Origin: Candidatus Latescibacterota bacterium
Lineage (GTDB): Bacteria > Latescibacterota > UBA2968 > UBA8231
NCBI GenBank assembly: GCA_965261395.1
Contig: OZ253462.1
Location: forward strand, 4,416,001 to 4,480,000
Direction of reading: 5' to 3'
Length of the DNA: 64,000 bases
Translations under genes and position numbers: made by a program
In this document: positions 1-64,000 of the stretch, piece by piece
How positions within the stretch are numbered: position 1 is the stretch's first letter
Layout: every line of letters begins with the position of its first letter
The notes under the pieces: generated by a model
The model's input: the letters and a program-made list of their open reading frames with translations, nothing else
What the model was told of the DNA's origin: nothing
The model's database searches: none

Positions 1-75
1 CCGCTGGGCAAAAGCCGCATCGCACAGGAGTGCGACGCCGGCCGTGACAACTGCTGCGTAGAGCATGCACCTCAC
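1..75 (-). CDS. N-terminus of a secreted protein (runs off window edge)
   Basis: GTG at 75 preceded by GGGAGG; reads VRCMLYAAVVTAGVALLCDAAFAQR, signal-peptide-like with AFA cleavage site. Confidence 0.6.
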   Translation of the reverse strand, partial: MRCMLYAAVVTAGVALLCDAAFAQR

Positions 76-149
76 GCTGGAATCCTCCCTTTTAAATTTT
101 TGCCGATCAGCACCACTTCACCACGCCTTCAGGCGTGAACACCCAACCA

Positions 150-2114
150 TCAATAGGCCACGCCGACGACGCCGACCCGCCTGAAGTTGCCGATCCCGCT
201 GGCAACTGAGAGCGAGACCACGTAACTGCCCGGGGGCACAGCCTCGTCGTCATCGCTCCTTCCATCCCACATCTCAGTGTAAATCCCGCCGGGCTGTTCG
301 CGGTCGGCTAGCACGCGCACCAGCCGACCCGCCAAGTCGTAAATAGCCACCTCAATGGGCTTAGGCTCAGAAATCTGAATTACAGTGTACTTGATAGCGA
401 TGTGGTCGTTGATGCCATCCCCATTCGGCGTAAAGACCGAGGGATTAAACTCTATGGCGCGGACGATTTCGCCCACGGACTTCTGGGTCAGAGCCACGCG
501 TAGCGCGTTGGTGCTAACATCGAAGTTAGCATCGCCTTCTAGCACGGGCTGACCGAGGATGTCGGCCTGGGTATCCCAGACTGTGCCGGTGAAAATCGTG
601 CCGAATACCACGGCCGACCCCTCGAAGAGCACGCGCAGCGGCACGTTGTTGTCAAAGGTGACTTTGTTGCTGGTGAAAATCACTTCGAGACTTCTGTCGC
701 CCGCATTCACGTGATCCGGCTCCACGGGCATGAGCGGATCGCCCATCTGCAAACCGATAAAGCGCGCCGGCGTCGGCGTGTCGATACGCAAGGCATCAAA
801 GCCGTTCTGGTCGGCATTACTGATTACGGCCCGCACGTCATAGGCGAAGATCACCTCTTCGCCCCCGTCGATACTCGGCAGCACAACGGCATCGTCTTTG
901 TCGATTACCCCGATGTCGGCCGGCGGATTGGGGTCGTCGGCCAAGGAAATCTCGCCGACGACCGCAGCAGCCGGGGGCAGCGAATGCTCAATCTGTAACG
1001 AGTCGATGCGCACCGTCTGCGTCACGGCTCTGCTCTCCATGATGATCTGTAGCTGAAAATAGGGACGCGGGCTGGGCAACGGGATCAATTGCCCGGATTC
1101 GAGCGGCAGCGACCAAGGACTCCAGTTGTCGGAGTCTTCCTCGATGTCGCCCTTCTGGCCCGAGGGCAGCTTGTTGTAATCCGCTTCCGAGACCACCGCT
1201 TGGCTCACAGCCCGCGTTTCGTTGTCAATGACCTTTTGGAAGTGAACCAGCGGGCTATCGTCCTGACCCGTCTTCATGCGCACCGCGACCGAGGTCTGCC
1301 CCAGATCCGGCAACTCGATCAACTCGCTGTCCACCAGTTCCAAAGCTCGCTGGGCCCAAGAGATGGTGCCGTAGTTGGAGACCTCGCCCAAGTCGATGAC
1401 TTGGCTCCGATACGTGGCCCGCGGCACGAAGCCATTGCCGTAGAGTTCAAATTCGGCGATCTCAAAGGGGTTTCGCGACCCGACCCGCAGCAGAATAAAA
1501 CGAATGAACTGCTGGGGGAATTTCATGGTGAAGACGCTGTTGGGATTAATCGGAATATCGCGCAGCAAGTCAAACACCGGTTGTTCCTGCTTATAAGTCA
1601 GCCCGTCGCTGACTTCGATCCGGTGCTTGCGCACGAAGTCAGCGCTAAAGGGCTTGCCGTTGGCGTATGTCCCCTCCTGCCGGGGAAAGAAGACCAAGCT
1701 GTCGGCTGGCACGCGCGAGCCTATATCTAAAAAGAACGTGCGCCCATCTTGATCAACGCCAGCGGTTTTGAAGAGGTCCGCAGTACTCGTGGTGTCATCG
1801 CCATCGACGATCGACAGCGAAGTGGAATTCTTGGCCGCCGTATTGTCCCACAGGGCCGCATTGCCCTCACTGACCAAGTCGTTGGGCTTGCCATACGCCC
1901 AAGAGAGCGTGGTGATGATGTTCTCGTCAGGGGTGAAGCCGCGGATCTGAATCGCGCCCGGGCTGCTCTGCTCGTCGATCTGGGCGCGGACCTGTACGAG
2001 ATCTCCCCAAGAAAAGCCATGACCCCCAAGCACCCATTCGTCGGCGGCGAGCCACTGCGCGCAGGAACACAAGGCGCACAACAGCGCCGCAATGCGGGTC
2101 GTCCCCCGATTCAT
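150..2114 (-). CDS. Secreted protein with C-terminal FlgD-type Ig domain
   Basis: 654 aa; signal peptide; C-terminal FTPNGDGIND...IYDLAGRLVR...WDGR...VPPGSY pattern. Confidence 0.8.
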   Translation of the reverse strand: MNRGTTRIAALLCALCSCAQWLAADEWVLGGHGFSWGDLVQVRAQIDEQSSPGAIQIRGFTPDENIITTLSWAYGKPNDLVSEGNAALWDNTAAKNSTSLSIVDGDDTTSTADLFKTAGVDQDGRTFFLDIGSRVPADSLVFFPRQEGTYANGKPFSADFVRKHRIEVSDGLTYKQEQPVFDLLRDIPINPNSVFTMKFPQQFIRFILLRVGSRNPFEIAEFELYGNGFVPRATYRSQVIDLGEVSNYGTISWAQRALELVDSELIELPDLGQTSVAVRMKTGQDDSPLVHFQKVIDNETRAVSQAVVSEADYNKLPSGQKGDIEEDSDNWSPWSLPLESGQLIPLPSPRPYFQLQIIMESRAVTQTVRIDSLQIEHSLPPAAAVVGEISLADDPNPPADIGVIDKDDAVVLPSIDGGEEVIFAYDVRAVISNADQNGFDALRIDTPTPARFIGLQMGDPLMPVEPDHVNAGDRSLEVIFTSNKVTFDNNVPLRVLFEGSAVVFGTIFTGTVWDTQADILGQPVLEGDANFDVSTNALRVALTQKSVGEIVRAIEFNPSVFTPNGDGINDHIAIKYTVIQISEPKPIEVAIYDLAGRLVRVLADREQPGGIYTEMWDGRSDDDEAVPPGSYVVSLSVASGIGNFRRVGVVGVAY

Positions 2115-2860
2115 TACGGCGTCTCCGCACGGGGATGGAGCGCGTAGTAAATTTCGCGTTGGAATTTGAATGCTAGGTCGATGGTCTCTACCGGTTCGCC
2201 CTTATAGTCGAAGCGCACGGCCATGTCCGACACGGTGACAGTGAAGTTACTCACGTCTCGGTGCAAAACCGGAAATACGATGTACCCAGTTGACTCTTGA
2301 CCGGAAAAGACCATGTCGGGCGGATAGATCGTGCGTTTGAGCAGGTCGGTGGCATCCTCGAATTGCCGCCGCTGGTTGCCGGCATAAGCCCGGAGATACG
2401 GGCTGAAGTAATCTTCGAGCTGCCCGTCGTCAAGCGCATTGTACACTCGGTTGTTCGACGTAGTGAGCACGAGCGCCGTGGGGTCGATGAAAATCTTGGG
2501 ATACTCGTAGTTTTTGACCTTTATCAAGACCACGGTAAAGCGCTCCGGGGTCCAGTCTTGGCCCCAAGGCTTCCAATTGCCATACGTGTATGGATTGGTC
2601 GATTCAGCACCCTTCCTTGAATTCGCCGCGAACTGGCGATTGAGGAATCCGTCACCCAACACCTGTAGCGAGATCTCCAAGCGATCTTTGGTATAGACGA
2701 TCGTGCCGTCGTCGAGGACGGTCATGGCCTCATCTTGTTGCGGAACTGGCTCGGGGAACGTTGCAAAGCGCCGCAGCCCCACCTGTGAAATGCACCCGAC
2801 AAGCGCGAACAGATAAAGAGCCGACAAAAGCCCGCTCGTTGCGATGTTCCGTATCCTCAT
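2114..2860 (-). CDS. Hypothetical lipoprotein
   Basis: Likely start MRIRNIAT at 2860; lipobox-like LVGC; stop/start overlap with next gene. Confidence 0.7.
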   Translation of the reverse strand: MRIRNIATSGLLSALYLFALVGCISQVGLRRFATFPEPVPQQDEAMTVLDDGTIVYTKDRLEISLQVLGDGFLNRQFAANSRKGAESTNPYTYGNWKPWGQDWTPERFTVVLIKVKNYEYPKIFIDPTALVLTTSNNRVYNALDDGQLEDYFSPYLRAYAGNQRRQFEDATDLLKRTIYPPDMVFSGQESTGYIVFPVLHRDVSNFTVTVSDMAVRFDYKGEPVETIDLAFKFQREIYYALHPRAETP

Positions 2861-2980
2861 TGAGAATGCCTTCCTGAAAACGATGCAGAGGCGATAGATA
2901 AAGAGAGATGAAGTCGCCTTCACCTCTCTTTATCTAAAACTACACCCAATATGCGCTAGCGAAAGACGCTAAGGTTCGCT

Positions 2981-3886
2981 TTATTGGATCATATAGCCTT
3001 TGATGCGACCCCAGCTATCGGCCTCGACAGCCGTATCTTCGCCGCCGCCGCCAGTGCCGCCCGTAGCGCCTTCGGTCTCCACCGTGATGAAGTCCGAGCC
3101 GTTCGAGTTGTCCTGGAATGCGCCGTTGACCGGCGTAGTGCCCGGCTGCTTCTCACGGCCGGTCTCGGGATTCTCGGTCTCGTCAAACTGGAAGGTCAGA
3201 CCGATGATCTGGTCGGAGGCAAAGTTGTGGCGAGCGCTGCCGTCGGGACCCGTCTTGTCGTGGAAGGTCCAAATGGCCTGCTTGACCTCGTAGGTGTAGG
3301 TCACCGAGCTACCAGCGGGCTGCTCCAGCGGACGGGCGTCCGGCGGATCGAGGGTCCACTCATAGACGAACCAAGGACGTTCGGTGGACCACAGGATGCT
3401 CTCCTGCGGCACGTTGAAGATCCAAGTGTCCTTCTGACCAGCGGCGGGCAGGATGCGGATGCCGTACTGCTGGCCGGAGATTTGTTCGGTCTCGTTGAAG
3501 TTCTCGCTCGAGTGGTCGGCATCGACGATGATTTCCAGCGAGTCGTCTTTCCAATACTCCTGGGGGTTCTCGACAAACAGGCCCAGCGAGTCATCGGTAA
3601 TTCGAGAAAAGTAGTAGAGCGAGTTGTCGGGCGCCGAACTCCAAGCCACGTAGAGAATGCAGTCCCAGTCGTCTTTGGCCGGCGGCCACTCACTACCGAG
3701 GATCTCGAACATGGTGTCGGGGTTGATGGCAAAAGCCGGATCAATCCAACCCCAGTCGTCGTCGTTGCCGTCGATGACCATGTTATCGGGATTGGGAATC
3801 TGCGGCGCGAAATAGTTAGCCTGGTGCGCGAAAGCGGCCGAAGCCGCCATCACTGCGACCAAAGCGAGAAGACTCAGTCTCTTCAA
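2981..3886 (-). CDS. Secreted CBM9/DOMON-like protein with C-terminal TAVE..SWG.IK motif
   Basis: TTG start with AAAGGAGG SD; signal peptide; IDGNDDDW and WKDDSLEI motifs; Gly-rich linker then TAVEADSWGRIK. Confidence 0.7.
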   Translation of the reverse strand: MKRLSLLALVAVMAASAAFAHQANYFAPQIPNPDNMVIDGNDDDWGWIDPAFAINPDTMFEILGSEWPPAKDDWDCILYVAWSSAPDNSLYYFSRITDDSLGLFVENPQEYWKDDSLEIIVDADHSSENFNETEQISGQQYGIRILPAAGQKDTWIFNVPQESILWSTERPWFVYEWTLDPPDARPLEQPAGSSVTYTYEVKQAIWTFHDKTGPDGSARHNFASDQIIGLTFQFDETENPETGREKQPGTTPVNGAFQDNSNGSDFITVETEGATGGTGGGGEDTAVEADSWGRIKGYMIQ

Positions 3887-3939
3887 GGGAAACCTCCTTT
3901 GGCAAGGTTATAGTTAATAGGGCGAGAGACGAAGGCGTC

Positions 3940-3968
3940 AATTTATAAACTGTCCACATACCTGTCAA
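3940..3968 (-). promoter_or_regulatory. sigma70-type promoter for the secreted-protein cluster
   Basis: TTGACA-17nt-TAAATT on the minus strand in an AT-rich intergenic region. Confidence 0.55.
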
Positions 3969-3983
3969 GTAATTTTATTACTT
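3967..3983. promoter_or_regulatory. Palindromic operator candidate
   Basis: AAGTAAT-TTT-ATTACTT perfect inverted repeat between divergent promoters. Confidence 0.4.
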
Positions 3984-4020
3984 AATAATCATATTTATTT
4001 GATTGTTCTCGGCTGACGCA

Positions 4021-4048
4021 TTGACAATCTTGCGTTTTTTTTTACACT
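4021..4048 (+). promoter_or_regulatory. sigma70-type promoter for the ABC operon
   Basis: TTGACA-16nt-TACACT; spacer contains a T9 run. Confidence 0.55.
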
Positions 4049-4084
4049 TGGCCCTTTCGCCTTCCATCCTCAACAGGTTTTCCC

Positions 4085-5794
4085 TTGCGCGATCTATCTA
4101 CGACCATCGCCGTCCTCGCCCTGATTTTAGTCGGTTGGTACGCCCTTAACCGCTGGGGCTTATCTGTCTATCCAGACGACCCGTCCGTGGGCGGCGAGTA
4201 CACCGTCATCCGCTGGGCCTCCGACCCCAATCCAGCGCGCACCGAACAAATGGCCCTCTTCAATCGGCTCTACGAAGACAAGAAAGTGCGCGTCGTTCTC
4301 GACCCGAGCGCGGACGTGCAAAAGATTCTCACCCAAGCGGCGGCCGGTTCTGGGCCGGACGTCTTTGACATCTACAGCTATGCGACCTTCGCGCTCTACG
4401 CCTCTAAGGGCGTCATGGTTGAACTGAACGACTACATGCGCGAGGCCAAGCTGAGCCTCGACGACTTCTGGCTGCACCGGCGCAACGCCCTCGCCGCGCC
4501 AGTGGCCGGCACACCGGCCGGGGCCGACGAATACGAGCGCTTTCGCATCTATGCCGTCCCCAACAACGTCACCGTCAGCGTCACCTTTCTCAACCGCTCG
4601 CTCTACGACGCGGTCGCGCGCTACCGCCAAGTGCATAACTTGACCATGCCGCCCTTGCCGTGGAACCACTGGACTTGGTGGGACTACGTCCTCTTGTGTC
4701 AGGCCCTCACCAAAAAGAGCGCCGATGGCCGGCGCTATGAGACCTTTGGCTCGGGCGGGGCGGGCTTTGGTGGAGGGATGAACAACTTCATCTACCAAGC
4801 CGGCGGCAGCCTCCTCAACGACGACGGCACCGAGATTGCCCTCGACTCCCCAGCCGGTGCCACAGCCGCCCAATATCTGTACGACCTCGTCAACACCTTC
4901 CACGTTGTGCCATCAGCCGAAGATCAATCCGCGCAAACAGGTGGGGGCGGTTGGGGTGGGCAATCCATACTAGGATTGTATTCGGCGGGCAAACTGGGCA
5001 CCATCCTCATCGGCCGCTGGGGGCTGATCAAGGTGCGCCGCGAGGCCCGCTTTACCACCGAGATTTACCCCATGCCCCGCTACGTGCCCTACGAGGAGTG
5101 GGAGCGCTGGATGAGTGACCCCGAGATGCGCGCCAACCCGAGCCTGCGCGACGGCCTTTGGGGCGAGATCAGTGAGACTGGCCGCCACCGAGGCAAGGCG
5201 GGCGAGATGGGTGGGCGAGTGACGGCCATCCGCAAGGGCACTCAGCACGAGCGAGAGGCATTTTACTTTCTAGAATACTTGTCCAGCCCGGATTTCAACA
5301 ACTTGTTGACCAAGGACGCAGATGCCTTTGGCAGTCGCAAGCAGTTTTCGGTGCGCTATTTCTCTCAGCCCGACCCCGAATTCCCCGATGAGGACCAACA
5401 CCGCTCGGCCCTGGTCGACGCCATGGAGCATCCGGTCGCAGAGCAGGCTGCGGCCTACGGGGCTGCTTTTGACATCACCCGTTTGCAGGGCGCGCTGGGC
5501 ACTAACCTCATCAATGCGGCCTACCAGCCCGCCGACTCAACAGCCCGCCAGACCTACCGATTCCTCGGCCGCATACCCAACCAGAGCGCAGTGGGCAACC
5601 CCACGGTGGGCCAAGCGGCTGTCATCGAAATGTCCGCCCGCATGCGCTCGGCCTTGGCCAAGGCCGAGCGCAACCGCACGCTCTCCAGCCGTAGCCACGC
5701 GCTCGACCTCCTCGGGATCGCGGCCCTCCTAGTGGCGATCGGCGGCGGCCTGGCGTTCTACGTTCGGCGGCAACGCGAGGAGATGGACGCGTGA
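4085..5794 (+). CDS. Sugar ABC transporter substrate-binding protein
   Basis: CUT1 SBP motifs (KILTQAAAGSGPDV, WTWWDY); hydrophobic helices at both termini; GTGA overlap with permease. Confidence 0.8.
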   Translation: MRDLSTTIAVLALILVGWYALNRWGLSVYPDDPSVGGEYTVIRWASDPNPARTEQMALFNRLYEDKKVRVVLDPSADVQKILTQAAAGSGPDVFDIYSYATFALYASKGVMVELNDYMREAKLSLDDFWLHRRNALAAPVAGTPAGADEYERFRIYAVPNNVTVSVTFLNRSLYDAVARYRQVHNLTMPPLPWNHWTWWDYVLLCQALTKKSADGRRYETFGSGGAGFGGGMNNFIYQAGGSLLNDDGTEIALDSPAGATAAQYLYDLVNTFHVVPSAEDQSAQTGGGGWGGQSILGLYSAGKLGTILIGRWGLIKVRREARFTTEIYPMPRYVPYEEWERWMSDPEMRANPSLRDGLWGEISETGRHRGKAGEMGGRVTAIRKGTQHEREAFYFLEYLSSPDFNNLLTKDADAFGSRKQFSVRYFSQPDPEFPDEDQHRSALVDAMEHPVAEQAAAYGAAFDITRLQGALGTNLINAAYQPADSTARQTYRFLGRIPNQSAVGNPTVGQAAVIEMSARMRSALAKAERNRTLSSRSHALDLLGIAALLVAIGGGLAFYVRRQREEMDA

Positions 5795-6948
5795 AGCCCC
5801 GAGAAAAGAGAATTCTGGGCTGGGCGTTGATTTTTCTCGCGCCGAATCTGACCGGGTTCTTGATCTTCACGTCCCTGCCGGTACTCTTCTCCTTTGGCCT
5901 CGCGTTCTTTCAGTGGGACACGTTCTCCGCGCCCCGCTTTATTGGCTTCGACAACTTCATTCGGCTGCTGACCGACCCCAAGCTCTGGTTTTATCTCTAC
6001 AACACGGTCTTTCTCATGGTGGGCTTGCCTCTGTCCATCGGCGGCTCGCTTCTGTTGGCCATCGTCCTCTCGCAAAAGCTGCGCGGCATCATCGTCTATC
6101 GCACGGTTTTCTACCTCCCCACCGTCACCAATGGGGTTGCGCTGTTCTTGCTCTGGAAGTGGCTCTACAACCCCAAGTACGGCCTCGTTAACTCAATCCT
6201 GCTCCCCGTGCTCTCTTGGCCCTATTTCTCGCTCGCCGTGCGCGTCGCGATCCTCGTGCTGATAGGCTTGGTACTGCAATCTCTGGCGCGCAAGGCCGTG
6301 TCCGCGCGACCGGCCCAAGTCCTGTCCGCGCTCCTTGCGGCCGCCACGCTCTACTGGATCGTCAGCGGCCTATACGAGTACGGCGGCCCCTGGGCTTGGC
6401 TATCGGGACGCATGGCCCTGCTGACTGGTCTCGACAGCATCGACGACTTGCCCAACTGGCTTTCCAGCAGCGTCGATTTGGGCTGGCTCTCTTGGCTCGG
6501 CCTAGAGCAGGCCGCCTATTGGGCTAAGACGGCCATCATCTTCATGGGCATTTGGGCGTCTATGGGCGGGGGCAACATGATCCTCTACCTCGCGGCTCTC
6601 GCCAATGTGCCCGAGGAGCTGTACGAAGCCTCGGACATCGACGGGGCCTCTAAGTGGCAGCAATTTTGGCACATCACTTGGCCAATGATCGCCCCGACGA
6701 CCTTCTTTATCTGCGTCATGTCTATTATCGGCGGGCTGCAAGGGGGCTTTGAGATCGCCTACTTGATGACCAATGGCGGCCCGGGCAAGGATGGGGACAA
6801 CACGGTCACGCTCGGCTACTACATCTACCGCTCGGCCTTTGAAAACCTGGAGTTCGGGTACGCGGCCGCCGTGGCTTGGTTTATGTTCGTCATCATATTT
6901 ACTATCACGCTGTTCAACTGGCGCTTCGGTCGGGGCGCGGTCAACTGA
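5791..6948 (+). CDS. Carbohydrate ABC permease (MalF-like)
   Basis: EAA loop ELYEASDIDGASKWQQFWHITWP; multiple TM segments. Confidence 0.9.
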   Translation: MKPREKRILGWALIFLAPNLTGFLIFTSLPVLFSFGLAFFQWDTFSAPRFIGFDNFIRLLTDPKLWFYLYNTVFLMVGLPLSIGGSLLLAIVLSQKLRGIIVYRTVFYLPTVTNGVALFLLWKWLYNPKYGLVNSILLPVLSWPYFSLAVRVAILVLIGLVLQSLARKAVSARPAQVLSALLAAATLYWIVSGLYEYGGPWAWLSGRMALLTGLDSIDDLPNWLSSSVDLGWLSWLGLEQAAYWAKTAIIFMGIWASMGGGNMILYLAALANVPEELYEASDIDGASKWQQFWHITWPMIAPTTFFICVMSIIGGLQGGFEIAYLMTNGGPGKDGDNTVTLGYYIYRSAFENLEFGYAAAVAWFMFVIIFTITLFNWRFGRGAVN

Positions 6949-6961
6949 GGAGAAAAGGCGC

Positions 6962-8443
6962 ATGGCCAAAGTCGCGCGCATGACCGCGATCCACTCGCTG
7001 AGCCACTGGCTGCTCATCCTCTTCGGCTTCACCACGCTGGTGCCGTTCCTGTGGATGGTGCTCACCTCGTTCAAGAGCGAAAACGAGGTCTTCCAGAGCC
7101 ACGTATGGCCGCAGGAGGTGCGCCTCGGCAACGAAGGTGACCTGCTGAAGACCCGCAATGGCCAACCGCTGCTCGACGCCCAAGGCGAGCCGATCCGTAT
7201 CACCCTCGGCAACCCGGTGATACTCGGTGCCCCCGGCGACCCGATCCGCGACCAGCAGGGCCGCCTGATCTACGACCCCGACGGTCAGCCCATCCCCGGC
7301 AAAAACGTCGAAGCGCGCGACGGCCTTGCCGTGTACAAAAACCGCTGGAATCCGGTCCTCGTCGAAGGTGCTCCCCTGCTGTTGACCGAAGCCTTGCGCG
7401 ACAAGTGGCAAAAACGGCTCGTGCAGCAGCGCCAGAGCTGGCGCACGGCCGAGCAGCTACCGCCGGCCTCGGTAGAGCTTGCCGACGGCACCCCGCTATT
7501 GCGCGCCAACGGCGAGGCTTATACCTATCGCGATATCTCTTGGGATCGCGTCGGGGACCCGGTTTTGGATGTCCAAGCCAAAGAGCCGATTCTCGACGCC
7601 GACGGCAACACCATTCCCTTTCGCTCGGCCTTTCCCCTGCTCAGAAGCGACGACGACCCGCTGACGGAAAAAGCCGGGGGCGACGTCCTCTACGCCCGCT
7701 TCCCCGGAGAAGACCAATTGCGCATTGCGTACGGCAACGACGTGTTGCAGATCAGCGAGCCGCGCTTCATGTGGTCCAACTACATCCGGGTCTTGCGCGA
7801 CAAGGACATCAAGTTCTCGCTCTACGGCTGGAACAGCCTCTTTGTCGCCGTCTGCGTGATGGTCGGCCAAGTGACGACCTCGGCCATGGCTGGCTTTGCC
7901 TTTGCCCGCCTCGAATGGCGCTACCGCGACGCCGTCTTCCTACTCTACTTGGCCACCTTGATGGTCCCCGGGATCGTCACCTTGCTGCCCAACTACGTGA
8001 TCCTCAAAAGCCTCGGCTGGCTCGACTCGTTCCAAGCGCTCATCATCCCGGCCATGTTCACCGCTTTTGGCACCTTTATGATGCGCCAGTTTATGACCGG
8101 GCTACCCAGAGGGCTCGAAGAAGCTGCTGAAATCGACGGTGCCAATCTCTGGAAGACCTTCTGGACTATCGTCATGCCCCTGTCCAAGCCGGCGTTGATT
8201 ACCCTCTCGATCTTCTCCTTCATGGGCACTTGGCAGTCCTTTACCTGGCCACTGATCGTCACTCACTCCGAGCACATGCGAGTCCTGCCGGTAGCCCTGC
8301 GCTACTTCGATTCCTCGCAGGGGACCAACTACTCGCTGTTGATGACGGGGAGCGTTCTGATGATGCTGCCGATGATCGTGCTCTTTGTCTTCGGCCAGCG
8401 GTTCTTCGTGCGCGGTATCCAACTCGGCGCGCTCAAAGGTTGA
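6962..8443 (+). CDS. Carbohydrate ABC permease (MalG-like) with large repeat-containing insertion
   Basis: ATG 6962 after GAGGAG; EAA loop LEEAAEIDGA; C-terminal GALKG. Confidence 0.88.
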   Translation: MAKVARMTAIHSLSHWLLILFGFTTLVPFLWMVLTSFKSENEVFQSHVWPQEVRLGNEGDLLKTRNGQPLLDAQGEPIRITLGNPVILGAPGDPIRDQQGRLIYDPDGQPIPGKNVEARDGLAVYKNRWNPVLVEGAPLLLTEALRDKWQKRLVQQRQSWRTAEQLPPASVELADGTPLLRANGEAYTYRDISWDRVGDPVLDVQAKEPILDADGNTIPFRSAFPLLRSDDDPLTEKAGGDVLYARFPGEDQLRIAYGNDVLQISEPRFMWSNYIRVLRDKDIKFSLYGWNSLFVAVCVMVGQVTTSAMAGFAFARLEWRYRDAVFLLYLATLMVPGIVTLLPNYVILKSLGWLDSFQALIIPAMFTAFGTFMMRQFMTGLPRGLEEAAEIDGANLWKTFWTIVMPLSKPALITLSIFSFMGTWQSFTWPLIVTHSEHMRVLPVALRYFDSSQGTNYSLLMTGSVLMMLPMIVLFVFGQRFFVRGIQLGALKG

Positions 8444-8449
8444 CCAGAG

Positions 8450-9253
8450 TCAAAGCTCCGCTTCGGGAATCTGCTCCCAGTCCAGCTCGTCCTCGTCGAT
8501 ATCCCAATCGTCGCTCCGCGCCGCCGGCCGGTTGCAATAGGTGTGAAATTCGCAGCGCTGGCACTCGCCCTCGTCGTCGGTCTTGGCGTACGCATCCGCG
8601 TCTGGGAGGGCCTCGATGGTAGCGATCTCCTCTGCCAAAAGCCCTCGCGCCCGCTCGTGCTCGGCGGCCGAATAGGCAATCGGCTGCAGGGCCTGCGGGT
8701 ACTGAGCGTGCCAATAGACCAACACCACGTCGTCGGGCGCGAGGGCGCGGCCCTCGTTCAAGACCGCGCCAGCCTCGACCAAGACAAAGCGATAAACCAG
8801 CGTTTGCCAGCTTTGGACATAGGCGGCTTGCTCTGGCTTTTTGCGGCCGGTCTTCCAGTCGAATATCCAGGCGCGGCCATCGTCGGCTAGTACCACGCGG
8901 TCGAACTTGGCGACGAGACGCCGACCGGCTAGGGGCACGGAGAGCATGGTTTCCCCAAACACCGCTCCCGTGGGCAAAACCGGCGGCTGCTCGCGCCAAT
9001 TGCGCCACCAAGCGGTCAGCAGCGGATCGCGGCTCCGCTGCACTGCGTCCTCCACATCCATGCCCAAGCTCTCCTGCAACACAAACTGGTGGAACGCCCG
9101 CCCCCGGTCGGCGGCGGCCTCCCACTCGTCGAGCTGGTCGGTCAGCGGCGCAGGCCACGCCAACCGCTCGACATAGCGCAAAAGGAACTGCCGCCGACAG
9201 CGTTTAAAGGCCGTCAGGCTGCTCTGGCTGTACTTGAATCCTTGCGGTATCAT
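8450..9253 (-). CDS. Stand-alone PD-(D/E)XK nuclease, AddB/Cas4-like with four Cys
   Basis: Start MIPQGFKYSQS; FKRC...KFDRV...IFDWKTG...QTLVY...CQRCEFHTYC. Confidence 0.85.
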   Translation of the reverse strand: MIPQGFKYSQSSLTAFKRCRRQFLLRYVERLAWPAPLTDQLDEWEAAADRGRAFHQFVLQESLGMDVEDAVQRSRDPLLTAWWRNWREQPPVLPTGAVFGETMLSVPLAGRRLVAKFDRVVLADDGRAWIFDWKTGRKKPEQAAYVQSWQTLVYRFVLVEAGAVLNEGRALAPDDVVLVYWHAQYPQALQPIAYSAAEHERARGLLAEEIATIEALPDADAYAKTDDEGECQRCEFHTYCNRPAARSDDWDIDEDELDWEQIPEAEL

Positions 9254-11448
9254 CGGCTCTGCTGCTCGCAATAGAGTTGCAACTGGCGGAACACCTCGGC
9301 CATGGGCACGGCCTGCGTCCGCGTGGCGCGCGGAATCTGGCGACTCCAGCTCAGGACCAAATAGCGCCGCGCACGGGTAATGGCCACGTAGAGCAGCCGC
9401 AGCCGCTCGGCAATCACTTCCGCGTGGGAACGATCGGTGGCCGACAGTCGGCTCGACCCGATTTCGCCGATCAGGTCCAACAGCTCGGCCCGCGCATCCT
9501 CGCAAGGATCGCCGCCGAGAAACTCATACTCGCCAAAAAACCGCGCGTCGAGGTCGTGGGGAAACCAATCGCCATCCACCCCCATGACATAGACTAGATC
9601 CCACTCCATCCCCTTGGCCTTGTGCATGGTCGTCAGGAAAATCCGCCCAGGCTGAGGTACCAATGCGTCCTCTGCTTCGGCGAGGGCACCCGCCCGACCT
9701 TGCACGGCCTCGCTCAACTCGCGCATCAATTCGGGCAATTGCCAATCTGCGTTTTGGTCGGCACGAGTGCGCACATAAACCGCCAGTTGCTGCGCCCGCG
9801 CCATATCCTCTTCCTTCAGCAGATCTTGGGCGACCGTCATCAGGAGTTGATCTACCGGCAGCGCAACCGCTCGCAGCCAGCGCCGCAGATAGCCACACAG
9901 AAGGGTGATGGCCTCCAAATCCTGCGGCTCGATGCGATCCAGCGGAGGCAGGGCCGCTTCCATGCGCTGGCCGGCCTCTGGATAGAGCAGTGCTTCGGGT
10001 CGATAGCAACTGCGCAGCAACATGGCCACGGCCTCCTCATTTCCCGGCCCACTCGGCCCGGGCCAAAAGCCGACCAAGGCGCGATAGGCCCGCTCCAACT
10101 GGTTGCGCTGCAAAGGCTCGGCGAGAAAACCAAGCACCTCGCATAGGGCCTCGCCTACCCGCCGCGCCGAGCGCGGGCTTTGCAGCACCTCGTCGAAGTC
10201 CGCTCCGGCTTGGCGCAAGCGCTCGGCCATATCGTAGCCGATGCGATTGGTGGGCACCAGCACCGCCACCGTCAAGCTCGAATGGCGCTCGGCAAAACCC
10301 TTGGCCCGACGCGTGATGCTGTCGAATTCATCGTGGCGGTTGTTGTATTCGCGGAACCCTATAGCACTGTCGGCGTCCGCGGGGTTTTGCTGGGGATCGC
10401 CGCGATCGGTGGGCTGCATCTGCTGGGGTCGGAAAGCGCGCTGGCGCACCTCGGCCAGCGGGTGTTCGATTGCGGCCCACTCGACCAGAAAATTGGCCAA
10501 ATCCATGATCTTGGGGGCGCAGCGGCCAGAGATAGTCATCTCTGCGACCGCGACGTCTCCGCGCTCCAAGAAGTCGCGCAAATAGCGAGGATCAGCCGCG
10601 GTAAAGGTGCTCATAATCGCCTGATTGGGGTCGCCGACCCGGATCCAATTGCCACCCGGCCCCACCAACAGCGCGATCAGCTCCTCCTGCAAGGGGACGC
10701 TGTCTTGCGCCTCGTCCTCCAAGACGAAGGGCCAACGCCGCCGGTAGCGGCTGCACAAATCCGGGTATTGCTGCAACATCTCTACGGCCATCCATACCAA
10801 ATCGTCGAAGTCGAGGCCGCCGATGGTCTCGACTTGCTGCTGGTAGAGCCGGTAGATTTCCGCGCCGATCCGCAAAAACAGGTCGCCATCTTCCCGGCCG
10901 CCAATCCGCGCCAAGAGGTCCTCGGCCCGCAGCCGGCGGTTCTTGGCCGTGGTGATGACCGTGCGGGCCACTTTCCGCGCAATGTCGCGCCACTCCTGCT
11001 CCCACTGCTGATCCACGTATTCCCCAGGCCCCAACCGGCCCCACACCCCCTTGTTGTCGTCGTTCCAAGTCCGCACCGCCTTGTCGAGCAAACTCTCGCT
11101 GGCGCGCTCGTCGAGGACCATAAATTCGGCTGCGGCCCCCACCAGCCCGGGATTGGCTTGGACGATGCCGTAAGCCAAGCTGTGCAAGGTTCGCACGTCG
11201 TAGCCGACCTGGAGCATATCCATCTCTTGCAAGCGCTGGCCGATCCGGGCGCGGACATTGTCCACAGCCGCGTTTTGGTACGTCACGATCAGCACCTGCC
11301 CCCCCTCGGTGCGCCTCTCGGTGATCAGCCGAGTCGCCAAGGCGACAATCGTCGCGGTCTTACCGCTGCCGGGCACCGCTGACACGCCGAGCAGGCCACC
11401 TTGATAGGCCAAGATCTCGCGCTGTCCCGCGCGCGGCTCAAACCTCAC
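9250..11448 (-). CDS. UvrD/Rep-type SF1A DNA helicase
   Basis: AVPGSGKT, EDEAQD, VGDPNQAI, TMHKAKGMEWD, RLLYVAITRAR; GTG start overlaps upstream TGA. Confidence 0.9.
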   Translation of the reverse strand: MRFEPRAGQREILAYQGGLLGVSAVPGSGKTATIVALATRLITERRTEGGQVLIVTYQNAAVDNVRARIGQRLQEMDMLQVGYDVRTLHSLAYGIVQANPGLVGAAAEFMVLDERASESLLDKAVRTWNDDNKGVWGRLGPGEYVDQQWEQEWRDIARKVARTVITTAKNRRLRAEDLLARIGGREDGDLFLRIGAEIYRLYQQQVETIGGLDFDDLVWMAVEMLQQYPDLCSRYRRRWPFVLEDEAQDSVPLQEELIALLVGPGGNWIRVGDPNQAIMSTFTAADPRYLRDFLERGDVAVAEMTISGRCAPKIMDLANFLVEWAAIEHPLAEVRQRAFRPQQMQPTDRGDPQQNPADADSAIGFREYNNRHDEFDSITRRAKGFAERHSSLTVAVLVPTNRIGYDMAERLRQAGADFDEVLQSPRSARRVGEALCEVLGFLAEPLQRNQLERAYRALVGFWPGPSGPGNEEAVAMLLRSCYRPEALLYPEAGQRMEAALPPLDRIEPQDLEAITLLCGYLRRWLRAVALPVDQLLMTVAQDLLKEEDMARAQQLAVYVRTRADQNADWQLPELMRELSEAVQGRAGALAEAEDALVPQPGRIFLTTMHKAKGMEWDLVYVMGVDGDWFPHDLDARFFGEYEFLGGDPCEDARAELLDLIGEIGSSRLSATDRSHAEVIAERLRLLYVAITRARRYLVLSWSRQIPRATRTQAVPMAEVFRQLQLYCEQQSR

Positions 11449-13520
11449 CCGCGACCCTCCTGCAAGACCTGTTGCACCGCCATCATCAGCGGCCCGTCCT
11501 GTGCCGAGCCGCGGCCTCCTGAGTCGCTGGAGCAGAGATAAATCCCATCGCGGCAGCGCAGACACAGACCTCGCACCAAGCGGTAGAGGTTGCGGTTGCG
11601 GATCGAGTAATCCACGGCGTCGGTCCAGCGTTCCTCTCGGTTCCAGCGCCGGGTCAGCACGTAGTGGTTGGTCAAGGGCTGGTGCAGCGGCTCCCACCAA
11701 GTCGCCGAGCCAATGTCCAGCCAGAACTGGTAGCGCGCTACGTGACCGGAGAGCAAATAGGTATAGACCGGCGCAACGAGGGCAATCGACTCTGGAGCCT
11801 CGTCGAGATCGACATCGGTCAGGTATTGGGCGGCGACGACCCCGGACCATATCATCTCGACGTAGCGCTGGCCAATGGCTGCGCCCTCTAGCGCCATAGC
11901 CGGAGCCACCTCGCGGAATGAGGCGGCCGAGGCAATCAGCTTGCTGTACACCTCGGCATCTTCGGGCTCCAGCGCGGCGTGCGACAGCACCTCCCCGAAG
12001 AGCCGGCGCAAAAAGTGGTCCCAAGGGTCGGCCGCGCCGCCGCGATACGCCTCGATCCAGATGCGTAGGGCCTCGTAGCGGTCGAGCGCAGCCCGGCCCA
12101 TCCGCTCGCCCATAGCATTATTTAACGCGCGCGCGAGTTTGAGCTGGCCCGAGCGCGGGTCGTACAAATGCCGCGCCATCAGTTCGGCCCGCAGCCGGTC
12201 GAGGGGTTTGAGCGCCCGCTCCAACACCCCAGACAAATCAAAGAGCGAGAGCCGTTGTCCCCAATCGGGATGGGCGAGAATGGCCAGCGCCAGACAGGCG
12301 CGCACCACCGGCTCTTCGCGCAGTGTCTCATAGCGCCGCACGATCGCAAAGGGGATGTCGGCGGCGCGAAAGGTCTCAGACAAGAGGAAGCGCAATACCC
12401 CGTCGGCGTGTGGAGCCACGACTGCGATTTCGCCCGGGGCCACACCCTCGGCGATCTTCTGCACGATCCGTTGGGCCACGGCCTCGATCATCTGCCCTCG
12501 GTAGCGAGCCTGCACTACATCCACCACAGCCTCCCGAGGTGACCCTCCCGAGGCTCCGTCAGTTGCCTGGCCCAACTTCGCGCCGATGCGGTCGGCAAAG
12601 GCCACCATGTTCCGGGTGGCACACGCCTCCGGAGCCACTGCAATCGTCTCCTTGCACTGCTGCTGTAGCTCCGTGGCACCAGGCGCATCAACGCCTAAAA
12701 AGATGCGGAAGCCAGCTTGTGCGTCCCCGCCCAACAGGGCCGAGTCGCACCTAGGCAAGAGCCGCCCCACCAGATCGCCGGCCACTGGCACTAGTTCCTC
12801 GGCCGAGTCAACCAAGAGGTGGCGATAGCGCTCGGTGAAGTAGCGCCAGAATTCTTCCTGCGCGATTAGGTGGCGGTTACAGACCTCAAAGACCAGCGAC
12901 GCGTCGAGCAACCCGTGCCGCAGGCAGTGACTGCGGTAGCGGTCGATACACGTCTGCACCTGCTCGTACACGCGCAGCCGCTGCTCTTCCCCGGCCCAAG
13001 CGCGGCTCAGGCGCGGTGCCACCTCCGCGAGCGCGAAATCCGCTACCGCCGCCTTGTTCAAATTGTCGAGCAATTGGGAGAGAATGCGCTGGGGCCGCAG
13101 GTACAGGCCCTCGAAATAACCCTCGGCGAGCAGCGGCTCGGCCACCTGCCCCATCAGGTATTGAGCGGCCTCGTAGTTGAGGAAAACCGGCGGCCGCGCT
13201 GGTGCGGCAAAGCCGGCCTTGCCAGCCACCAGCGGCCAAAACAGTCGCACCAACCGACTCGCCAGCCCGTAGTACGTCTGTAGATCGACGGTGCTATACG
13301 GCCCCAAGTCGAGCCGATCCACTGCTTGGTGAAAGCGCCGCGTAGTCGCCCGATCGGGTAACAGCACCAAGATCGCGTACCCGGGCACCCCGGCTGCGAG
13401 CAAGACTCGCAGCCGCTCGATCAGGGCCTGCCGCTGCCCCGCTACGAGCGGCCCGGCGAGAAAGCAAGAATGCCGTTCGAATAGAGGGGCGTGCACCGCC
13501 CTAGCAAATTCTGGAACCAT
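11445..13520 (-). CDS. Helicase-like protein with degenerate Walker motifs
   Basis: UvrD-like layout (ILVLLP, LQTYYG, YRHLLVDSAEE, EIAVVAP) but Walker A reads AGPLVAGQRQ. Confidence 0.65.
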   Translation of the reverse strand: MVPEFARAVHAPLFERHSCFLAGPLVAGQRQALIERLRVLLAAGVPGYAILVLLPDRATTRRFHQAVDRLDLGPYSTVDLQTYYGLASRLVRLFWPLVAGKAGFAAPARPPVFLNYEAAQYLMGQVAEPLLAEGYFEGLYLRPQRILSQLLDNLNKAAVADFALAEVAPRLSRAWAGEEQRLRVYEQVQTCIDRYRSHCLRHGLLDASLVFEVCNRHLIAQEEFWRYFTERYRHLLVDSAEELVPVAGDLVGRLLPRCDSALLGGDAQAGFRIFLGVDAPGATELQQQCKETIAVAPEACATRNMVAFADRIGAKLGQATDGASGGSPREAVVDVVQARYRGQMIEAVAQRIVQKIAEGVAPGEIAVVAPHADGVLRFLLSETFRAADIPFAIVRRYETLREEPVVRACLALAILAHPDWGQRLSLFDLSGVLERALKPLDRLRAELMARHLYDPRSGQLKLARALNNAMGERMGRAALDRYEALRIWIEAYRGGAADPWDHFLRRLFGEVLSHAALEPEDAEVYSKLIASAASFREVAPAMALEGAAIGQRYVEMIWSGVVAAQYLTDVDLDEAPESIALVAPVYTYLLSGHVARYQFWLDIGSATWWEPLHQPLTNHYVLTRRWNREERWTDAVDYSIRNRNLYRLVRGLCLRCRDGIYLCSSDSGGRGSAQDGPLMMAVQQVLQEGRG

Positions 13521-13536
13521 GACTTTTGCGCGGCGC

Positions 13537-14001
13537 TCAGCCCAGGAGTGGGTTGCGCGTGAAAATATCGACGACCTCGGCCGCATCAGTCACTTGCAGC
13601 AAGCGCTGGCGCACTTCCTCTTGCTGCAAGCGCTGCGACAGAGCCGCCAGCAGCGCCATGTGCTGTTTTTGGTGTTTCTGGGGCGTGACCAACAGTGCGA
13701 TGATGTGGACGGGCTGGCCGTCAATCGCGTCAAAGTCAATGCCGACCTGCGAGATGCCGATGGCTAAGAGCTGACGCTGGATCCCGTCCTCGTGTGCGTG
13801 GGGTATGGCTACGCCCTTGCCAATGCCCGTAGAGGCCTGTTGCTCGCGCCGAATCAAGGACGCGAGCAAGCGCTTCTGGTCGGGCACGGCGACGTCTTGC
13901 CACAGCACGGTGGCCAATTCGCGGATGGCATCGAAGTTGCGCTGCGCCGTGAGGTTCAAAACGACCTTCTTCGGATCGAGTATGCGTCTTAATTTTTCCA
14001 T
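13537..14001 (-). CDS. PTS IIA domain protein (PtsN/fructose-type)
   Basis: REQQASTGIGKGVAIPH, GIDFDAIDGQPVHII. Confidence 0.9.
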   Translation of the reverse strand: MEKLRRILDPKKVVLNLTAQRNFDAIRELATVLWQDVAVPDQKRLLASLIRREQQASTGIGKGVAIPHAHEDGIQRQLLAIGISQVGIDFDAIDGQPVHIIALLVTPQKHQKQHMALLAALSQRLQQEEVRQRLLQVTDAAEVVDIFTRNPLLG

Positions 14002-14052
14002 AGCGACCCTCGAAGGCGTTAAAGGGGAAGCAGCCACAACTTATATACCCCA

Positions 14053-15897
14053 TCAAGGCCCCCGCTGCAACTCGCCTGCTTTTTTGTTCCAGCGACGCGC
14101 TTCGTCATAGCGACCCTGTTCTCGCTCGATACGCGCCATCAAGCGATAGGGCATAGGCCGCCAAGGGTCGATGGCCGCCGCGGCCGCCACATGGTCCATA
14201 GCGCGATCCAACTCGCCAACTTCAAACAGTTTAAGCGCCGCGTTAAAGCGCGTGGTGCGCGAGTCGAAAGCAATAGTCGCCGCTTGCTCGTACGCGACCG
14301 TAGCCCCGGCCCGATCCCCAGCCCACAGGCGCTCCTCGCCGGCCATAAAATAGTAATTGCTCTGGATCTTTCGCACCCACGGGTCGCGGAAAAAGCCCGT
14401 GGCCAACGCATTGCCCATCTCGATCTGCGGGGCGACCCCAGTGTTGTCGTCGGGTGCTTGCAGGCGATAGACCAAGCCTGCAGGCACAAACACCCACTCC
14501 GCCAGCGGCGAGCGGCGCGGCACAAAATAAAAAAGGGGCCGCCCGCTTTGGGCCAAGGCGGCCTCGCGCCGCCAGCGCAGACGCTCCCGCCTCAGCTGTG
14601 GCAGCGCTTGCTCGCTCCAGCCGAGCACATCCGTCCCTCGTCCCATGCGGTTGTACAGGGTCACATCCGGGCGCAAGCCCTCTATCCTCAACAGGTAGTC
14701 GAGCACAAAGGCCGCATCGTCCCCCTCGGTAATCAGGATCGCGCCCTCGGGCAAGTCGGCGAGAACGTCGCGACCATAGCGGTCGGCGACCCAATTTTCG
14801 CTGCGGTCGGATTCCTCGTAGTGCGTAGTTAGTACCAAGGCGACGACGAGCGCGGCGACTGGGATCGAGACGGCCGGCCGCACCCGACTAGCCAACGCGT
14901 CCAACCCCATGCCCAACCACACCGCCAAGCCCACTATGCTGAGCAGGTAAAACACCGGTAGGCCATTGGGGTCGCGGTGGTAGTTGAGCGCGGCGATTAA
15001 ATTGCAGGCGATTGCCCCCCCAACCAAGACAAATGCACTGCGATCGCGACGCCAAGCCACCCAGCCACCCCAAGCGACCAACGGCACTAATGTGAAGTGG
15101 AACTCGCCCGCGGCCTGCTCTAGCCAGCGCTGGGCGTTGAGCAGCATGCCCTCTAAGGGCAAGGAAAAAAACGACGAGCGATACAGCGCGCCGCTCAAGT
15201 GCTGCCACAGGGCCTCTAGGTCGTCGAGCGGCCCCCAGTGAAACCCCGCGCCCCGGCCATTGCGCAGCGGCAGGTACGCCACCAAGCTGTACCCCCCCAG
15301 CGCAGCGAGTACCCCCTGTGCCAGCAACAAGGGCCGCCGCCAAAGCGCAGGCCAGCGCCAAGCCAAGACCGCGACCACGCCCGGCCAGACGAGTACCTGC
15401 ATTAAGTGAGCCGTGAGTCCCAAGCCCATCAGCCAACCCAAAAGGAGCACTTGGCGCGGCTCCTTGCTCTCACACGCTCTAAGGGTCTGGGCCAGCACCA
15501 AGACCACCAGCAACAAGGCCAAGCCATAAACTTCGGCGATGACGGCTTGGGACCAAAAGGTGCGCGAAAACGCCAGCGCTAAGGCCGCGGCCAAGGCGAC
15601 CACGGGCCGCACCCCGCGCCCGTAGAGCACAGCCGCCAAGGCTCCGCAACAGGCGGCGGCAAACAGGGCCGACGCAGCATTGACCGCCACGGCCGGACTA
15701 ACCCACGGTAGCGCCAGCGCGAGCAAGCGGCTGCTAAGGCAGAACAAGGGATACCCAGTCGGATGCGCCGTTCCCAACCCATAGGCCGCACCGATCAACT
15801 CACCGCTCCCCTCTACGTACACGGTCGGGCACAGCGTCGTCCCATAGACCACGAGCGCGGCAACCCCTGCAGCCAGCCCGATGATCCCGGCCGTCAC
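14053..15897 (-). CDS. DUF2723/TMEM260-like GT-C membrane protein with C-terminal TPR-like repeats
   Basis: SGELI..A..LG..HPTGYPL, FWSQAVIAEVY motifs; many TM helices. Confidence 0.8.
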   Translation of the reverse strand: MTAGIIGLAAGVAALVVYGTTLCPTVYVEGSGELIGAAYGLGTAHPTGYPLFCLSSRLLALALPWVSPAVAVNAASALFAAACCGALAAVLYGRGVRPVVALAAALALAFSRTFWSQAVIAEVYGLALLLVVLVLAQTLRACESKEPRQVLLLGWLMGLGLTAHLMQVLVWPGVVAVLAWRWPALWRRPLLLAQGVLAALGGYSLVAYLPLRNGRGAGFHWGPLDDLEALWQHLSGALYRSSFFSLPLEGMLLNAQRWLEQAAGEFHFTLVPLVAWGGWVAWRRDRSAFVLVGGAIACNLIAALNYHRDPNGLPVFYLLSIVGLAVWLGMGLDALASRVRPAVSIPVAALVVALVLTTHYEESDRSENWVADRYGRDVLADLPEGAILITEGDDAAFVLDYLLRIEGLRPDVTLYNRMGRGTDVLGWSEQALPQLRRERLRWRREAALAQSGRPLFYFVPRRSPLAEWVFVPAGLVYRLQAPDDNTGVAPQIEMGNALATGFFRDPWVRKIQSNYYFMAGEERLWAGDRAGATVAYEQAATIAFDSRTTRFNAALKLFEVGELDRAMDHVAAAAAIDPWRPMPYRLMARIEREQGRYDEARRWNKKAGELQRGP

Positions 15898-18257
15898 GAC
15901 CCCACTCCCAGCCGCAGACGTTCAAGCCACCCACTCCACAAAGGCCCCTGCGTGGCTATTGCGTGGATCACGACGATCAAGACTCCCAGCACGGCCCGGA
16001 CCTTCCACTGCGCTCCCACGTCCGCTGGCATATTCTCCACCGGCGGCAAGATCAGCCGCCGACCGCCCCAAGCCAGACCCAACCAAAGCGCGACTGCGGC
16101 CACGCTGATCAGCAAGCCATAGCGGAAACTATCCGGCTCATACGAAAAGACGACCTCGCGTGCCCCGGCCGGAACCACTACGGCGCGGAATACGTGATTA
16201 GCGCGGAGGATCGGGCGCTCGACCCCATCGACAAAGGCCCGCCAGCCCGGGTAGTGGGTATCGCTCAAGACCAAAATTCCCCCGGCTGAATCGGTGAGGG
16301 CCACGGCAACTTTTTCGTCCTCGTAGCGAACGATCCGCGCCGCGCCGCCTGGCCCAACCGAGGCGGTCGGCGCTTCCTCCAAGACGACTTCGCGCTGCAT
16401 GGGAAACCCTCGCGCCATATAACTCAGCCCGGCCCGAGGACTAGTGGCGAGGTGGTATTGGCCCACCGCGTACGCACGGGGCAAGACCGTAGGCAGGCGC
16501 TGTACGTCCATGTCTCCACCTCGGTCGTAGCGCACTGAGTATTCCACGCCAGCCAAGGCGGCAAACGCCGGATAGCCGCGGGCGAATTCCCCGTGGCGAT
16601 ACAGGTGTAGCGGGCTCCATCCCGGCAGCGCGTTGGCTATCCCGTACAGCCCCCCCGAATACATCCGCAAGGTCTCGTTATAACGCCTATAGGACTCCAA
16701 GTCATAGGCCCATCCCCCGTGCCAATCAAATGGCGAGTTCCGCTCGGAGACCAAGCTGATGATCCGCGGCGGCGCAGCGGCCGTGTGGTCGGCCAAAATC
16801 TCGCGGGCCGTCGCCGGAGTCTCGGTGTAAGCGGCCGGCTCTATCGTGCCGTTAAAGTCTACGCCAAAGCTGTACAGCTCGACAAAAATGACTACGGGCG
16901 CAGCCCACGCTGCGGCCCGCCGCGCCCGCCGGCCGAGCAGCCACGCGCCGATTGCCAACGCCCCTACGAGTCGCAGGCCGTCGCCGCGCAAGTGGTGGAT
17001 GTAGCGCGCAGATTCTGAGCCGTCGGCAAAGAGCGCGACTCCGCTGGCCCACAGCAGGCCAGCACTGGCCACGCCGAGGATTGCAGCCAACAGCCAGCCA
17101 TTTGCGGGCCGTTGCCGCTGGCGGCGCAACACTTGGTCGAGGCCAAGACCGCAGAGTACGGATGCCCCCACGGCAAACCACAACAAAAGGCGCGTCGGGA
17201 TGCGAAACAGGCTAAACCCCGGAATTTCATAAAAAAAGGAAAAGATGGCCGTGTATTTGCCTAGCGCGAGCACCAACCCGACGAGGGCGAGCGCGGCAAA
17301 AAAACCGACTTGGGCGTCCCGTCGCTCGCGCAGGGCCGCCCAAGCCAAAAATAGCGGCACCACGCCGACGTAGGCGCAGAGCTGGATGAAGAAGCCCACC
17401 TCCCGGCTCCCGTACGTGCCGTGGGCCGAATTGCCAAAGAAGTTGGGCCACAACAAGGTAGCCAGCCGCTCGGGCGGCAGCGACATCGCGACAAAGCTGG
17501 CCCACGACAAGCCAGCGCCGCGGTTGGATAGCTGCACCAATTCGGCGGTAGGTACTAGCTGGACCGCGGCTAGGGCCGCACCCAGCACGAGTGCGCCAGC
17601 CAGCGCCAGCCAAGCGACCCATTCCGCGCCCTGAACCCAACTCCGATAGAGCCAGTAGCCCGCGACCGCGACGGCCCCGTACAGGGCGGCTTGGGGGTGG
17701 CCAGCCAGCAGTTGCAAGCAAATCACCAACGCAAAGAGCAGTACGTAAAAAAAGTGCCCCCGGTTCAGGATGCGATCGACGAGCCAAAACAGTAGTGGCA
17801 ACCAAGCGCATACGTCGATGAAGTTGGGCGACATGGCCCGCACGACCATGTAGCCACTCAGGGCGTAGCAAAGCCCGGCGCACAGCGCGGCCGGGCGCAC
17901 CGCGCCAAAAGCGCGCACTAGCGCGTACATGCCTGCACTGGCCAACCACAGATGTAAAACAATGTTCCAGTTCAGTGCAGCCCAAGTGGGCAGGAACAAC
18001 GCCAAAATTACATTGGGCGGATACAGCGGTCCGGCCTGGCCTTCGGCAAACAGGGGGAAGCCGCAGTTGATGGCCGCATTCCACAGCGGCAATTGGCCTT
18101 CGCGGAGGGCGCGGGCGAAAAAATCGCGAAACGGGTGGTTTTGCACCATCACGTCCTGCACGAAAAACGCCCCCTCTAGCACCGCAGCCGGCCAAAAGAA
18201 AATGGCGACCGCCGCCCCGAGCAGCCCCACCGCACCCAGATCCTTGCGCCACTCCAC
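15894..18257 (-). CDS. YfhO-family GT-C membrane protein
   Basis: GQLPLWN...GFPLFAE...LYPPN; LLAGHPQ; C-terminal LVLSDTHYPGWRAFVDG...RANHVFRAV. Confidence 0.85.
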   Translation of the reverse strand: MEWRKDLGAVGLLGAAVAIFFWPAAVLEGAFFVQDVMVQNHPFRDFFARALREGQLPLWNAAINCGFPLFAEGQAGPLYPPNVILALFLPTWAALNWNIVLHLWLASAGMYALVRAFGAVRPAALCAGLCYALSGYMVVRAMSPNFIDVCAWLPLLFWLVDRILNRGHFFYVLLFALVICLQLLAGHPQAALYGAVAVAGYWLYRSWVQGAEWVAWLALAGALVLGAALAAVQLVPTAELVQLSNRGAGLSWASFVAMSLPPERLATLLWPNFFGNSAHGTYGSREVGFFIQLCAYVGVVPLFLAWAALRERRDAQVGFFAALALVGLVLALGKYTAIFSFFYEIPGFSLFRIPTRLLLWFAVGASVLCGLGLDQVLRRQRQRPANGWLLAAILGVASAGLLWASGVALFADGSESARYIHHLRGDGLRLVGALAIGAWLLGRRARRAAAWAAPVVIFVELYSFGVDFNGTIEPAAYTETPATAREILADHTAAAPPRIISLVSERNSPFDWHGGWAYDLESYRRYNETLRMYSGGLYGIANALPGWSPLHLYRHGEFARGYPAFAALAGVEYSVRYDRGGDMDVQRLPTVLPRAYAVGQYHLATSPRAGLSYMARGFPMQREVVLEEAPTASVGPGGAARIVRYEDEKVAVALTDSAGGILVLSDTHYPGWRAFVDGVERPILRANHVFRAVVVPAGAREVVFSYEPDSFRYGLLISVAAVALWLGLAWGGRRLILPPVENMPADVGAQWKVRAVLGVLIVVIHAIATQGPLWSGWLERLRLGVGS

Positions 18258-18260
18258 GAG

Positions 18261-19382
18261 CTAGTGCCGCCGCAGATGCGCGCAGAGCCGCTCGGCCGCC
18301 AAGGCGTGGCCGGCCGCGTTCCAGTGGCTATCGCGCCAATACAGGGTCTGGGTTTGGGCCTGTTCCCTGAACTCGTCGAGCAAGTCTATCAGCACCAATC
18401 CATGCTGCTCGGCAAAACCAGCTAGCTTGGCATTGGGCTTGCTCAGGTCGAACTCGCCGATCAGGCCGTACAGCTCGCGCTTGGCGCTCCAGTTGTCCTC
18501 TTCTACTTGGACGATCGACGGCACGTACACGACGGTCAGGCGCGCGCCGTGCTGCTCAACGCTGCGCTTAAAGGCCGCGAGGATGCGGCCCGTCAGCTCC
18601 CAGGCCGGGGCAAAGCGCGCGTCCGCGCCGTACAGGCCCGCGTAAAAATCCTGCTGCTGCCCGCGCGGCACCTCCGGCTGCCACGCCTTTTGCACCAGCC
18701 GGTACAAGTGCCAGTGCTGTGAGAAATAGCGCTGCAATCGCGCCGCGAGGGGCAACGAGTCTGCGGGTTGTCGCCAAAAGCTCGATTCCTTTACCGGGAC
18801 GCCTGCGAGTGCGAGCCGCCCGTTGCCTCGCACCCGGAAGTAGGGCTTAAAGCCCCGCTCGGCACCAATGCCGCGGCGCGAAGCATTGTTCCACAGGTCG
18901 TTGCCGTAAAAAAAGAGCACCACCTCATCGGCCCCAAAGCGCGACCCTTGTTGTTCGAAAAACAGCAGCGCTTGGTCGGTGCCGTAACCAGCCACCCCGA
19001 AGTTGGCCACCTCCACCGCAGCCCCCTCCCGCCGGAGGCAGGTTTCGAGTTGACGGCTGACCGCGGCCTCTATGGGGACGCCCCACCCTTCGACAAACGA
19101 GTCGCCAAACAGGGCCACGCGACGGAAGCCCACTCCCTTGGTGTCGGCGAACTCGCGATCGCGCAAGCCGATGCTATTGATCCGCATTTCCACGTCGAAT
19201 TCCGGGGTGACCAAGCGGCCGACGCGGTCCGGGATGTGGCTCCAACCCAGCTCGGGGTCGTAGCGCCAGACGGGAGGCCGACGGAAGAGCTGCGGGTGCA
19301 AGAAGCTCAACGCCAGTTCACACAGCGCGATTCCGAGGACTAAGCTGACCAGTGCGAGGGCTATCTTGGGCGCGTAGCGCAT
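18261..19382 (-). CDS. SGNH/GDSL hydrolase (AlgX/AlgJ-like), membrane anchored
   Basis: GDSF, NFGVAGYGTDQ, GND, DSHWN blocks. Confidence 0.85.
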   Translation of the reverse strand: MRYAPKIALALVSLVLGIALCELALSFLHPQLFRRPPVWRYDPELGWSHIPDRVGRLVTPEFDVEMRINSIGLRDREFADTKGVGFRRVALFGDSFVEGWGVPIEAAVSRQLETCLRREGAAVEVANFGVAGYGTDQALLFFEQQGSRFGADEVVLFFYGNDLWNNASRRGIGAERGFKPYFRVRGNGRLALAGVPVKESSFWRQPADSLPLAARLQRYFSQHWHLYRLVQKAWQPEVPRGQQQDFYAGLYGADARFAPAWELTGRILAAFKRSVEQHGARLTVVYVPSIVQVEEDNWSAKRELYGLIGEFDLSKPNAKLAGFAEQHGLVLIDLLDEFREQAQTQTLYWRDSHWNAAGHALAAERLCAHLRRH

Positions 19383-19621
19383 TCTCCGTTTCGTCCGTTC
19401 AATATTTATTGTGATCCCTCAAAATCCACACAACACTGATTTGCTGTCAACCGCGACGCACTTGGCCGGGATACCGCGCCTCATCTATATTGCACCGGCA
19501 CATGACGAGATGCTCACGAACCTCTTCAACAAGATCAAGGACAATACGAGCGTGGATATTACCGCCACCAGCGTAGTAAACAACCCCGTAAACGCAATGG
19601 TACCCTAACCTAGAACTAATT

Positions 19622-20745
19622 ATGTCCGAACAGACCACGTACGATTTGCCTGATGCCTGCTTGTTGCGGGCGCTGGATGACGCTCACGAGAAGGGGTTCC
19701 GGGATTTTCTGCGCCATAACAAGCATGACGAAAGATGCGAAGCACATCTCAAGCAGGCTGCTGATGCGATGATAAATCTAGAAAAAGTAGTGACAGGGAA
19801 ATTTGTTCCCGACTATTATGATGACTCGTATCTGGCTGCTGCATACCTAGTCAAATACCACTTGAAACACTGCATCCTAGCGTCCTGGGCGTTTAAGAGC
19901 ATCTTTGACCGAGTTGGTGTTCCGAATACGCTGTATGTTTGTGACGTGGGAGCGGGTACTGGGGCCGGTCGTGTAGGTTTAGCTCTTGCCCTGTCCAAGT
20001 ATGGCAAACAACCCGAGATCTATTTTGACGCTCAGGAACCGGCAAAAGCAATGCGGTCCGCAGGTACTTTTTTCTGGCGAGCATTTCGATGTTCCGTGCC
20101 TGATTATTTTAATTATCGCCAATATCCTACTCCGAAAAATCCGCCCGAGCTTCCGGCTAATACGGTGCGTGTGGTTACGGCATTCTATTTGAGTCTGCCT
20201 TGGGATAACAACCAATGGTCCTCGTATTGGGAAGAAAGTGTAAAGCCTGCCAAGAATACCCTAGAAGAGGTATTTCGTTAGTTAGCCCTGATTTAGGGAT
20301 TTTCACCATCCCTAAATCAAAAAAGAAGGCTCTGTATAGAGTGGTAGACGATTCCTACGATTGGGATAAGGAATTCGGAACTGATATAGATATTCCCAAT
20401 GATCCTGATAATCCTCAGGATCCTGGCAGATCCCATTTTTATACTAACTGCGCAGTTGATTTTGGCTTTGAAGTACCTGAAGCGGAAGGAGACCCAATTA
20501 AATCTGTTCGTCGCAGGAGCCGTTATCGATTCAGTTCGCCGAAAGACAGCATGTTGTCCTATCGCGTTTCATCTCGTCGTGCAGAGTTGTTGAGGCAGGG
20601 GCGAAAAGAGGCTAAGAGCAAAGCTGCCGAGCAGGAAAGACTACAGGAGTGGAAAAAAGCTGAGGCCAAGCGCAAGATCGACGAGCAAGGCGAGAAAGCT
20701 GAACGCTATCGAAGAGCACTCCGCCTGTTAAAGCCGCTTTCCTAA
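19622..20745 (+). pseudogene. Class I SAM methyltransferase-like gene with a frameshift near 20278
   Basis: YLAAAYL..Y and DVGAGTGAG motifs in 19622..20281; reading continues in another frame (LVSPDLGIF...) to 20745; lower GC. Confidence 0.55.
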
Positions 20746-20757
20746 GGAGGTTTTGCA

Positions 20758-21693
20758 ATGACAGATTCTATACAGCAAGACCTGTTTGATTCCCTTGATC
20801 CCGGTGTGTCGCAGGATGTTTCCGGCCCCGATAAAACCGGCAAGGCTGCCGTGACGTATGTCCAGACGGGGCAGTTGCTGACGAAGCCGACCGGATTTAT
20901 GAACGCGTACGATTTTACGCTCAACCCGTATAGCGGCTGCTCGTTTGGCTGTACCTACTGCTACGCGGCGTTTTTCAGCCGGGATGCCGAAAAGCGCGAC
21001 ACGTGGGGCTATTGGGTTGATGTAAAAGAAAATGCAATCGAGCTGATGGATAAGCGCCGGAAGTCGCTGGACGACAAGCTCATCTATATGAGTAGCGTCA
21101 CCGATCCTTATCAGCCCATCGAGCGAGAATTGGAACTCACTCGCCGCCTGCTGGAAATTATGGCCGAGCGGCATAAGCCAAAATTGGTCGTCCAAACCCG
21201 CAGCCCATTGGTGGCGCGGGATTGCGACCTGTTCCAGCGCATTGAGGATAACGGTGGACGAGTACAGGTCAATATGACGGTCACCACCGACGATGAGGAC
21301 ATCCGGCGGACTTTTGAGCCGTTCTGTCCGGGTAATCACCGGCGATTGGAGGCCATCAAGGAAGTACAGGCGGCCGGTATTGATACCTGCATTACGATGA
21401 CGCCCCTGCTGCTGGTCAATAACAACCGTGACTTTGCCGATGCTCTGATTGATACCGGCGTCGAGAAATTTATCGCCCAGCCTTTTCACTTCCGGCAAGG
21501 GAAATTTCTGGCCGGCACGCGGGAGGGCGCGTATGACCTGATGGCGCAAAAGCTGGGCTGTGGGCGCAATGATTTTGAACGGGAGTATCTGGAACGCTAT
21601 CGGCAATTCTTTGGAGTACTCGACAACAAACTGCGGGAGAACGGGTTGCCACCTTTAGGTGAGGGGAAGGACGGGTTTGCTCCGCCGTTTTAG
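20758..21693 (+). CDS. Radical SAM protein, spore photoproduct lyase-like family
   Basis: LNPYSGCSFGCTYCYA, SSVTDPYQPIE; TAAGGAGG SD. Confidence 0.88.
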   Translation: MTDSIQQDLFDSLDPGVSQDVSGPDKTGKAAVTYVQTGQLLTKPTGFMNAYDFTLNPYSGCSFGCTYCYAAFFSRDAEKRDTWGYWVDVKENAIELMDKRRKSLDDKLIYMSSVTDPYQPIERELELTRRLLEIMAERHKPKLVVQTRSPLVARDCDLFQRIEDNGGRVQVNMTVTTDDEDIRRTFEPFCPGNHRRLEAIKEVQAAGIDTCITMTPLLLVNNNRDFADALIDTGVEKFIAQPFHFRQGKFLAGTREGAYDLMAQKLGCGRNDFEREYLERYRQFFGVLDNKLRENGLPPLGEGKDGFAPPF

Positions 21694-21793
21694 CCAGTCA
21701 ATCTAGCGGGCGGTGTGGAGCGCGGGTCGCTATCATCCTTTTTATTTACATTTTATACACGGATAACATCGGCACACACCCTGCCTCCAACTC

Positions 21794-22909
21794 ATGCGCC
21801 ACATTCTAGTCACAGGCGGTGCCGGCTTTATCGGCTCGCACACCGTAGATCGCCTCGTCGCCGCGGGCTATCGCGTCCGCATCCTCGACTCCCTACAGGA
21901 ACGAGTCCACCCCGAAGGCTGGCCCACCTATCTGCCCGCGGGCGTGGAAAAGATGCGCGGCGACGTGCGCCAACGCGCCGACTGGCTGGCCGCGCTCGAC
22001 GGCATCGACGGCGTCATCCATTTAGCGGCCTACCAAGACTACATGCCGGATTTTTCCACCTTCCACCACGTCAATACCGTCGGTGCCACCCTGCTCTACG
22101 AGCTGATCGTCGCCGAGAAGCTGCCCGTGCGGAAAGTGGTCTTGGCCTCGTCGCAAGCCGTCTATGGCGAGGGCAAGTACCGCTGCGACGAGCACGGCAT
22201 CGTCTATCCCGACGCCCGTCCCGACGCGCAGCTAGCCAGAGCCGAGTGGGAAGTCCGCTGCCCTCACTGCGCCGCTCCCCTCGAACACCAACCGATCACC
22301 GAAGACACCGTCAACCCTCACACCACCTATGGCATCTCCAAATACGCGGCTGAACTAACCTCCTCCAGCCTCGGCCGCAAATACGACATTCCCACGGTCA
22401 ACATGCGCTACTCCATCGTCCAGGGGCCGCGCAACTCCTTTTTCAATGCCTATTCGGGCATCGGCCGCATTTTTGCCCTCCGCGTCCTGCACGGCCAGCC
22501 CCCCGTCTGCTACGAGGATGGCCAATCGTTGCGCGACTACGTCTATGTCGGCGATGTGGCCCGCGCCAATGTCCTCTGTCTCGCAGACGAGCGCGCTGAT
22601 TTTCGCTCCTTCAATGTCGCCGGCCAGCGCGGTACCACCGTCCTTGAATACGCTCAGCTAGTAACGCGCATCGCCGGGCGGGCCATCGCACCGCTCGTAA
22701 GCGGAGAATACCGCTTTGGCGACACCCGCCACACCGTCTCCTCCGGCGAGGCCCTGCAAGCCCTCGGCTGGCAGCCCGAGATCCCGCTCGAACAGACCAT
22801 CGGCGAATACATCGAGTGGATCAAAAGGCAGCCCAACCTCGCGGACTTCTACGCGGCGGCCCAAGCGAATATGCGGGCCGCCAACGTCCTCCGCAGGGCT
22901 AGCGCGTGA
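21794..22909 (+). CDS. NAD-dependent epimerase/dehydratase
   Basis: GGAGFIG, YGISK, RDYVYVGD. Confidence 0.92.
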   Translation: MRHILVTGGAGFIGSHTVDRLVAAGYRVRILDSLQERVHPEGWPTYLPAGVEKMRGDVRQRADWLAALDGIDGVIHLAAYQDYMPDFSTFHHVNTVGATLLYELIVAEKLPVRKVVLASSQAVYGEGKYRCDEHGIVYPDARPDAQLARAEWEVRCPHCAAPLEHQPITEDTVNPHTTYGISKYAAELTSSSLGRKYDIPTVNMRYSIVQGPRNSFFNAYSGIGRIFALRVLHGQPPVCYEDGQSLRDYVYVGDVARANVLCLADERADFRSFNVAGQRGTTVLEYAQLVTRIAGRAIAPLVSGEYRFGDTRHTVSSGEALQALGWQPEIPLEQTIGEYIEWIKRQPNLADFYAAAQANMRAANVLRRASA

Positions 22910-23625
22910 AGGCAATGATCCTAGCCGCTGGGCGCGGCACGCGCCTGCGCCCACTCACCGACGCGACCCCCAAAGCGATGGTCCCCTTTGCCGGCAAACC
23001 CCTGCTCGAATACGTCGTGCGCCTGTTGGCCCGGCACGGATTCGACGACCTCATCATCAACCTCCACCACTTGCCCCAAGTCATCGCCGACTATTTCGGC
23101 GATGGTCGGGCCTGGGGGGTGTCGATCACCTATTCGCTGGAAGACGATCTGCTCGGCACCGCCGGCGCCGCGCGGCAAGTGGCCGACTTTTTCGACGGGC
23201 CTTTTTTAATGTACTACGGAGACAACCTGACCAACTTCGACCTAGGCGACCTGTGGCAGACCCACCAGCGCGAGGGCGAGATCGCCAGCATCGGGCTTTT
23301 GTGGATGGACGACCCCACCACGCGGGGCATCGTCGGTCTCGACGCGCACCACCGCATCGACCGCTTCGTCGAAAAACCGCGGCCCGACCAAGTATTCGAC
23401 AACTATTGGGTCAACGCCGGGATCTACGCCCTACAACCCGAAATCCTCGACCGTATCCCGCCCGACACCCCCTGCGACTTCAGCGAAGTCTTCGCCGACT
23501 TGCTCGCCGCCGGCCACCCCCTGCTCGGGCATCCCATGCGCGGTCAACTCCTTTCGACCGATACGCCAGAGCGCTACCGCCACGCCTGTCAGTGCGTGGA
23601 CTCGGGCGCGTTCGCCCTTCCTTGA
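22906..23625 (+). CDS. Sugar-phosphate nucleotidyltransferase
   Basis: LAAGRGTRLRPLT..PK, LGTAG, YGDN, FVEKP. Confidence 0.92.
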   Translation: MKAMILAAGRGTRLRPLTDATPKAMVPFAGKPLLEYVVRLLARHGFDDLIINLHHLPQVIADYFGDGRAWGVSITYSLEDDLLGTAGAARQVADFFDGPFLMYYGDNLTNFDLGDLWQTHQREGEIASIGLLWMDDPTTRGIVGLDAHHRIDRFVEKPRPDQVFDNYWVNAGIYALQPEILDRIPPDTPCDFSEVFADLLAAGHPLLGHPMRGQLLSTDTPERYRHACQCVDSGAFALP

Positions 23626-23637
23626 AACGAGGCTAGT

Positions 23638-24627
23638 TTGATCCTCACCAGAGCGCCGCTGCGCATTCCGCTCGGCGGCGGCGGCACCGACCTAGCGTCC
23701 TATTACACCCACTACGGGGGCTTTGTACTCAGCGCTGGCATCGACAAATACGTCTATATCCAGCTCAACGACCTCAAGGTGGAAGACTTCATTCGCGTCA
23801 AGTACTCGCAGACCGAAAAGGTCGATGCGCCCGACCAGATCCAACATCCCCTACTGCGCGAAGCCCTGATCCACGCCGGGATTGAGGGCGGGATCGAAAT
23901 AAGCGCGATGTCCGACGTACCGGGCCGCACCGGCCTAGGCTCTTCGGGCGCGTTCACCGTGGCGCTGCTGGCCGCGCTACACGCCTATAAGCGCCGCCAG
24001 CCCTCTCCCCAAGCGCTGGCGGAGGAAGCCCACTATATCGAAGCGGTGCGAGCCGCCCAGCCAGCGGGCAAACACGACCACTACTTGGGCACCTTCGGCG
24101 GCCTGACTTGCCTCGACATCGACACCAGCGGTCGCGTCGCTGTCGCGCCACTGGCGATCTCCGCACCCACCGCCGAGGCCCTAGCCGCCAACATGCTGGT
24201 CTTTTTTACCGGCATCCGGCGCGAGAGTTCGGACATCCTCACGCGGCAAAACCAAGACACCCAACAAGGCGACGACCGCGTACTAGATAGCCTGCATCAG
24301 ACCAAACAGATAGGCTACCAGATCAAGGAGGCGCTCGAACGGGATGCACTCGACCGCTTCGGCGAATTACTCCACGAGCACTGGATCGCCAAAAAACAGC
24401 GGGCGCAGCAGATATCCAATGCGGATATCGACCGCTGGTACGCGGCCGGCCGCGCCGCCGGTGCCCTCGGCGGCAAGCTGCTAGGGGCCGGCGGCGGTGG
24501 TTTCCTCATGTTCTATTGCCCGGCTGAACACCACGCCAAGCTACGCGCCACCATGGCCCAAGAGGGCCTGCGCGAGATGCCCTTCCACTTCGATATGGAA
24601 GGCACTAAAGTCCTGGCCACCCTCTGA
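23638..24627 (+). CDS. hddA: GHMP kinase, HddA-like heptose-7-phosphate kinase
   Basis: APLRIPLGGGGTD, PGRTGLGSS, GGKLLGAGGGG. Confidence 0.75.
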   Translation: MILTRAPLRIPLGGGGTDLASYYTHYGGFVLSAGIDKYVYIQLNDLKVEDFIRVKYSQTEKVDAPDQIQHPLLREALIHAGIEGGIEISAMSDVPGRTGLGSSGAFTVALLAALHAYKRRQPSPQALAEEAHYIEAVRAAQPAGKHDHYLGTFGGLTCLDIDTSGRVAVAPLAISAPTAEALAANMLVFFTGIRRESSDILTRQNQDTQQGDDRVLDSLHQTKQIGYQIKEALERDALDRFGELLHEHWIAKKQRAQQISNADIDRWYAAGRAAGALGGKLLGAGGGGFLMFYCPAEHHAKLRATMAQEGLREMPFHFDMEGTKVLATL

Positions 24628-25472
24628 TGCGTCGCTTACAGCTAGACGAGGCCGAGGCCGTACACCTGCCCGGCGGCGACCTTCGACTCGACGGGGGAAC
24701 TATGTTCGGCGTGGTACCCAAGGCCCTATGGCAACGCGAGTCCCCTCCAGATGAACACAACCGCATCCGCCTGTCGTGCAACTGCCTGCTCCTGAAAACG
24801 GGCCGCGAACTCGTGCTGTTCGACGCCGGGTTTGGCGAGCGCTTCTCCCCGCGCGAGCGCACCATGTACGGCATGGATGGCGCACATACATTGCGCGGCT
24901 CGCTCGACGCCGCCGGCGTGGCCCCAGAGGCAATTACCATGGTCGCGCTCACCCACCTGCACTTCGACCACTTCTGCGGCTGTCTCGTCGCAGGGCCTGC
25001 GGATCTAGCCCCGCTCTTTCCCAACGCCGTCCACGCGGTGCAGCGCGGCGAGTGGGACGACGCCTTGGCCGGCCGCAGCACCATGCGGAGCAGCTACCGG
25101 CCCGGGGAGTTGCACACCCTTGCCCGCCAAGTCGAGATGCGCTTCCTCGACGGCGACGGCGAATTGGCCCCCGGGCTGACGGCCTTTGTCACCGGCGGCC
25201 ACACTCGTGCCCATCAGGGCTTTCGCCTTGCGGCTGGCGGCCACACCCTCGTCTATCCCGGAGAGCTGATCCCCACGCGCCTTCATCTCCGGACCTATTG
25301 GAACATGGCCTACGACATGTTCCCCCATCAGACTTTGACTCGCAAACAGCACTTTGCTGCAGAGGCCGCCGCCCAGGGGTGGATCGTGGCTTGGGACCAC
25401 GATCCCGCCGCGCCTTGGAGCCGCATCGTCCAAGACGGCGAACACTTTGTTGCCCGCGAGGTGGAACTTTGA
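24627..25472 (+). CDS. MBL-fold metallohydrolase (YtnP-like)
   Basis: LDGGTMFGVVPK, THLHFDH, GGHT..H. Confidence 0.88.
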   Translation: MRRLQLDEAEAVHLPGGDLRLDGGTMFGVVPKALWQRESPPDEHNRIRLSCNCLLLKTGRELVLFDAGFGERFSPRERTMYGMDGAHTLRGSLDAAGVAPEAITMVALTHLHFDHFCGCLVAGPADLAPLFPNAVHAVQRGEWDDALAGRSTMRSSYRPGELHTLARQVEMRFLDGDGELAPGLTAFVTGGHTRAHQGFRLAAGGHTLVYPGELIPTRLHLRTYWNMAYDMFPHQTLTRKQHFAAEAAAQGWIVAWDHDPAAPWSRIVQDGEHFVAREVEL

Positions 25473-25497
25473 CCACGACTAGGCCATGCGTTACTTT
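25469..25497 (+). promoter_or_regulatory. sigma70-type promoter
   Basis: TTGACC-17nt-TACTTT, 10 nt before ATG 25508. Confidence 0.4.
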
Positions 25498-25507
25498 TAA
25501 CGCCACT

Positions 25508-25753
25508 ATGTCCTTGGAAGTCATTGAAATTCCCGCCGCGCACCGCGACCTGCTCAACCGCCTGTCCGAGCTAATTCCCGACCTCAAACCAGACTCGCCG
25601 CAGAGTTTGCAGCGGATCTTCGGCTTGGGACTGATCGCCCTAACCATGCAGATCACCAATAAGGCCCGCGCCCAAAATCAAGGCGACCTAGTCGCCGAGT
25701 TGGGCGACCTCGCCAAGTCTATGGTCGAGGCCGAAGGCTGGGTCTCGCTATGA
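25508..25753 (+). CDS. Small hypothetical protein (81 aa)
   Basis: MSLEVIEIP...; protein-like composition; ATGA overlap with SDR. Confidence 0.6.
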   Translation: MSLEVIEIPAAHRDLLNRLSELIPDLKPDSPQSLQRIFGLGLIALTMQITNKARAQNQGDLVAELGDLAKSMVEAEGWVSL

Positions 25754-26529
25754 TACCGCCCTCCTCGCTCGACCTCTTCAGCCTCAAGGGCCGCACGGCC
25801 TTGGTGACGGGCGGCAGCAAGGGGCTCGGAGAGGCCATGGCCTGTGCGCTGTCGGCGGCCGGTGCCGACGTGGCCCTCACCAGCCGCAATGAGGAAGAAG
25901 CCCGCGCCGCAGCCGCGCAAATCAGCGCCCATACCAACGGCCGCGTGCTCGCTTTCCAAGCCGACGCGGCCGACCGCGCCCAAGTGGAAGCCTCGGTCCG
26001 CCAAACCAGCGACGCCTTGGGCCCTATCGACATCCTAGTCAACAACGCTGGCATCAACATCCGCAGCCCCATCGTCGAGCTGCGCGACGAGGATTGGGAC
26101 GCGGTCATCGCCATCAACCTCACCGGCCCGATGTACTACTGCCGAGCCGTGGGGCCGCAGATGATCGAGCGCGGCTACGGTCGCGTCATCAACCTCGGGT
26201 CCACAGTCTCTCAGGTCTCAATCGCCGACCGCACGCCGTATGCATCAAGCAAGGGCGGCATCGTCCAGCTCACCAAGACCCTCGCCCTCGAATGGGCACG
26301 GCACGGGATCACCGTCAACGCCATCTGCCCCGGCCCTTTTATCACCCCGATCAATGCCATCCTGCTACAAGACCCGGCCAAGGCGCGCGAAATGATTGCC
26401 AAGGTTCCCATGGACCGTTGGGGCGACCCGGCCGAGCTAGCCACGGCCGTCCTCTACTTTGCTTCAGAAGCATCTGGCTTTACCACCGGGGCGACCCTAG
26501 TCGTCGACGGCGGATACACCGCTCAATAG
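25750..26529 (+). CDS. SDR oxidoreductase (KduD/IdnO-like)
   Basis: TGGSKGLG, NNAG, YASSK, VDGG. Confidence 0.92.
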   Translation: MIPPSSLDLFSLKGRTALVTGGSKGLGEAMACALSAAGADVALTSRNEEEARAAAAQISAHTNGRVLAFQADAADRAQVEASVRQTSDALGPIDILVNNAGINIRSPIVELRDEDWDAVIAINLTGPMYYCRAVGPQMIERGYGRVINLGSTVSQVSIADRTPYASSKGGIVQLTKTLALEWARHGITVNAICPGPFITPINAILLQDPAKAREMIAKVPMDRWGDPAELATAVLYFASEASGFTTGATLVVDGGYTAQ

Positions 26530-26535
26530 CACGGC

Positions 26536-27318
26536 TTAGAGCCGGCGACAAACCCTCTTAAAAGCAAACCGCGTCAAGCGGGGCAAGTGCTGGCGTAGCT
26601 TGATCAGCAAATGCGCGGCCACGTCTGGGACGCTCTTGCGCTTGCCCGCGGCTACGGCGTCGGCGATGGCCTCGGCCACTTCCTCCGCCGACTTGGCGAA
26701 CTTTTCCTGCACCGGCAGGTGCTGAGTACCCGCCCGCGCGGCAAACTCTGTATGCACCAAGCCCGGCCCCACAAGGTGGACGCCAATGCCCTGGGGTGCC
26801 AGCTCGTAGTCGAGACTTTCGGCCAAGCCGTTTACCGCGAATTTTGTCGCGCTGTACACGGCGTGCTTGGGCACGGGGAATTCGCCGGCAATACTCGATA
26901 TGAAGACCAACCGGCCCCGCCCTTGCGCTAGCATACCCGGTAGAAAGGCTCGCGTGCAGTAGATGACGCCGAGCAGGTTCGTCTGCACCACGGCCGCGCA
27001 TTCGCGCACATCCGCGTCGGCAAAGGAGCGGTAATACCCCCGACCCGCATTGTTGATCAGCACGTCGGCCTCGCCCCATTGCGCCTCCACCTCGGCGTGC
27101 AAAGCACCGACTTGGGCCAGATCGCTTACGTCGCACGGCACCACTAGCGGCTGGCGGCCGCCGCTGTCTTCAATTGCCGCCCCCAGTTCTGCTAGCGCCT
27201 CGGCGCGGCGCGCCACCAACACCAAGCGCGCCCCGCGCTCGGCTAGCACAAGGGCCAAGGCGCGACCGATGCCGCTGCTGGCCCCGGTCAGCACAACCCG
27301 CTGGTCATCCCAGTTCAT
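26536..27318 (-). CDS. SDR oxidoreductase
   Basis: Start MNWDDQ after GAGGG; TGASSGIG, NNAG, YSATK. Confidence 0.9.
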   Translation of the reverse strand: MNWDDQRVVLTGASSGIGRALALVLAERGARLVLVARRAEALAELGAAIEDSGGRQPLVVPCDVSDLAQVGALHAEVEAQWGEADVLINNAGRGYYRSFADADVRECAAVVQTNLLGVIYCTRAFLPGMLAQGRGRLVFISSIAGEFPVPKHAVYSATKFAVNGLAESLDYELAPQGIGVHLVGPGLVHTEFAARAGTQHLPVQEKFAKSAEEVAEAIADAVAAGKRKSVPDVAAHLLIKLRQHLPRLTRFAFKRVCRRL

Positions 27319-27529
27319 TATCCCCTCAATTTTTTCATAATGAGAATTAAATCTTCTTGTTGTCATTTGAAGAAAATATCGCAATAAGTTATTTTTAATA
27401 CACTTATCTATATTTATCCCCTTTTTTTGGAGATATATTGTCAATATAGGAAAATTTCCATTTGCGACTCTGCGTCAAGATACGGCATAAGTTCTTTATA
27501 AACAAAACACTAGCATAATTTTTGTCGTT

Positions 27530-27545
27530 TGGCACGAAAATTGCA
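27530..27545 (+). promoter_or_regulatory. sigma54 (-24/-12) promoter of groES-groEL
   Basis: TGGCACG-AAAA-TTGCA, exact match to TGGCACG-N4-TTGCW, 52 nt upstream of groES. Confidence 0.8.
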
Positions 27546-27597
27546 ATATCATATAGCATGTCATAACCATTTTACCTCATAAAAGGAGGAGCCAATC

Positions 27598-29540
<1,943 letters not shown>

Positions 29541-29560
29541 GGGACGCCTAGTAAACGCGC

Positions 29561-29600
29561 AAAAGCGGGCGGGGTGTTTCATCCCGCCCGCTTTCTTTTT
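29561..29600 (+). terminator. Rho-independent terminator
   Basis: AAAGCGGGCGGG-loop-CCCGCCCGCTTT followed by T tract. Confidence 0.85.
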
Positions 29601-29673
29601 ATTTAAATGTTGCAAAATGAATTGCTGAGTTGGATGCGCGACTCCAATCCACTACCTCCTTAAGGACCTACCC

Positions 29674-30783
29674 ATGCCCACCCTATACCAACGCCTAGGC
29701 CTGCGCCCTTTCATCAACGCCCGCGGCACCATCACCACACTCGGCGGCTCCATCATGCCCGCGCCCGTGGTCGAGGCGATGGCCGAAGCGTCGCGCCAAT
29801 TCGTCCATCTCAACGAGCTGCACGAAAAAGCCGGTGCCCGCATCGCCGCGCTCACCGGCGCTGAAGCGGCCTTTGTGTCTTCGGGCGCGGCCGGCGGCAT
29901 GCTCTTGGCCGGTGCAGCTTGCCTGACCGGTACGGACGCCCGCGCCATTGCGCAGCTTCCCGATGTCGGGGATCGGCCCAACCAGTTCGTCATCAGCTTG
30001 GTCGATTCGCATTACTACGTCCATCAGGGCTTTCGCCTCAGCGGCGGCGAACTGGTCAAAGTCGGGACCACCAAGAACGTGACGCTCGACGATTACGCCG
30101 CTGGTATCGGCCCCAAAACCGCGGCCGTAGTGTATTTCCTCGGCAGCCAGCCCCTATCCGAACTGCCCGCGCTCGTCGCCGCTGCCCACGAGCGCAACGT
30201 ACCGGTCATCGTCGATGCGGCCGCGCAATTGCCGCCGCGCTCCAACCTGACCGACCTGCCGGCCATGGGCTGCGACCTGTCGGTGTTCAGCGGCGGCAAG
30301 GGCCTGTTTGGGCCGCAGTCATCGGGCCTGATCTTGGGGCGCAAAGACCTAATTGCGGCATGCCACCTCAACTCCAACCCGCACTCGGCTATCGGCCGCG
30401 GCATGAAGGTCGGCAAAGAGGAAATCTGCGGCCTGCTGCGCGCCGTCGAGCTATTCTTTGAAATGGATGAAGCAGCGCAAGTGGCCGAGTGGGAGCGCCG
30501 CTGTCGGGTCATCGCCGAGGCCGTCGAGGGCATCGCTGGCATTAAGGCTAGTTTTACCAGCGCCTACGAGAACAAATTTCCGCCGGCCGAGCCGCTGGTG
30601 CATCTACACTTTGGCGACGCAGCCCCCTGCTCGGCCGGCGACGTAGTGCACGCGCTCGAAGCAGGCGAGCCGTCGATCTTGGTCAGCGGCGGCGACACCG
30701 CGCTCAGCGTTGGGCCGCAAACCCTCTTAGACGGCGAAGCCGAAATCATCGCCGACCGCCTCCACCGCATCTTAACCGCCTAA
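29674..30783 (+). CDS. SelA-like PLP-dependent enzyme (DgaE-related)
   Basis: INARGTITTLGGS, VDAAAQ, FSGGKGL.GPQSSG, GRGMKVGKEEI. Confidence 0.85.
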   Translation: MPTLYQRLGLRPFINARGTITTLGGSIMPAPVVEAMAEASRQFVHLNELHEKAGARIAALTGAEAAFVSSGAAGGMLLAGAACLTGTDARAIAQLPDVGDRPNQFVISLVDSHYYVHQGFRLSGGELVKVGTTKNVTLDDYAAGIGPKTAAVVYFLGSQPLSELPALVAAAHERNVPVIVDAAAQLPPRSNLTDLPAMGCDLSVFSGGKGLFGPQSSGLILGRKDLIAACHLNSNPHSAIGRGMKVGKEEICGLLRAVELFFEMDEAAQVAEWERRCRVIAEAVEGIAGIKASFTSAYENKFPPAEPLVHLHFGDAAPCSAGDVVHALEAGEPSILVSGGDTALSVGPQTLLDGEAEIIADRLHRILTA

Positions 30784-30808
30784 CCATCTCAACGAGGAGC
30801 CAACCGCC

Positions 30809-31114
30809 ATGACCGAAGACAAAACCACCCTCAGCGCCGCCGAAGTAGATGTCGAATTGCAAACCCTTGAAGGTTGGAGCCGCGACGGCATCATCATCTC
30901 GCGCGACTTCGTCTTTGCCAACTTCAAGGACATCACCTCGTTCCTCAACCACCTGACCAGCACCATCAGCGAGCAAAACCACCACCCCGACTTCTCCTTG
31001 GACACTGGCAAGCGCACCATCGCCGTCTCGGTAACTACCCACAGCGAAGGGGCTGTCACCCGCTCGGATATTCTCTTCGCCCGCACGCTCAACGAGTGGC
31101 AGCCGGGAAGCTGA
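30809..31114 (+). CDS. phhB: Pterin-4-alpha-carbinolamine dehydratase
   Basis: NHHPD and TTHSEG motifs. Confidence 0.88.
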   Translation: MTEDKTTLSAAEVDVELQTLEGWSRDGIIISRDFVFANFKDITSFLNHLTSTISEQNHHPDFSLDTGKRTIAVSVTTHSEGAVTRSDILFARTLNEWQPGS

Positions 31115-31187
31115 GTACACAACCGGCGTATCTGTCCCCGTAGGCGCTGAGATGCGTTGAAGGATGCCTAAGTAGTACCGGCGCTTC

Positions 31188-33407
31188 TCAGAAGAATATC
31201 TTGTGCAGCAGGCGCAGATTTCGGCCTGGCTCGGGCAGGATCTCTTTGACGCGGTTGAGGTGGTTGCGATACACCGCGTCGGTGGCGTTTTCCAAGGTCA
31301 GGGCGAAAGTGTGCAGACGTCCCCCCCACTCCGCATAGTACTGACCTGAAAAATCCAGCACTGCGTAGCCCTCCGTAGGCTTTTCAAACTCGCCGATCCG
31401 GTTCTGCTCCGTGGCTAGGCGTAGAGCAATGGTCACACTCAGCGCCTCGGTGGGTTCGCAGGTCAGGCCTAGGTGCCCTTGCAGGGGTGGCAGACGCGGC
31501 AAGGGTTCGTCGTTGAGGTCAATGAGGTGGCCGCGCACATAGCTGAGGGTGCCGGCGGCCTTCCAGTAATCCGCCACGTGCCAATCGAAGGTGACTTCGG
31601 CACCGTGCATAAGGACGTGCTCCCCTACAGTCTGGTAGAGGAAGAGATCGGCGCGCCGCAGACTGCGCTCGCCGCTGTTTTTGGGGAAAATGTACCCGTC
31701 AATGGCGTTGCGGAAGACGGCCAAGTGTACATGGCCTTCTTCGTGGTGGTAGTCGACGAACAGCTCCAGTCCTAAGCCGCGTTCGCTATCGAGGGAACCA
31801 TTCCCCACCTCGTACGAATAGGCGGCCAAATGCGGCCCTTCGGAAAACAGCTCTTCGATACCGGGGGCGCGAAAGGTGCGCATCAAGGTCGTGCCGAGGG
31901 TCAGACCCGAGCTGGCGCGGTAGTGGTTGGACAGGCCGGCGGACATACCGGCAAAGTCGCGCGTCTGGATGCGGCCGACCCGCCGCGAGTCGCGTTCCTC
32001 GTGCGGCTCGATCCGGCGGGCGTCAACGCGCAGGGCCGCGTTGACAGCCCAAGGATCCTTCTCCCACTCTTGATATGTGAACAAAGCACCGGCGTATTCC
32101 TCGGCCGGTGGCGTAAAATTAAGCCCAGCCGCGGCATAGTTGCGGTACTCGTACCACAGACCAATCGCGCCGTTTGCAAAAGGCCCCATGCGATCCAAGT
32201 GAGCCAGAGCGCCGCTGTTGTGCGTGAGCACGCCGAACTCCATTCCCAAGTCGCCACTATCTTCGAATTCTCCGTGCTGATAGCGTGAAAACGAGTGGTG
32301 CAGTTCTAGGCGCTGGAGCCAGTCCGGCCCGGTGAGGATTTCGCCGCGCCCTTCGAGGTGCTGGCGCTGAAGATCAATGGATACACCGTCCGGGTGGCCG
32401 CCCTCTGGGTCGGGGGGAATGCCGTAGTCAGAATCGTACAAACTGCCAGACGCGCCCACGTGCCCCCAAGGGCGCACCAGACTCAGGCCGACCGAAGCAT
32501 TGCCCGTGCGGATGTCCGTATTGGCGAGTACCCCATGCGGCGTGGAAATATCGTCGGCATTGCGCAGACTGCTGTCGAAGCGCAAAGCCAGTGGGCCAAG
32601 CCCCTGTTCGAGGGTCAGGCCGCCGGACAAGCCTCGGTTGACGCTCTCCCCTTGATAGGTCACCGAGCCTCCGAAGCCGTCGGGCCGCTCGGAGGGCACG
32701 TATCCGCGCACCACGTTGACGACCCCGGCCAAGGCATTGGAGCCGTAGAGCAAGGTGCGGGGGCCGCGCACGACCTCAATGCGCTCGGTAGTCATCGGCT
32801 CAATAGCCACGGCGTGGTCTGAGGAGGAGCCGGACAAATCGCCAGTGCGCTCGCCGTCTTCGAGCATCAGCAAGCGGTCGCCCCCTAGCCCGCGCAGCAC
32901 CGGACGCGCGGGCGCAGGTCCCATCGAGCGCTGGGCAATGCCCGGCTCGTAGTCGATGGTCTCGGCAATGGTGCGGCTCAAATTCTGCCGCAGCTTGCTA
33001 CCGCTGAAGACGACTTCGGGGGTTTGCAGTGGAGAAACAGGACTCGTGCGTTCGCCCTCGACGAGAATCCCCTCTACGTGCAGGGACTCGTGGCCGATAA
33101 CCAGATCGACATGGGTGGTATCTCCGGCGACGACCTCGACCACGAAGCGCGCTTCGTGGTAGCCGACGTGTAGGCTTTGCAGGACGTACGCGCCGGGGGG
33201 TACGTTGGCGAAGAAGAAGTGCCCCTCGGCGTCGCTAACCCGCGCCCGTTCAAGCTCCTCGATGACTACGGTAGTCCAACCGACGGGTTGGCCGCTTTCG
33301 GCGTCAACCACATGGCCGGCTAGAGAGCCAGTCTGGTTATCGCTACCGGAGGCGGGTCCTACTGCCAAGCTGACGAGGAAAAGAGACAAGAAAACGCAGA
33401 GGCGCAT
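31188..33407 (-). CDS. TonB-dependent receptor, ZnuD-like metal uptake type
   Basis: Signal peptide, N-terminal carboxypeptidase-regulatory-like domain, RPVLRGLGGDR, SSDHAV, IEVVRGP, ELFSEGPH, C-terminal F. Confidence 0.9.
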   Translation of the reverse strand: MRLCVFLSLFLVSLAVGPASGSDNQTGSLAGHVVDAESGQPVGWTTVVIEELERARVSDAEGHFFFANVPPGAYVLQSLHVGYHEARFVVEVVAGDTTHVDLVIGHESLHVEGILVEGERTSPVSPLQTPEVVFSGSKLRQNLSRTIAETIDYEPGIAQRSMGPAPARPVLRGLGGDRLLMLEDGERTGDLSGSSSDHAVAIEPMTTERIEVVRGPRTLLYGSNALAGVVNVVRGYVPSERPDGFGGSVTYQGESVNRGLSGGLTLEQGLGPLALRFDSSLRNADDISTPHGVLANTDIRTGNASVGLSLVRPWGHVGASGSLYDSDYGIPPDPEGGHPDGVSIDLQRQHLEGRGEILTGPDWLQRLELHHSFSRYQHGEFEDSGDLGMEFGVLTHNSGALAHLDRMGPFANGAIGLWYEYRNYAAAGLNFTPPAEEYAGALFTYQEWEKDPWAVNAALRVDARRIEPHEERDSRRVGRIQTRDFAGMSAGLSNHYRASSGLTLGTTLMRTFRAPGIEELFSEGPHLAAYSYEVGNGSLDSERGLGLELFVDYHHEEGHVHLAVFRNAIDGYIFPKNSGERSLRRADLFLYQTVGEHVLMHGAEVTFDWHVADYWKAAGTLSYVRGHLIDLNDEPLPRLPPLQGHLGLTCEPTEALSVTIALRLATEQNRIGEFEKPTEGYAVLDFSGQYYAEWGGRLHTFALTLENATDAVYRNHLNRVKEILPEPGRNLRLLHKIFF

Positions 33408-33409
33408 CC

Positions 33410-33913
33410 CTAGCCTTCCTCATCGGCGTGGGAGTCCTCAGAGCCTGGACCGCCTTCTTCGACGTGGATTTCGATTTCCTTAGAGACGAAATCGGCGTGG
33501 CCTTCGTGGCTGATTTTGATGACGATGGTAGTCTGGCCTTCCTCTAAGCCGACGATGTGAAACGCCCAAGCACCGTCTTCTTCGTGATGCTCGACTTCGG
33601 CAATGCTCTCGTCGGCAATTTCCCAGTCGAGAGCGAAGCCTTCGTCTTCGTCCGGGGTGAAGAGGTCGCCATCTTCGGCGATAAAGCGCACGGACAGCAG
33701 GGCCGTTTCCAGGCCGTGGCCCACTGTAATTTCGCCTTCGACCTCGCCGTTTTCGTAGCGGACGATCTCCTCGCCGCTGCTGCGAACAATTAGGCCGATG
33801 GCCTCGGCGTGTTCTTCGTCGTGCTCGCCATCGACGGGGTTATCGTCGTCGCCGCAGCTAGCAATGAAGAGGACCAGGGCGAAGATGCTCAACGCGGATA
33901 TGCTTTTAAACAT
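33410..33913 (-). CDS. His/acid-rich lipoprotein
   Basis: Start MFKSIS after GGAG; lipobox IASC; EHDEEHAE, EHHEE, HEGHADF. Confidence 0.8.
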   Translation of the reverse strand: MFKSISALSIFALVLFIASCGDDDNPVDGEHDEEHAEAIGLIVRSSGEEIVRYENGEVEGEITVGHGLETALLSVRFIAEDGDLFTPDEDEGFALDWEIADESIAEVEHHEEDGAWAFHIVGLEEGQTTIVIKISHEGHADFVSKEIEIHVEEGGPGSEDSHADEEG

Positions 33914-34058
33914 GGTGCTAGTCTCCAATGGTTTGACCGTCCACACGCATTCCCCTAGGCGTTGCGCACAAGACGGGAATTTAATGGTACGCGAAAGATG
34001 GATATGGAGAGGGGCACCCACGCACTAAGCAGCTTACAAGCGTGGATGCACTAGCACC
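33914..34058 (-). promoter_or_regulatory. Structured intercistronic RNA sequestering the lipoprotein start region
   Basis: mRNA GGUGCUAGU (34058-34050) is complementary to ACUAGCACC (33922-33914); internal hairpin GCAUCCACGC/GCGUGGGUGC; CUCCA anti-SD. Confidence 0.65.
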
Positions 34059-34365
34059 GGGGCGGGCCTCGGTTGAGATGGGTAAAGCGAGGAGAAAAAA
34101 GGGGTAACGGTACTGTGCGCAGAGCGGACGGACTTGGCTCAGAGGCATTCAGCGCCACGAGCACGAGCGCCAAGCCCCCAAAAAGGAGCGATAGACCGCT
34201 CTGCAACAGGTAGGCCGGGCAGTGCTCAGGCTCGACGAGGCTCTCGTGGAAAAGCTGGTGGCTGAAGGGCAGGCCGCATAAAACAGCCACAAAGAGCACT
34301 GTCAGCGCCAGCAGGGCCAGCGAGTACACCGAGCCTATCGGGATGTCCGTTTTGCGCGTTAGCAT
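34051..34365 (-). CDS. DUF2946-like leader peptide with C-terminal RGPP motif
   Basis: Two hydrophobic segments flanking SHQLFH...EHCP; ends LNRGPPRC; upstream of lipoprotein and TonB receptor. Confidence 0.72.
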   Translation of the reverse strand: MLTRKTDIPIGSVYSLALLALTVLFVAVLCGLPFSHQLFHESLVEPEHCPAYLLQSGLSLLFGGLALVLVALNASEPSPSALRTVPLPLFSPRFTHLNRGPPRC

Positions 34366-34378
34366 GACCTTGGATTTT

Positions 34379-34406
34379 AGTATAGCGGTCCCCCTACAAA
34401 AAGCAA
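34379..34406 (-). promoter_or_regulatory. sigma70-type promoter of the leader-lipoprotein-TBDR operon
   Basis: TTGCTT-16nt-TATACT on the minus strand. Confidence 0.5.
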
Positions 34407-34603
34407 ATTCAAAAACTCGGGCGGTAGAGGCCTAGCGGAAGAGCGACTGCCGGGGTTTATAAGCAATGCCTATTTTCTTTATTATAGTCCAGCATCGTCT
34501 GCCATGCTTTGAGGAAAACTCTTTTTTCACCCATTGGGCAAAGCGATCCTGCAAGGTCGAACCGGACGCATAACTCTAAAGCCCTATTGGTAAGGGAGTA
34601 TCC

Positions 34604-35896
34604 ATGTTTGCTGCTAAATCATCTAGCAGGTACGTCTTCCCATTCTTGCTACTGGCCCTTTCAGCAGGGCTAATTCCTCTGGAACGCGCACACGCCGAGG
34701 GTATGTCGCGGATCAATGCTATCCGCTTGGTCGTCGAGCGCAATCCGGCCGTGGAAGCCGCCCGCAATGTCTATGAAGCCGCCCGCGCCCAAGCACAGCA
34801 GGCCGGTGCCCTACCCGATCCAGAGCTAGAGGTGGAGTTCGCAGAGGTCCCCGAGCTGGGCAGCTTGAGTGAGTATGGCGAGCGCACGATCGAACTCAGC
34901 CAACGGGTTGAATTGCCGCTGAAGTGGTGGCACCGCCTCCAAGCCGGTCGCCAGCAAGCCGAAGCGACTCGTCTCGCCGTCTTCGAGATGACCAAGCTCG
35001 ATATAACTCTCCAAGCAAAGCAGGCTTACGACCGCATCGCCCTGCAAAAGTCCCTTCTCCAGCACGCCCAGCAAGACCTCGACTTAGCGCAGAATATCCT
35101 GCGCCAAGCCGACATTCGTTTCGAAGCGGGCGATGTGCCCCAATTGGATGTCATGCGGGCCAGCGTCGAAGTCGGCCGAGCTACCAATCGCTTGACTGCG
35201 GCGAAAAACGATCTATCCGTGGCCAAGACCTCGCTCAATGCTCTCCTAGCCCGGCCGCTGCAAACTCCATTCGCGCTAGCTGACAGTTTGGTCTATCGGC
35301 CCGTTGAGACTCACCTCGACCAATTGACCGCAGCAGCCCTAAAGCAACGGCCCGATTTGGCGGGAACCGAACTGCAGCTAAAAGCCCTACAGAGCCAGCA
35401 GGCGGCAGCAACGGCGGCCTATTGGCCGGATCTGAATGTGGGTTTGAGTCGCCAACAGCGGCATGAAGGTGGAGGCCACGAGGAAAATTCCTGGCAGGTG
35501 CGTTTCGGCATAGAGATACCGCTGTGGGCCTTTTCCCGCCAGCGCAGTGAACGCGCCGAAGCCAAGGCCGAAGTAGCCAAAGTCGTAGCCGAACGCGATG
35601 TGGTGCGCTATCAAGTCCTTTTGGAAACAGAACAGGCCTATCTGGACCTCAATACCGCCGAAGAACAAGTGGCCTTGTTCCAAGACCAAATTCTACCCGA
35701 GGCAGAACGGGCATTCGAGGTGGCCGGCCGCAGCTACGACGAAGGCAAATTGACCTATCTGGAACTGCTCGAAGCCCAGCGCACTTGGATCGAGACGCAG
35801 ATAGAATACGCCCAGGTCCTGTTCAAGTATCGCGCGGCCACGGCTGCGTTGGAACGGGCCATTGCTGGTCCCCTGTCCGCTAATTCTGGAGAATGA
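34604..35896 (+). CDS. czcC: Heavy-metal efflux outer membrane factor (TolC family)
   Basis: ALPDPEL, RFEAGDVPQLDV, SYDEGKLTYLELLEAQR; heads a CBA operon. Confidence 0.85.
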   Translation: MFAAKSSSRYVFPFLLLALSAGLIPLERAHAEGMSRINAIRLVVERNPAVEAARNVYEAARAQAQQAGALPDPELEVEFAEVPELGSLSEYGERTIELSQRVELPLKWWHRLQAGRQQAEATRLAVFEMTKLDITLQAKQAYDRIALQKSLLQHAQQDLDLAQNILRQADIRFEAGDVPQLDVMRASVEVGRATNRLTAAKNDLSVAKTSLNALLARPLQTPFALADSLVYRPVETHLDQLTAAALKQRPDLAGTELQLKALQSQQAAATAAYWPDLNVGLSRQQRHEGGGHEENSWQVRFGIEIPLWAFSRQRSERAEAKAEVAKVVAERDVVRYQVLLETEQAYLDLNTAEEQVALFQDQILPEAERAFEVAGRSYDEGKLTYLELLEAQRTWIETQIEYAQVLFKYRAATAALERAIAGPLSANSGE

Positions 35897-37086
35897 AAAT
35901 GCGTATCTACACGACGAGCTTGGGAATTATTGGTCTGCTGACAGCTCTCTTCGCGCTAGGAGATAGTGCGGACTTTTCTTTTTGGAACCAGCCGGTTTGG
36001 GCTGCCGAGGAGGATCACGAGGAGGAGGAAGGGCTACAGTTGAGCACGGCGGAACGGACTGAATTTGGCATCGAGGTCGCCCAAGCGGCTGCGGGCCAGT
36101 TGGCAATTCAGGTGCATACGCCTGGAGAGGTGCAGGTCAATCCCGATTTGCTGGCTCACATCGTGCCTCGCGTAGCGGGAGTGGCTCGCCAGATCCACGC
36201 CAATATCGGCGATCAAGTTCAGCAAGACCAAGTGCTGGCCGTTTTGGAAAGCCAAGAGCTGTCCGAACTGATATCGGCCTATTTAGTAGCCCAGGAGCGT
36301 TTGGAACTGGCCCAGGCAACCTTTGACCGAGAAGAAACGCTGTGGAACCAATCCATCTCTTCGGAGCGGGTTTTTCTCGAGGCCAAAACCAAGCTGGCCG
36401 AAGCGCGTATTGACCTGCGAGTAGCCAAACAAAAACTCCTCGCGCTGGGCTTTGCGGCCGCCTATCTCGAAAAGCTGTCCTTCGACAACGACAATCGCTT
36501 TACCCGCTACGAAATAAGGGCCCCCTTCACCGGGACCATCATCTACAAACACATAACCCAAGGCGAAGTGCTCAAGGACGATTCCGAAGCCTTCGTGGTG
36601 GCCGATCTGCGTTCAGTTTGGGTCTTATTGACGGCTTATCAGAAAGACTTGCCCTTCCTGCGCATCGGCCAACCCGTCCACATCAAAGCCAGTCAAGGCG
36701 GCCCTGAGACCACGGGGACCGTAGACTATATCAGCCCCATCATAAGCGAGGCGCTGCGGACGGCTTCGATCCGCGTGGAGCTCTCCAACCCGGACGGCCA
36801 ATGGCGGCCCGGCTCCTTTGTCACGGCCACGATCGATGTAGAGGGCGTCGCTGTGCCTCTCTTGGTGCCCCGATCGGCTATCCAGATGGTGGATGACCAC
36901 TCCGTCGTCTTCATGGAGACCGACGAGGGATTTGTGCCCCAGCCCGTCCAGATCGGCCGCACCAACCCCACTCATGCCGAGATTCTCTCCGGGTTAGAGG
37001 TGGGACAGCCTTACGTCGCCCAAGGGGCCTTCATCCTGAAAGCCCAGTTGGCCAAAGGCGCTTTCGGGGATGGCCACGCCCATTAA
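35893..37086 (+). CDS. czcB: Heavy-metal RND membrane fusion protein
   Basis: IRAPFTG, VADLRSVWV, NPDGQWRPG; C-terminal HAH. Confidence 0.88.
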   Translation: MKMRIYTTSLGIIGLLTALFALGDSADFSFWNQPVWAAEEDHEEEEGLQLSTAERTEFGIEVAQAAAGQLAIQVHTPGEVQVNPDLLAHIVPRVAGVARQIHANIGDQVQQDQVLAVLESQELSELISAYLVAQERLELAQATFDREETLWNQSISSERVFLEAKTKLAEARIDLRVAKQKLLALGFAAAYLEKLSFDNDNRFTRYEIRAPFTGTIIYKHITQGEVLKDDSEAFVVADLRSVWVLLTAYQKDLPFLRIGQPVHIKASQGGPETTGTVDYISPIISEALRTASIRVELSNPDGQWRPGSFVTATIDVEGVAVPLLVPRSAIQMVDDHSVVFMETDEGFVPQPVQIGRTNPTHAEILSGLEVGQPYVAQGAFILKAQLAKGAFGDGHAH

Positions 37087-37107
37087 CCAGCGGAGAGGAT
37101 AGACCTG

Positions 37108-40100
37108 ATGATTGACCGCATTATTCAGCTAGCGTTGAACAACCGGTTGCTCATGCTGGTTTTGGGAGCAGTGGTCGTGGTGAGTGGTTATTACAGCTAT
37201 CGGCAGTTGCCCGTCGATGCCTTTCCCGATGTCTCGCCCAACCTAGTCCAGGTATTCACCGTCACCGAGGGCTTGGCTCCCGAAGAAATCGAAACCTACG
37301 TCACCTATCCCATCGAGACGGTGATGAACGGCCTGCCGAGCATCGAGAACATCCGCTCCGTGTCCAACTTCGGCCTCTCGGTCGTCAATATCTACTTTGC
37401 AGACGGAATAGACATCTACTTTGCCCGCCAGTTGGTCAACGAACGACTCCAAGAGGCCCGGGAACAGATCCCGGAGGGCTTTGGCGAACCCGCGCTGGGG
37501 CCGATTTCGACCGGCATGGGCTTGGTGCTGTTCTACTATCTCGAAGACACCACCGGCGAGCACTCGCTCGAAGAGCTGCGCACCATCCAGGATTGGTTGG
37601 TCAAATTCCACCTGCAAACCGTGCCTGGGGTCACCGAGATTTTGGGCATCGGCGGCTATGAGAAACAGTTCCACGTCGTGGTCGATCCCCACGCCTTGCT
37701 GCGCTACGGGGTGACGCTGCACAATGTCATCGAACAGATTGAAGCCAACAATCTCAACGTCGGTGCCCAGTTCATTGAAAAGGACGCCGAGGAATACGTC
37801 GTGCGCTCAGTGGGTCTGGCCTCTACGGTCGAGGATATCGAAAACATCGTCATCAAGGCCGGTGGCGGAACGCCCATCTTTCTCAACCAAGTAGCCGAGG
37901 TGGACATTGGCGGGGCCATCCGGCGCGGCGTGCAGACTCGCAACGGCGTGGAAGAAGTAGTGGCCGGCATGGTGATAAAGCTCTTCGGCACCAATTCCTC
38001 GACCGTGATCGAGCGGGTTGAAGCCAAGATGGAAGAGCTCAATCGCATCTTGCCCGCCGGGGTGCGCCTAGTACCCTACTACGAGCAAAAGACCTTGGTG
38101 GCGGCCTGCGTGGCCACGGTCACCAATGCCTTGATTCAGGGCATTGTCCTAGTCACACTCGTGTTGGTCCTCTTCATGGGTAGCGTCCGACCCAGCCTAG
38201 TAGTAGCCCTGTCCATTCCCTTTTCAGTGCTGTTTGCTACCCTCGGCATGCACTACTTCGGCCTCTCGGCCAACCTCATGTCCCTCGGCGGCTTGGCCAT
38301 CGCCATCGGCATGATGGTGGACGGCACCATTGTCGTGGTCGAAAACGTGGACCGCATCCTGCGCCAAGCCGAACCGGACGAGGGACGCATCCAGGTCGTA
38401 GCCCGCGCCTGCGTGGAAGTCGGCCGTCCCATCGTCTTCGCCATCGCCATCATCATTCTCGTATTCCTCCCCTTGTTTACCCTGCAAGGGGTAGAGGGCA
38501 AAACCTTCCGCCCTCTAGCCTACACTGTGGCCATGGCCATGTTGGGCTCGTTGATTTTTGCCCTGTTCCTGGCCCCGGTGTTGTCGAACCTGCTGCTGCG
38601 GGCACCAAAATCCGGGCGCGAAGGCACCCAAGCCAGCGAAGGCTGGATGATGCGTCGCTTGGTGGCCGCGTATCGACCCATTGTCACTCGCTTCGTCGCC
38701 CACCGCTTTTGGGCACTCGGCTCAGCGGGCATCCTCCTGCTCATCGGGCTGGTGATTTTTCCGCGCCTCGGATCGGAGTTTACCCCGGCCCTGCAGGAAG
38801 GCACCCTAGTCCTGCGGCTGACCATGGCCCCCTCCATCTCGCTCAAGGAAAGCACCCGCCTCACCATGCTAGTCGAGCGCCGTCTATTGCAGATCCCCGA
38901 AGTTACCGGCGCGGTTTCGCGCATCGGTCGCGGCGAAGTCGGCGCTCATACCGACCCCATCAACAACGCCGAGATGTTTCTCCTGCTCAAGCATAGGGAC
39001 CAGTGGCGCACGGCCCGCGACCAAGAAGAGTTGCGCGAGATCATTCGCGCCGAGTTGGGGGAAATTCCCGGTGTGCTGACCAACTTCACCCAACCCATTG
39101 CCATGACTGTGGATGAATTGCTCGAAGGGGTGCGGGCCGAACTGGCGGTCAAGCTCTTTGGGGATGATCTGGACGTGTTAAAACAGAAGGCCGACGAAAT
39201 CGCCCAAGTGGTCAACGCGGTTGCTGGGGCGGCCGATGTCCAAGTGGACCAAATAAGCGGCACGCCCCAGCTACTCATCCGGGTGGACCGACAGGCCATT
39301 GCCCGCTACGGCGTCAATGTGGCCGATGTGCAAAAGGTGGTGCAGGCAGCCGTGGGCGGCGAGACGGTGGGACAAGTGTTTGAAGGAACGCGCCGCTTCG
39401 ACATTGTGGTGCGCTTCGCCCCGCAATTTCGCAGCAGCCCCGAGGCCATTGCCCAAATTTTGGTCCAGTCCCCCAAGGGCGTCCAGCTCCCGCTGGTTCA
39501 GCTAGCCCAGATCGAAGAAGTGGTCGGGCCGCGCCAAATCACCCGCGAAAAGAGCCAGCGCTTCATCACGGTTCAGTGCAATGTCACCGACCGGGATATT
39601 GGCTCCTTTGTCGCGGACGCGCAAAAGGCCATTGCAGACCAAGTGGACCTGCCGCCGGGTTATCTGGTGACCTGGGGCGGCCAGTTCCGCCTGCAGCAAG
39701 AAGCCAACAAGCGGCTGGCCATCGTCGTGCCCATTACCCTCTTCGTGCTCTTCTTGCTGTTGTTTTCCAGCTTCAATTCGCTTAAAAACGCGACCCTTAT
39801 CTTGCTCAATATCCCGCTGGCGCTGGTGGGCGGAGTGGTGGCTTTGTGGCTGACCGGACAAAACCTGTCCGTGCCGTCCTCGGTCGGTTTCATCGCTCTG
39901 TTCGGCATTGCCCTGGAAAACAGCATGGTGCTGGTGACCTACTTCAACCAGCTCGTCCGCGATGGCGTGGACCTCGATGAAGCTTCCATCCAAGGGGCCT
40001 GTCTGCGGGTGCGGCCGGTGCTGATGACCGCCCTGACGACGGCCCTTGGGCTGCTTCCGCTGCTGTTTTCCAGCGGCACCGGCAGCGAAGTACAACGACC

Positions 40101-40248
40101 GCTAGCTACGGTAGTCGTCGGAGGCTTGGTCAGCTCCACCGTGTTGACTTTGCTGGTACTGCCGGCGCTCTACAAGTGGTTTGCTGTGCAACTGAATCAC
40201 GGAGAAGCAGAAGCGCTATTGGCGGAACGGGAAGAAGTGACCTTCTAA
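37108..40248 (+). CDS. czcA: CusA/CzcA heavy-metal RND pump
   Basis: LPVDAFPD, NLMSLGGLAIAIGMMVDG..VVVEN, RVRPVLMT, GSEVQRPLA. Confidence 0.92.
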   Translation: MIDRIIQLALNNRLLMLVLGAVVVVSGYYSYRQLPVDAFPDVSPNLVQVFTVTEGLAPEEIETYVTYPIETVMNGLPSIENIRSVSNFGLSVVNIYFADGIDIYFARQLVNERLQEAREQIPEGFGEPALGPISTGMGLVLFYYLEDTTGEHSLEELRTIQDWLVKFHLQTVPGVTEILGIGGYEKQFHVVVDPHALLRYGVTLHNVIEQIEANNLNVGAQFIEKDAEEYVVRSVGLASTVEDIENIVIKAGGGTPIFLNQVAEVDIGGAIRRGVQTRNGVEEVVAGMVIKLFGTNSSTVIERVEAKMEELNRILPAGVRLVPYYEQKTLVAACVATVTNALIQGIVLVTLVLVLFMGSVRPSLVVALSIPFSVLFATLGMHYFGLSANLMSLGGLAIAIGMMVDGTIVVVENVDRILRQAEPDEGRIQVVARACVEVGRPIVFAIAIIILVFLPLFTLQGVEGKTFRPLAYTVAMAMLGSLIFALFLAPVLSNLLLRAPKSGREGTQASEGWMMRRLVAAYRPIVTRFVAHRFWALGSAGILLLIGLVIFPRLGSEFTPALQEGTLVLRLTMAPSISLKESTRLTMLVERRLLQIPEVTGAVSRIGRGEVGAHTDPINNAEMFLLLKHRDQWRTARDQEELREIIRAELGEIPGVLTNFTQPIAMTVDELLEGVRAELAVKLFGDDLDVLKQKADEIAQVVNAVAGAADVQVDQISGTPQLLIRVDRQAIARYGVNVADVQKVVQAAVGGETVGQVFEGTRRFDIVVRFAPQFRSSPEAIAQILVQSPKGVQLPLVQLAQIEEVVGPRQITREKSQRFITVQCNVTDRDIGSFVADAQKAIADQVDLPPGYLVTWGGQFRLQQEANKRLAIVVPITLFVLFLLLFSSFNSLKNATLILLNIPLALVGGVVALWLTGQNLSVPSSVGFIALFGIALENSMVLVTYFNQLVRDGVDLDEASIQGACLRVRPVLMTALTTALGLLPLLFSSGTGSEVQRPLATVVVGGLVSSTVLTLLVLPALYKWFAVQLNHGEAEALLAEREEVTF

Positions 40249-40362
40249 TCAGGGCGTCTCGACCAAAATTTCGGCCCAGCGCCGTCTATAGCCTTATTCT
40301 TATATTTATAGCATTATAAGAGTCTTGTCGCCTTATCCCAATGATGCCCAGGAGGCTATTGA

Positions 40363-41598
40363 GTGACCTTTGAATTTCTTGGGATATTGACCAGTTTTTT
40401 CGACTTCCTCTGGTCATCCTTCCTGTTGCTAGCGCCCATGCTGTTGCTGGGGCTATTCCTTTCCGGCCTGATTCATGTGTTCATCTCCCGCCAGGCCATA
40501 CTCCGCTGGCTCCGCGACGACAGTCTAAAATCCGTAACCACAAGTTCGGCCATCGGCGTGCCCGTGCCGCTGTGTAGTTGTTCGGTCGTGCCGGTAGTCG
40601 CTGAGATGCGCCGGAAGGGCGCGTCCCGTTCGGCCTGCATGTCCTTCCTGATAACTGCGCCGGAAACAGGCGCGGACTCAATTCTAGTCACCAATGCGTT
40701 CTTCGGATTCGTCGTTGCCATTGTCCGGCCCGTCATCAGCTTCATCACCGCGGTCGTCGCCGGGATCTTTTGCATTGGCCTCATAAAAGACGACCGCGAC
40801 GAAGCCAAGGCGAGCGACCCCGACCACTGCCATGACTGTGAGCACGATCATGGCGCGCACCAATCCCTCATAGCTGATAGAGATGATTGCTACGTCAATC
40901 CCTCGCAATTGAAGGTGTTATTAGTCAACTGGTTGAAGGGAAATGCCACCAGCGATCCTTCTCCGGGCGATGTCTCCACAGACGATCAGGGTCTGGACTT
41001 CAAGAAGCTGGTCAAGCACGTCTTTCGCTATGGCTTCATTGAGATAGCGGACGACATTCTCTTTGCGCTGCTGGTGGGCGTTGCCTTGGGAGGAGTGCTT
41101 TTTCTGGCGATTCCAAGCGACCTGATGTCAAATGAGTATGCCCGCTGGCTATCCTATCCGATCATGGTGCTGATCGGCATTCCCCTCTATATCTGCGCTT
41201 CCGCCAGTACCCCGATCGCCGCCGCACTAGTTGCCAAGGGAGTCAGCCCCGGTGCGGCGCTGATTTTCCTCATGACCGGACCAGCCACCAATACGGGCAC
41301 CATCGCGATCATCGTCAGTCAGTTCGGCACTCGCTTCGCGTCCATCTACGTCGTCGCAGTCATCGCGGTTACGGTCATTCTCGGCATCGCCATCGACGCG
41401 CTGCTTCTGGCCGCTGGTCTGACAATTTCCGTGAACCTCGACGCCTCCCATTCGCCGGCTATTCAACTCCTGCAATGGGGAAGCGCTTTGCTCCTCATCG
41501 CTCTGATCGTCTGGCGCTTTCGGGCCGGTGCCCTGCGCAACGGCTACGAGGATATGCTGTTCAATCTTCGTTTCCGGTCCAGCACTAGCGACCGGTGA
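40363..41598 (+). CDS. DUF318-type metal permease
   Basis: PLCSCSVVP, APETG.DS, PLYICASASTP, GPATN; His/Cys-rich loop. Confidence 0.85.
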   Translation: MTFEFLGILTSFFDFLWSSFLLLAPMLLLGLFLSGLIHVFISRQAILRWLRDDSLKSVTTSSAIGVPVPLCSCSVVPVVAEMRRKGASRSACMSFLITAPETGADSILVTNAFFGFVVAIVRPVISFITAVVAGIFCIGLIKDDRDEAKASDPDHCHDCEHDHGAHQSLIADRDDCYVNPSQLKVLLVNWLKGNATSDPSPGDVSTDDQGLDFKKLVKHVFRYGFIEIADDILFALLVGVALGGVLFLAIPSDLMSNEYARWLSYPIMVLIGIPLYICASASTPIAAALVAKGVSPGAALIFLMTGPATNTGTIAIIVSQFGTRFASIYVVAVIAVTVILGIAIDALLLAAGLTISVNLDASHSPAIQLLQWGSALLLIALIVWRFRAGALRNGYEDMLFNLRFRSSTSDR

Positions 41599-41675
41599 GG
41601 GGACCCCTGATCCGCAGTCGTTTCTTGCGGGGCATCATCTTCCCACCACACCAATCGGTCCACTTCTTCCCGTAT

Positions 41676-42257
41676 CTACGTTTCTGATCCCAGAAACTGC
41701 CGGATGTACTCGCCTTTCGGTGTTAGCTGGGTAGAGACGTCGATCACATTGGGCACTTTATCCATTATCTTTTCACGGATCTGTTTAACGACGACGTACC
41801 CTTCTGCTACTGTGAGCTCTGGGTCGGTTTCCGCCGTTAATTCAACATACAGGGCCCCACCCATGGACCGGATGCGAATATTGTGGGTAAATGTTACGCC
41901 TGCTACCTCTTCCGCCATCTCTTCGATTAGGGCTATCGTCTCTAGCGAAGGAGCGAAATCTATCAACTCTTTGACCGCTGTTGCTCCCAACTTCCCAAGC
42001 ACTGTGCAGGATCAAACCCGCGATCACGACCGTGGTGACCGGATTAATCAACGAGAAGGCCGGAAAATAGGAGGAAATGAACTACCCCGCCGCAAGCAGC
42101 GGGGTATCGAGTTAGTAGCCCGAGAGCGCCGCAAGCGGCGGGGTATTAAACCCGAATGAGAAATAAAAATGCTCAGCAGGACTGCCAAGGCGCTGATGGC
42201 AGTAGCTTCCTGAAGTCTCTGTTTTTCATTTGGTTCTGCGTGCGCGTGCATGTGCAT
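41676..42257 (-). pseudogene. Cation diffusion facilitator remnant
   Basis: MHMHAH..TM1 start with AGGAGG SD, then inserted element; central TMs missing; TM6 (INPVTTVVIAGLIL), frameshift near 41980, cytosolic domain (HNIRIRSMG..LTVAEG). Confidence 0.75.
42076..42167. mobile_element. Miniature non-autonomous palindromic element (IS200/IS605-end-like)
   Basis: Two related hairpins TACCCCGCCGC-AA-GCAGCGGGGTA and CGCCGC-AA-GCGGCG(GGGTAT) at the CDF breakpoint; ends approximate. Confidence 0.65.
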
Positions 42258-42505
42258 ACTGCTTAACCTCCTGTACAATGCCGTAGGCGACAGCTCATAC
42301 GACTTCTGGGTGGCGATCGGGGGCCGGCAGCGCGGGACCTCAGCAGTGGCAGGTACTGAGGTCAACCACGACTTTGTATATAATACTCGCACCTAACAAG
42401 GTCGCGTGGTGCAACACACAACCCGACATCGCCAAGGGGAAAAGCAATGATGTTGCAGGAAACCGCGATCGCCGGCTGCCCAGCTAGTTTCCGGTTATAG
42501 CCATC

Positions 42506-43372
42506 ATGGATTCAAACGCTCTACTGGTTTTGTCGGCCTACTCAGCCGCTATCTTTGCCGCTTCCCTTCTCGGCGGGAAATTGGCGGCCTTGGGTACCAT
42601 GACGCATACGCGTACTCAGGTCGTGATGAGTCTTGTGGCCGGCTTCATCCTCGGCATCGCCATGTTTCACCTGCTACCCCACAGCCTCAATCGCATTCCC
42701 GGGCCTGACATGGTAGAAAAAACCGTGGGATGGATGGTCTTAGGCATGGTCCTGATGATTTTCTTACTGCGTATCTTTCACTTTCATCAGCATGACTTCA
42801 GCAGCGAGGCGAGCGATCTGTACGATCAACACGACCACGGTAGTTCCGGCATCCATTCTCGGAGTTTGTTCGGCGTTGCCATCGGCCTAGGAGTGCACAC
42901 CGTGACCGAAGGGATCGCGCTGGGCACTAGCATGAAGATGGGGCCGCCGCATGAAAACGACGTCGCCTTGGCGGGCTTAGGAGTATTCTTCGCCATTCTG
43001 CTGCACAAGCCGCTCGATGCGTACTCCATTATCGGCATGATGAAGTCCGCCGGGCACAGCCAGCGCGCCCGGACATTGGCCAATGTCGGATTTGCCATGC
43101 TGTGCCCTTTGGTGGCCCTGGCAAGCTTTGGGGGTGTGGAATTGCTTGGCTCGGAAGAAGGGGCGGTGGTCGGCTATGTGCTGTCTTTTGCGGCGGGCGC
43201 GTTCTTGTGCATTGCCTTGAGCGACCTGCTGCCGGAGATCCATTTCCACAGCCACGATCGCGGCAAGCTCATCGCATCCCTGCTCGTGGGCATCGGTCTC
43301 GCCTACGCACTGTATTACGTTGAATCCAGCGCCATCCACGGACATGGGATGGAGACGCACATAGGGCATTAG
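42506..43372 (+). CDS. ZIP-family divalent metal transporter
   Basis: HLLPH, His-rich loop, HTVTEG, LHKPLD, DLLPE. Confidence 0.9.
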   Translation: MDSNALLVLSAYSAAIFAASLLGGKLAALGTMTHTRTQVVMSLVAGFILGIAMFHLLPHSLNRIPGPDMVEKTVGWMVLGMVLMIFLLRIFHFHQHDFSSEASDLYDQHDHGSSGIHSRSLFGVAIGLGVHTVTEGIALGTSMKMGPPHENDVALAGLGVFFAILLHKPLDAYSIIGMMKSAGHSQRARTLANVGFAMLCPLVALASFGGVELLGSEEGAVVGYVLSFAAGAFLCIALSDLLPEIHFHSHDRGKLIASLLVGIGLAYALYYVESSAIHGHGMETHIGH

Positions 43373-43381
43373 CCCGGCGGG

Positions 43382-44392
43382 CTATATCGCCACCTTCTGC
43401 CCTGTCTTCACCGACTCGATTTCCTTCAGGCACAACAGCAGCGAGTTCCGCGCGCTCTGACCGCCTATCTCCTGCGACGCCCTACCGTGCGCGATCGCAT
43501 CTACCGCTTCCTGCAACTCGCCGACAAAGCCGTCCTCCCCCGGCAGAGATGGCGTGCAGACCTCGCCGTCCTTGGTCAACAGTTGCGGCGGCTGGCCCCA
43601 AGACGAGTTGTACTTGAGCGTGGCCTCCTCAAAGTACACGTCATAGCCGTGCTCAAAGGGACAGCCCTGTTGCGCCAACCAACCGCCTTCGGCGCTGATG
43701 GCCATTGGGCCGTCGTACTGGTAGTGGGTGTTGATGTACTCGACCGTCTCACCCCGGCCAATGTATCCTTGTGAGCTAACCGCGGTGGGCATCCCGAACA
43801 AAAACTGCACGAAGTCCGCGTCGTGGATGTGTAGGTCAATCGCTGGTCCGCCGGTGCGCTGCAAGTCTTCTGGTGCCCACCACGCTGGGCGCGAGATAAT
43901 CCGCTTGAAGTGGGCGGCGAGCACCGGGCCGTGCTCCGCGTCGGCGACGAGCTGTTTGATCAGCCGGAATTCTGGGAAATACCGCAGGACGTGGGCAACC
44001 ATAAACTGCCGCTGGTGTTCCTCGGCCGCCGCCACGATCCGGTCGGCGTCGTCCAAGGCTAATGCAATGGGCTTTTCCAATAGCACGTGCTTGCCCGCAG
44101 TTAGCGCGTGGATGCTGGTCTCGACGTGCATCGTCGTCGGCAGACAGATGTCCACCAAGTCGATCTCCGGATCGGCGCACAGCTCGTCCAACGTTTCGTA
44201 GCACCGTATTCCCGACAAGTCCTGCTCCCCCCCGCTGTCGCCGAAATTGCCCTGAATGTCGCGCCAATCCCCCGCGCGCTTTTTGGGGTTGCGCGAGACG
44301 ATGGCCGCGACTTGGCCCCCTTTAACTTGGGCTATAGCCTTGTAGTGAGTCATGCCCATGAAACCGATGCCGACAATGCCGATATTGACCAT
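43382..44392 (-). CDS. Gfo/Idh/MocA oxidoreductase
   Basis: GIGFMG, GKHVLLEKP, DLHIHD. Confidence 0.92.
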   Translation of the reverse strand: MVNIGIVGIGFMGMTHYKAIAQVKGGQVAAIVSRNPKKRAGDWRDIQGNFGDSGGEQDLSGIRCYETLDELCADPEIDLVDICLPTTMHVETSIHALTAGKHVLLEKPIALALDDADRIVAAAEEHQRQFMVAHVLRYFPEFRLIKQLVADAEHGPVLAAHFKRIISRPAWWAPEDLQRTGGPAIDLHIHDADFVQFLFGMPTAVSSQGYIGRGETVEYINTHYQYDGPMAISAEGGWLAQQGCPFEHGYDVYFEEATLKYNSSWGQPPQLLTKDGEVCTPSLPGEDGFVGELQEAVDAIAHGRASQEIGGQSARNSLLLCLKEIESVKTGQKVAI

Positions 44393-44544
44393 AGTGTTCT
44401 CCTTGTCTTTTTAGTGGTGACCACTTCCAAACAAAACCTGCGGAGCGAGACAAGGCAAGCAAGTTGCTGCCGAGAGCTAACCCGCTCTTTAATTCTTTCT
44501 TATTTTGTTCTACAATCACATCCACTCAGCCCCGAGGCCATCCC

Positions 44545-45681
44545 ATGCCCGCTGAAACCTACGGCATTCTGCTGGTCAGCTTCAGCAAGCACAGCCACCA
44601 GCAGCACTTCATCCCCTTGTACCAAGCCCATCCCCGCCTGCGCATCATCGGCGTCGCCGACTACCCCGACATCGACCCGGACTTGCGCCGCTACAATCAG
44701 CACTGGGCTGGCCAACTCGGCGTGCCCTACTCAGAGGACCTCGACGAGTCCATTGACGACCCGGCCGTCGATATTGTCAGCGTCGGCTGCGAAATCGAAC
44801 GGCGGTCCACACTCATCGTCCGCGCGGCCGAGGCTGGCAAGCACCTGTGGATCGACAAATTTCCCGGGGCCACCCTCGCCGAGGCCGAGGCGTCCGCAGT
44901 CGCGGTCGAGCGCACCGGCGTCCGGGCGATCATCCCCGGCTACGCCTACGGCACCCTCGCCCAGCACACCCGCCGCGTCCTCGCCAGCGGCGACTTGGGC
45001 ACCCTGCTCGGCGTCCACGTCGATGTGATGTTCGGCAAGGGCTGGCCGCGCCCGATAACTCAACGCCGCGCCTTTGCCGCACCCAACGGCCGGTGGAAAT
45101 ACCCCGATATCAAAAGAGAACTGCTGACGGTGGGCGCATACGCAGTCGGCCTAATCCAGGAATGCCTCGGCCCCATTCGCCACGTCGTCGGCCACGCCGG
45201 GGCCTTCTTCTTCCCCGAACACGCCGCCCACGGCTGCGACGATTTTGGCACCCTGACTATGACTGATGCCGACGGCCGCCTAGCGACCTTGTGCGGCGGG
45301 CGCATTGGTGCAGCTTCCCATCCCCAAGGCGGGCCGTCGCGGGCGTACCTAATCGGCACCCGCCAGAGCGCCACCATCGACGCCAAAAAACCAGCGCTGG
45401 ACGCCTATCTGCGCGACTACAGCACCGGCTACGACTATCGGCCCGACCCCGAGGATCCCATGCAGTGGCACGGAGGCCCGCCCGTCCCAACCGCTTCCCT
45501 ATCCGAAGACGTAGCGGGCCTAGCAGCCGGGCTCGACGATTTGGTCGCCGCCATCGACGACGACCGACCGCCCCGCTATGGCGTGCGCCAAGCGCGGGAT
45601 TTGATGGAAATTATCCTCGCTGGCTACCGCGCCGTCGAGTGCAACGCGGCCATCGACCTGCCGCTGGAGCAAGAGCTATGA
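44545..45681 (+). CDS. Gfo/Idh/MocA oxidoreductase
   Basis: Start MPAETYG; AGKHLWIDK; family-like layout. Confidence 0.8.
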   Translation: MPAETYGILLVSFSKHSHQQHFIPLYQAHPRLRIIGVADYPDIDPDLRRYNQHWAGQLGVPYSEDLDESIDDPAVDIVSVGCEIERRSTLIVRAAEAGKHLWIDKFPGATLAEAEASAVAVERTGVRAIIPGYAYGTLAQHTRRVLASGDLGTLLGVHVDVMFGKGWPRPITQRRAFAAPNGRWKYPDIKRELLTVGAYAVGLIQECLGPIRHVVGHAGAFFFPEHAAHGCDDFGTLTMTDADGRLATLCGGRIGAASHPQGGPSRAYLIGTRQSATIDAKKPALDAYLRDYSTGYDYRPDPEDPMQWHGGPPVPTASLSEDVAGLAAGLDDLVAAIDDDRPPRYGVRQARDLMEIILAGYRAVECNAAIDLPLEQEL

Positions 45682-46514
45682 CGATCGCCCTCAGTGCCCA
45701 TCCCGCCCTCGACCCACTCGTCGGCCAACTCGCCGCCGCTCTGCCGATCAAGGGCCTGTACTATCCAGTACGTCGGCACCCCGGCACCGCCTTGCCCTTT
45801 TTTAGCGACTTGCCGACCATGCTCCAGGCAACCAGCCCCCGCGTCTGCGCCTTCCTCTCGCCTTATGCAGCCCTCCGCGACGATGTCCGCATCTGCCTCC
45901 AAGCCGGCGTCGCCGTCCTCTGCGCCGGGCCAGTGCCCAAGGCCGACCTGCCCATCGCCAGCGGCGGCGTCCATCGCGGGTCGCCCCTGTTTGCCAAGGC
46001 GCTACAGCAGCGACGCGACCCCTCGTTCGCCGAGCCGGTCTATTTGCGCCTCGTGGCCGGCGTCCAGGGGCCGGGATTGCTGTCGGCGTGGTGGGCCGCT
46101 TGTCGCCAGCTAGCCTTGGCCAGCGACCTGCTGGGCGAAACTCCCGCCCAGGTACATCTTTGCGCCAACCGCCACGGCCGCGCCTACCAAGTGGTGCTGA
46201 CCGCCACGGCTCCCAGCGGCGCGGCGCTCCAGCTAGTTGTCGCTCCCCAGCCTGCGCTGGCCGAGCTAACCTTGCTGGGCCGAGGCGGCGTGATCTCGGC
46301 CAGCGCCGCGCACAGTGGGATCGCCCTATCCAGCGCTAAGGGAACCCAAGTCGTGCCGGACGAGACAGCTCCTCCGGCCGAACTGGCGTGGTTGCGCGAT
46401 TTTTGGGAGAAAAAGAATCCGCCGAGCGAGCACTCAGGCGATTACGGCCAAGCCCTGCTCGGCGGCCTGCGGCGGGCGCTGAGGACGCGCCAGCCTGTTT
46501 TGGTCGCTCTCTAA
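45678..46514 (+). CDS. Degenerate Gfo/Idh/MocA-like protein
   Basis: ATGA overlap; CLQAGVAVLCAGP at the AGKHVL.EKP position. Confidence 0.55.
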   Translation: MTIALSAHPALDPLVGQLAAALPIKGLYYPVRRHPGTALPFFSDLPTMLQATSPRVCAFLSPYAALRDDVRICLQAGVAVLCAGPVPKADLPIASGGVHRGSPLFAKALQQRRDPSFAEPVYLRLVAGVQGPGLLSAWWAACRQLALASDLLGETPAQVHLCANRHGRAYQVVLTATAPSGAALQLVVAPQPALAELTLLGRGGVISASAAHSGIALSSAKGTQVVPDETAPPAELAWLRDFWEKKNPPSEHSGDYGQALLGGLRRALRTRQPVLVAL

Positions 46515-46541
46515 GAAGCTTCGCCCCAAGAACGGTAATTC

Positions 46542-46778
46542 ATGCCGCAACCCACTGCTCAATACAGGCCGAGACACGCCTTCGCACTGCTTTTGCTGTG
46601 CTGCTGGGGAGCGATGGGATCGGCGAGGGACGCGTACGGGCTCAAGATCTTCCGCATCGGCGGCGAAGATCTTGAGGCGGCTGAGGCCGAAGGGGCCGGG
46701 ATGGAACTCAGGGCGCGCATGGGCGACGACGCGAACCCGACAGCGTCTTGCCACCGGGTTTCTACATCCTGCAGCTAA
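46542..46778 (+). pseudogene. Truncated secreted-protein gene remnant
   Basis: Signal peptide plus LKIFRIGGEDL, then early stop. Confidence 0.4.
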
Positions 46779-46856
46779 AGGTAGATACCGATCGTGGCAT
46801 TGAAACGCGCCAGCAACTCCTATTGATAGTCTATTGATCGGTCCGGATAAACTCCC

Positions 46857-48269
46857 ATGAGCGAGACCACGTCCGCACAAGAGCCACTCTCGCCGTTGGA
46901 TCGGCTGCTCGAAAGTTTTCCCTTGGGCAAGGTGCCGCTGGTGATGGCGCTATTATTTATCCTCTCGGCGCTGACGATCGGCATTGGTGGCGACAGGGAG
47001 GGAACGCGGCTGAGCTATTGGTGCTTCGCGCGGACCCACTACGACGACTATGTAATAGCCAAGAGACGCTTTGAGGCCATGCACCCGGGCTGGCAGGTGG
47101 AGATCAAGCTGATGGATAGTCAAAGCTTATCCAATCGCTTGACGGCCGCTTTTGTGCGCGGCAGTGGAGCGCCGGATGCCAGCGAGATCGAGATCAACGA
47201 TATCGGCCGTTTTTTTAAAGGCGAGGCCGAGGAAGTGCCCTTTGAGGATCTGGAACAACTGGGGGCGCAATACGGCGACGAGGGCTGGGTCGAGCGGATC
47301 GTCGAGGCGCGCTATGCGCCGTGGTCTTATAAGGGACACATATTCGGCATCCCGCAGGACTTGCACCCGGTAGTGATGATGTATCGCACGGATCTTTTCG
47401 CCCAGTTGGGCTATGCCGATTTTCCGGCGGCGGCGCAAACCTGGGAAGACTTTATCCGCATCGCCCGCCAAATCAGCCGACCCAAAGAAGTAGACCCAGA
47501 CAACCCGCGCTATGCCATCGGGCTACACAACAAGGATTTCTGGCAGTTCTGGCAATTGCTGCACCAGCGCGGCGTCAGCGTCTACAGCGAAGATCGCTTG
47601 CCAATGGTCAACAGCCCTCAAGCCATTGGTGTGCTAAACTTGATCCAGGGCATGTTCAAGGACGGGGTGGCTTGGCCGATCCGCGATACGCCGACTCTTT
47701 GGGAGGCCATCAAACAGGACGAGGTGTTGACCTTTCTGGCCGCCGACTGGTTTATCGGCTTTTTGCGCAACAATGTGCCCGAGCAGGCGGGCAAGTGGCG
47801 GGCGATGCCGATCCCGGCCTGGGAGCCGGGCGGCAGGCGGGTTTCGACGCACGGGGGCACCACCACGGTCATTCCCAAACAGGGCAAGAACAAGCGCATG
47901 GCCTGGGAACTAACCAAGTTCTTCTACCTGAACTCGCAGGAGGCGGTCTATCGGGCACTGAAGACGCGGGTGATGCCGGCGTTGCACGAGTCTTACGAGG
48001 ATCCCCGGCTGCTCGAAGACCGCTTCGACTATCTGGGTGGCCAACGCCTAGGGCTGCTCTTTGCCGAATTGAAGGATGACGTGCCGGTGGTCTATCTGCA
48101 CTCGTCGTGGACCGAGGCCAGGATGCAGATGAGCAACGCGGTGTTCCAGGTGGTCGAGGAGGGGGCGGATCCGGCTGACGAGCTGGACAAGGTACAGCGA
48201 CATATCGAGGGCATTATGCAGCGCTACGCCGAGGTCGAGGCAATATTGGCGGGCAGGGGGGAGGACTGA
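46857..48269 (+). CDS. Sugar ABC substrate-binding protein
   Basis: N-terminal TM; GSGAPD, GIPQDLHP..MYRTDLF, TWEDF, GKWRAMP. Confidence 0.88.
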   Translation: MSETTSAQEPLSPLDRLLESFPLGKVPLVMALLFILSALTIGIGGDREGTRLSYWCFARTHYDDYVIAKRRFEAMHPGWQVEIKLMDSQSLSNRLTAAFVRGSGAPDASEIEINDIGRFFKGEAEEVPFEDLEQLGAQYGDEGWVERIVEARYAPWSYKGHIFGIPQDLHPVVMMYRTDLFAQLGYADFPAAAQTWEDFIRIARQISRPKEVDPDNPRYAIGLHNKDFWQFWQLLHQRGVSVYSEDRLPMVNSPQAIGVLNLIQGMFKDGVAWPIRDTPTLWEAIKQDEVLTFLAADWFIGFLRNNVPEQAGKWRAMPIPAWEPGGRRVSTHGGTTTVIPKQGKNKRMAWELTKFFYLNSQEAVYRALKTRVMPALHESYEDPRLLEDRFDYLGGQRLGLLFAELKDDVPVVYLHSSWTEARMQMSNAVFQVVEEGADPADELDKVQRHIEGIMQRYAEVEAILAGRGED

Positions 48270-49126
48270 TGGCGCGGCGGCAACTGGCCCCCTATGTCTT
48301 TATCTCGCCCTTTTACGTCCTCTACGCGGCGTTTATGCTCTATCCGCTGGTCTCGTCGATGTGGACCAGTTTCCACTTCCAGCGGACGTTGGACACTCAT
48401 GTCTTCGTCGGCTTGTTCAATTACCGGATTCTGCTGGGCGACCCCCTGTTCTGGCAGGCGCTGTTCAACACCTTCTACTTCACCTGCGGGGTGCTCTTCG
48501 TGCAGTTGCCGGTGGCGCTGGGGATGGCGCTTGTTGTCAACGCGCGTTTTTTGCGCAGGCGCAACTTCTTCCGGCTGTGCTTTTTTTCGCCGACATTAGT
48601 TGCCGGGGTCTTCGTGGCGATCATCTTCCGGCAGATATATCACCCAGACTACGGGATCTTCAATATGCTCTTCGGCGTCGACATCTCTTGGCTGGAGGAG
48701 CAGTGGTTGATCATGCCGTCAATTATCATGACCAGCGTCTGGCAGTCGGCCGGGTTCAATATGCTCTACTTTTTGGCCGGGCTGCAGGGCATCCGCCGCG
48801 AGCTCTACGAAGCGGCCGAGGTCGACGGGGCCAACCGCTGGCAGAGCTTTGTCAACGTGACGCTGCCGGGTCTGCGGCCGATCCTGATCTTTGTGGTTAT
48901 CATCTCGATCATCAATTCGCTACAGCTCTTCGACGTGCCCTTCGTGCTACTCGACGGCGAGGGACCGGGCGGGCACGGGCGCACCATCGTGATGTATCTG
49001 TACCAGAAGTTCGAGACCTCCGAGCTGGGCCTAGCCTGCGCGACAGGCTGGACTCTGGCAGTGCTGATCTTCGCGGTGACCATGGCGCAGTTGCGGCTAA
49101 TGCGCGCCTTTGGGGACGAGTCGTAA
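48269..49126 (+). CDS. Carbohydrate ABC permease
   Basis: ELYEAAEVDGANRWQ EAA loop. Confidence 0.92.
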   Translation: MARRQLAPYVFISPFYVLYAAFMLYPLVSSMWTSFHFQRTLDTHVFVGLFNYRILLGDPLFWQALFNTFYFTCGVLFVQLPVALGMALVVNARFLRRRNFFRLCFFSPTLVAGVFVAIIFRQIYHPDYGIFNMLFGVDISWLEEQWLIMPSIIMTSVWQSAGFNMLYFLAGLQGIRRELYEAAEVDGANRWQSFVNVTLPGLRPILIFVVIISIINSLQLFDVPFVLLDGEGPGGHGRTIVMYLYQKFETSELGLACATGWTLAVLIFAVTMAQLRLMRAFGDES

Positions 49127-49989
49127 TGGGCGCACGGGTGTTCAAGGTCCTGGCCTACGCCCTGCTGGTGGGGACCGCGCTGGCGATCATGGTCCCGCTG
49201 GCGTGGACGGTGATGTCGTCGTTCCGGCCGGTGGGGGATATCTTCTCGCGCGAGTTGCCCACGGCGCTGGCGGATTTCACCCTGCAGAACTATCGGGGAC
49301 TCTACCAGCCGATCGAGCGTTCGGTCGGGACTGAGCAGCGGCTCTTTCCGCCGATCCCCTACGGGCGGTTCTTTTTGAACAGCGTCTTTGTCTCCACCGG
49401 CTTCACTTTGCTGGCGCTGTTTTTCAGTTCGCTGGGCGGTTTTGGTTTCGGCAAATACGAATTCCGTGGCAAGAAGGTCCTCTTTATGATATTGCTGGGG
49501 TCGATGATGATTCCCTTCCACGTAGGGCTGATCCCACTCTACAGCCTGATGGCTCAAATCGGCTGGATCAACTCGTTTCAGGCTCTGATCATTCCGGGAT
49601 CGGCCAGCGCCTTCGCGATTTTCCTAATGCGCCAGTACGTGGCGACGGTGCCCGACAGCCTGATCGACTCGGCCCGGATAGACGGTTGTTCGGAGTTCGG
49701 AATTTACTGGCAGGTAGTGCTGCCTCTGCTCAAGCCGGCCCTGGGGGCGTTGACGATCCTGCTGTTTATGGGGCGCTGGAACGATTTTCTATGGCCGTCG
49801 ATGGTGCTGTTGGACGAGGCGCATTTCACCCTGCCGGTGGGCTTGAAGTCGCTGATCAGCACCTATCAGGAGGAATATGGGGTGCTGCTAGCAGGGACGA
49901 CGCTGGCGGTGGTGCCGATGGTAGCGCTCTTTTTGTGGATGCAACGAGAATTCGTCGAGGGCATCACGCTCGGCGCGGTCAAGGAATAG
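49126..49989 (+). CDS. Carbohydrate ABC permease
   Basis: TAATG coupling; LIDSARIDGCSE, WNDFLWP, GAVKE. Confidence 0.92.
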   Translation: MGARVFKVLAYALLVGTALAIMVPLAWTVMSSFRPVGDIFSRELPTALADFTLQNYRGLYQPIERSVGTEQRLFPPIPYGRFFLNSVFVSTGFTLLALFFSSLGGFGFGKYEFRGKKVLFMILLGSMMIPFHVGLIPLYSLMAQIGWINSFQALIIPGSASAFAIFLMRQYVATVPDSLIDSARIDGCSEFGIYWQVVLPLLKPALGALTILLFMGRWNDFLWPSMVLLDEAHFTLPVGLKSLISTYQEEYGVLLAGTTLAVVPMVALFLWMQREFVEGITLGAVKE

Positions 49990-50056
49990 TACCAACAACG
50001 ACTAGGCGCTAATCGAATCTTCGGATGTATTGGCGCAAGAACAGAAGGAATTGATT

Positions 50057-53000
50057 TTAAGCACGCAGCGTCGTCAACAAGCGCTCGGCCCGCTGCTTGG
50101 CAGTAGCAGCCGACGCTTCTTTTACCTGCTCGTACCCGCGAATGCCGTCCGGCAATTCGGCGATTTCTACGGCCAGCCCATAGCTTTCTTCGGTTAGTGC
50201 CAGCAAAACCTCTTCGATCAACCCGCAGTACCACCCCACCAAGGCGCGTTCCAAGCGGCGCGCCTTGGTGTACCCGAACGGGTCCAGACGCGTTCCTCGC
50301 AACCCCTTCAGCCGACTCAGCAGCACCAGCGCCGGACGCAGGCCCTTGCCAAAGCCGATCTTGCCCTTGAGCAAACGCCGCAGCGTGGGCGGATGCAGTT
50401 GCCGGACGATTTCCACCTCCCCGTCGAACAGGGCGCGCATCCGCTCCTCGCTGCTGTTGCTCGTCGCCAACCGCGCGACCTCGTATTCGTCCTTGTACGC
50501 CATCAGCTTGTACAGACCCCGCACCACGGCCCGCGTGAGCTGCAAGCCGCGTGAAAAGCCTCGATCAACTTCCCACACTTGGCGCACAAACCCCAAGTAG
50601 CGCTGGGCATAGGCGACGTCCTGATACTCGCACAACTCGGCCAGCCGCACCCCCAGCTCCTTCTGCCCCTCCGCATTCAAATCCGCCAATGCAGCCAAAC
50701 CCTCGTCGAGCAGCGCCCCAGCAGCCGCGTCATGCGCCAACCGCTCCTTCACTTCGGCCAACGTTTGGGCCACGGACACTTGCTGCGTCCCCAACGCCCG
50801 CTCCACCCACGCCGGATCGGCCACCGCCAAGCGCCCCCAGCGGAAAGCCTGCACATTGTTTTCCACCGCTTGCCCGTTTAGGACAATGGCTTGCTCAATA
50901 GAGGCCGCTTCTAGGGGCAACACTCCGGCCTGATACGCGGCCCCCAACAGGAGCATGTTGGCGAAAATAGTATCCGAAAAGAGTCGCTCGGCCAGCCAGT
51001 AGGTATCGAGGTAGATGTTGTCCTTGCCCGTGCAGCGGTCGATTAGTGCGCGCAGGCGGGCCGCATCGGGAAAGGGCTGCGTGCGCGGGTTGCGATTCAT
51101 GGCTGCATTGGCGATTTCAGCGGTGCTGATGAGGGCGCGGGTCTGCTGGGACGCGGCGTATTTGAGGTTGTCCGGCTCGGCCGCCCGTAGCAGGTCAAAC
51201 CCCAAGTATAGATCGACTTCCCCAGGGAAGAGGCGGTTGAACACGGGCTGCTCGGCAGCGCTTATCACAATCGGCGCTTCGACCGGCCCACCCTTTTGCG
51301 CCAAGCCGGTGTTGTTGGACAAATACACGTATTTGCCCTCCATCATGGCCGCGTACGCAATGAGATGAGAAATCGTCACCACGCCCGTCCCGCCCCGCCC
51401 CATGGCGAAGATCGCGTACGGCCGCTCCAACGGGCACGCTGGCGGCTCTGGCAGCTCGTCCAAAGGCTCCGGACGGCGGCGGCGCAGGCGCGTGCCCTTG
51501 GCCGGCTTGACCACGGCAAAGGACGGGCATTCGCCGTCGATGCACAGCCCGTCTTGGGCGCACTGAGCCTGCCGCACCTGCGTCTTGTCGCCAAATTCGG
51601 TCGCCACGCTGTAGAGCGCGGCGCAGCCTTCGGACTGGGTATAACAGTCGCCGCAGCCCTCGCAAATGTCTTCGTCGATGAGCACGTATTCGTCGGGCGT
51701 CAAACCCTGGCGGCGGCGGCGACGACCCTTCTCAGTAGCGCATTCCTTGTCGAGGATGAGCACAGTCGTCCCGGCAATTTCCTTAAACTGCGCTAGAGCT
51801 TCGGCGTGGCGCTCCAAGCCGAACACTTCGATCCGCTCCCCGTCCAAGTGGCGATAGCGCGCCGGGTCCTCGCTGACGACCCCCACCTTCACGACCCCCA
51901 GCCCCAAAAGCTCCTGCACGACATCCGACACCGGCCGCTGCCCCCCAGGTGTCTGCCCGCCAGTGAGCGCGACCGCCCCGTTGAAAAGCAGCAGAAAGGT
52001 GATGTTCACCTCGCCTTGGACGCAGCTTTGGATCGCGCCGCGGCCGCTGTGGAAATAGCTGCCGTCGCCCAAGTATTGGTAGATGTGCTGGTTGCCGTTG
52101 AAGGGTGCCCAGCCGCTGTAAATGGACCCGCCAGCCCCCATCGTGGGGATGTAGAGGACGCCAGTGTCGTAGGCTTCAATCGCCCGGATGGAGGAGCAGC
52201 CAATGGCTCCCCCAGGCTTTTCGTGCAAGTCGCGGAAGGTGTTGTACGGACAGCCGCCGCAGGACATGGGCGTGACGCGGGGCACGGCCGGATAGGTGCG
52301 GTCGAGTACGTGCTGCAGCTCGGCGAGGCGCTCGGGAGCCGCCCCCAGCCGCGGGCCGAGCTTGAGCGCCAATTCCTCGGGATCGACTTCGCCGTGCGCT
52401 GGGATCAGCGGCTGCCCGTCCTCGTCCCACTGGCCGTACACGGCCTCTACATCCGCTCCCCACAGCGCGGCTTTGACGCCCTCTTCGACAAAAGGACCGG
52501 GTTCCTCGACCACGTAGATACGCCGCAGTCCACGGGCGAATGCGCGCACGATTTCGTAGTCGAGCGGGTAGCTTACCGCGAGATGCAACACCGGCACCCT
52601 CAGCCCCAAGTAGGAGAGGGCCTGCCGCACGTCCGCGTAGCTCTTGCCCACGGCCACAATGCCGACTCCACCGCCCGCGTCCGCATTCACTATGCGGTTG
52701 AGGTCGTTGGCGCGGACATAGGCTTCCACCAGCGGCCACTTTTCCTCCACCAGTTGCTGCTGCATGGGCAAGGCACCCGTAGCCATGACGATCTGGTTGA
52801 ATCGCTTGGCAAACGCACGCTCGGGCAAGGCGATGTCTGGCCGCACACCGGCCAAGTCAACCGTGCTCGCGCCATCGCATACCGGCGTCGCTAGCTTGAG
52901 GGCGGTTACCACGCCAGCGTGGCGCGACAGGGCGACCGCGTGCAGCCCCAAGCGAATGACGTCCTCGACGCTGGCCGGATAGAAGATCGGCACCATGCTG

Positions 53001-53470
53001 CTGCGCAATACCCAATCGCTGGCCCCGGGCGAGACCGAGCTTTTGGAGCGGTGATCTTCTCCCGACAGCAGCACCATCGCGCCGCGTGCGCCGGTGCCGC
53101 TGAGGTTGGCCAACCACACCTCGTCGGGAATCCACATCGTGCCGTGCGCCTTGCCATACCAGAAGGCATCCACGTCCCCACTCGCTGCAAACTGGCTGCC
53201 CAATACGGCGGAGGCCGCAGTTTTCTCGTTGATGCCGAACTGGTGCACCGTGCGCCCCAACTCGTTGAGCACGTCGAGCTGGGCGACCAGCTTCAGGTCC
53301 AGTCCCCCCAGCGGCGACCCCTCATAGCCGGTGAAATAGGTCTGGTTGACGTGGCCGCTGGCTTGATCGCGCTCCTGTTTCTCGCGCACCAGGCGCACAA
53401 TCGCCTCGATGCCCGTGAGAAAGACCCGGCCATCGCGCTGTAGAAATTTGTCCTGAATATCCAGTTTCAT
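50057..53470 (-). CDS. Indolepyruvate:ferredoxin oxidoreductase family, fused alpha/beta
   Basis: GYEGSPLG, CGGCPYN, GDGSYFHSG, CEGCGDC, GLAQKGG, YKDEYEVAR. Confidence 0.92.
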   Translation of the reverse strand: MKLDIQDKFLQRDGRVFLTGIEAIVRLVREKQERDQASGHVNQTYFTGYEGSPLGGLDLKLVAQLDVLNELGRTVHQFGINEKTAASAVLGSQFAASGDVDAFWYGKAHGTMWIPDEVWLANLSGTGARGAMVLLSGEDHRSKSSVSPGASDWVLRSSMVPIFYPASVEDVIRLGLHAVALSRHAGVVTALKLATPVCDGASTVDLAGVRPDIALPERAFAKRFNQIVMATGALPMQQQLVEEKWPLVEAYVRANDLNRIVNADAGGGVGIVAVGKSYADVRQALSYLGLRVPVLHLAVSYPLDYEIVRAFARGLRRIYVVEEPGPFVEEGVKAALWGADVEAVYGQWDEDGQPLIPAHGEVDPEELALKLGPRLGAAPERLAELQHVLDRTYPAVPRVTPMSCGGCPYNTFRDLHEKPGGAIGCSSIRAIEAYDTGVLYIPTMGAGGSIYSGWAPFNGNQHIYQYLGDGSYFHSGRGAIQSCVQGEVNITFLLLFNGAVALTGGQTPGGQRPVSDVVQELLGLGVVKVGVVSEDPARYRHLDGERIEVFGLERHAEALAQFKEIAGTTVLILDKECATEKGRRRRRQGLTPDEYVLIDEDICEGCGDCYTQSEGCAALYSVATEFGDKTQVRQAQCAQDGLCIDGECPSFAVVKPAKGTRLRRRRPEPLDELPEPPACPLERPYAIFAMGRGGTGVVTISHLIAYAAMMEGKYVYLSNNTGLAQKGGPVEAPIVISAAEQPVFNRLFPGEVDLYLGFDLLRAAEPDNLKYAASQQTRALISTAEIANAAMNRNPRTQPFPDAARLRALIDRCTGKDNIYLDTYWLAERLFSDTIFANMLLLGAAYQAGVLPLEAASIEQAIVLNGQAVENNVQAFRWGRLAVADPAWVERALGTQQVSVAQTLAEVKERLAHDAAAGALLDEGLAALADLNAEGQKELGVRLAELCEYQDVAYAQRYLGFVRQVWEVDRGFSRGLQLTRAVVRGLYKLMAYKDEYEVARLATSNSSEERMRALFDGEVEIVRQLHPPTLRRLLKGKIGFGKGLRPALVLLSRLKGLRGTRLDPFGYTKARRLERALVGWYCGLIEEVLLALTEESYGLAVEIAELPDGIRGYEQVKEASAATAKQRAERLLTTLRA

Positions 53471-53589
53471 AAGAGGCTCTCAAGCTACGCCCTCCCGTAG
53501 CTCTTGTCCGTTATGCTATATTCTGTATATAATAGACAATAGTGCCGCAGACGCACGCCAACCTTTAATCCACAACGTAGAGTTTAACC

Positions 53590-53877
53590 ATGGCCGAAAC
53601 GATTGACGAACTCACCATCCACTACGAGGAAGACGGCAGGGTCTTGCGCAAAGAAGTGGCTAGGGAAGTGCTGAGCAAGGGGGCTTGGGCGACGATCATG
53701 TACCTCTACCAAGACCTCGACCGCAAAACCGGCGAGTACGGCCCGCAAAAAATATCCATTCGCCGCTACCAAAAGCGCGACGGTACCTTTCAGCAGCGCA
53801 GTAAGTTCGATGTATCAAGCCTTGCCCAAGCGCACGCGATCTGCAGCAAGATAGAGGACTGGTTCCCCCCAGAATAG
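53590..53877 (+). CDS. Hypothetical protein
   Basis: 95 aa, protein-like composition, fills the gap between minus-strand genes. Confidence 0.7.
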   Translation: MAETIDELTIHYEEDGRVLRKEVAREVLSKGAWATIMYLYQDLDRKTGEYGPQKISIRRYQKRDGTFQQRSKFDVSSLAQAHAICSKIEDWFPPE

Positions 53878-53886
53878 ACGCGCCGC

Positions 53887-55032
53887 TCACCCTGCGGTGC
53901 TAGCGACCTTCACCGGCACGCTATGCCAGCCCGTGCGGCCATCGTACAAATCGGCTCCGGCATCGGTCCTCGGCTGCGTGTCCCCTGCACTATCCGTTGC
54001 CCGCGCAACGATCTCGTACTCGCCCGACGCGGGCAATTTCCATTCGTAGGCCCACCTGACCCAAATGTTGGGCAAGCGCTGCGTGGTAATCTGTGCCTCA
54101 GCCCAAGACCGCCCGCCATTGGTGCTGACCTCAACCGATTCGATCGTGCGCTCGCCGGCCATGGCGATCCCGTGGATGACAAACGGGCGGCCTTCGGCCC
54201 CGCGCAGGGTCTGCAGCACCCTTGTAACGCCGCCATTGGCCGGGTCTTTCACATCGTCCCACACCGAGAGGGGCGCGTCAAGCCGCGAGTTCACGGTCGC
54301 CACGGCCTCGTCCGACCACTTGAAGGGCTTGTTCTCGGGCTTGCTTTCCCAGTAGCCGAGATGGACCTCGTCGATCAGCTCGATGCGGGTAATCCACTTG
54401 GGCATCTTCTGGCCGTAGTGCCCGGGGTTTATCAAGCGCAGGGGAAACCCGTGCTTAGACGGCAGCGGCTCGCCGTTCATTTCCCAAGCGAGAATCACCT
54501 CGTCGCGGAGCGCGCGCTCCAGGGGAATCGACGTGGTATAGCCATCGACACTGTAAAACTTGACCCGAATCGCCTCGCTCTTGATCCCAGCTAGGCCGAG
54601 CACCTCGGACAGCGGCGTGCCGCCCCACTCGGCATTGCCCACCAACGGGCCGCCGATCCAGTTGCCAATGCACTGCATGGTCAAGACCTGCCGATTCATG
54701 GGCAGCGCGGTAATATCTTCGTACGTCCAGCCCCTGTTGGGCTGATCCACCAACCCATTCACCGCCAAGCGCCAACTATCGGCCACGAGATTCGGGTCGT
54801 AATTTTTCCCGTTAATCGACTGGAGATAGTGCCGTGCATTGGAAGTAATCGGCGGCAGCGGTAGCGCCCCTTCCTCGGACATCTCCTCCATATCCATAAT
54901 GTCCATGTCCGGCCCGGTGGGCATGCTTTTAAAGCGCACCTCGTTGCCGTCGCAACCCCATGTGGGGAGAATCGCGGTGGCGATAACAGCCCCACCCGAC
55001 TTGAGAAACTGACGCCTAGTTGATCTGTTCAT
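53887..55032 (-). CDS. Sulfite-oxidase-family molybdoenzyme, Tat lipoprotein
   Basis: RRQFLK, WGC, QCIGN, GNAEWGG, HGFPLRL..PG.YG..KW, Ig-like dimer domain. Confidence 0.88.
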   Translation of the reverse strand: MNRSTRRQFLKSGGAVIATAILPTWGCDGNEVRFKSMPTGPDMDIMDMEEMSEEGALPLPPITSNARHYLQSINGKNYDPNLVADSWRLAVNGLVDQPNRGWTYEDITALPMNRQVLTMQCIGNWIGGPLVGNAEWGGTPLSEVLGLAGIKSEAIRVKFYSVDGYTTSIPLERALRDEVILAWEMNGEPLPSKHGFPLRLINPGHYGQKMPKWITRIELIDEVHLGYWESKPENKPFKWSDEAVATVNSRLDAPLSVWDDVKDPANGGVTRVLQTLRGAEGRPFVIHGIAMAGERTIESVEVSTNGGRSWAEAQITTQRLPNIWVRWAYEWKLPASGEYEIVARATDSAGDTQPRTDAGADLYDGRTGWHSVPVKVASTAG

Positions 55033-55042
55033 GACAACTCCT

Positions 55043-55858
55043 TTAGCGAATGAGGGCTAACCCCACGCCCAACGACGACCCAGCCCCGATGTTCTCGCCC
55101 TTAAAGACCGCCTTCCACAACAAGTCGATCCACAGCGGGCCAGCCACCTGCACGGCCGCGTTACAACCCACTTCGACAAAATCTCCCTCCGAAACCTGCA
55201 CTACTCCGACCAGCCCACCCTCCGAGTCCGCTGCGAGCGTGTACACACTGGCGACAAAGCCCTTGGCGAACAGCCACGGAAGCGGCGTGGCCCCCAGCTC
55301 GACAAAATAGGACACCTGATTGGAAAACGGGCCGCCGCGCCGCTTGTACCCCACCTCACCACCCGCGTAGAACGGTAGCGGGTAGAGCGACAGCCCCGCC
55401 AATAGCCGCGCGCCCTGTTCGGAATAACCGGTGCCAAGGGCCGGATCGTACTCGCGGTCGTACCCACTAGGAAACGCGACATCGATCTGCGGCGACAGCA
55501 CCAGCCTACCCTCGGTGAGTTGGTACTTCGCGCCCAGATGCACATCGCCCAGCCCCCAAGTGATGCGCTCGACAAAGCTATCTTCAGACACCAGCCTCCC
55601 CGCGCCGACCTGCCCGGTCAGCGTCAGCCGCTCGCGCAACCCGTACTCGCCGTATGCGAGAACCTGGCGAGCGCGGAATTGGTTGTCGTCCATGCCCATG
55701 GAGGCGCGTTTGCCCATATCGTTGAAAACCTCGGCGGTCGAGTAGTGGATCCCCGAGAGCTTGGCGTAGTAGCCTCCGCTGGGCTGGCTCCAAGCCCCAG
55801 CCCAGCCCTCGCCGGCCCAACACAGGGCCAACAACAGGCCCATTGCTAACCAACGCAT
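55043..55858 (-). CDS. Putative outer-membrane beta-barrel protein
   Basis: Signal peptide, AGAWSQP, YGEYGL, alternating beta-strand pattern. Confidence 0.65.
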   Translation of the reverse strand: MRWLAMGLLLALCWAGEGWAGAWSQPSGGYYAKLSGIHYSTAEVFNDMGKRASMGMDDNQFRARQVLAYGEYGLRERLTLTGQVGAGRLVSEDSFVERITWGLGDVHLGAKYQLTEGRLVLSPQIDVAFPSGYDREYDPALGTGYSEQGARLLAGLSLYPLPFYAGGEVGYKRRGGPFSNQVSYFVELGATPLPWLFAKGFVASVYTLAADSEGGLVGVVQVSEGDFVEVGCNAAVQVAGPLWIDLLWKAVFKGENIGAGSSLGVGLALIR

Positions 55859-57006
55859 TTCCCGACCCCTTTCTGCGGTACAATCCGCTCGTAGAGTGCT
55901 AACAGTTTCTCGGCCTCGGCTTCCCAGTTAAAATGCTCTTCAGCAGCTCGCCGCGCCTGTTCCCCCTTGGCCTGTGCTCCCACCGGGTCGTCGAGCAAGC
56001 ACCCGATGGCGCGCGCGTGAGCGACCGGGTCGCTCGGGTCCGCGAGCAAGCCCCAATCCGCGACCGCGTGAAACCTGCGAATGGAAGGTAAATCACTGGC
56101 GACTACGGGCAAGCCGCAGGCGAGGTATTCAAAGAGCTTGGTCGGCACAAAGGAGGCCAAATTCTTGGGCGAGATCTGCCCCGGAATCAAGCCGATCTGA
56201 CATGCGGCAATCGCCGCCCCTAATTCGTCGTACGGCACGCGCTTTTCACTGTAGTGGATCTGCTCTTCCAGCCCCCATTCGCGCCGGCGGGCCTCAAACC
56301 GCTCCCGCAGTTCCTGCGAGTGAAATGCCCCGACGCTCAAGAGGTGGGCCTGCGGATGGGTCTTGGCCAGTTCGCGCATGATTTCGAGCAAGAACAGCCC
56401 GCCCCGGTCTTCGGATAGCGAGCCAATGTGAACTAGTGCGCAAGGCCCTAACTTGCCGCGGCTAGGAGAAAACCACTCCAAGCGCGGGTAGTTCTTCACT
56501 ACCGCAAAGGGGCGGCTGGCAAAGCGCTCGCCCTGCTCCTCGACCACCCCGACCACAGCCGTGACAAAAAAGCGGGCGAGTAAGCGCTCCCCCCAATCGA
56601 CCAATCGCGAGAGGGGCCGCCGCAGCCGCTCGGGTACCCATGGCCGCACCATGGCTACCAGTGGGAAGTGCTCGTGGACGTCGTAGATGACCCGGCGGCC
56701 GCAGAGCCTGAGCACCGCACCCACCGGCAACAGCTCGGGGTCGTGGAAGTGGAAGCAAGCAGCGTCCGCATCCAGCCCGACCCGCAGCAAGCGCCACAGG
56801 TTCAAAAGCCGCTGGCCAACCCCTCGCGCCACCGGCACGGTTTGCACGCGCACCCCCGCCCGCTTTCCACACCACGCCTCCGGCCCTGGCCCCACCACCG
56901 TCACCGCGTATCCAGCCCGCGCCAAGGTCTGCGCTTGTTTGTAGAAAATCCGCGCGTCAAATGGGCTGTGGACATTCGTCAGGTGGTACACCTCAGGCGC
57001 AGCCAA
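55846..57006 (-). CDS. Glycosyltransferase family 4
   Basis: TTG start after GGAGG; DARIFYK, HFHDPEL, YDVHE, PTKLFEYLACGLPVV. Confidence 0.88.
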   Translation of the reverse strand: MAAPEVYHLTNVHSPFDARIFYKQAQTLARAGYAVTVVGPGPEAWCGKRAGVRVQTVPVARGVGQRLLNLWRLLRVGLDADAACFHFHDPELLPVGAVLRLCGRRVIYDVHEHFPLVAMVRPWVPERLRRPLSRLVDWGERLLARFFVTAVVGVVEEQGERFASRPFAVVKNYPRLEWFSPSRGKLGPCALVHIGSLSEDRGGLFLLEIMRELAKTHPQAHLLSVGAFHSQELRERFEARRREWGLEEQIHYSEKRVPYDELGAAIAACQIGLIPGQISPKNLASFVPTKLFEYLACGLPVVASDLPSIRRFHAVADWGLLADPSDPVAHARAIGCLLDDPVGAQAKGEQARRAAEEHFNWEAEAEKLLALYERIVPQKGVGKCVG

Positions 57007-57688
57007 GAAGCACCTCCCTGCTTTGCGGGCCACAATTAAAAAGCAAATCCAACACCGACATCTCGGCGACAAAACCCTCGTGACACTGGGGGTACACCGG
57101 GTGTTCAAACTCGGTAAAGCGGCACTCAATACCGGCTGCGGCAAACGCCTCCTCGTCCAAATACGCCTTCGAGGCCCCGCCCCCCGACAAGTACACCTGA
57201 CAGTCGCACGACTTGGTCATATCCACCAAGCGCAAGGTCCGTTCGCTCCGCAGGTCCATCTGCGAACTGAAGATAACTTCGACTTCCAAGTCCAAGAGCT
57301 GCAAAAGATGGCGCAGTAGGGCCACGTTTAAGTCGATCAACTGGGTCCATGCACCCGCGTATAAGTCCTCTATGGCTGGGGCGTACGCGTCAAAAAAGGG
57401 CGCGTGGCTGTAGTGCCAGCGCAGGGATTGGCAGTGCTTGCGTCGCCAATCGCCGTCGGGCGGGATCTGGACATCGCATATCCGCTGCTGGCCCCGGCCC
57501 CGCGTCAGCACCGGCACGGTCAACCATTGCCAGCCAGCGGACGTGCGGATGCGGTTGCGGTTAGTCAGGCTGCCACGGCTGTATTGCACGTCGTCGGCCA
57601 AGACCCACACATCGGCCTGTCCCACCTTGTGAAACAAGCCCAGCCAAGGCAGAAAGTTGGGCTGGTGCGCCGCCAACACTCGGCTCAT
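56993..57688 (-). CDS. wbqC: WbqC-family protein
   Basis: HQPNFLPWLG, DDVQY, NRNRI, WLTVP, LDLLFNCGP. Confidence 0.88.
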   Translation of the reverse strand: MSRVLAAHQPNFLPWLGLFHKVGQADVWVLADDVQYSRGSLTNRNRIRTSAGWQWLTVPVLTRGRGQQRICDVQIPPDGDWRRKHCQSLRWHYSHAPFFDAYAPAIEDLYAGAWTQLIDLNVALLRHLLQLLDLEVEVIFSSQMDLRSERTLRLVDMTKSCDCQVYLSGGGASKAYLDEEAFAAAGIECRFTEFEHPVYPQCHEGFVAEMSVLDLLFNCGPQSREVLLGCA

Positions 57689-58320
57689 CAGCGCACCCAC
57701 CTGAGCACGTCAAACGCCTCGGCGTACTCCACCATAATCTGCCCACCCCTGGTCCGCGCCCAGCTCCAGATAAAATCCTCTTGGGTGTACGGACGATGCT
57801 GCTGCGACTGGTAGCAGCGCAGCGCGGCGACCTTGGTCTGCACGTGTGCGCGGGTGAGCACGCAGAAGTGCCGATAGTCAAAGCTCAAGTTGTTCCACGG
57901 CAGCTCGTAGCCGAGCACGGTGACCGTCTTGAAGGCGCGCAGGCCCTCAAGGTGAATGGTCTGGTGGTCTTGGTGCAGATCTTGGGCACTGGGCAAGAAC
58001 ACGGTTGCTGGGTCAATTTCCCTTTTCATTCTCACCAACTCTTCGAGGATTTCTTGGCGCATGTCGGGCAGGTGGCGCACTCTGTACTTATAGACCAGCA
58101 GGTTCGCCGCGGGGATCCCCAGCACCTTCGTCCCCTCCCGCACCTCCTTTTCCAGAATGTCGGGCGGAAAGGGCGGCGGCACCGACTCGGCCGCCGTGGA
58201 AAAGGCCGCGTAGTACACCTCGCGGCCCTCTTCCACCATGCGGCTGATCGTCCCACCACAGCCGAGCTCGCCATCGTCCGTGTGCGGTGCGAGCACCAAG
58301 ACTCGGTCATTTATGGGCAC
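57688..58320 (-). CDS. PIG-L family deacetylase
   Basis: APHTDDGELGCGG, DLHQDH. Confidence 0.9.
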   Translation of the reverse strand: MPINDRVLVLAPHTDDGELGCGGTISRMVEEGREVYYAAFSTAAESVPPPFPPDILEKEVREGTKVLGIPAANLLVYKYRVRHLPDMRQEILEELVRMKREIDPATVFLPSAQDLHQDHQTIHLEGLRAFKTVTVLGYELPWNNLSFDYRHFCVLTRAHVQTKVAALRCYQSQQHRPYTQEDFIWSWARTRGGQIMVEYAEAFDVLRWVR

Positions 58321-59464
58321 AGGTATCTCCTTCTGCCTCGGCCAATACTTCTGCCAAGCCGCAGCACACCCTTTCCACGGCCTCGTCGCTCAAGCCCGGG
58401 AACATTGGCAGGGTCACTATCTGTGCTAGCACGGCCTCGGCAACGGGAAAATCCCCGGGGCCATAGCCCAGCTCCCGCTGGTAAAACGGCGTCAGGTGGC
58501 ACGGCGGCCAGTACACACTGCCCGCTTCAACCCCCCAGCGTTCGCGCAATTCGGCGATCACCTCCTCACGTCTTTTTCCGGCGGGCAAGCGCACGGGAAA
58601 CTTGTAGTACGCGTGTACGCGGCCCGCGAATTCCGGCAAGAGCACATCGCCGCACCCCAAGCGTGCGAGCGTGCGCCGGTAGCGGGTGGCGAGGCAGTTG
58701 CGCGCGGTGGTGTGCTCGGCCAGCCGGGCCAATTGCCGCAAGCCGAGCGCCGCGCTCAGTTCGGGCAAGCGGTAGTTGTGGCCCAAGCGCTCCAACAAGC
58801 GGCCCTTTGCGCTCACCCCGTGCGTGCGGAAGCTCCGCGCAAAGTCGGCCAAATCGCGGTCGTTGGTGCTCAACATGCCCCCCTCGCCCGTCGTCAGCGG
58901 CTTGGTCGGAAAAAAGGAAAAGCCCGCGGCATCGCCCAAACTCCCGGCGGGCTGGCCGGCGGCGCTAGCACCGTGGGCGTGGGCCGCGTCTTCGAGCAGC
59001 AACAGCCCGCGCGCGCGGCAAAACGAGCGAATGGCCTCGAAGTCGGGCGCAATTAAACCGGCGATGTGGACCACGACTACGGCCCGCGTCTTTTCCCCAA
59101 CTTGGGCCTCGATCTGCGGCAGGCCGCTCGACAGAGTCTGCGGGTCAATGTCGCAGAGGACGGGCCGTCCTCCGGCCAGCAGCGCGGCGTTGGACGAAGC
59201 AATAAACGTATTCGTCGGCACCACCACCTCCCACCCTTCGACCCCCCAATGGCGCAAGGCCACCTCCAGCGGCGCGGTCCCCGAGTTCATGCCCACGGCG
59301 TATTCCGTGCCTACACACGCGGTAAACTCCTGCTCAAATCGCTCCAAGTAAGGCCCCATAGTCAGGCGTCCACTGCGGAGGATCTGGGCAAAATCCTCGA
59401 GCAGCGCGGCCACGTCCTCCTCGGGGATACAGGGCCTTGCCTGGGGCACTTTAGTAGGCGGCAC
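58307..59464 (-). CDS. DegT/DnrJ sugar aminotransferase
   Basis: [23 protein letters not shown]. Confidence 0.92.
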
Positions 59465-59650
59465 GGTCGCGCATGTCTCCTTGCGCCAGCGACGGGTCTA
59501 GCGCGCGCGCTACACGCGCTACAAAACCACCGGCTCCTAGCACCAATATCTTCACCGCAGAAGCTCCTCAGTCAATTGTGAATGCACTGCAACATAACAC
59601 AAATACACAAGCGCGTTTCCAGCAAGAGAGACGCGCTACGCCTTCTTCCT

Positions 59651-59678
59651 TTGACAAACAGGACCCCGCGTTTAATTT
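59651..59678 (+). promoter_or_regulatory. sigma70-type promoter, possibly leaderless ispG
   Basis: TTGACA-16nt-TAATTT ending 7 nt before ATG 59686. Confidence 0.45.
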
Positions 59679-59685
59679 TTGGGAC

Positions 59686-60822
59686 ATGAATCCAACGACG
59701 AGAAATCCCACCCGCGAGGTGCAAATCGGCCGCACGACCATCGGCGGAGACTACCCTATTGCCGTGCAAAGTATGGCCGCTACCCGCACCCAAGACATAG
59801 AGGCCACCACCCGCCAACTCCGGCTCTTAGCCGAGGCCGGGGCGGACGTCATCCGCGTTGCCGTAGATAGCAAAAAAGACGTGGAGGCCCTCGCCCAAAT
59901 CGCGCCGACTGTTGACGTGCCTCTGTCCGTGGATTTGCAGGAAAACTACCGGCTGGCCAGCCGCGTCGCGCCGCACGTGCAGAAAATTCGCTACAACCCC
60001 GGCCACCTCTATCACCACGAGCGAGACAAGCCGGTCGCCGACAAGGTTGCCTTTATTGCCGACGAGGCCGCCAAGCACGATTGCGCCCTGCGCGTGGGGG
60101 TCAACTGCGGCTCGGTCGATCCGGCTCAAGCCGAGCGCTTTCCGGCCGAGGACTCCATCTCGCCCATGATCGCCTCGGCCTTAGAGCACTGCGAGCTGCT
60201 CGACGACTTAGACTTTACGCGCTACTGCGTCTCGCTCAAGGACTCCGATCCGGCCAAGGTTATTGCCGCCAACACCCGCTTTGCCCAAGAGCGGCCCGAT
60301 GTGCCCTTGCACCTCGGCGTCACCGAAGCCGGGATGCCTCCCGAAGGCGTAATCAAGACCCGCATTGCCTTTGAACAGCTCATCAGCGCCGGCATCGGCG
60401 ACACCATTCGCGTCTCGCTGACCTTGCCTTTTGACGACAAGGGCGAGGAGATCAAAGTCGGGCGGCAGATCCTCGACGATATTGACTCAGGGCGCTTCCG
60501 CTCGGTCCCCAAGTTGCTCCCAGCCGGGCTGAACATCATCTCCTGCCCCTCCTGCTCGCGGGTGGAAAACGAAGCCTTCATCGACCTAGCCCACCAAGTG
60601 CGCGAGCTAACCGAGTACGCCCGCGATCACCAGATCACCATCGCCATCATGGGCTGCCGGGTCAACGGCCCGGGCGAGACTGACGACGCCGACTTGGGGC
60701 TGTGGTGCGCCCCCAACTTCGTCAACCTCAAGCGCAAAACCCAGCTCATAGGCCAGTTCCCGTACGACGAGGTCCTCGACGTGCTCAAAGAGCAAGTCGA
60801 CGAGTTGGTTGCCACCGGCTAA
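59686..60822 (+). CDS. ispG: HMBPP synthase
   Basis: [47 protein letters not shown]. Confidence 0.95.
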
Positions 60823-60873
60823 ATCCTTTCATCGCGCTAGCAGCTCGTGGTAGGTGGCTGACGGGGCTGAGGT

Positions 60874-61071
60874 ATGCCAAAAGTTAGGGATGCGATACGG
60901 ATCGTAGAGCGAGACGGCTGGAGGTTGGATCGTACTCGTGGAAGCCACCGGCAATATCGGCACCCTGAAAAACCAGGGACCGTTACGATAGCAGGCAGGA
61001 TGAACAAGGATTTGGCACCTAAAACTTGGAACAGTATTCTGAAACAGGCTGGACTCGACAGAGGAGAATAG
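60874..61071 (+). CDS. hicA: HicA toxin
   Basis: DGW...RGSHRQYRHP..PG.VT. Confidence 0.9.
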   Translation: MPKVRDAIRIVERDGWRLDRTRGSHRQYRHPEKPGTVTIAGRMNKDLAPKTWNSILKQAGLDRGE

Positions 61072-61073
61072 CC

Positions 61074-61280
61074 ATGCAATACAGTGTCGTCATCGAAAAG
61101 ACCGACAACGGCTACTCGGCTTATGCGCCCGATTTGCCGGGCTGCATCGCCGCCGGAGATTCGCAGGTCGAAGTGGAGGAATTGATCCGCGAAGCGATCA
61201 TCATGCACTTGGAATCGCTGCGGGAGCACGGCGACCCAGTACCTGAACCGCAAACTTCCGTCGCCCTAGTCGAGGTATAA
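61074..61280 (+). CDS. hicB: Short HicB antitoxin
   Basis: YSAYAPDLPGCIAAGD..EAI..HLE; GAGGAG SD. Confidence 0.9.
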   Translation: MQYSVVIEKTDNGYSAYAPDLPGCIAAGDSQVEVEELIREAIIMHLESLREHGDPVPEPQTSVALVEV

Positions 61281-61303
61281 GCGTACACAAATAAGCGAAA
61301 GGC

Positions 61304-61591
61304 GTGAAGGTGCCGGAAGCTGAGCGCGTAGAAGTTACCAACGATACCCTGATGGCGGATCTCTCCGACGGATGGACCATCTCTGTTCCGTTGGCTTGGT
61401 ATCCTAGGCTAGTTCATGCGACGCCCCCAGAAAGACGCAACTGGCGGCTTATCGGTGTAGGCCAGGGAATCCACTGGCCCGACCTAGACGAGGATATCAG
61501 CGTGGAGGGTTTGCTAGCAGGTAGGCCCTTTGGGGAGAGCCAAGAGTCTTTGAAGCGGTGGTTAGAAGCGCGGCAGACAGGGTTGCAATGA
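61304..61591 (+). CDS. DUF2442 family protein
   Basis: LSDG.TISVPLAWYPRL, GIHWPDLDEDISVEGLL. Confidence 0.85.
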   Translation: MKVPEAERVEVTNDTLMADLSDGWTISVPLAWYPRLVHATPPERRNWRLIGVGQGIHWPDLDEDISVEGLLAGRPFGESQESLKRWLEARQTGLQ

Positions 61592-61729
61592 GCTTGCAAA
61601 CCGTCTGAGATCCGCTGGCTGTCCGGTGAATCTGGACGGAACTGACTGGCACTGCGCCGGTGATTTTGACGCCGCTCTCAAGTTGGATGAGATTGACACC
61701 GCGATACGGGAATTGCATAGGAGGGCGCA

Positions 61730-62569
61730 ATGACCACGACTCAACTGAACATCACATTTGAGGGGCCACAGGTTAGCGCGGAGGGTGTGGCGGTGGACGA
61801 CTTGCAGCCGGTGCTGGAGCGGATCCAGCGTGCGGTGCGGCTCATGGTGGAGCACCTAGCGCGCGCCGATGGGACGCCGGAGTTGGCGCGAAAGCACAGC
61901 GAACTGCGTCCGGTGCGGATTTCGCCGGGAGCGGCAAACGTCCAACTCAAGCTGGCCCACGCGCCCAACGGACAGCATCCCCATGAGGAATACGGCCCCC
62001 GTGCGCTGCGAGCCATTCTGGATTGGCCTAACAACGCTAGCCTAGCACTGCCGGAGGATGTCACCAACCAGCTAAGCAGTATCGGTGAGGGGCTATCGCC
62101 TGAGATCAGCGTGGTCTGGCTCGGCGATCCGAGCAGTGGCCGATGTCTGGAGTTCCGACGTGCTGGACTAGATCAACCTCAGCAGGTCCCGGACGCTAAG
62201 GCACTCTTGTACGGCTGGCTGAAGGAAGTGAACTGGGCACAGGGCACAGCGCAACTCCACGAGCATGAAGACAAATACGTACAGTTGCGGTTCGATGCCG
62301 CACTCAACTATGAGATGCGCCGCCTAGCGACCCAGTATGTCGAGGTCAGAGGTCGAGGTCAGTTCAACAAGGACGATAGCTGGCACATCGTTCAGGTGGA
62401 GCAGATCAGCGAAACGCGCTCGTGGCGCGAACCCTTCGACTTGGAACTCTTTCACAACAACCCCAACCCGAAGATATTCGACCCCGACAAGATGGTCACC
62501 ATCGACCTAACGGATGAAGAGTGGGAGTCCTACAACCGCGCCATCCGTGAAGGTGTGGCCAAACCCTAA
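61730..62569 (+). CDS. Hypothetical protein
   Basis: 279 aa with AGGAGG SD; 3' end merges into a PIN fragment. Confidence 0.7.
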   Translation: MTTTQLNITFEGPQVSAEGVAVDDLQPVLERIQRAVRLMVEHLARADGTPELARKHSELRPVRISPGAANVQLKLAHAPNGQHPHEEYGPRALRAILDWPNNASLALPEDVTNQLSSIGEGLSPEISVVWLGDPSSGRCLEFRRAGLDQPQQVPDAKALLYGWLKEVNWAQGTAQLHEHEDKYVQLRFDAALNYEMRRLATQYVEVRGRGQFNKDDSWHIVQVEQISETRSWREPFDLELFHNNPNPKIFDPDKMVTIDLTDEEWESYNRAIREGVAKP

Positions 62570-62744
62570 TATGGTGCAAATCTCCGCAAATCTCCGCAGC
62601 GAACGAGAGAAATCAGGACGCAGGCTGAATACGGCAGACGCTTGGATCTCTGCAACAGCCATCATGCTGCGATGTCCACTAGCGTCTAACGACGGAGATT
62701 TCGGAGACATTCCAAATCTGCAACTAATTAGAGCACCGTCCTGA
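62545..62744 (+). pseudogene. VapC/PIN toxin C-terminal remnant
   Basis: GRRLNTADAWISATA...PLASNDGDF; N-terminal catalytic Asp region absent; start approximate. Confidence 0.7.
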
Positions 62745-62790
62745 TAACCTCTTTAGTACACAATTTCATCCCTAAACTACTAGGTATCCC

Positions 62791-63534
62791 ATGCAAAACC
62801 CTATCAAAGAACAGCTTGCCGCCGGGCAGCCTTCCATCGGCTCCTGGCTCAACCTAACCTCGCCGCTGGCAGCCGAAGTCATGGCTGCAGCCGGCTTCAA
62901 ATGGCTGGTAGTCGATGCCGAGCACTCGGCCTTTGACCTCGGCCACATCGCCCATACCTTCCGCGCCATCGAGGCGCGAGGTGCCCTGCCCTTGGCCCGC
63001 GCCTGGGATCACGACCCGACCACGGCCGCCCGCCTGCTCGACGCCGGAGCCTGGGGCTTGGTCTTTCCACACGTCAGCACCCCAGAGCAAGCCGAAAAGC
63101 TAGCCCAAGCCGTGCGCTATCCACCGCGCGGCAACCGGTCGGTGGGCACGGGCCGCTGCGTCACGTTGGCCCCGGATTATCGCCAAAGCTTTGACGACGC
63201 CGTCCTCTGCATCCCGCAGATCGAGGACATGGAGGGCATTGAAAACGCCGAGGCCATCGCCCGCGTTGAGGGTATCGATATCGGCTTCCTCGGGCCGGGC
63301 GATTTGGCCATGTCCATGGGCGTCACTGCTGGACACCCCGACCACGAGGCCGCCTTGCAGGCTTTTCGCGCCGGCTGCGTCAAAGCCGGCAAACCCAGCG
63401 GCATCCCGGTCAAGGACTCCGCCGAAGTCAAGCGGCGCATCGCCGAGGGCTTCCAGTTCATCGACTTCAGCAACGATATGCGGTTTTTGGAAACCACGGT
63501 ACAAGCCGCCTACCGCGAAGCCACGGCTGGATGA
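62791..63534 (+). CDS. HpcH/HpaI aldolase
   Basis: VDAEHS, LLDAGA, RYPPRG.R, QIE, FLGPGDL. Confidence 0.92.
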   Translation: MQNPIKEQLAAGQPSIGSWLNLTSPLAAEVMAAAGFKWLVVDAEHSAFDLGHIAHTFRAIEARGALPLARAWDHDPTTAARLLDAGAWGLVFPHVSTPEQAEKLAQAVRYPPRGNRSVGTGRCVTLAPDYRQSFDDAVLCIPQIEDMEGIENAEAIARVEGIDIGFLGPGDLAMSMGVTAGHPDHEAALQAFRAGCVKAGKPSGIPVKDSAEVKRRIAEGFQFIDFSNDMRFLETTVQAAYREATAG

Positions 63535-64000
63535 ACATCCTCAACTTCGGCTCGCTCAACATCGACCTCGTTTATCAAGTCGAGCACATCGCCCGCTCGG
63601 GCGAGACCATCGCCAGCTCGACGCACCAAGTCTTTGCCGGCGGCAAGGGTGCCAATCAATCAGCGGCCCTTGCCCGCGCTGGCGCGCGCGTCTTTCACGC
63701 TGGCCAAGTCGGGCCAGATGGACAATGGCTGGTCGATAAACTGGCTGGGCTGGGCGTGGATGTGCAGCACATCCGCGTCGGTGACGTACCTACTGGCCAC
63801 GCCATTATCCAAGTTGACCGCCACGGCCAAAACAGCATTGTCCTCTTTGCCGGGGCCAATGCCCAAATAGACAGAGGGGCCATAGACACCGCGCTATCTC
63901 ATTTTGACCAAGTGGATATCCTCCTCTTGCAGAATGAGATAAACGACATTGCTTACATCATAACCTCAGCCTCCGAGCGGGGTCTGACGATATGCTTAAA
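63531..64000 (+). CDS. rbsK: Ribokinase (partial, runs off window)
   Basis: ATGA overlap; MNILNFGSLNID...GGKGANQSAALARAG...LLLQNEI. Confidence 0.85.
   Translation, partial: MNILNFGSLNIDLVYQVEHIARSGETIASSTHQVFAGGKGANQSAALARAGARVFHAGQVGPDGQWLVDKLAGLGVDVQHIRVGDVPTGHAIIQVDRHGQNSIVLFAGANAQIDRGAIDTALSHFDQVDILLLQNEINDIAYIITSASERGLTICL

Follow-up and report, generated by a model that had tools for sequence, protein, structure and literature searches.

The stretch of DNA analysed here (the window, 64,000 nt) carries on its minus strand a small leader gene followed, after a spacer of 137 nt, by the gene for a lipoprotein and by that for a TonB-dependent receptor, an order that relatives keep. Direct reading of the sequence confirmed the 104-aa ORF that an earlier note had described as TM, loop, TM, and RGPPRC-stop. 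The genes and protein features are:

34365-34051, minus strand: leader ORF, 104 aa, read from the sequence; TM, HQLFH..EHCPAY loop, TM, NRGPPRC-TAG
within 34051..34365, minus strand: 3' end of the leader, reading PLPLFSPRFTHLNRGPPRC-stop after TM2
34270..34329, minus strand: codons of hydrophobic segment 1 (residues ~13-32; KD19 peak 2.63 at residues 16-34)
34201..34269, minus strand: codons of the putative metal-binding loop (residues 33-55, LPFSHQLFHESLVEPEHCPAYLLQ), assigned by family conservation
34150..34209, minus strand: codons of hydrophobic segment 2 (residues ~53-72; KD19 2.05 at residues 53-72)
34071-34060, minus strand: RGPP codons CGA GGC CCG CCC, at which arrest is predicted (P site Pro101, A site Pro102)
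34379..34406, minus strand: promoter-like sequence, TTGCTT (34406-34401), 16-nt spacer, TATACT (34384-34379)
33410..33913, minus strand: lipoprotein gene, 167 aa, lipobox IASC, no family assignment
31188..33407, minus strand: TonB-dependent receptor gene, 739 aa, closest to the zinc receptor ZnuD

Membrane segments and export of the leader were called from hydropathy (KD19) only. [quoted passage not shown] The promoter of its own that had been attributed to the leader is a candidate only: the element matches the consensus at 8 of 12 positions, which is under the threshold of the scan tool, and was hence not called, but TTGC[GT]T-16-TA[TA]A[CA]T together with AAAATC.AAGGTC-ATG is conserved ahead of the two leader copies found in the genus. 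Because the element lies 13 nt before the leader ATG, the 5' UTR would be very short.

His, Asp, and Glu abound in the lipoprotein, whose C-terminal tail is of an acidic/His type. The protein gave no match to Pfam, NCBIfam, or PDB sequences, its Atlas matches were unnamed lipoprotein clusters throughout, and a member of the same family comes directly after 66 of 79 leader copies (some of which are counted twice). The receptor resembles ZnuD best among 25 NCBIfam families (8.7e-52, vs 1.4e-22 for TonB-copper), and among PDB sequences it matched ZnuD (4rdr, 1.2e-32) far better than OprC (1.7e-13); its ZnuD (NF038289) score of 176.7 bits is far under the cut-off of 950, so that this is a resemblance and not an assignment. 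Adjoining the operon are a divergent CzcCBA system with an adaptor of the CzcB/NccB/IhpB type, and an SO_0444 Cu/Zn exporter. The metal concerned would thus most likely be not copper but zinc or some other divalent cation, with the ZnuD-like receptor, the CzcCBA and SO_0444 neighbours, and the His/Asp/Glu-rich lipoprotein as circumstantial pointers to zinc. In RNA libraries, short contigs of relatives (~90-97% alike) cover parts of the leader and of the lipoprotein gene (four runs) and leave 33945-34059 uncovered; two "joints" of such contigs are under 95% likeness, and the RNA-library shares are small (five runs).

Conservation of the leader and its relationship to DUF2946

Nearly all occurrences of the leader fall within a single family of Candidatus Latescibacterota; of 30 genomes from the genus, 27 carry it, as do 50 of 75 from the family. 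Within the genus the full-length protein is 70-90% conserved, the C-terminus and the rest alike. R99, P101, and P102 are invariant in all 36 sequences compared (36/36); among 33 wider members P101 and P102 stay invariant, and at least 90% retain R99, two members having KAPP. The R[AG]PP motif always lies two or three codons ahead of the stop, which in the window copy means RGPP plus two residues. The loop has two invariant residues, H36 and C49, and two almost invariant ones, P33 and H40 (33 diverse family members), and hardly any indels occur from C49 to R99 (alignment A3). Residue 52 differs across the wider clade (H, Y, C, R, or G), the window copy reading C49-P-A-Y52, and H48 is replaced by Asn in most relatives. 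The His/His/His/Cys site proposed earlier is not supported: H48 is not conserved and position 52 is variable; the conserved residues are H36, C49, and, nearly, H40. That the leader has no CxxC holds for the window copy only; in sister genomes, tandem paralogs carry CPAC.

CruR (Bp2923) of Bordetella pertussis is the prototype of DUF2946/PF11162, as described in PMC9426467. The PF11162 profile did not match the leader protein of the window at E<=1, nor at E<=10 in a six-frame search of its own genome, in which no canonical DUF2946 was found elsewhere above the cut-off. It did match 21 of 36 leader members at E<=10 (best E 8.9e-5), the top score being 23.4 bits for a CPTC paralog, with 23.7 bits (the gathering score) as the bar for membership. 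All matches share one register, ending at PP and running without gaps from residues 43-102 to profile positions 58-117; a precomputed PF11162 label was present on one of 108 database relatives. Between position 52 and R99 there are 46 residues, and the corresponding motif-to-motif spacing in Bp2923 is 45 (PMC9426467). The leader thus has the C-terminal RAPP-type motif, the ~45-residue spacing, the N-in TM, and the first-gene operon position with a long spacer that characterize DUF2946, whereas the window copy falls short of the Pfam gathering score and has no CXXC (CxxxC in CutF). Judged by its sequence, the leader appears to be a divergent, unannotated, distant DUF2946 (CruR/CutF) relative without the second Cys, whose membership is borderline. 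The DUF2946 link drawn in the earlier note, thus, stands as a distant relationship, in which motif spacing and R[AG]PP are kept and paralogs come near the Pfam threshold.

RNA structure between the leader stop and the lipoprotein start

The leader end and the spacer contain the following RNA features:

34058-34050, minus strand: 5' strand of P1, GGUGCUAGU (GGTGCTAGT in DNA), the last two codons plus the stop TAG
33922-33914, minus strand: 3' strand of P1 in the spacer, ACUAGCACC (ACTAGCACC in DNA), the exact complement, between SD and AUG
34014..34049, minus strand: P2 hairpin, GCAUCCACGC, loop, GCGUGGGUGC (34049-34040 with 34023-34014), 10 bp with one G-U, directly after P1
34009-34005, minus strand: 5' strand of P3, anti-SD CUCCA, pairing with UGGAG
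33937..33976, minus strand: P4 hairpin, CCGUC..GUGCGCA / UGCGUGU..GGACGG, a conserved alternative to AUUCCC/GGGAAU
33911..33927, minus strand: initiation region, with SD UGGAG 33927-33923 (3' strand of P3), spacer, and AUG 33913-33911

The leader ORF and the helix reported in the earlier note were both confirmed: a 9-mer starting 1 nt past the second Pro codon, at the second base of the Arg codon, has its perfect complement in the SD-ATG interval, the two strands being 127 nt apart. Counted from the first Pro codon, the 5' strand of P1 occupies +8..+16. The MFE fold (-60.1 kcal/mol, z -2.42; 1 of 200 shuffles was as good) contains P2, CUCCA:UGGAG, and the AUUCCC/GGGAAU stem (33980-33975 with 33954-33949). 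The hairpin with one G-U and the anti-SD are, in addition, nearly always or always paired in 29 sequences (P2 99.3%, P3 100%; P1 98.5%), and RNAalifold retained P1, P2, and P3 within the genus. The AUUCCC/GGGAAU stem, although present in the MFE fold, is not conserved, and the hairpin 33976-33937 (P4) is conserved in its place, with 13 pairs, 89.8% of cells paired, and 4 pairs changed on both sides. Two pairs of P2 are changed on both sides, and its loop holds insertions of 100-150 nt in relatives, the stem being left intact; P1 shows just one compensatory change within the genus, plus two to four mismatched cells. The third-codon positions within P1 are invariant, whereas the preceding five vary. 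Likewise, 13 of the 17 columns of the initiation region are invariant and the other 4 at least 90% conserved (29 sequences), whereas the central spacer varies. A scan of 33300-34700 against Rfam at E<=10 gave three matches, all at chance level.

How unusual P1 is depends on the measure. Shuffling the 13 nt ahead of the AUG 20,000 times gave 50 sequences that pair equally well with the leader end, and 166 of 15,996 16-nt windows of the 64 kb do so too; because of these counts, the energy of P1 alone is unusual only at the ~1% level, and it is position, conservation, and covariation, rather than energy, that carry the case for it. When the leader ends of other lineages were paired with the region -13..+12 of the downstream gene, pairing between stop region and initiation region was found to recur in at least four different sequence solutions, reaching the start codon and codons 2-3 of the downstream gene in many genera. 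The alternatives in other lineages are UCCUGAGCAU:AUGCUCAGGA (UUCUGAGCAU:AUGCUCAGAA in L097 is compensatory), CGUUUCAU:AUGAAACG, AUACUCCUG:CAGGAGUAU, and UUCGCA..CUCUCU:GGAGAG..UGCGA; equivalents of P3 (GUUCUCC:GGAGAAC) pair in other genera. Cognate duplexes averaged -12.0 kcal/mol, compared with -8.1 kcal/mol for non-cognate ones, and 271 of the 362,880 permutations of an exact test did as well as the cognate pairing. Compensatory changes occur in L025 and L097, and the tail residues after PP are free to vary between lineages, with codons that track the partner strand; pairing is weak or absent in L028, L029, L087, L074, and L026. The covariation of the 9-bp helix for which the earlier note had called is, thus, present: the helix is conserved and co-varies across lineages with different sequences.

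Predicted effect of a stalled ribosome

Toeprinting of CruR, as reported in PMC12992588, placed the stall with Pro-Pro in the P and A sites. By this geometry, the 5' strand of P1 would lie inside the footprint of a ribosome stalled on the leader. The comparison of folds with and without the footprint, suggested earlier, gave a mixed answer. Masking the footprint in constraint folding raised the unpaired probability of the RBS from 0.05 (free RNA) to 0.46, but that of the SD only from 0.01 to 0.30-0.38, which leaves it 62-70% paired, because the CUCCA anti-SD (P3) can persist. When 21 nt of coding sequence were included, the start codon was kept in a small local hairpin (0.18 without, 0.17 with the footprint masked), and across lineages the -13..+12 initiation region opened by at least 0.15 in just 11 of 26. 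The claim that a stalled ribosome opens the RBS is, therefore, upheld as to the coverage of the P1 5' strand, whereas the modelled opening is only partial. As in the SD shielding of the CutF type, a conserved anti-SD helix is present, and the 5' strand of P1 is within the predicted reach of the stall.

Discussion

The anatomy of the locus, its synteny, the conserved and co-varying helix, and the footprint geometry are shown by the sequences, whereas the arrest itself, a metal-binding loop, the choice of metal, and the direction in which control would run are inferred by analogy. It is considered probable, though by no means certain, that the leader is an arrest peptide of the CruR/CutF kind and part of a helix-based, metal-responsive translational switch of an uptake operon for the lipoprotein and the ZnuD-like receptor. 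The nascent leader would insert TM1 and display the HxLxH..EPxxCPx[Y/H/C] loop in the periplasm. With Pro101 as P-site and Pro102 as A-site residue, the ribosome would come to a halt at RGPP and thereby occupy +8..+16, that is, the 5' strand of P1. As long as no ribosome is there, the 9-bp P1 would stack on P3 and bury the entire initiation region of the lipoprotein gene; a stalled ribosome would free the spacer and the start codon, because it covers the 5' strand of P1, and weaken the SD helix, so that the uptake genes are translated. Upon release of the stall, termination would follow, P1 would re-form, and initiation at the lipoprotein gene would end. The trigger of release would most likely be metal on the loop, altering the pulling force from TM2 insertion; PMC9436324 gives the force window for TM helices as 29 to 45 residues, counted from the peptidyl transferase centre. 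From the earlier interpretation, the real and conserved ORF, the distant DUF2946 link, and the helix are retained, whereas the histidine site and the full opening of the RBS are not. A more specific version, according to which this is the first arrest-peptide leader for zinc or a divalent metal, with a metal-bridged HxLxH..CPx[H/Y] loop that gates TM2 and releases the RGPP stall and with a footprint that coincides with the anti-RBS strand, is possible but should be regarded as rather doubtful.

The same sensor and arrest could also act mainly on transcription, as in CruR: stalled or queued ribosomes would shield a C-rich Rho-loading site at the leader 3' end, and release of the stall would lead to Rho termination before the lipoprotein gene, P1 and P3 being secondary (e.g., for pausing or stability). 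A strong C>G bubble of the mRNA does span the last ~25 leader codons (34060-34130, skew 0.43-0.62), a second one lies in the spacer (33960-34030), the spacer is devoid of an intrinsic terminator, the genome has rho (667 bits, cut-off 509), and the CruR model as described in PMC9426467 locates the rut site inside cruR, at a C>G bubble. Transcriptional output as the main route is nevertheless considered unlikely, since it leaves unexplained why stop and initiation regions co-vary in at least four sequence solutions, and why hairpin loops are the only places that accept insertions of 100-150 nt, P1-P3 remaining intact. The Rho route and the helix route are mutually compatible.

Even less probable is that the leader is a stable protein with two TM segments which works with the lipoprotein and the receptor as a metal-binding or signalling subunit, without sensing metal as a nascent chain, and that the helix merely couples lipoprotein translation to the upstream gene, RGPP doing no more than slowing termination. 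Conservation of all 104 aa (70-90% in the genus) and two clear TM segments would fit such a protein, and any ribosome at the stop codon would melt P1. However, proteomes are reported to strongly avoid RAPP/RGPP except C-terminally in small exported proteins upstream of regulated genes (PMC12992588), the leader family keeps the DUF2946 motif spacing, and the residues after PP vary while their codons track the partner strand. That the complementarity is fortuitous and the spacer structure without regulatory role is very improbable: 1% of the 16-nt windows match the GC-rich leader end as well and pairing is missing in several lineages, but chance accounts neither for the specific positions and the invariant synonymous sites inside the helix nor for the compensatory changes in L025 and L097 and the outcome of the permutation test.

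If the translational switch is real, the principle that arrest of a nascent chain can serve metal control would reach an uncultured candidate phylum with this locus, and would be extended to a His/Cys sensor without CxxC and to a ZnuD-like receptor that neighbours an efflux island for divalent metals. To our knowledge, copper is the only metal for which such control has been shown, in two proteobacteria, and we know of no Zn riboswitch; a protein-based switch for zinc or a divalent metal would, if true, stand where no such riboswitch is known. A literature search returned no paper joining zinc with arrest peptides, and a search on Latescibacterota, sponge, TonB-dependent receptor, and metal returned nothing on this locus; the word "zinc" is also absent from the main text of the 2025 RAPP/RGPP survey (PMC12992588). 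The RNA design is unusually explicit, in that codons under the predicted stalled ribosome complement the initiation region of the next gene, and it exists in several sequence versions; the coupling of stall and RBS is therefore directly testable by mutations that are synonymous or compensatory. As partner of these receptors, the locus further suggests an unannotated family of His-rich lipoproteins.

Comparison with known systems

In SecM-secA and in leaders of the erm/cat type, a stalled ribosome remodels the downstream mRNA and opens a sequestered ribosome-binding site. Their signal is secretion activity or an antibiotic, as opposed to the nascent-chain-bound metal proposed here, and the sequences are unrelated.

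CruR is closer. Both genes are small, come first in an operon that includes a TonB-dependent receptor, and encode an exported or membrane-anchored product in which a Cys-containing sensor precedes the C-terminal R[AG]PP by 45-46 residues. In both, 2-3 codons separate this motif from the stop, a long structured spacer follows (162 nt for CruR, 137 nt for the leader), and the 3' end of the gene has a C>G bubble. The logic of CruR, in which the stall is ON and metal leads to release and OFF, would also fit uptake here. In contrast to CruR, the leader fails the Pfam model, has CPAY instead of CXXC, an invariant HxLxH, RGPP instead of RAPP, and a second TM segment between sensor and stall; the next gene encodes a novel lipoprotein, and the receptor is ZnuD-like rather than OprC/BfrG-like. 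CruR works via Rho, whereas the conserved RNA feature here is a helix that sequesters the initiation region, and CruR belongs to Proteobacteria, the leader to Latescibacterota.

CutF of Rhodobacter capsulatus (cutFOG), as described in PMC9973294 and bioRxiv 10.1101/2025.02.05.636593, shares with the leader a DUF2946-like nascent exported sensor, a distance of ~45 residues from motif to stall, placing the sensor at the translocon's periplasmic face, and an anti-SD stem covering the SD of the next gene, which in CutF is opened by the stalled ribosome. It differs in having CxxxC and a PPP-type motif and in controlling a detoxifying oxidase. Copper is described to prolong the CutF stall (ON at high copper), and the opposite polarity would be expected for the leader. 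The shielding helix of the leader, unlike that of CutF as described in those accounts, has its 5' strand in the last codons and the stop, within the predicted stall footprint.

Arrest by RAPP/RGPP has been shown for CruR and others (PMC12992588). ApdA, ApdP, and the Streptomyces lividans set, as presented in PMC10951233 and PMC12992588, are like the leader in having a C-terminal R[AG]PP in a small secretory or membrane protein encoded upstream of a regulated gene. The tested peptides that these accounts present are Sec/YidC monitors or come from Actinomycetota, and none is from the phylum of the leader. The 2025 survey (PMC12992588) names TonB-dependent receptors among the genes enriched downstream of RGPP/RAPP uORFs.

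Organization of the leader locus

The leader ORF and the strands and positions of helix P1, as described in the earlier note, proved correct when read from the sequence. The features are as follows:

34406-34379, minus strand: promoter-like TTGCTT-16-TATACT
34365-34051, minus strand: leader ORF, 104 aa (MLTRK, hydrophobic segment, LPFSHQLFHESLVEPEHCPAYLLQ, second hydrophobic segment, PLPLFSPRFTHLNRGPPRC-TAG)
34058-34050, minus strand: P1 5′ strand, GGUGCUAGU, starting at the second base of the codon that follows Pro102 and running one base past the stop codon
137 nt, minus strand: spacer between leader and lipoprotein gene
33922-33914, minus strand: P1 3′ strand, ACUAGCACC, filling the gap from the SD (UGGAG) to the AUG
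33410-33913, minus strand: lipoprotein gene, 167 aa, ATG at 33913, lipobox IASC
33407-31188, minus strand: TonB-dependent receptor, 739 aa, directly 3′ of the lipoprotein gene

GGUGCUAGU and ACUAGCACC are exact complements. By hydropathy, residues 16-34 and 53-72 of the leader are of transmembrane (TM) grade. A 203-aa frame from GTG 34021 (33410-34021, minus strand; start inside hairpin P2) was rejected as the lipoprotein gene; the conserved signal peptide, the SD and the relatives identify ATG 33913 as the real start. At 34186-34201 (minus strand), within the TM2 codons of the leader, is a terminator-like hairpin (GAGCGGTCTATCGCTC, then CTTTTTGGGG); four such sites were found in the region versus 1.4 expected.

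Conservation of the spacer helices within the genus

The minimum free energy fold of 33900-34085 (−60.1 kcal/mol, z −2.42; 1 of 200 shuffles equally good) contains P1 (9 bp), P2 (a 10-bp hairpin directly after P1), P3 (CUCCA paired to UGGAG, minus strand) and an AUUCCC/GGGAAU stem. When the 13 nt before the AUG were shuffled, 50 of 20,000 versions paired as well with the leader end, as did 166 of the 15,996 windows of 16 nt in the 64 kb. Pairing energy alone is thus only moderately beyond chance, and the case for the predicted helix rests on comparison with related loci.

Among 29 distinct spacers of the genus (alignment A2), RNAalifold retained P1 (98.5% paired; one compensatory U-A to C-G change, in locus L025, three G-U changes and four mismatched cells), P2 (99.3% paired, two compensatory changes) and P3 (100% paired). 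The AUUCCC/GGGAAU stem of the earlier note, present in the minimum free energy fold, was not kept among these spacers; retained instead was P4, a 13-bp hairpin (33976-33937 in the window; 89.8% paired), four of whose pairs have both bases changed. Of the 17 columns of UGGAGACUAGCACCAUG, 13 are invariant and the other four at least 90% conserved, while the spacer centre varies. Third codon positions are invariant inside P1 and variable in the five codons before it. Inserted segments of 100-150 nt, bounded by inverted ends, are present in several relatives; all lie in the loop of P2 (loci L004, ∼2985-3260, L007, L008, L014 and L018) or P4 (L009) and leave P1-P3 intact. The inserted segments (ends GGTCTGAAAAC...GTTTTCAGAC) resemble miniature transposable elements, and the hairpin stems are unbroken.

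Pairing beyond the genus

Leader ends and lipoprotein starts were located in 36 further loci. A lipoprotein of the same family lies at most 520 nt downstream of 66 of 79 leader copies (some loci represented twice). Among the other 13, five lie at a locus end or contain insertions, and in two the receptor comes next. Pairing between the leader stop region and the initiation region downstream of it recurs in several versions unrelated in sequence:

This genus: GGUGCUAGU:ACUAGCACC
Many genera: (U/A)CCUGAGCAU:AUGCUCAGG(A), 3′ strand in the start codon and codons 2-3
Locus L097: UUCUGAGCAU:AUGCUCAGAA, a compensatory variant of the preceding version
Further version: CGUUUCAU:AUGAAACG
Further version: AUACUCCUG:CAGGAGUAU, pairing with the SD itself
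Locus L086: two-part

Five loci, L028, L029, L087, L074 and L026, show weak pairing or none. With one representative for each of nine sequence classes, the three without pairing included, mean duplex energy was −12.0 kcal/mol for cognate versus −8.1 kcal/mol for non-cognate combinations, and 271 of all 362,880 permutations did as well as the cognate one; with a shorter downstream window and 12 lineages, P = 0.0006. Together with the compensatory changes in L025 and L097, this bears out the covariation of the 9-bp helix that the earlier note had proposed to look for. The 5′ strand always starts 7-12 nt past the first base of the first Pro codon.

Rho control of the kind described for CruR may be an alternative route: the mRNA has two stretches rich in C and poor in G, one over the last ∼25 leader codons and one in the spacer, rho is present in the genome, and a terminator scan found no intrinsic terminator in the spacer, all of which fits the CruR picture as reported (PMC9426467). 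Such a route would, however, leave the covariation unexplained.

Predicted effect of a stalled ribosome

Toeprinting of CruR is reported to locate its Pro-Pro codons at the ribosomal P and A sites (PMC12992588). With the same placement here, the ribosome would span +1 to +16 and with it the whole P1 5′ strand. Forcing these positions single-stranded raised the unpaired probability of −13 to +3 from 0.05 to 0.46 and that of the SD alone from 0.01 to 0.30, the small gain being due to the persistence of P3. In a fold extended by 21 nt of coding sequence, the SD rose from 0.01 to 0.38, and the start codon, which stays within a weak local hairpin, moved from 0.18 to 0.17. The initiation region opens by at least 0.15 in 11 of 26 lineages. 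The earlier note had a stalled ribosome open the RBS; the modeled thermodynamics supports partial, but not full, opening of the initiation region.

The leader protein family

Of 30 genomes from the genus, 27 have the leader, often as two tandem copies ∼1.1 kb apart. Across the phylum it occurs in 53 of 168 genomes: 50 of the 75 from the same family as the window and 2 of the 13 from one further family; the remaining families among the 168 genomes had none. A profile search of 1.84 billion representatives gave only 31 clusters at E ≤ 0.001, and the 108 relatives in a 5.8-billion set are all unnamed or "hypothetical protein". Among 36 close members, L32, H36, L38, H40, E45, C49, L54, L60, R99, P101 and P102 are invariant; among 33 diverse members H36, C49, P101 and P102 are, and P33, H40 and R99 nearly so. 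Position 52 is Tyr in the window copy, Cys (CPAC) in the tandem paralog of sister genomes and His in most of the distant members. H48, counted as a ligand in the earlier note, is Asn in most copies.

In most genomes of the genus the order is leader A, lipoprotein A, leader B, lipoprotein B, receptor (for example, L003, 1501-2998, and L031, 3001-4993, in sister genomes); the window's genome has an A-type unit only. Leader B carries HQLCH and CPAC, a true CxxC, and frequent HESH or HGSH repeat insertions. Two leaders have altered ends, RGPPALVHPRW (a lengthened tail) and RPPPRR, in L022 (genome G025) and L026 (G015), with weak pairing to the downstream initiation region (−10.5 and −6.8 kcal/mol). 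Both copies may be in decay.

Family searches assigned the window's leader to no Pfam or NCBIfam family. PF11162 (DUF2946) is matched by 21 of 36 members (best E 8.9e-5), a CPTC member scoring 23.4 bits versus a gathering score of 23.7. All matches are gap-free, residues 43-102 aligning to profile positions 58-117 with the two prolines as the last residues. The distance between position 52 and R99 is 46 residues; that in Bp2923 (CruR) is reported as 45, the family holding to within one or two (PMC9426467). The leader falls outside formal Pfam membership, and the window copy lacks the CXXC. From the matches in relatives and the motif spacing, we read the clade as a probable divergent CruR/CutF branch in which CxxC is not the rule.

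The candidate metal

The best NCBIfam match of the receptor is ZnuD (8.7e-52; 176.7 bits, below the cut-off of 950), with TonB-copper at 1.4e-22; its best match among solved structures is likewise ZnuD (4rdr, 1.2e-32), with OprC at 1.7e-13. Some histidines of the lipoprotein are invariant, and its tail is rich in HD and HE. The putative sensor of the leader is of a His2-Cys type with an additional His or Tyr, not CxxC. Divergent neighbours encode CzcC, a CzcB/NccB/IhpB-type adaptor (only 58 bits against CusB), a CusA/CzcA pump and an SO_0444 Cu/Zn exporter. On this circumstantial evidence, zinc or another divalent cation is favoured, with low confidence.

This heavy-metal efflux island (CzcC-like OEP, adaptor, RND pump, exporter; 34604-41598, plus strand) diverges from the leader promoter and shares with the leader locus the 238-bp region 34366-34603. 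The lipoprotein, without Pfam or PDB sequence match, represents an unannotated family with motifs HAEAxGL, VGHG, EHHxEDGxWxFH and NHxxHxDF; look-alike clusters occur in Ignavibacteriota, Fibrobacterota and Gemmatimonadota, and in family f10 it is duplicated within one 293-aa protein.

Relation to known systems

When ∼29 to ∼45 residues separate the C-terminal end of a TM helix from the peptidyl transferase centre, the helix is reported to exert a pulling force on an arrest peptide (PMC9436324). Given that TM2 ends ∼29 residues before Pro101 and that the putative sensor loop connects TM1 to TM2, metal bridging of this loop could set the force that releases the predicted stall.

In CutF, the stall is reported to open an SD-shielding stem (PMC9973294; bioRxiv 10.1101/2025.02.05.636593). 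TonB-dependent receptors are already among the genes enriched downstream of RGPP/RAPP uORFs of Gram-negative phyla in a 2025 survey, the main text of which names neither zinc nor Latescibacterota (PMC12992588). In CruR, a copper-released RAPP stall is reported to control a receptor through Rho (PMC9426467), whereas the leader described here ends in RGPP, has no CxxC in the window copy and is followed by a conserved initiation-region helix.
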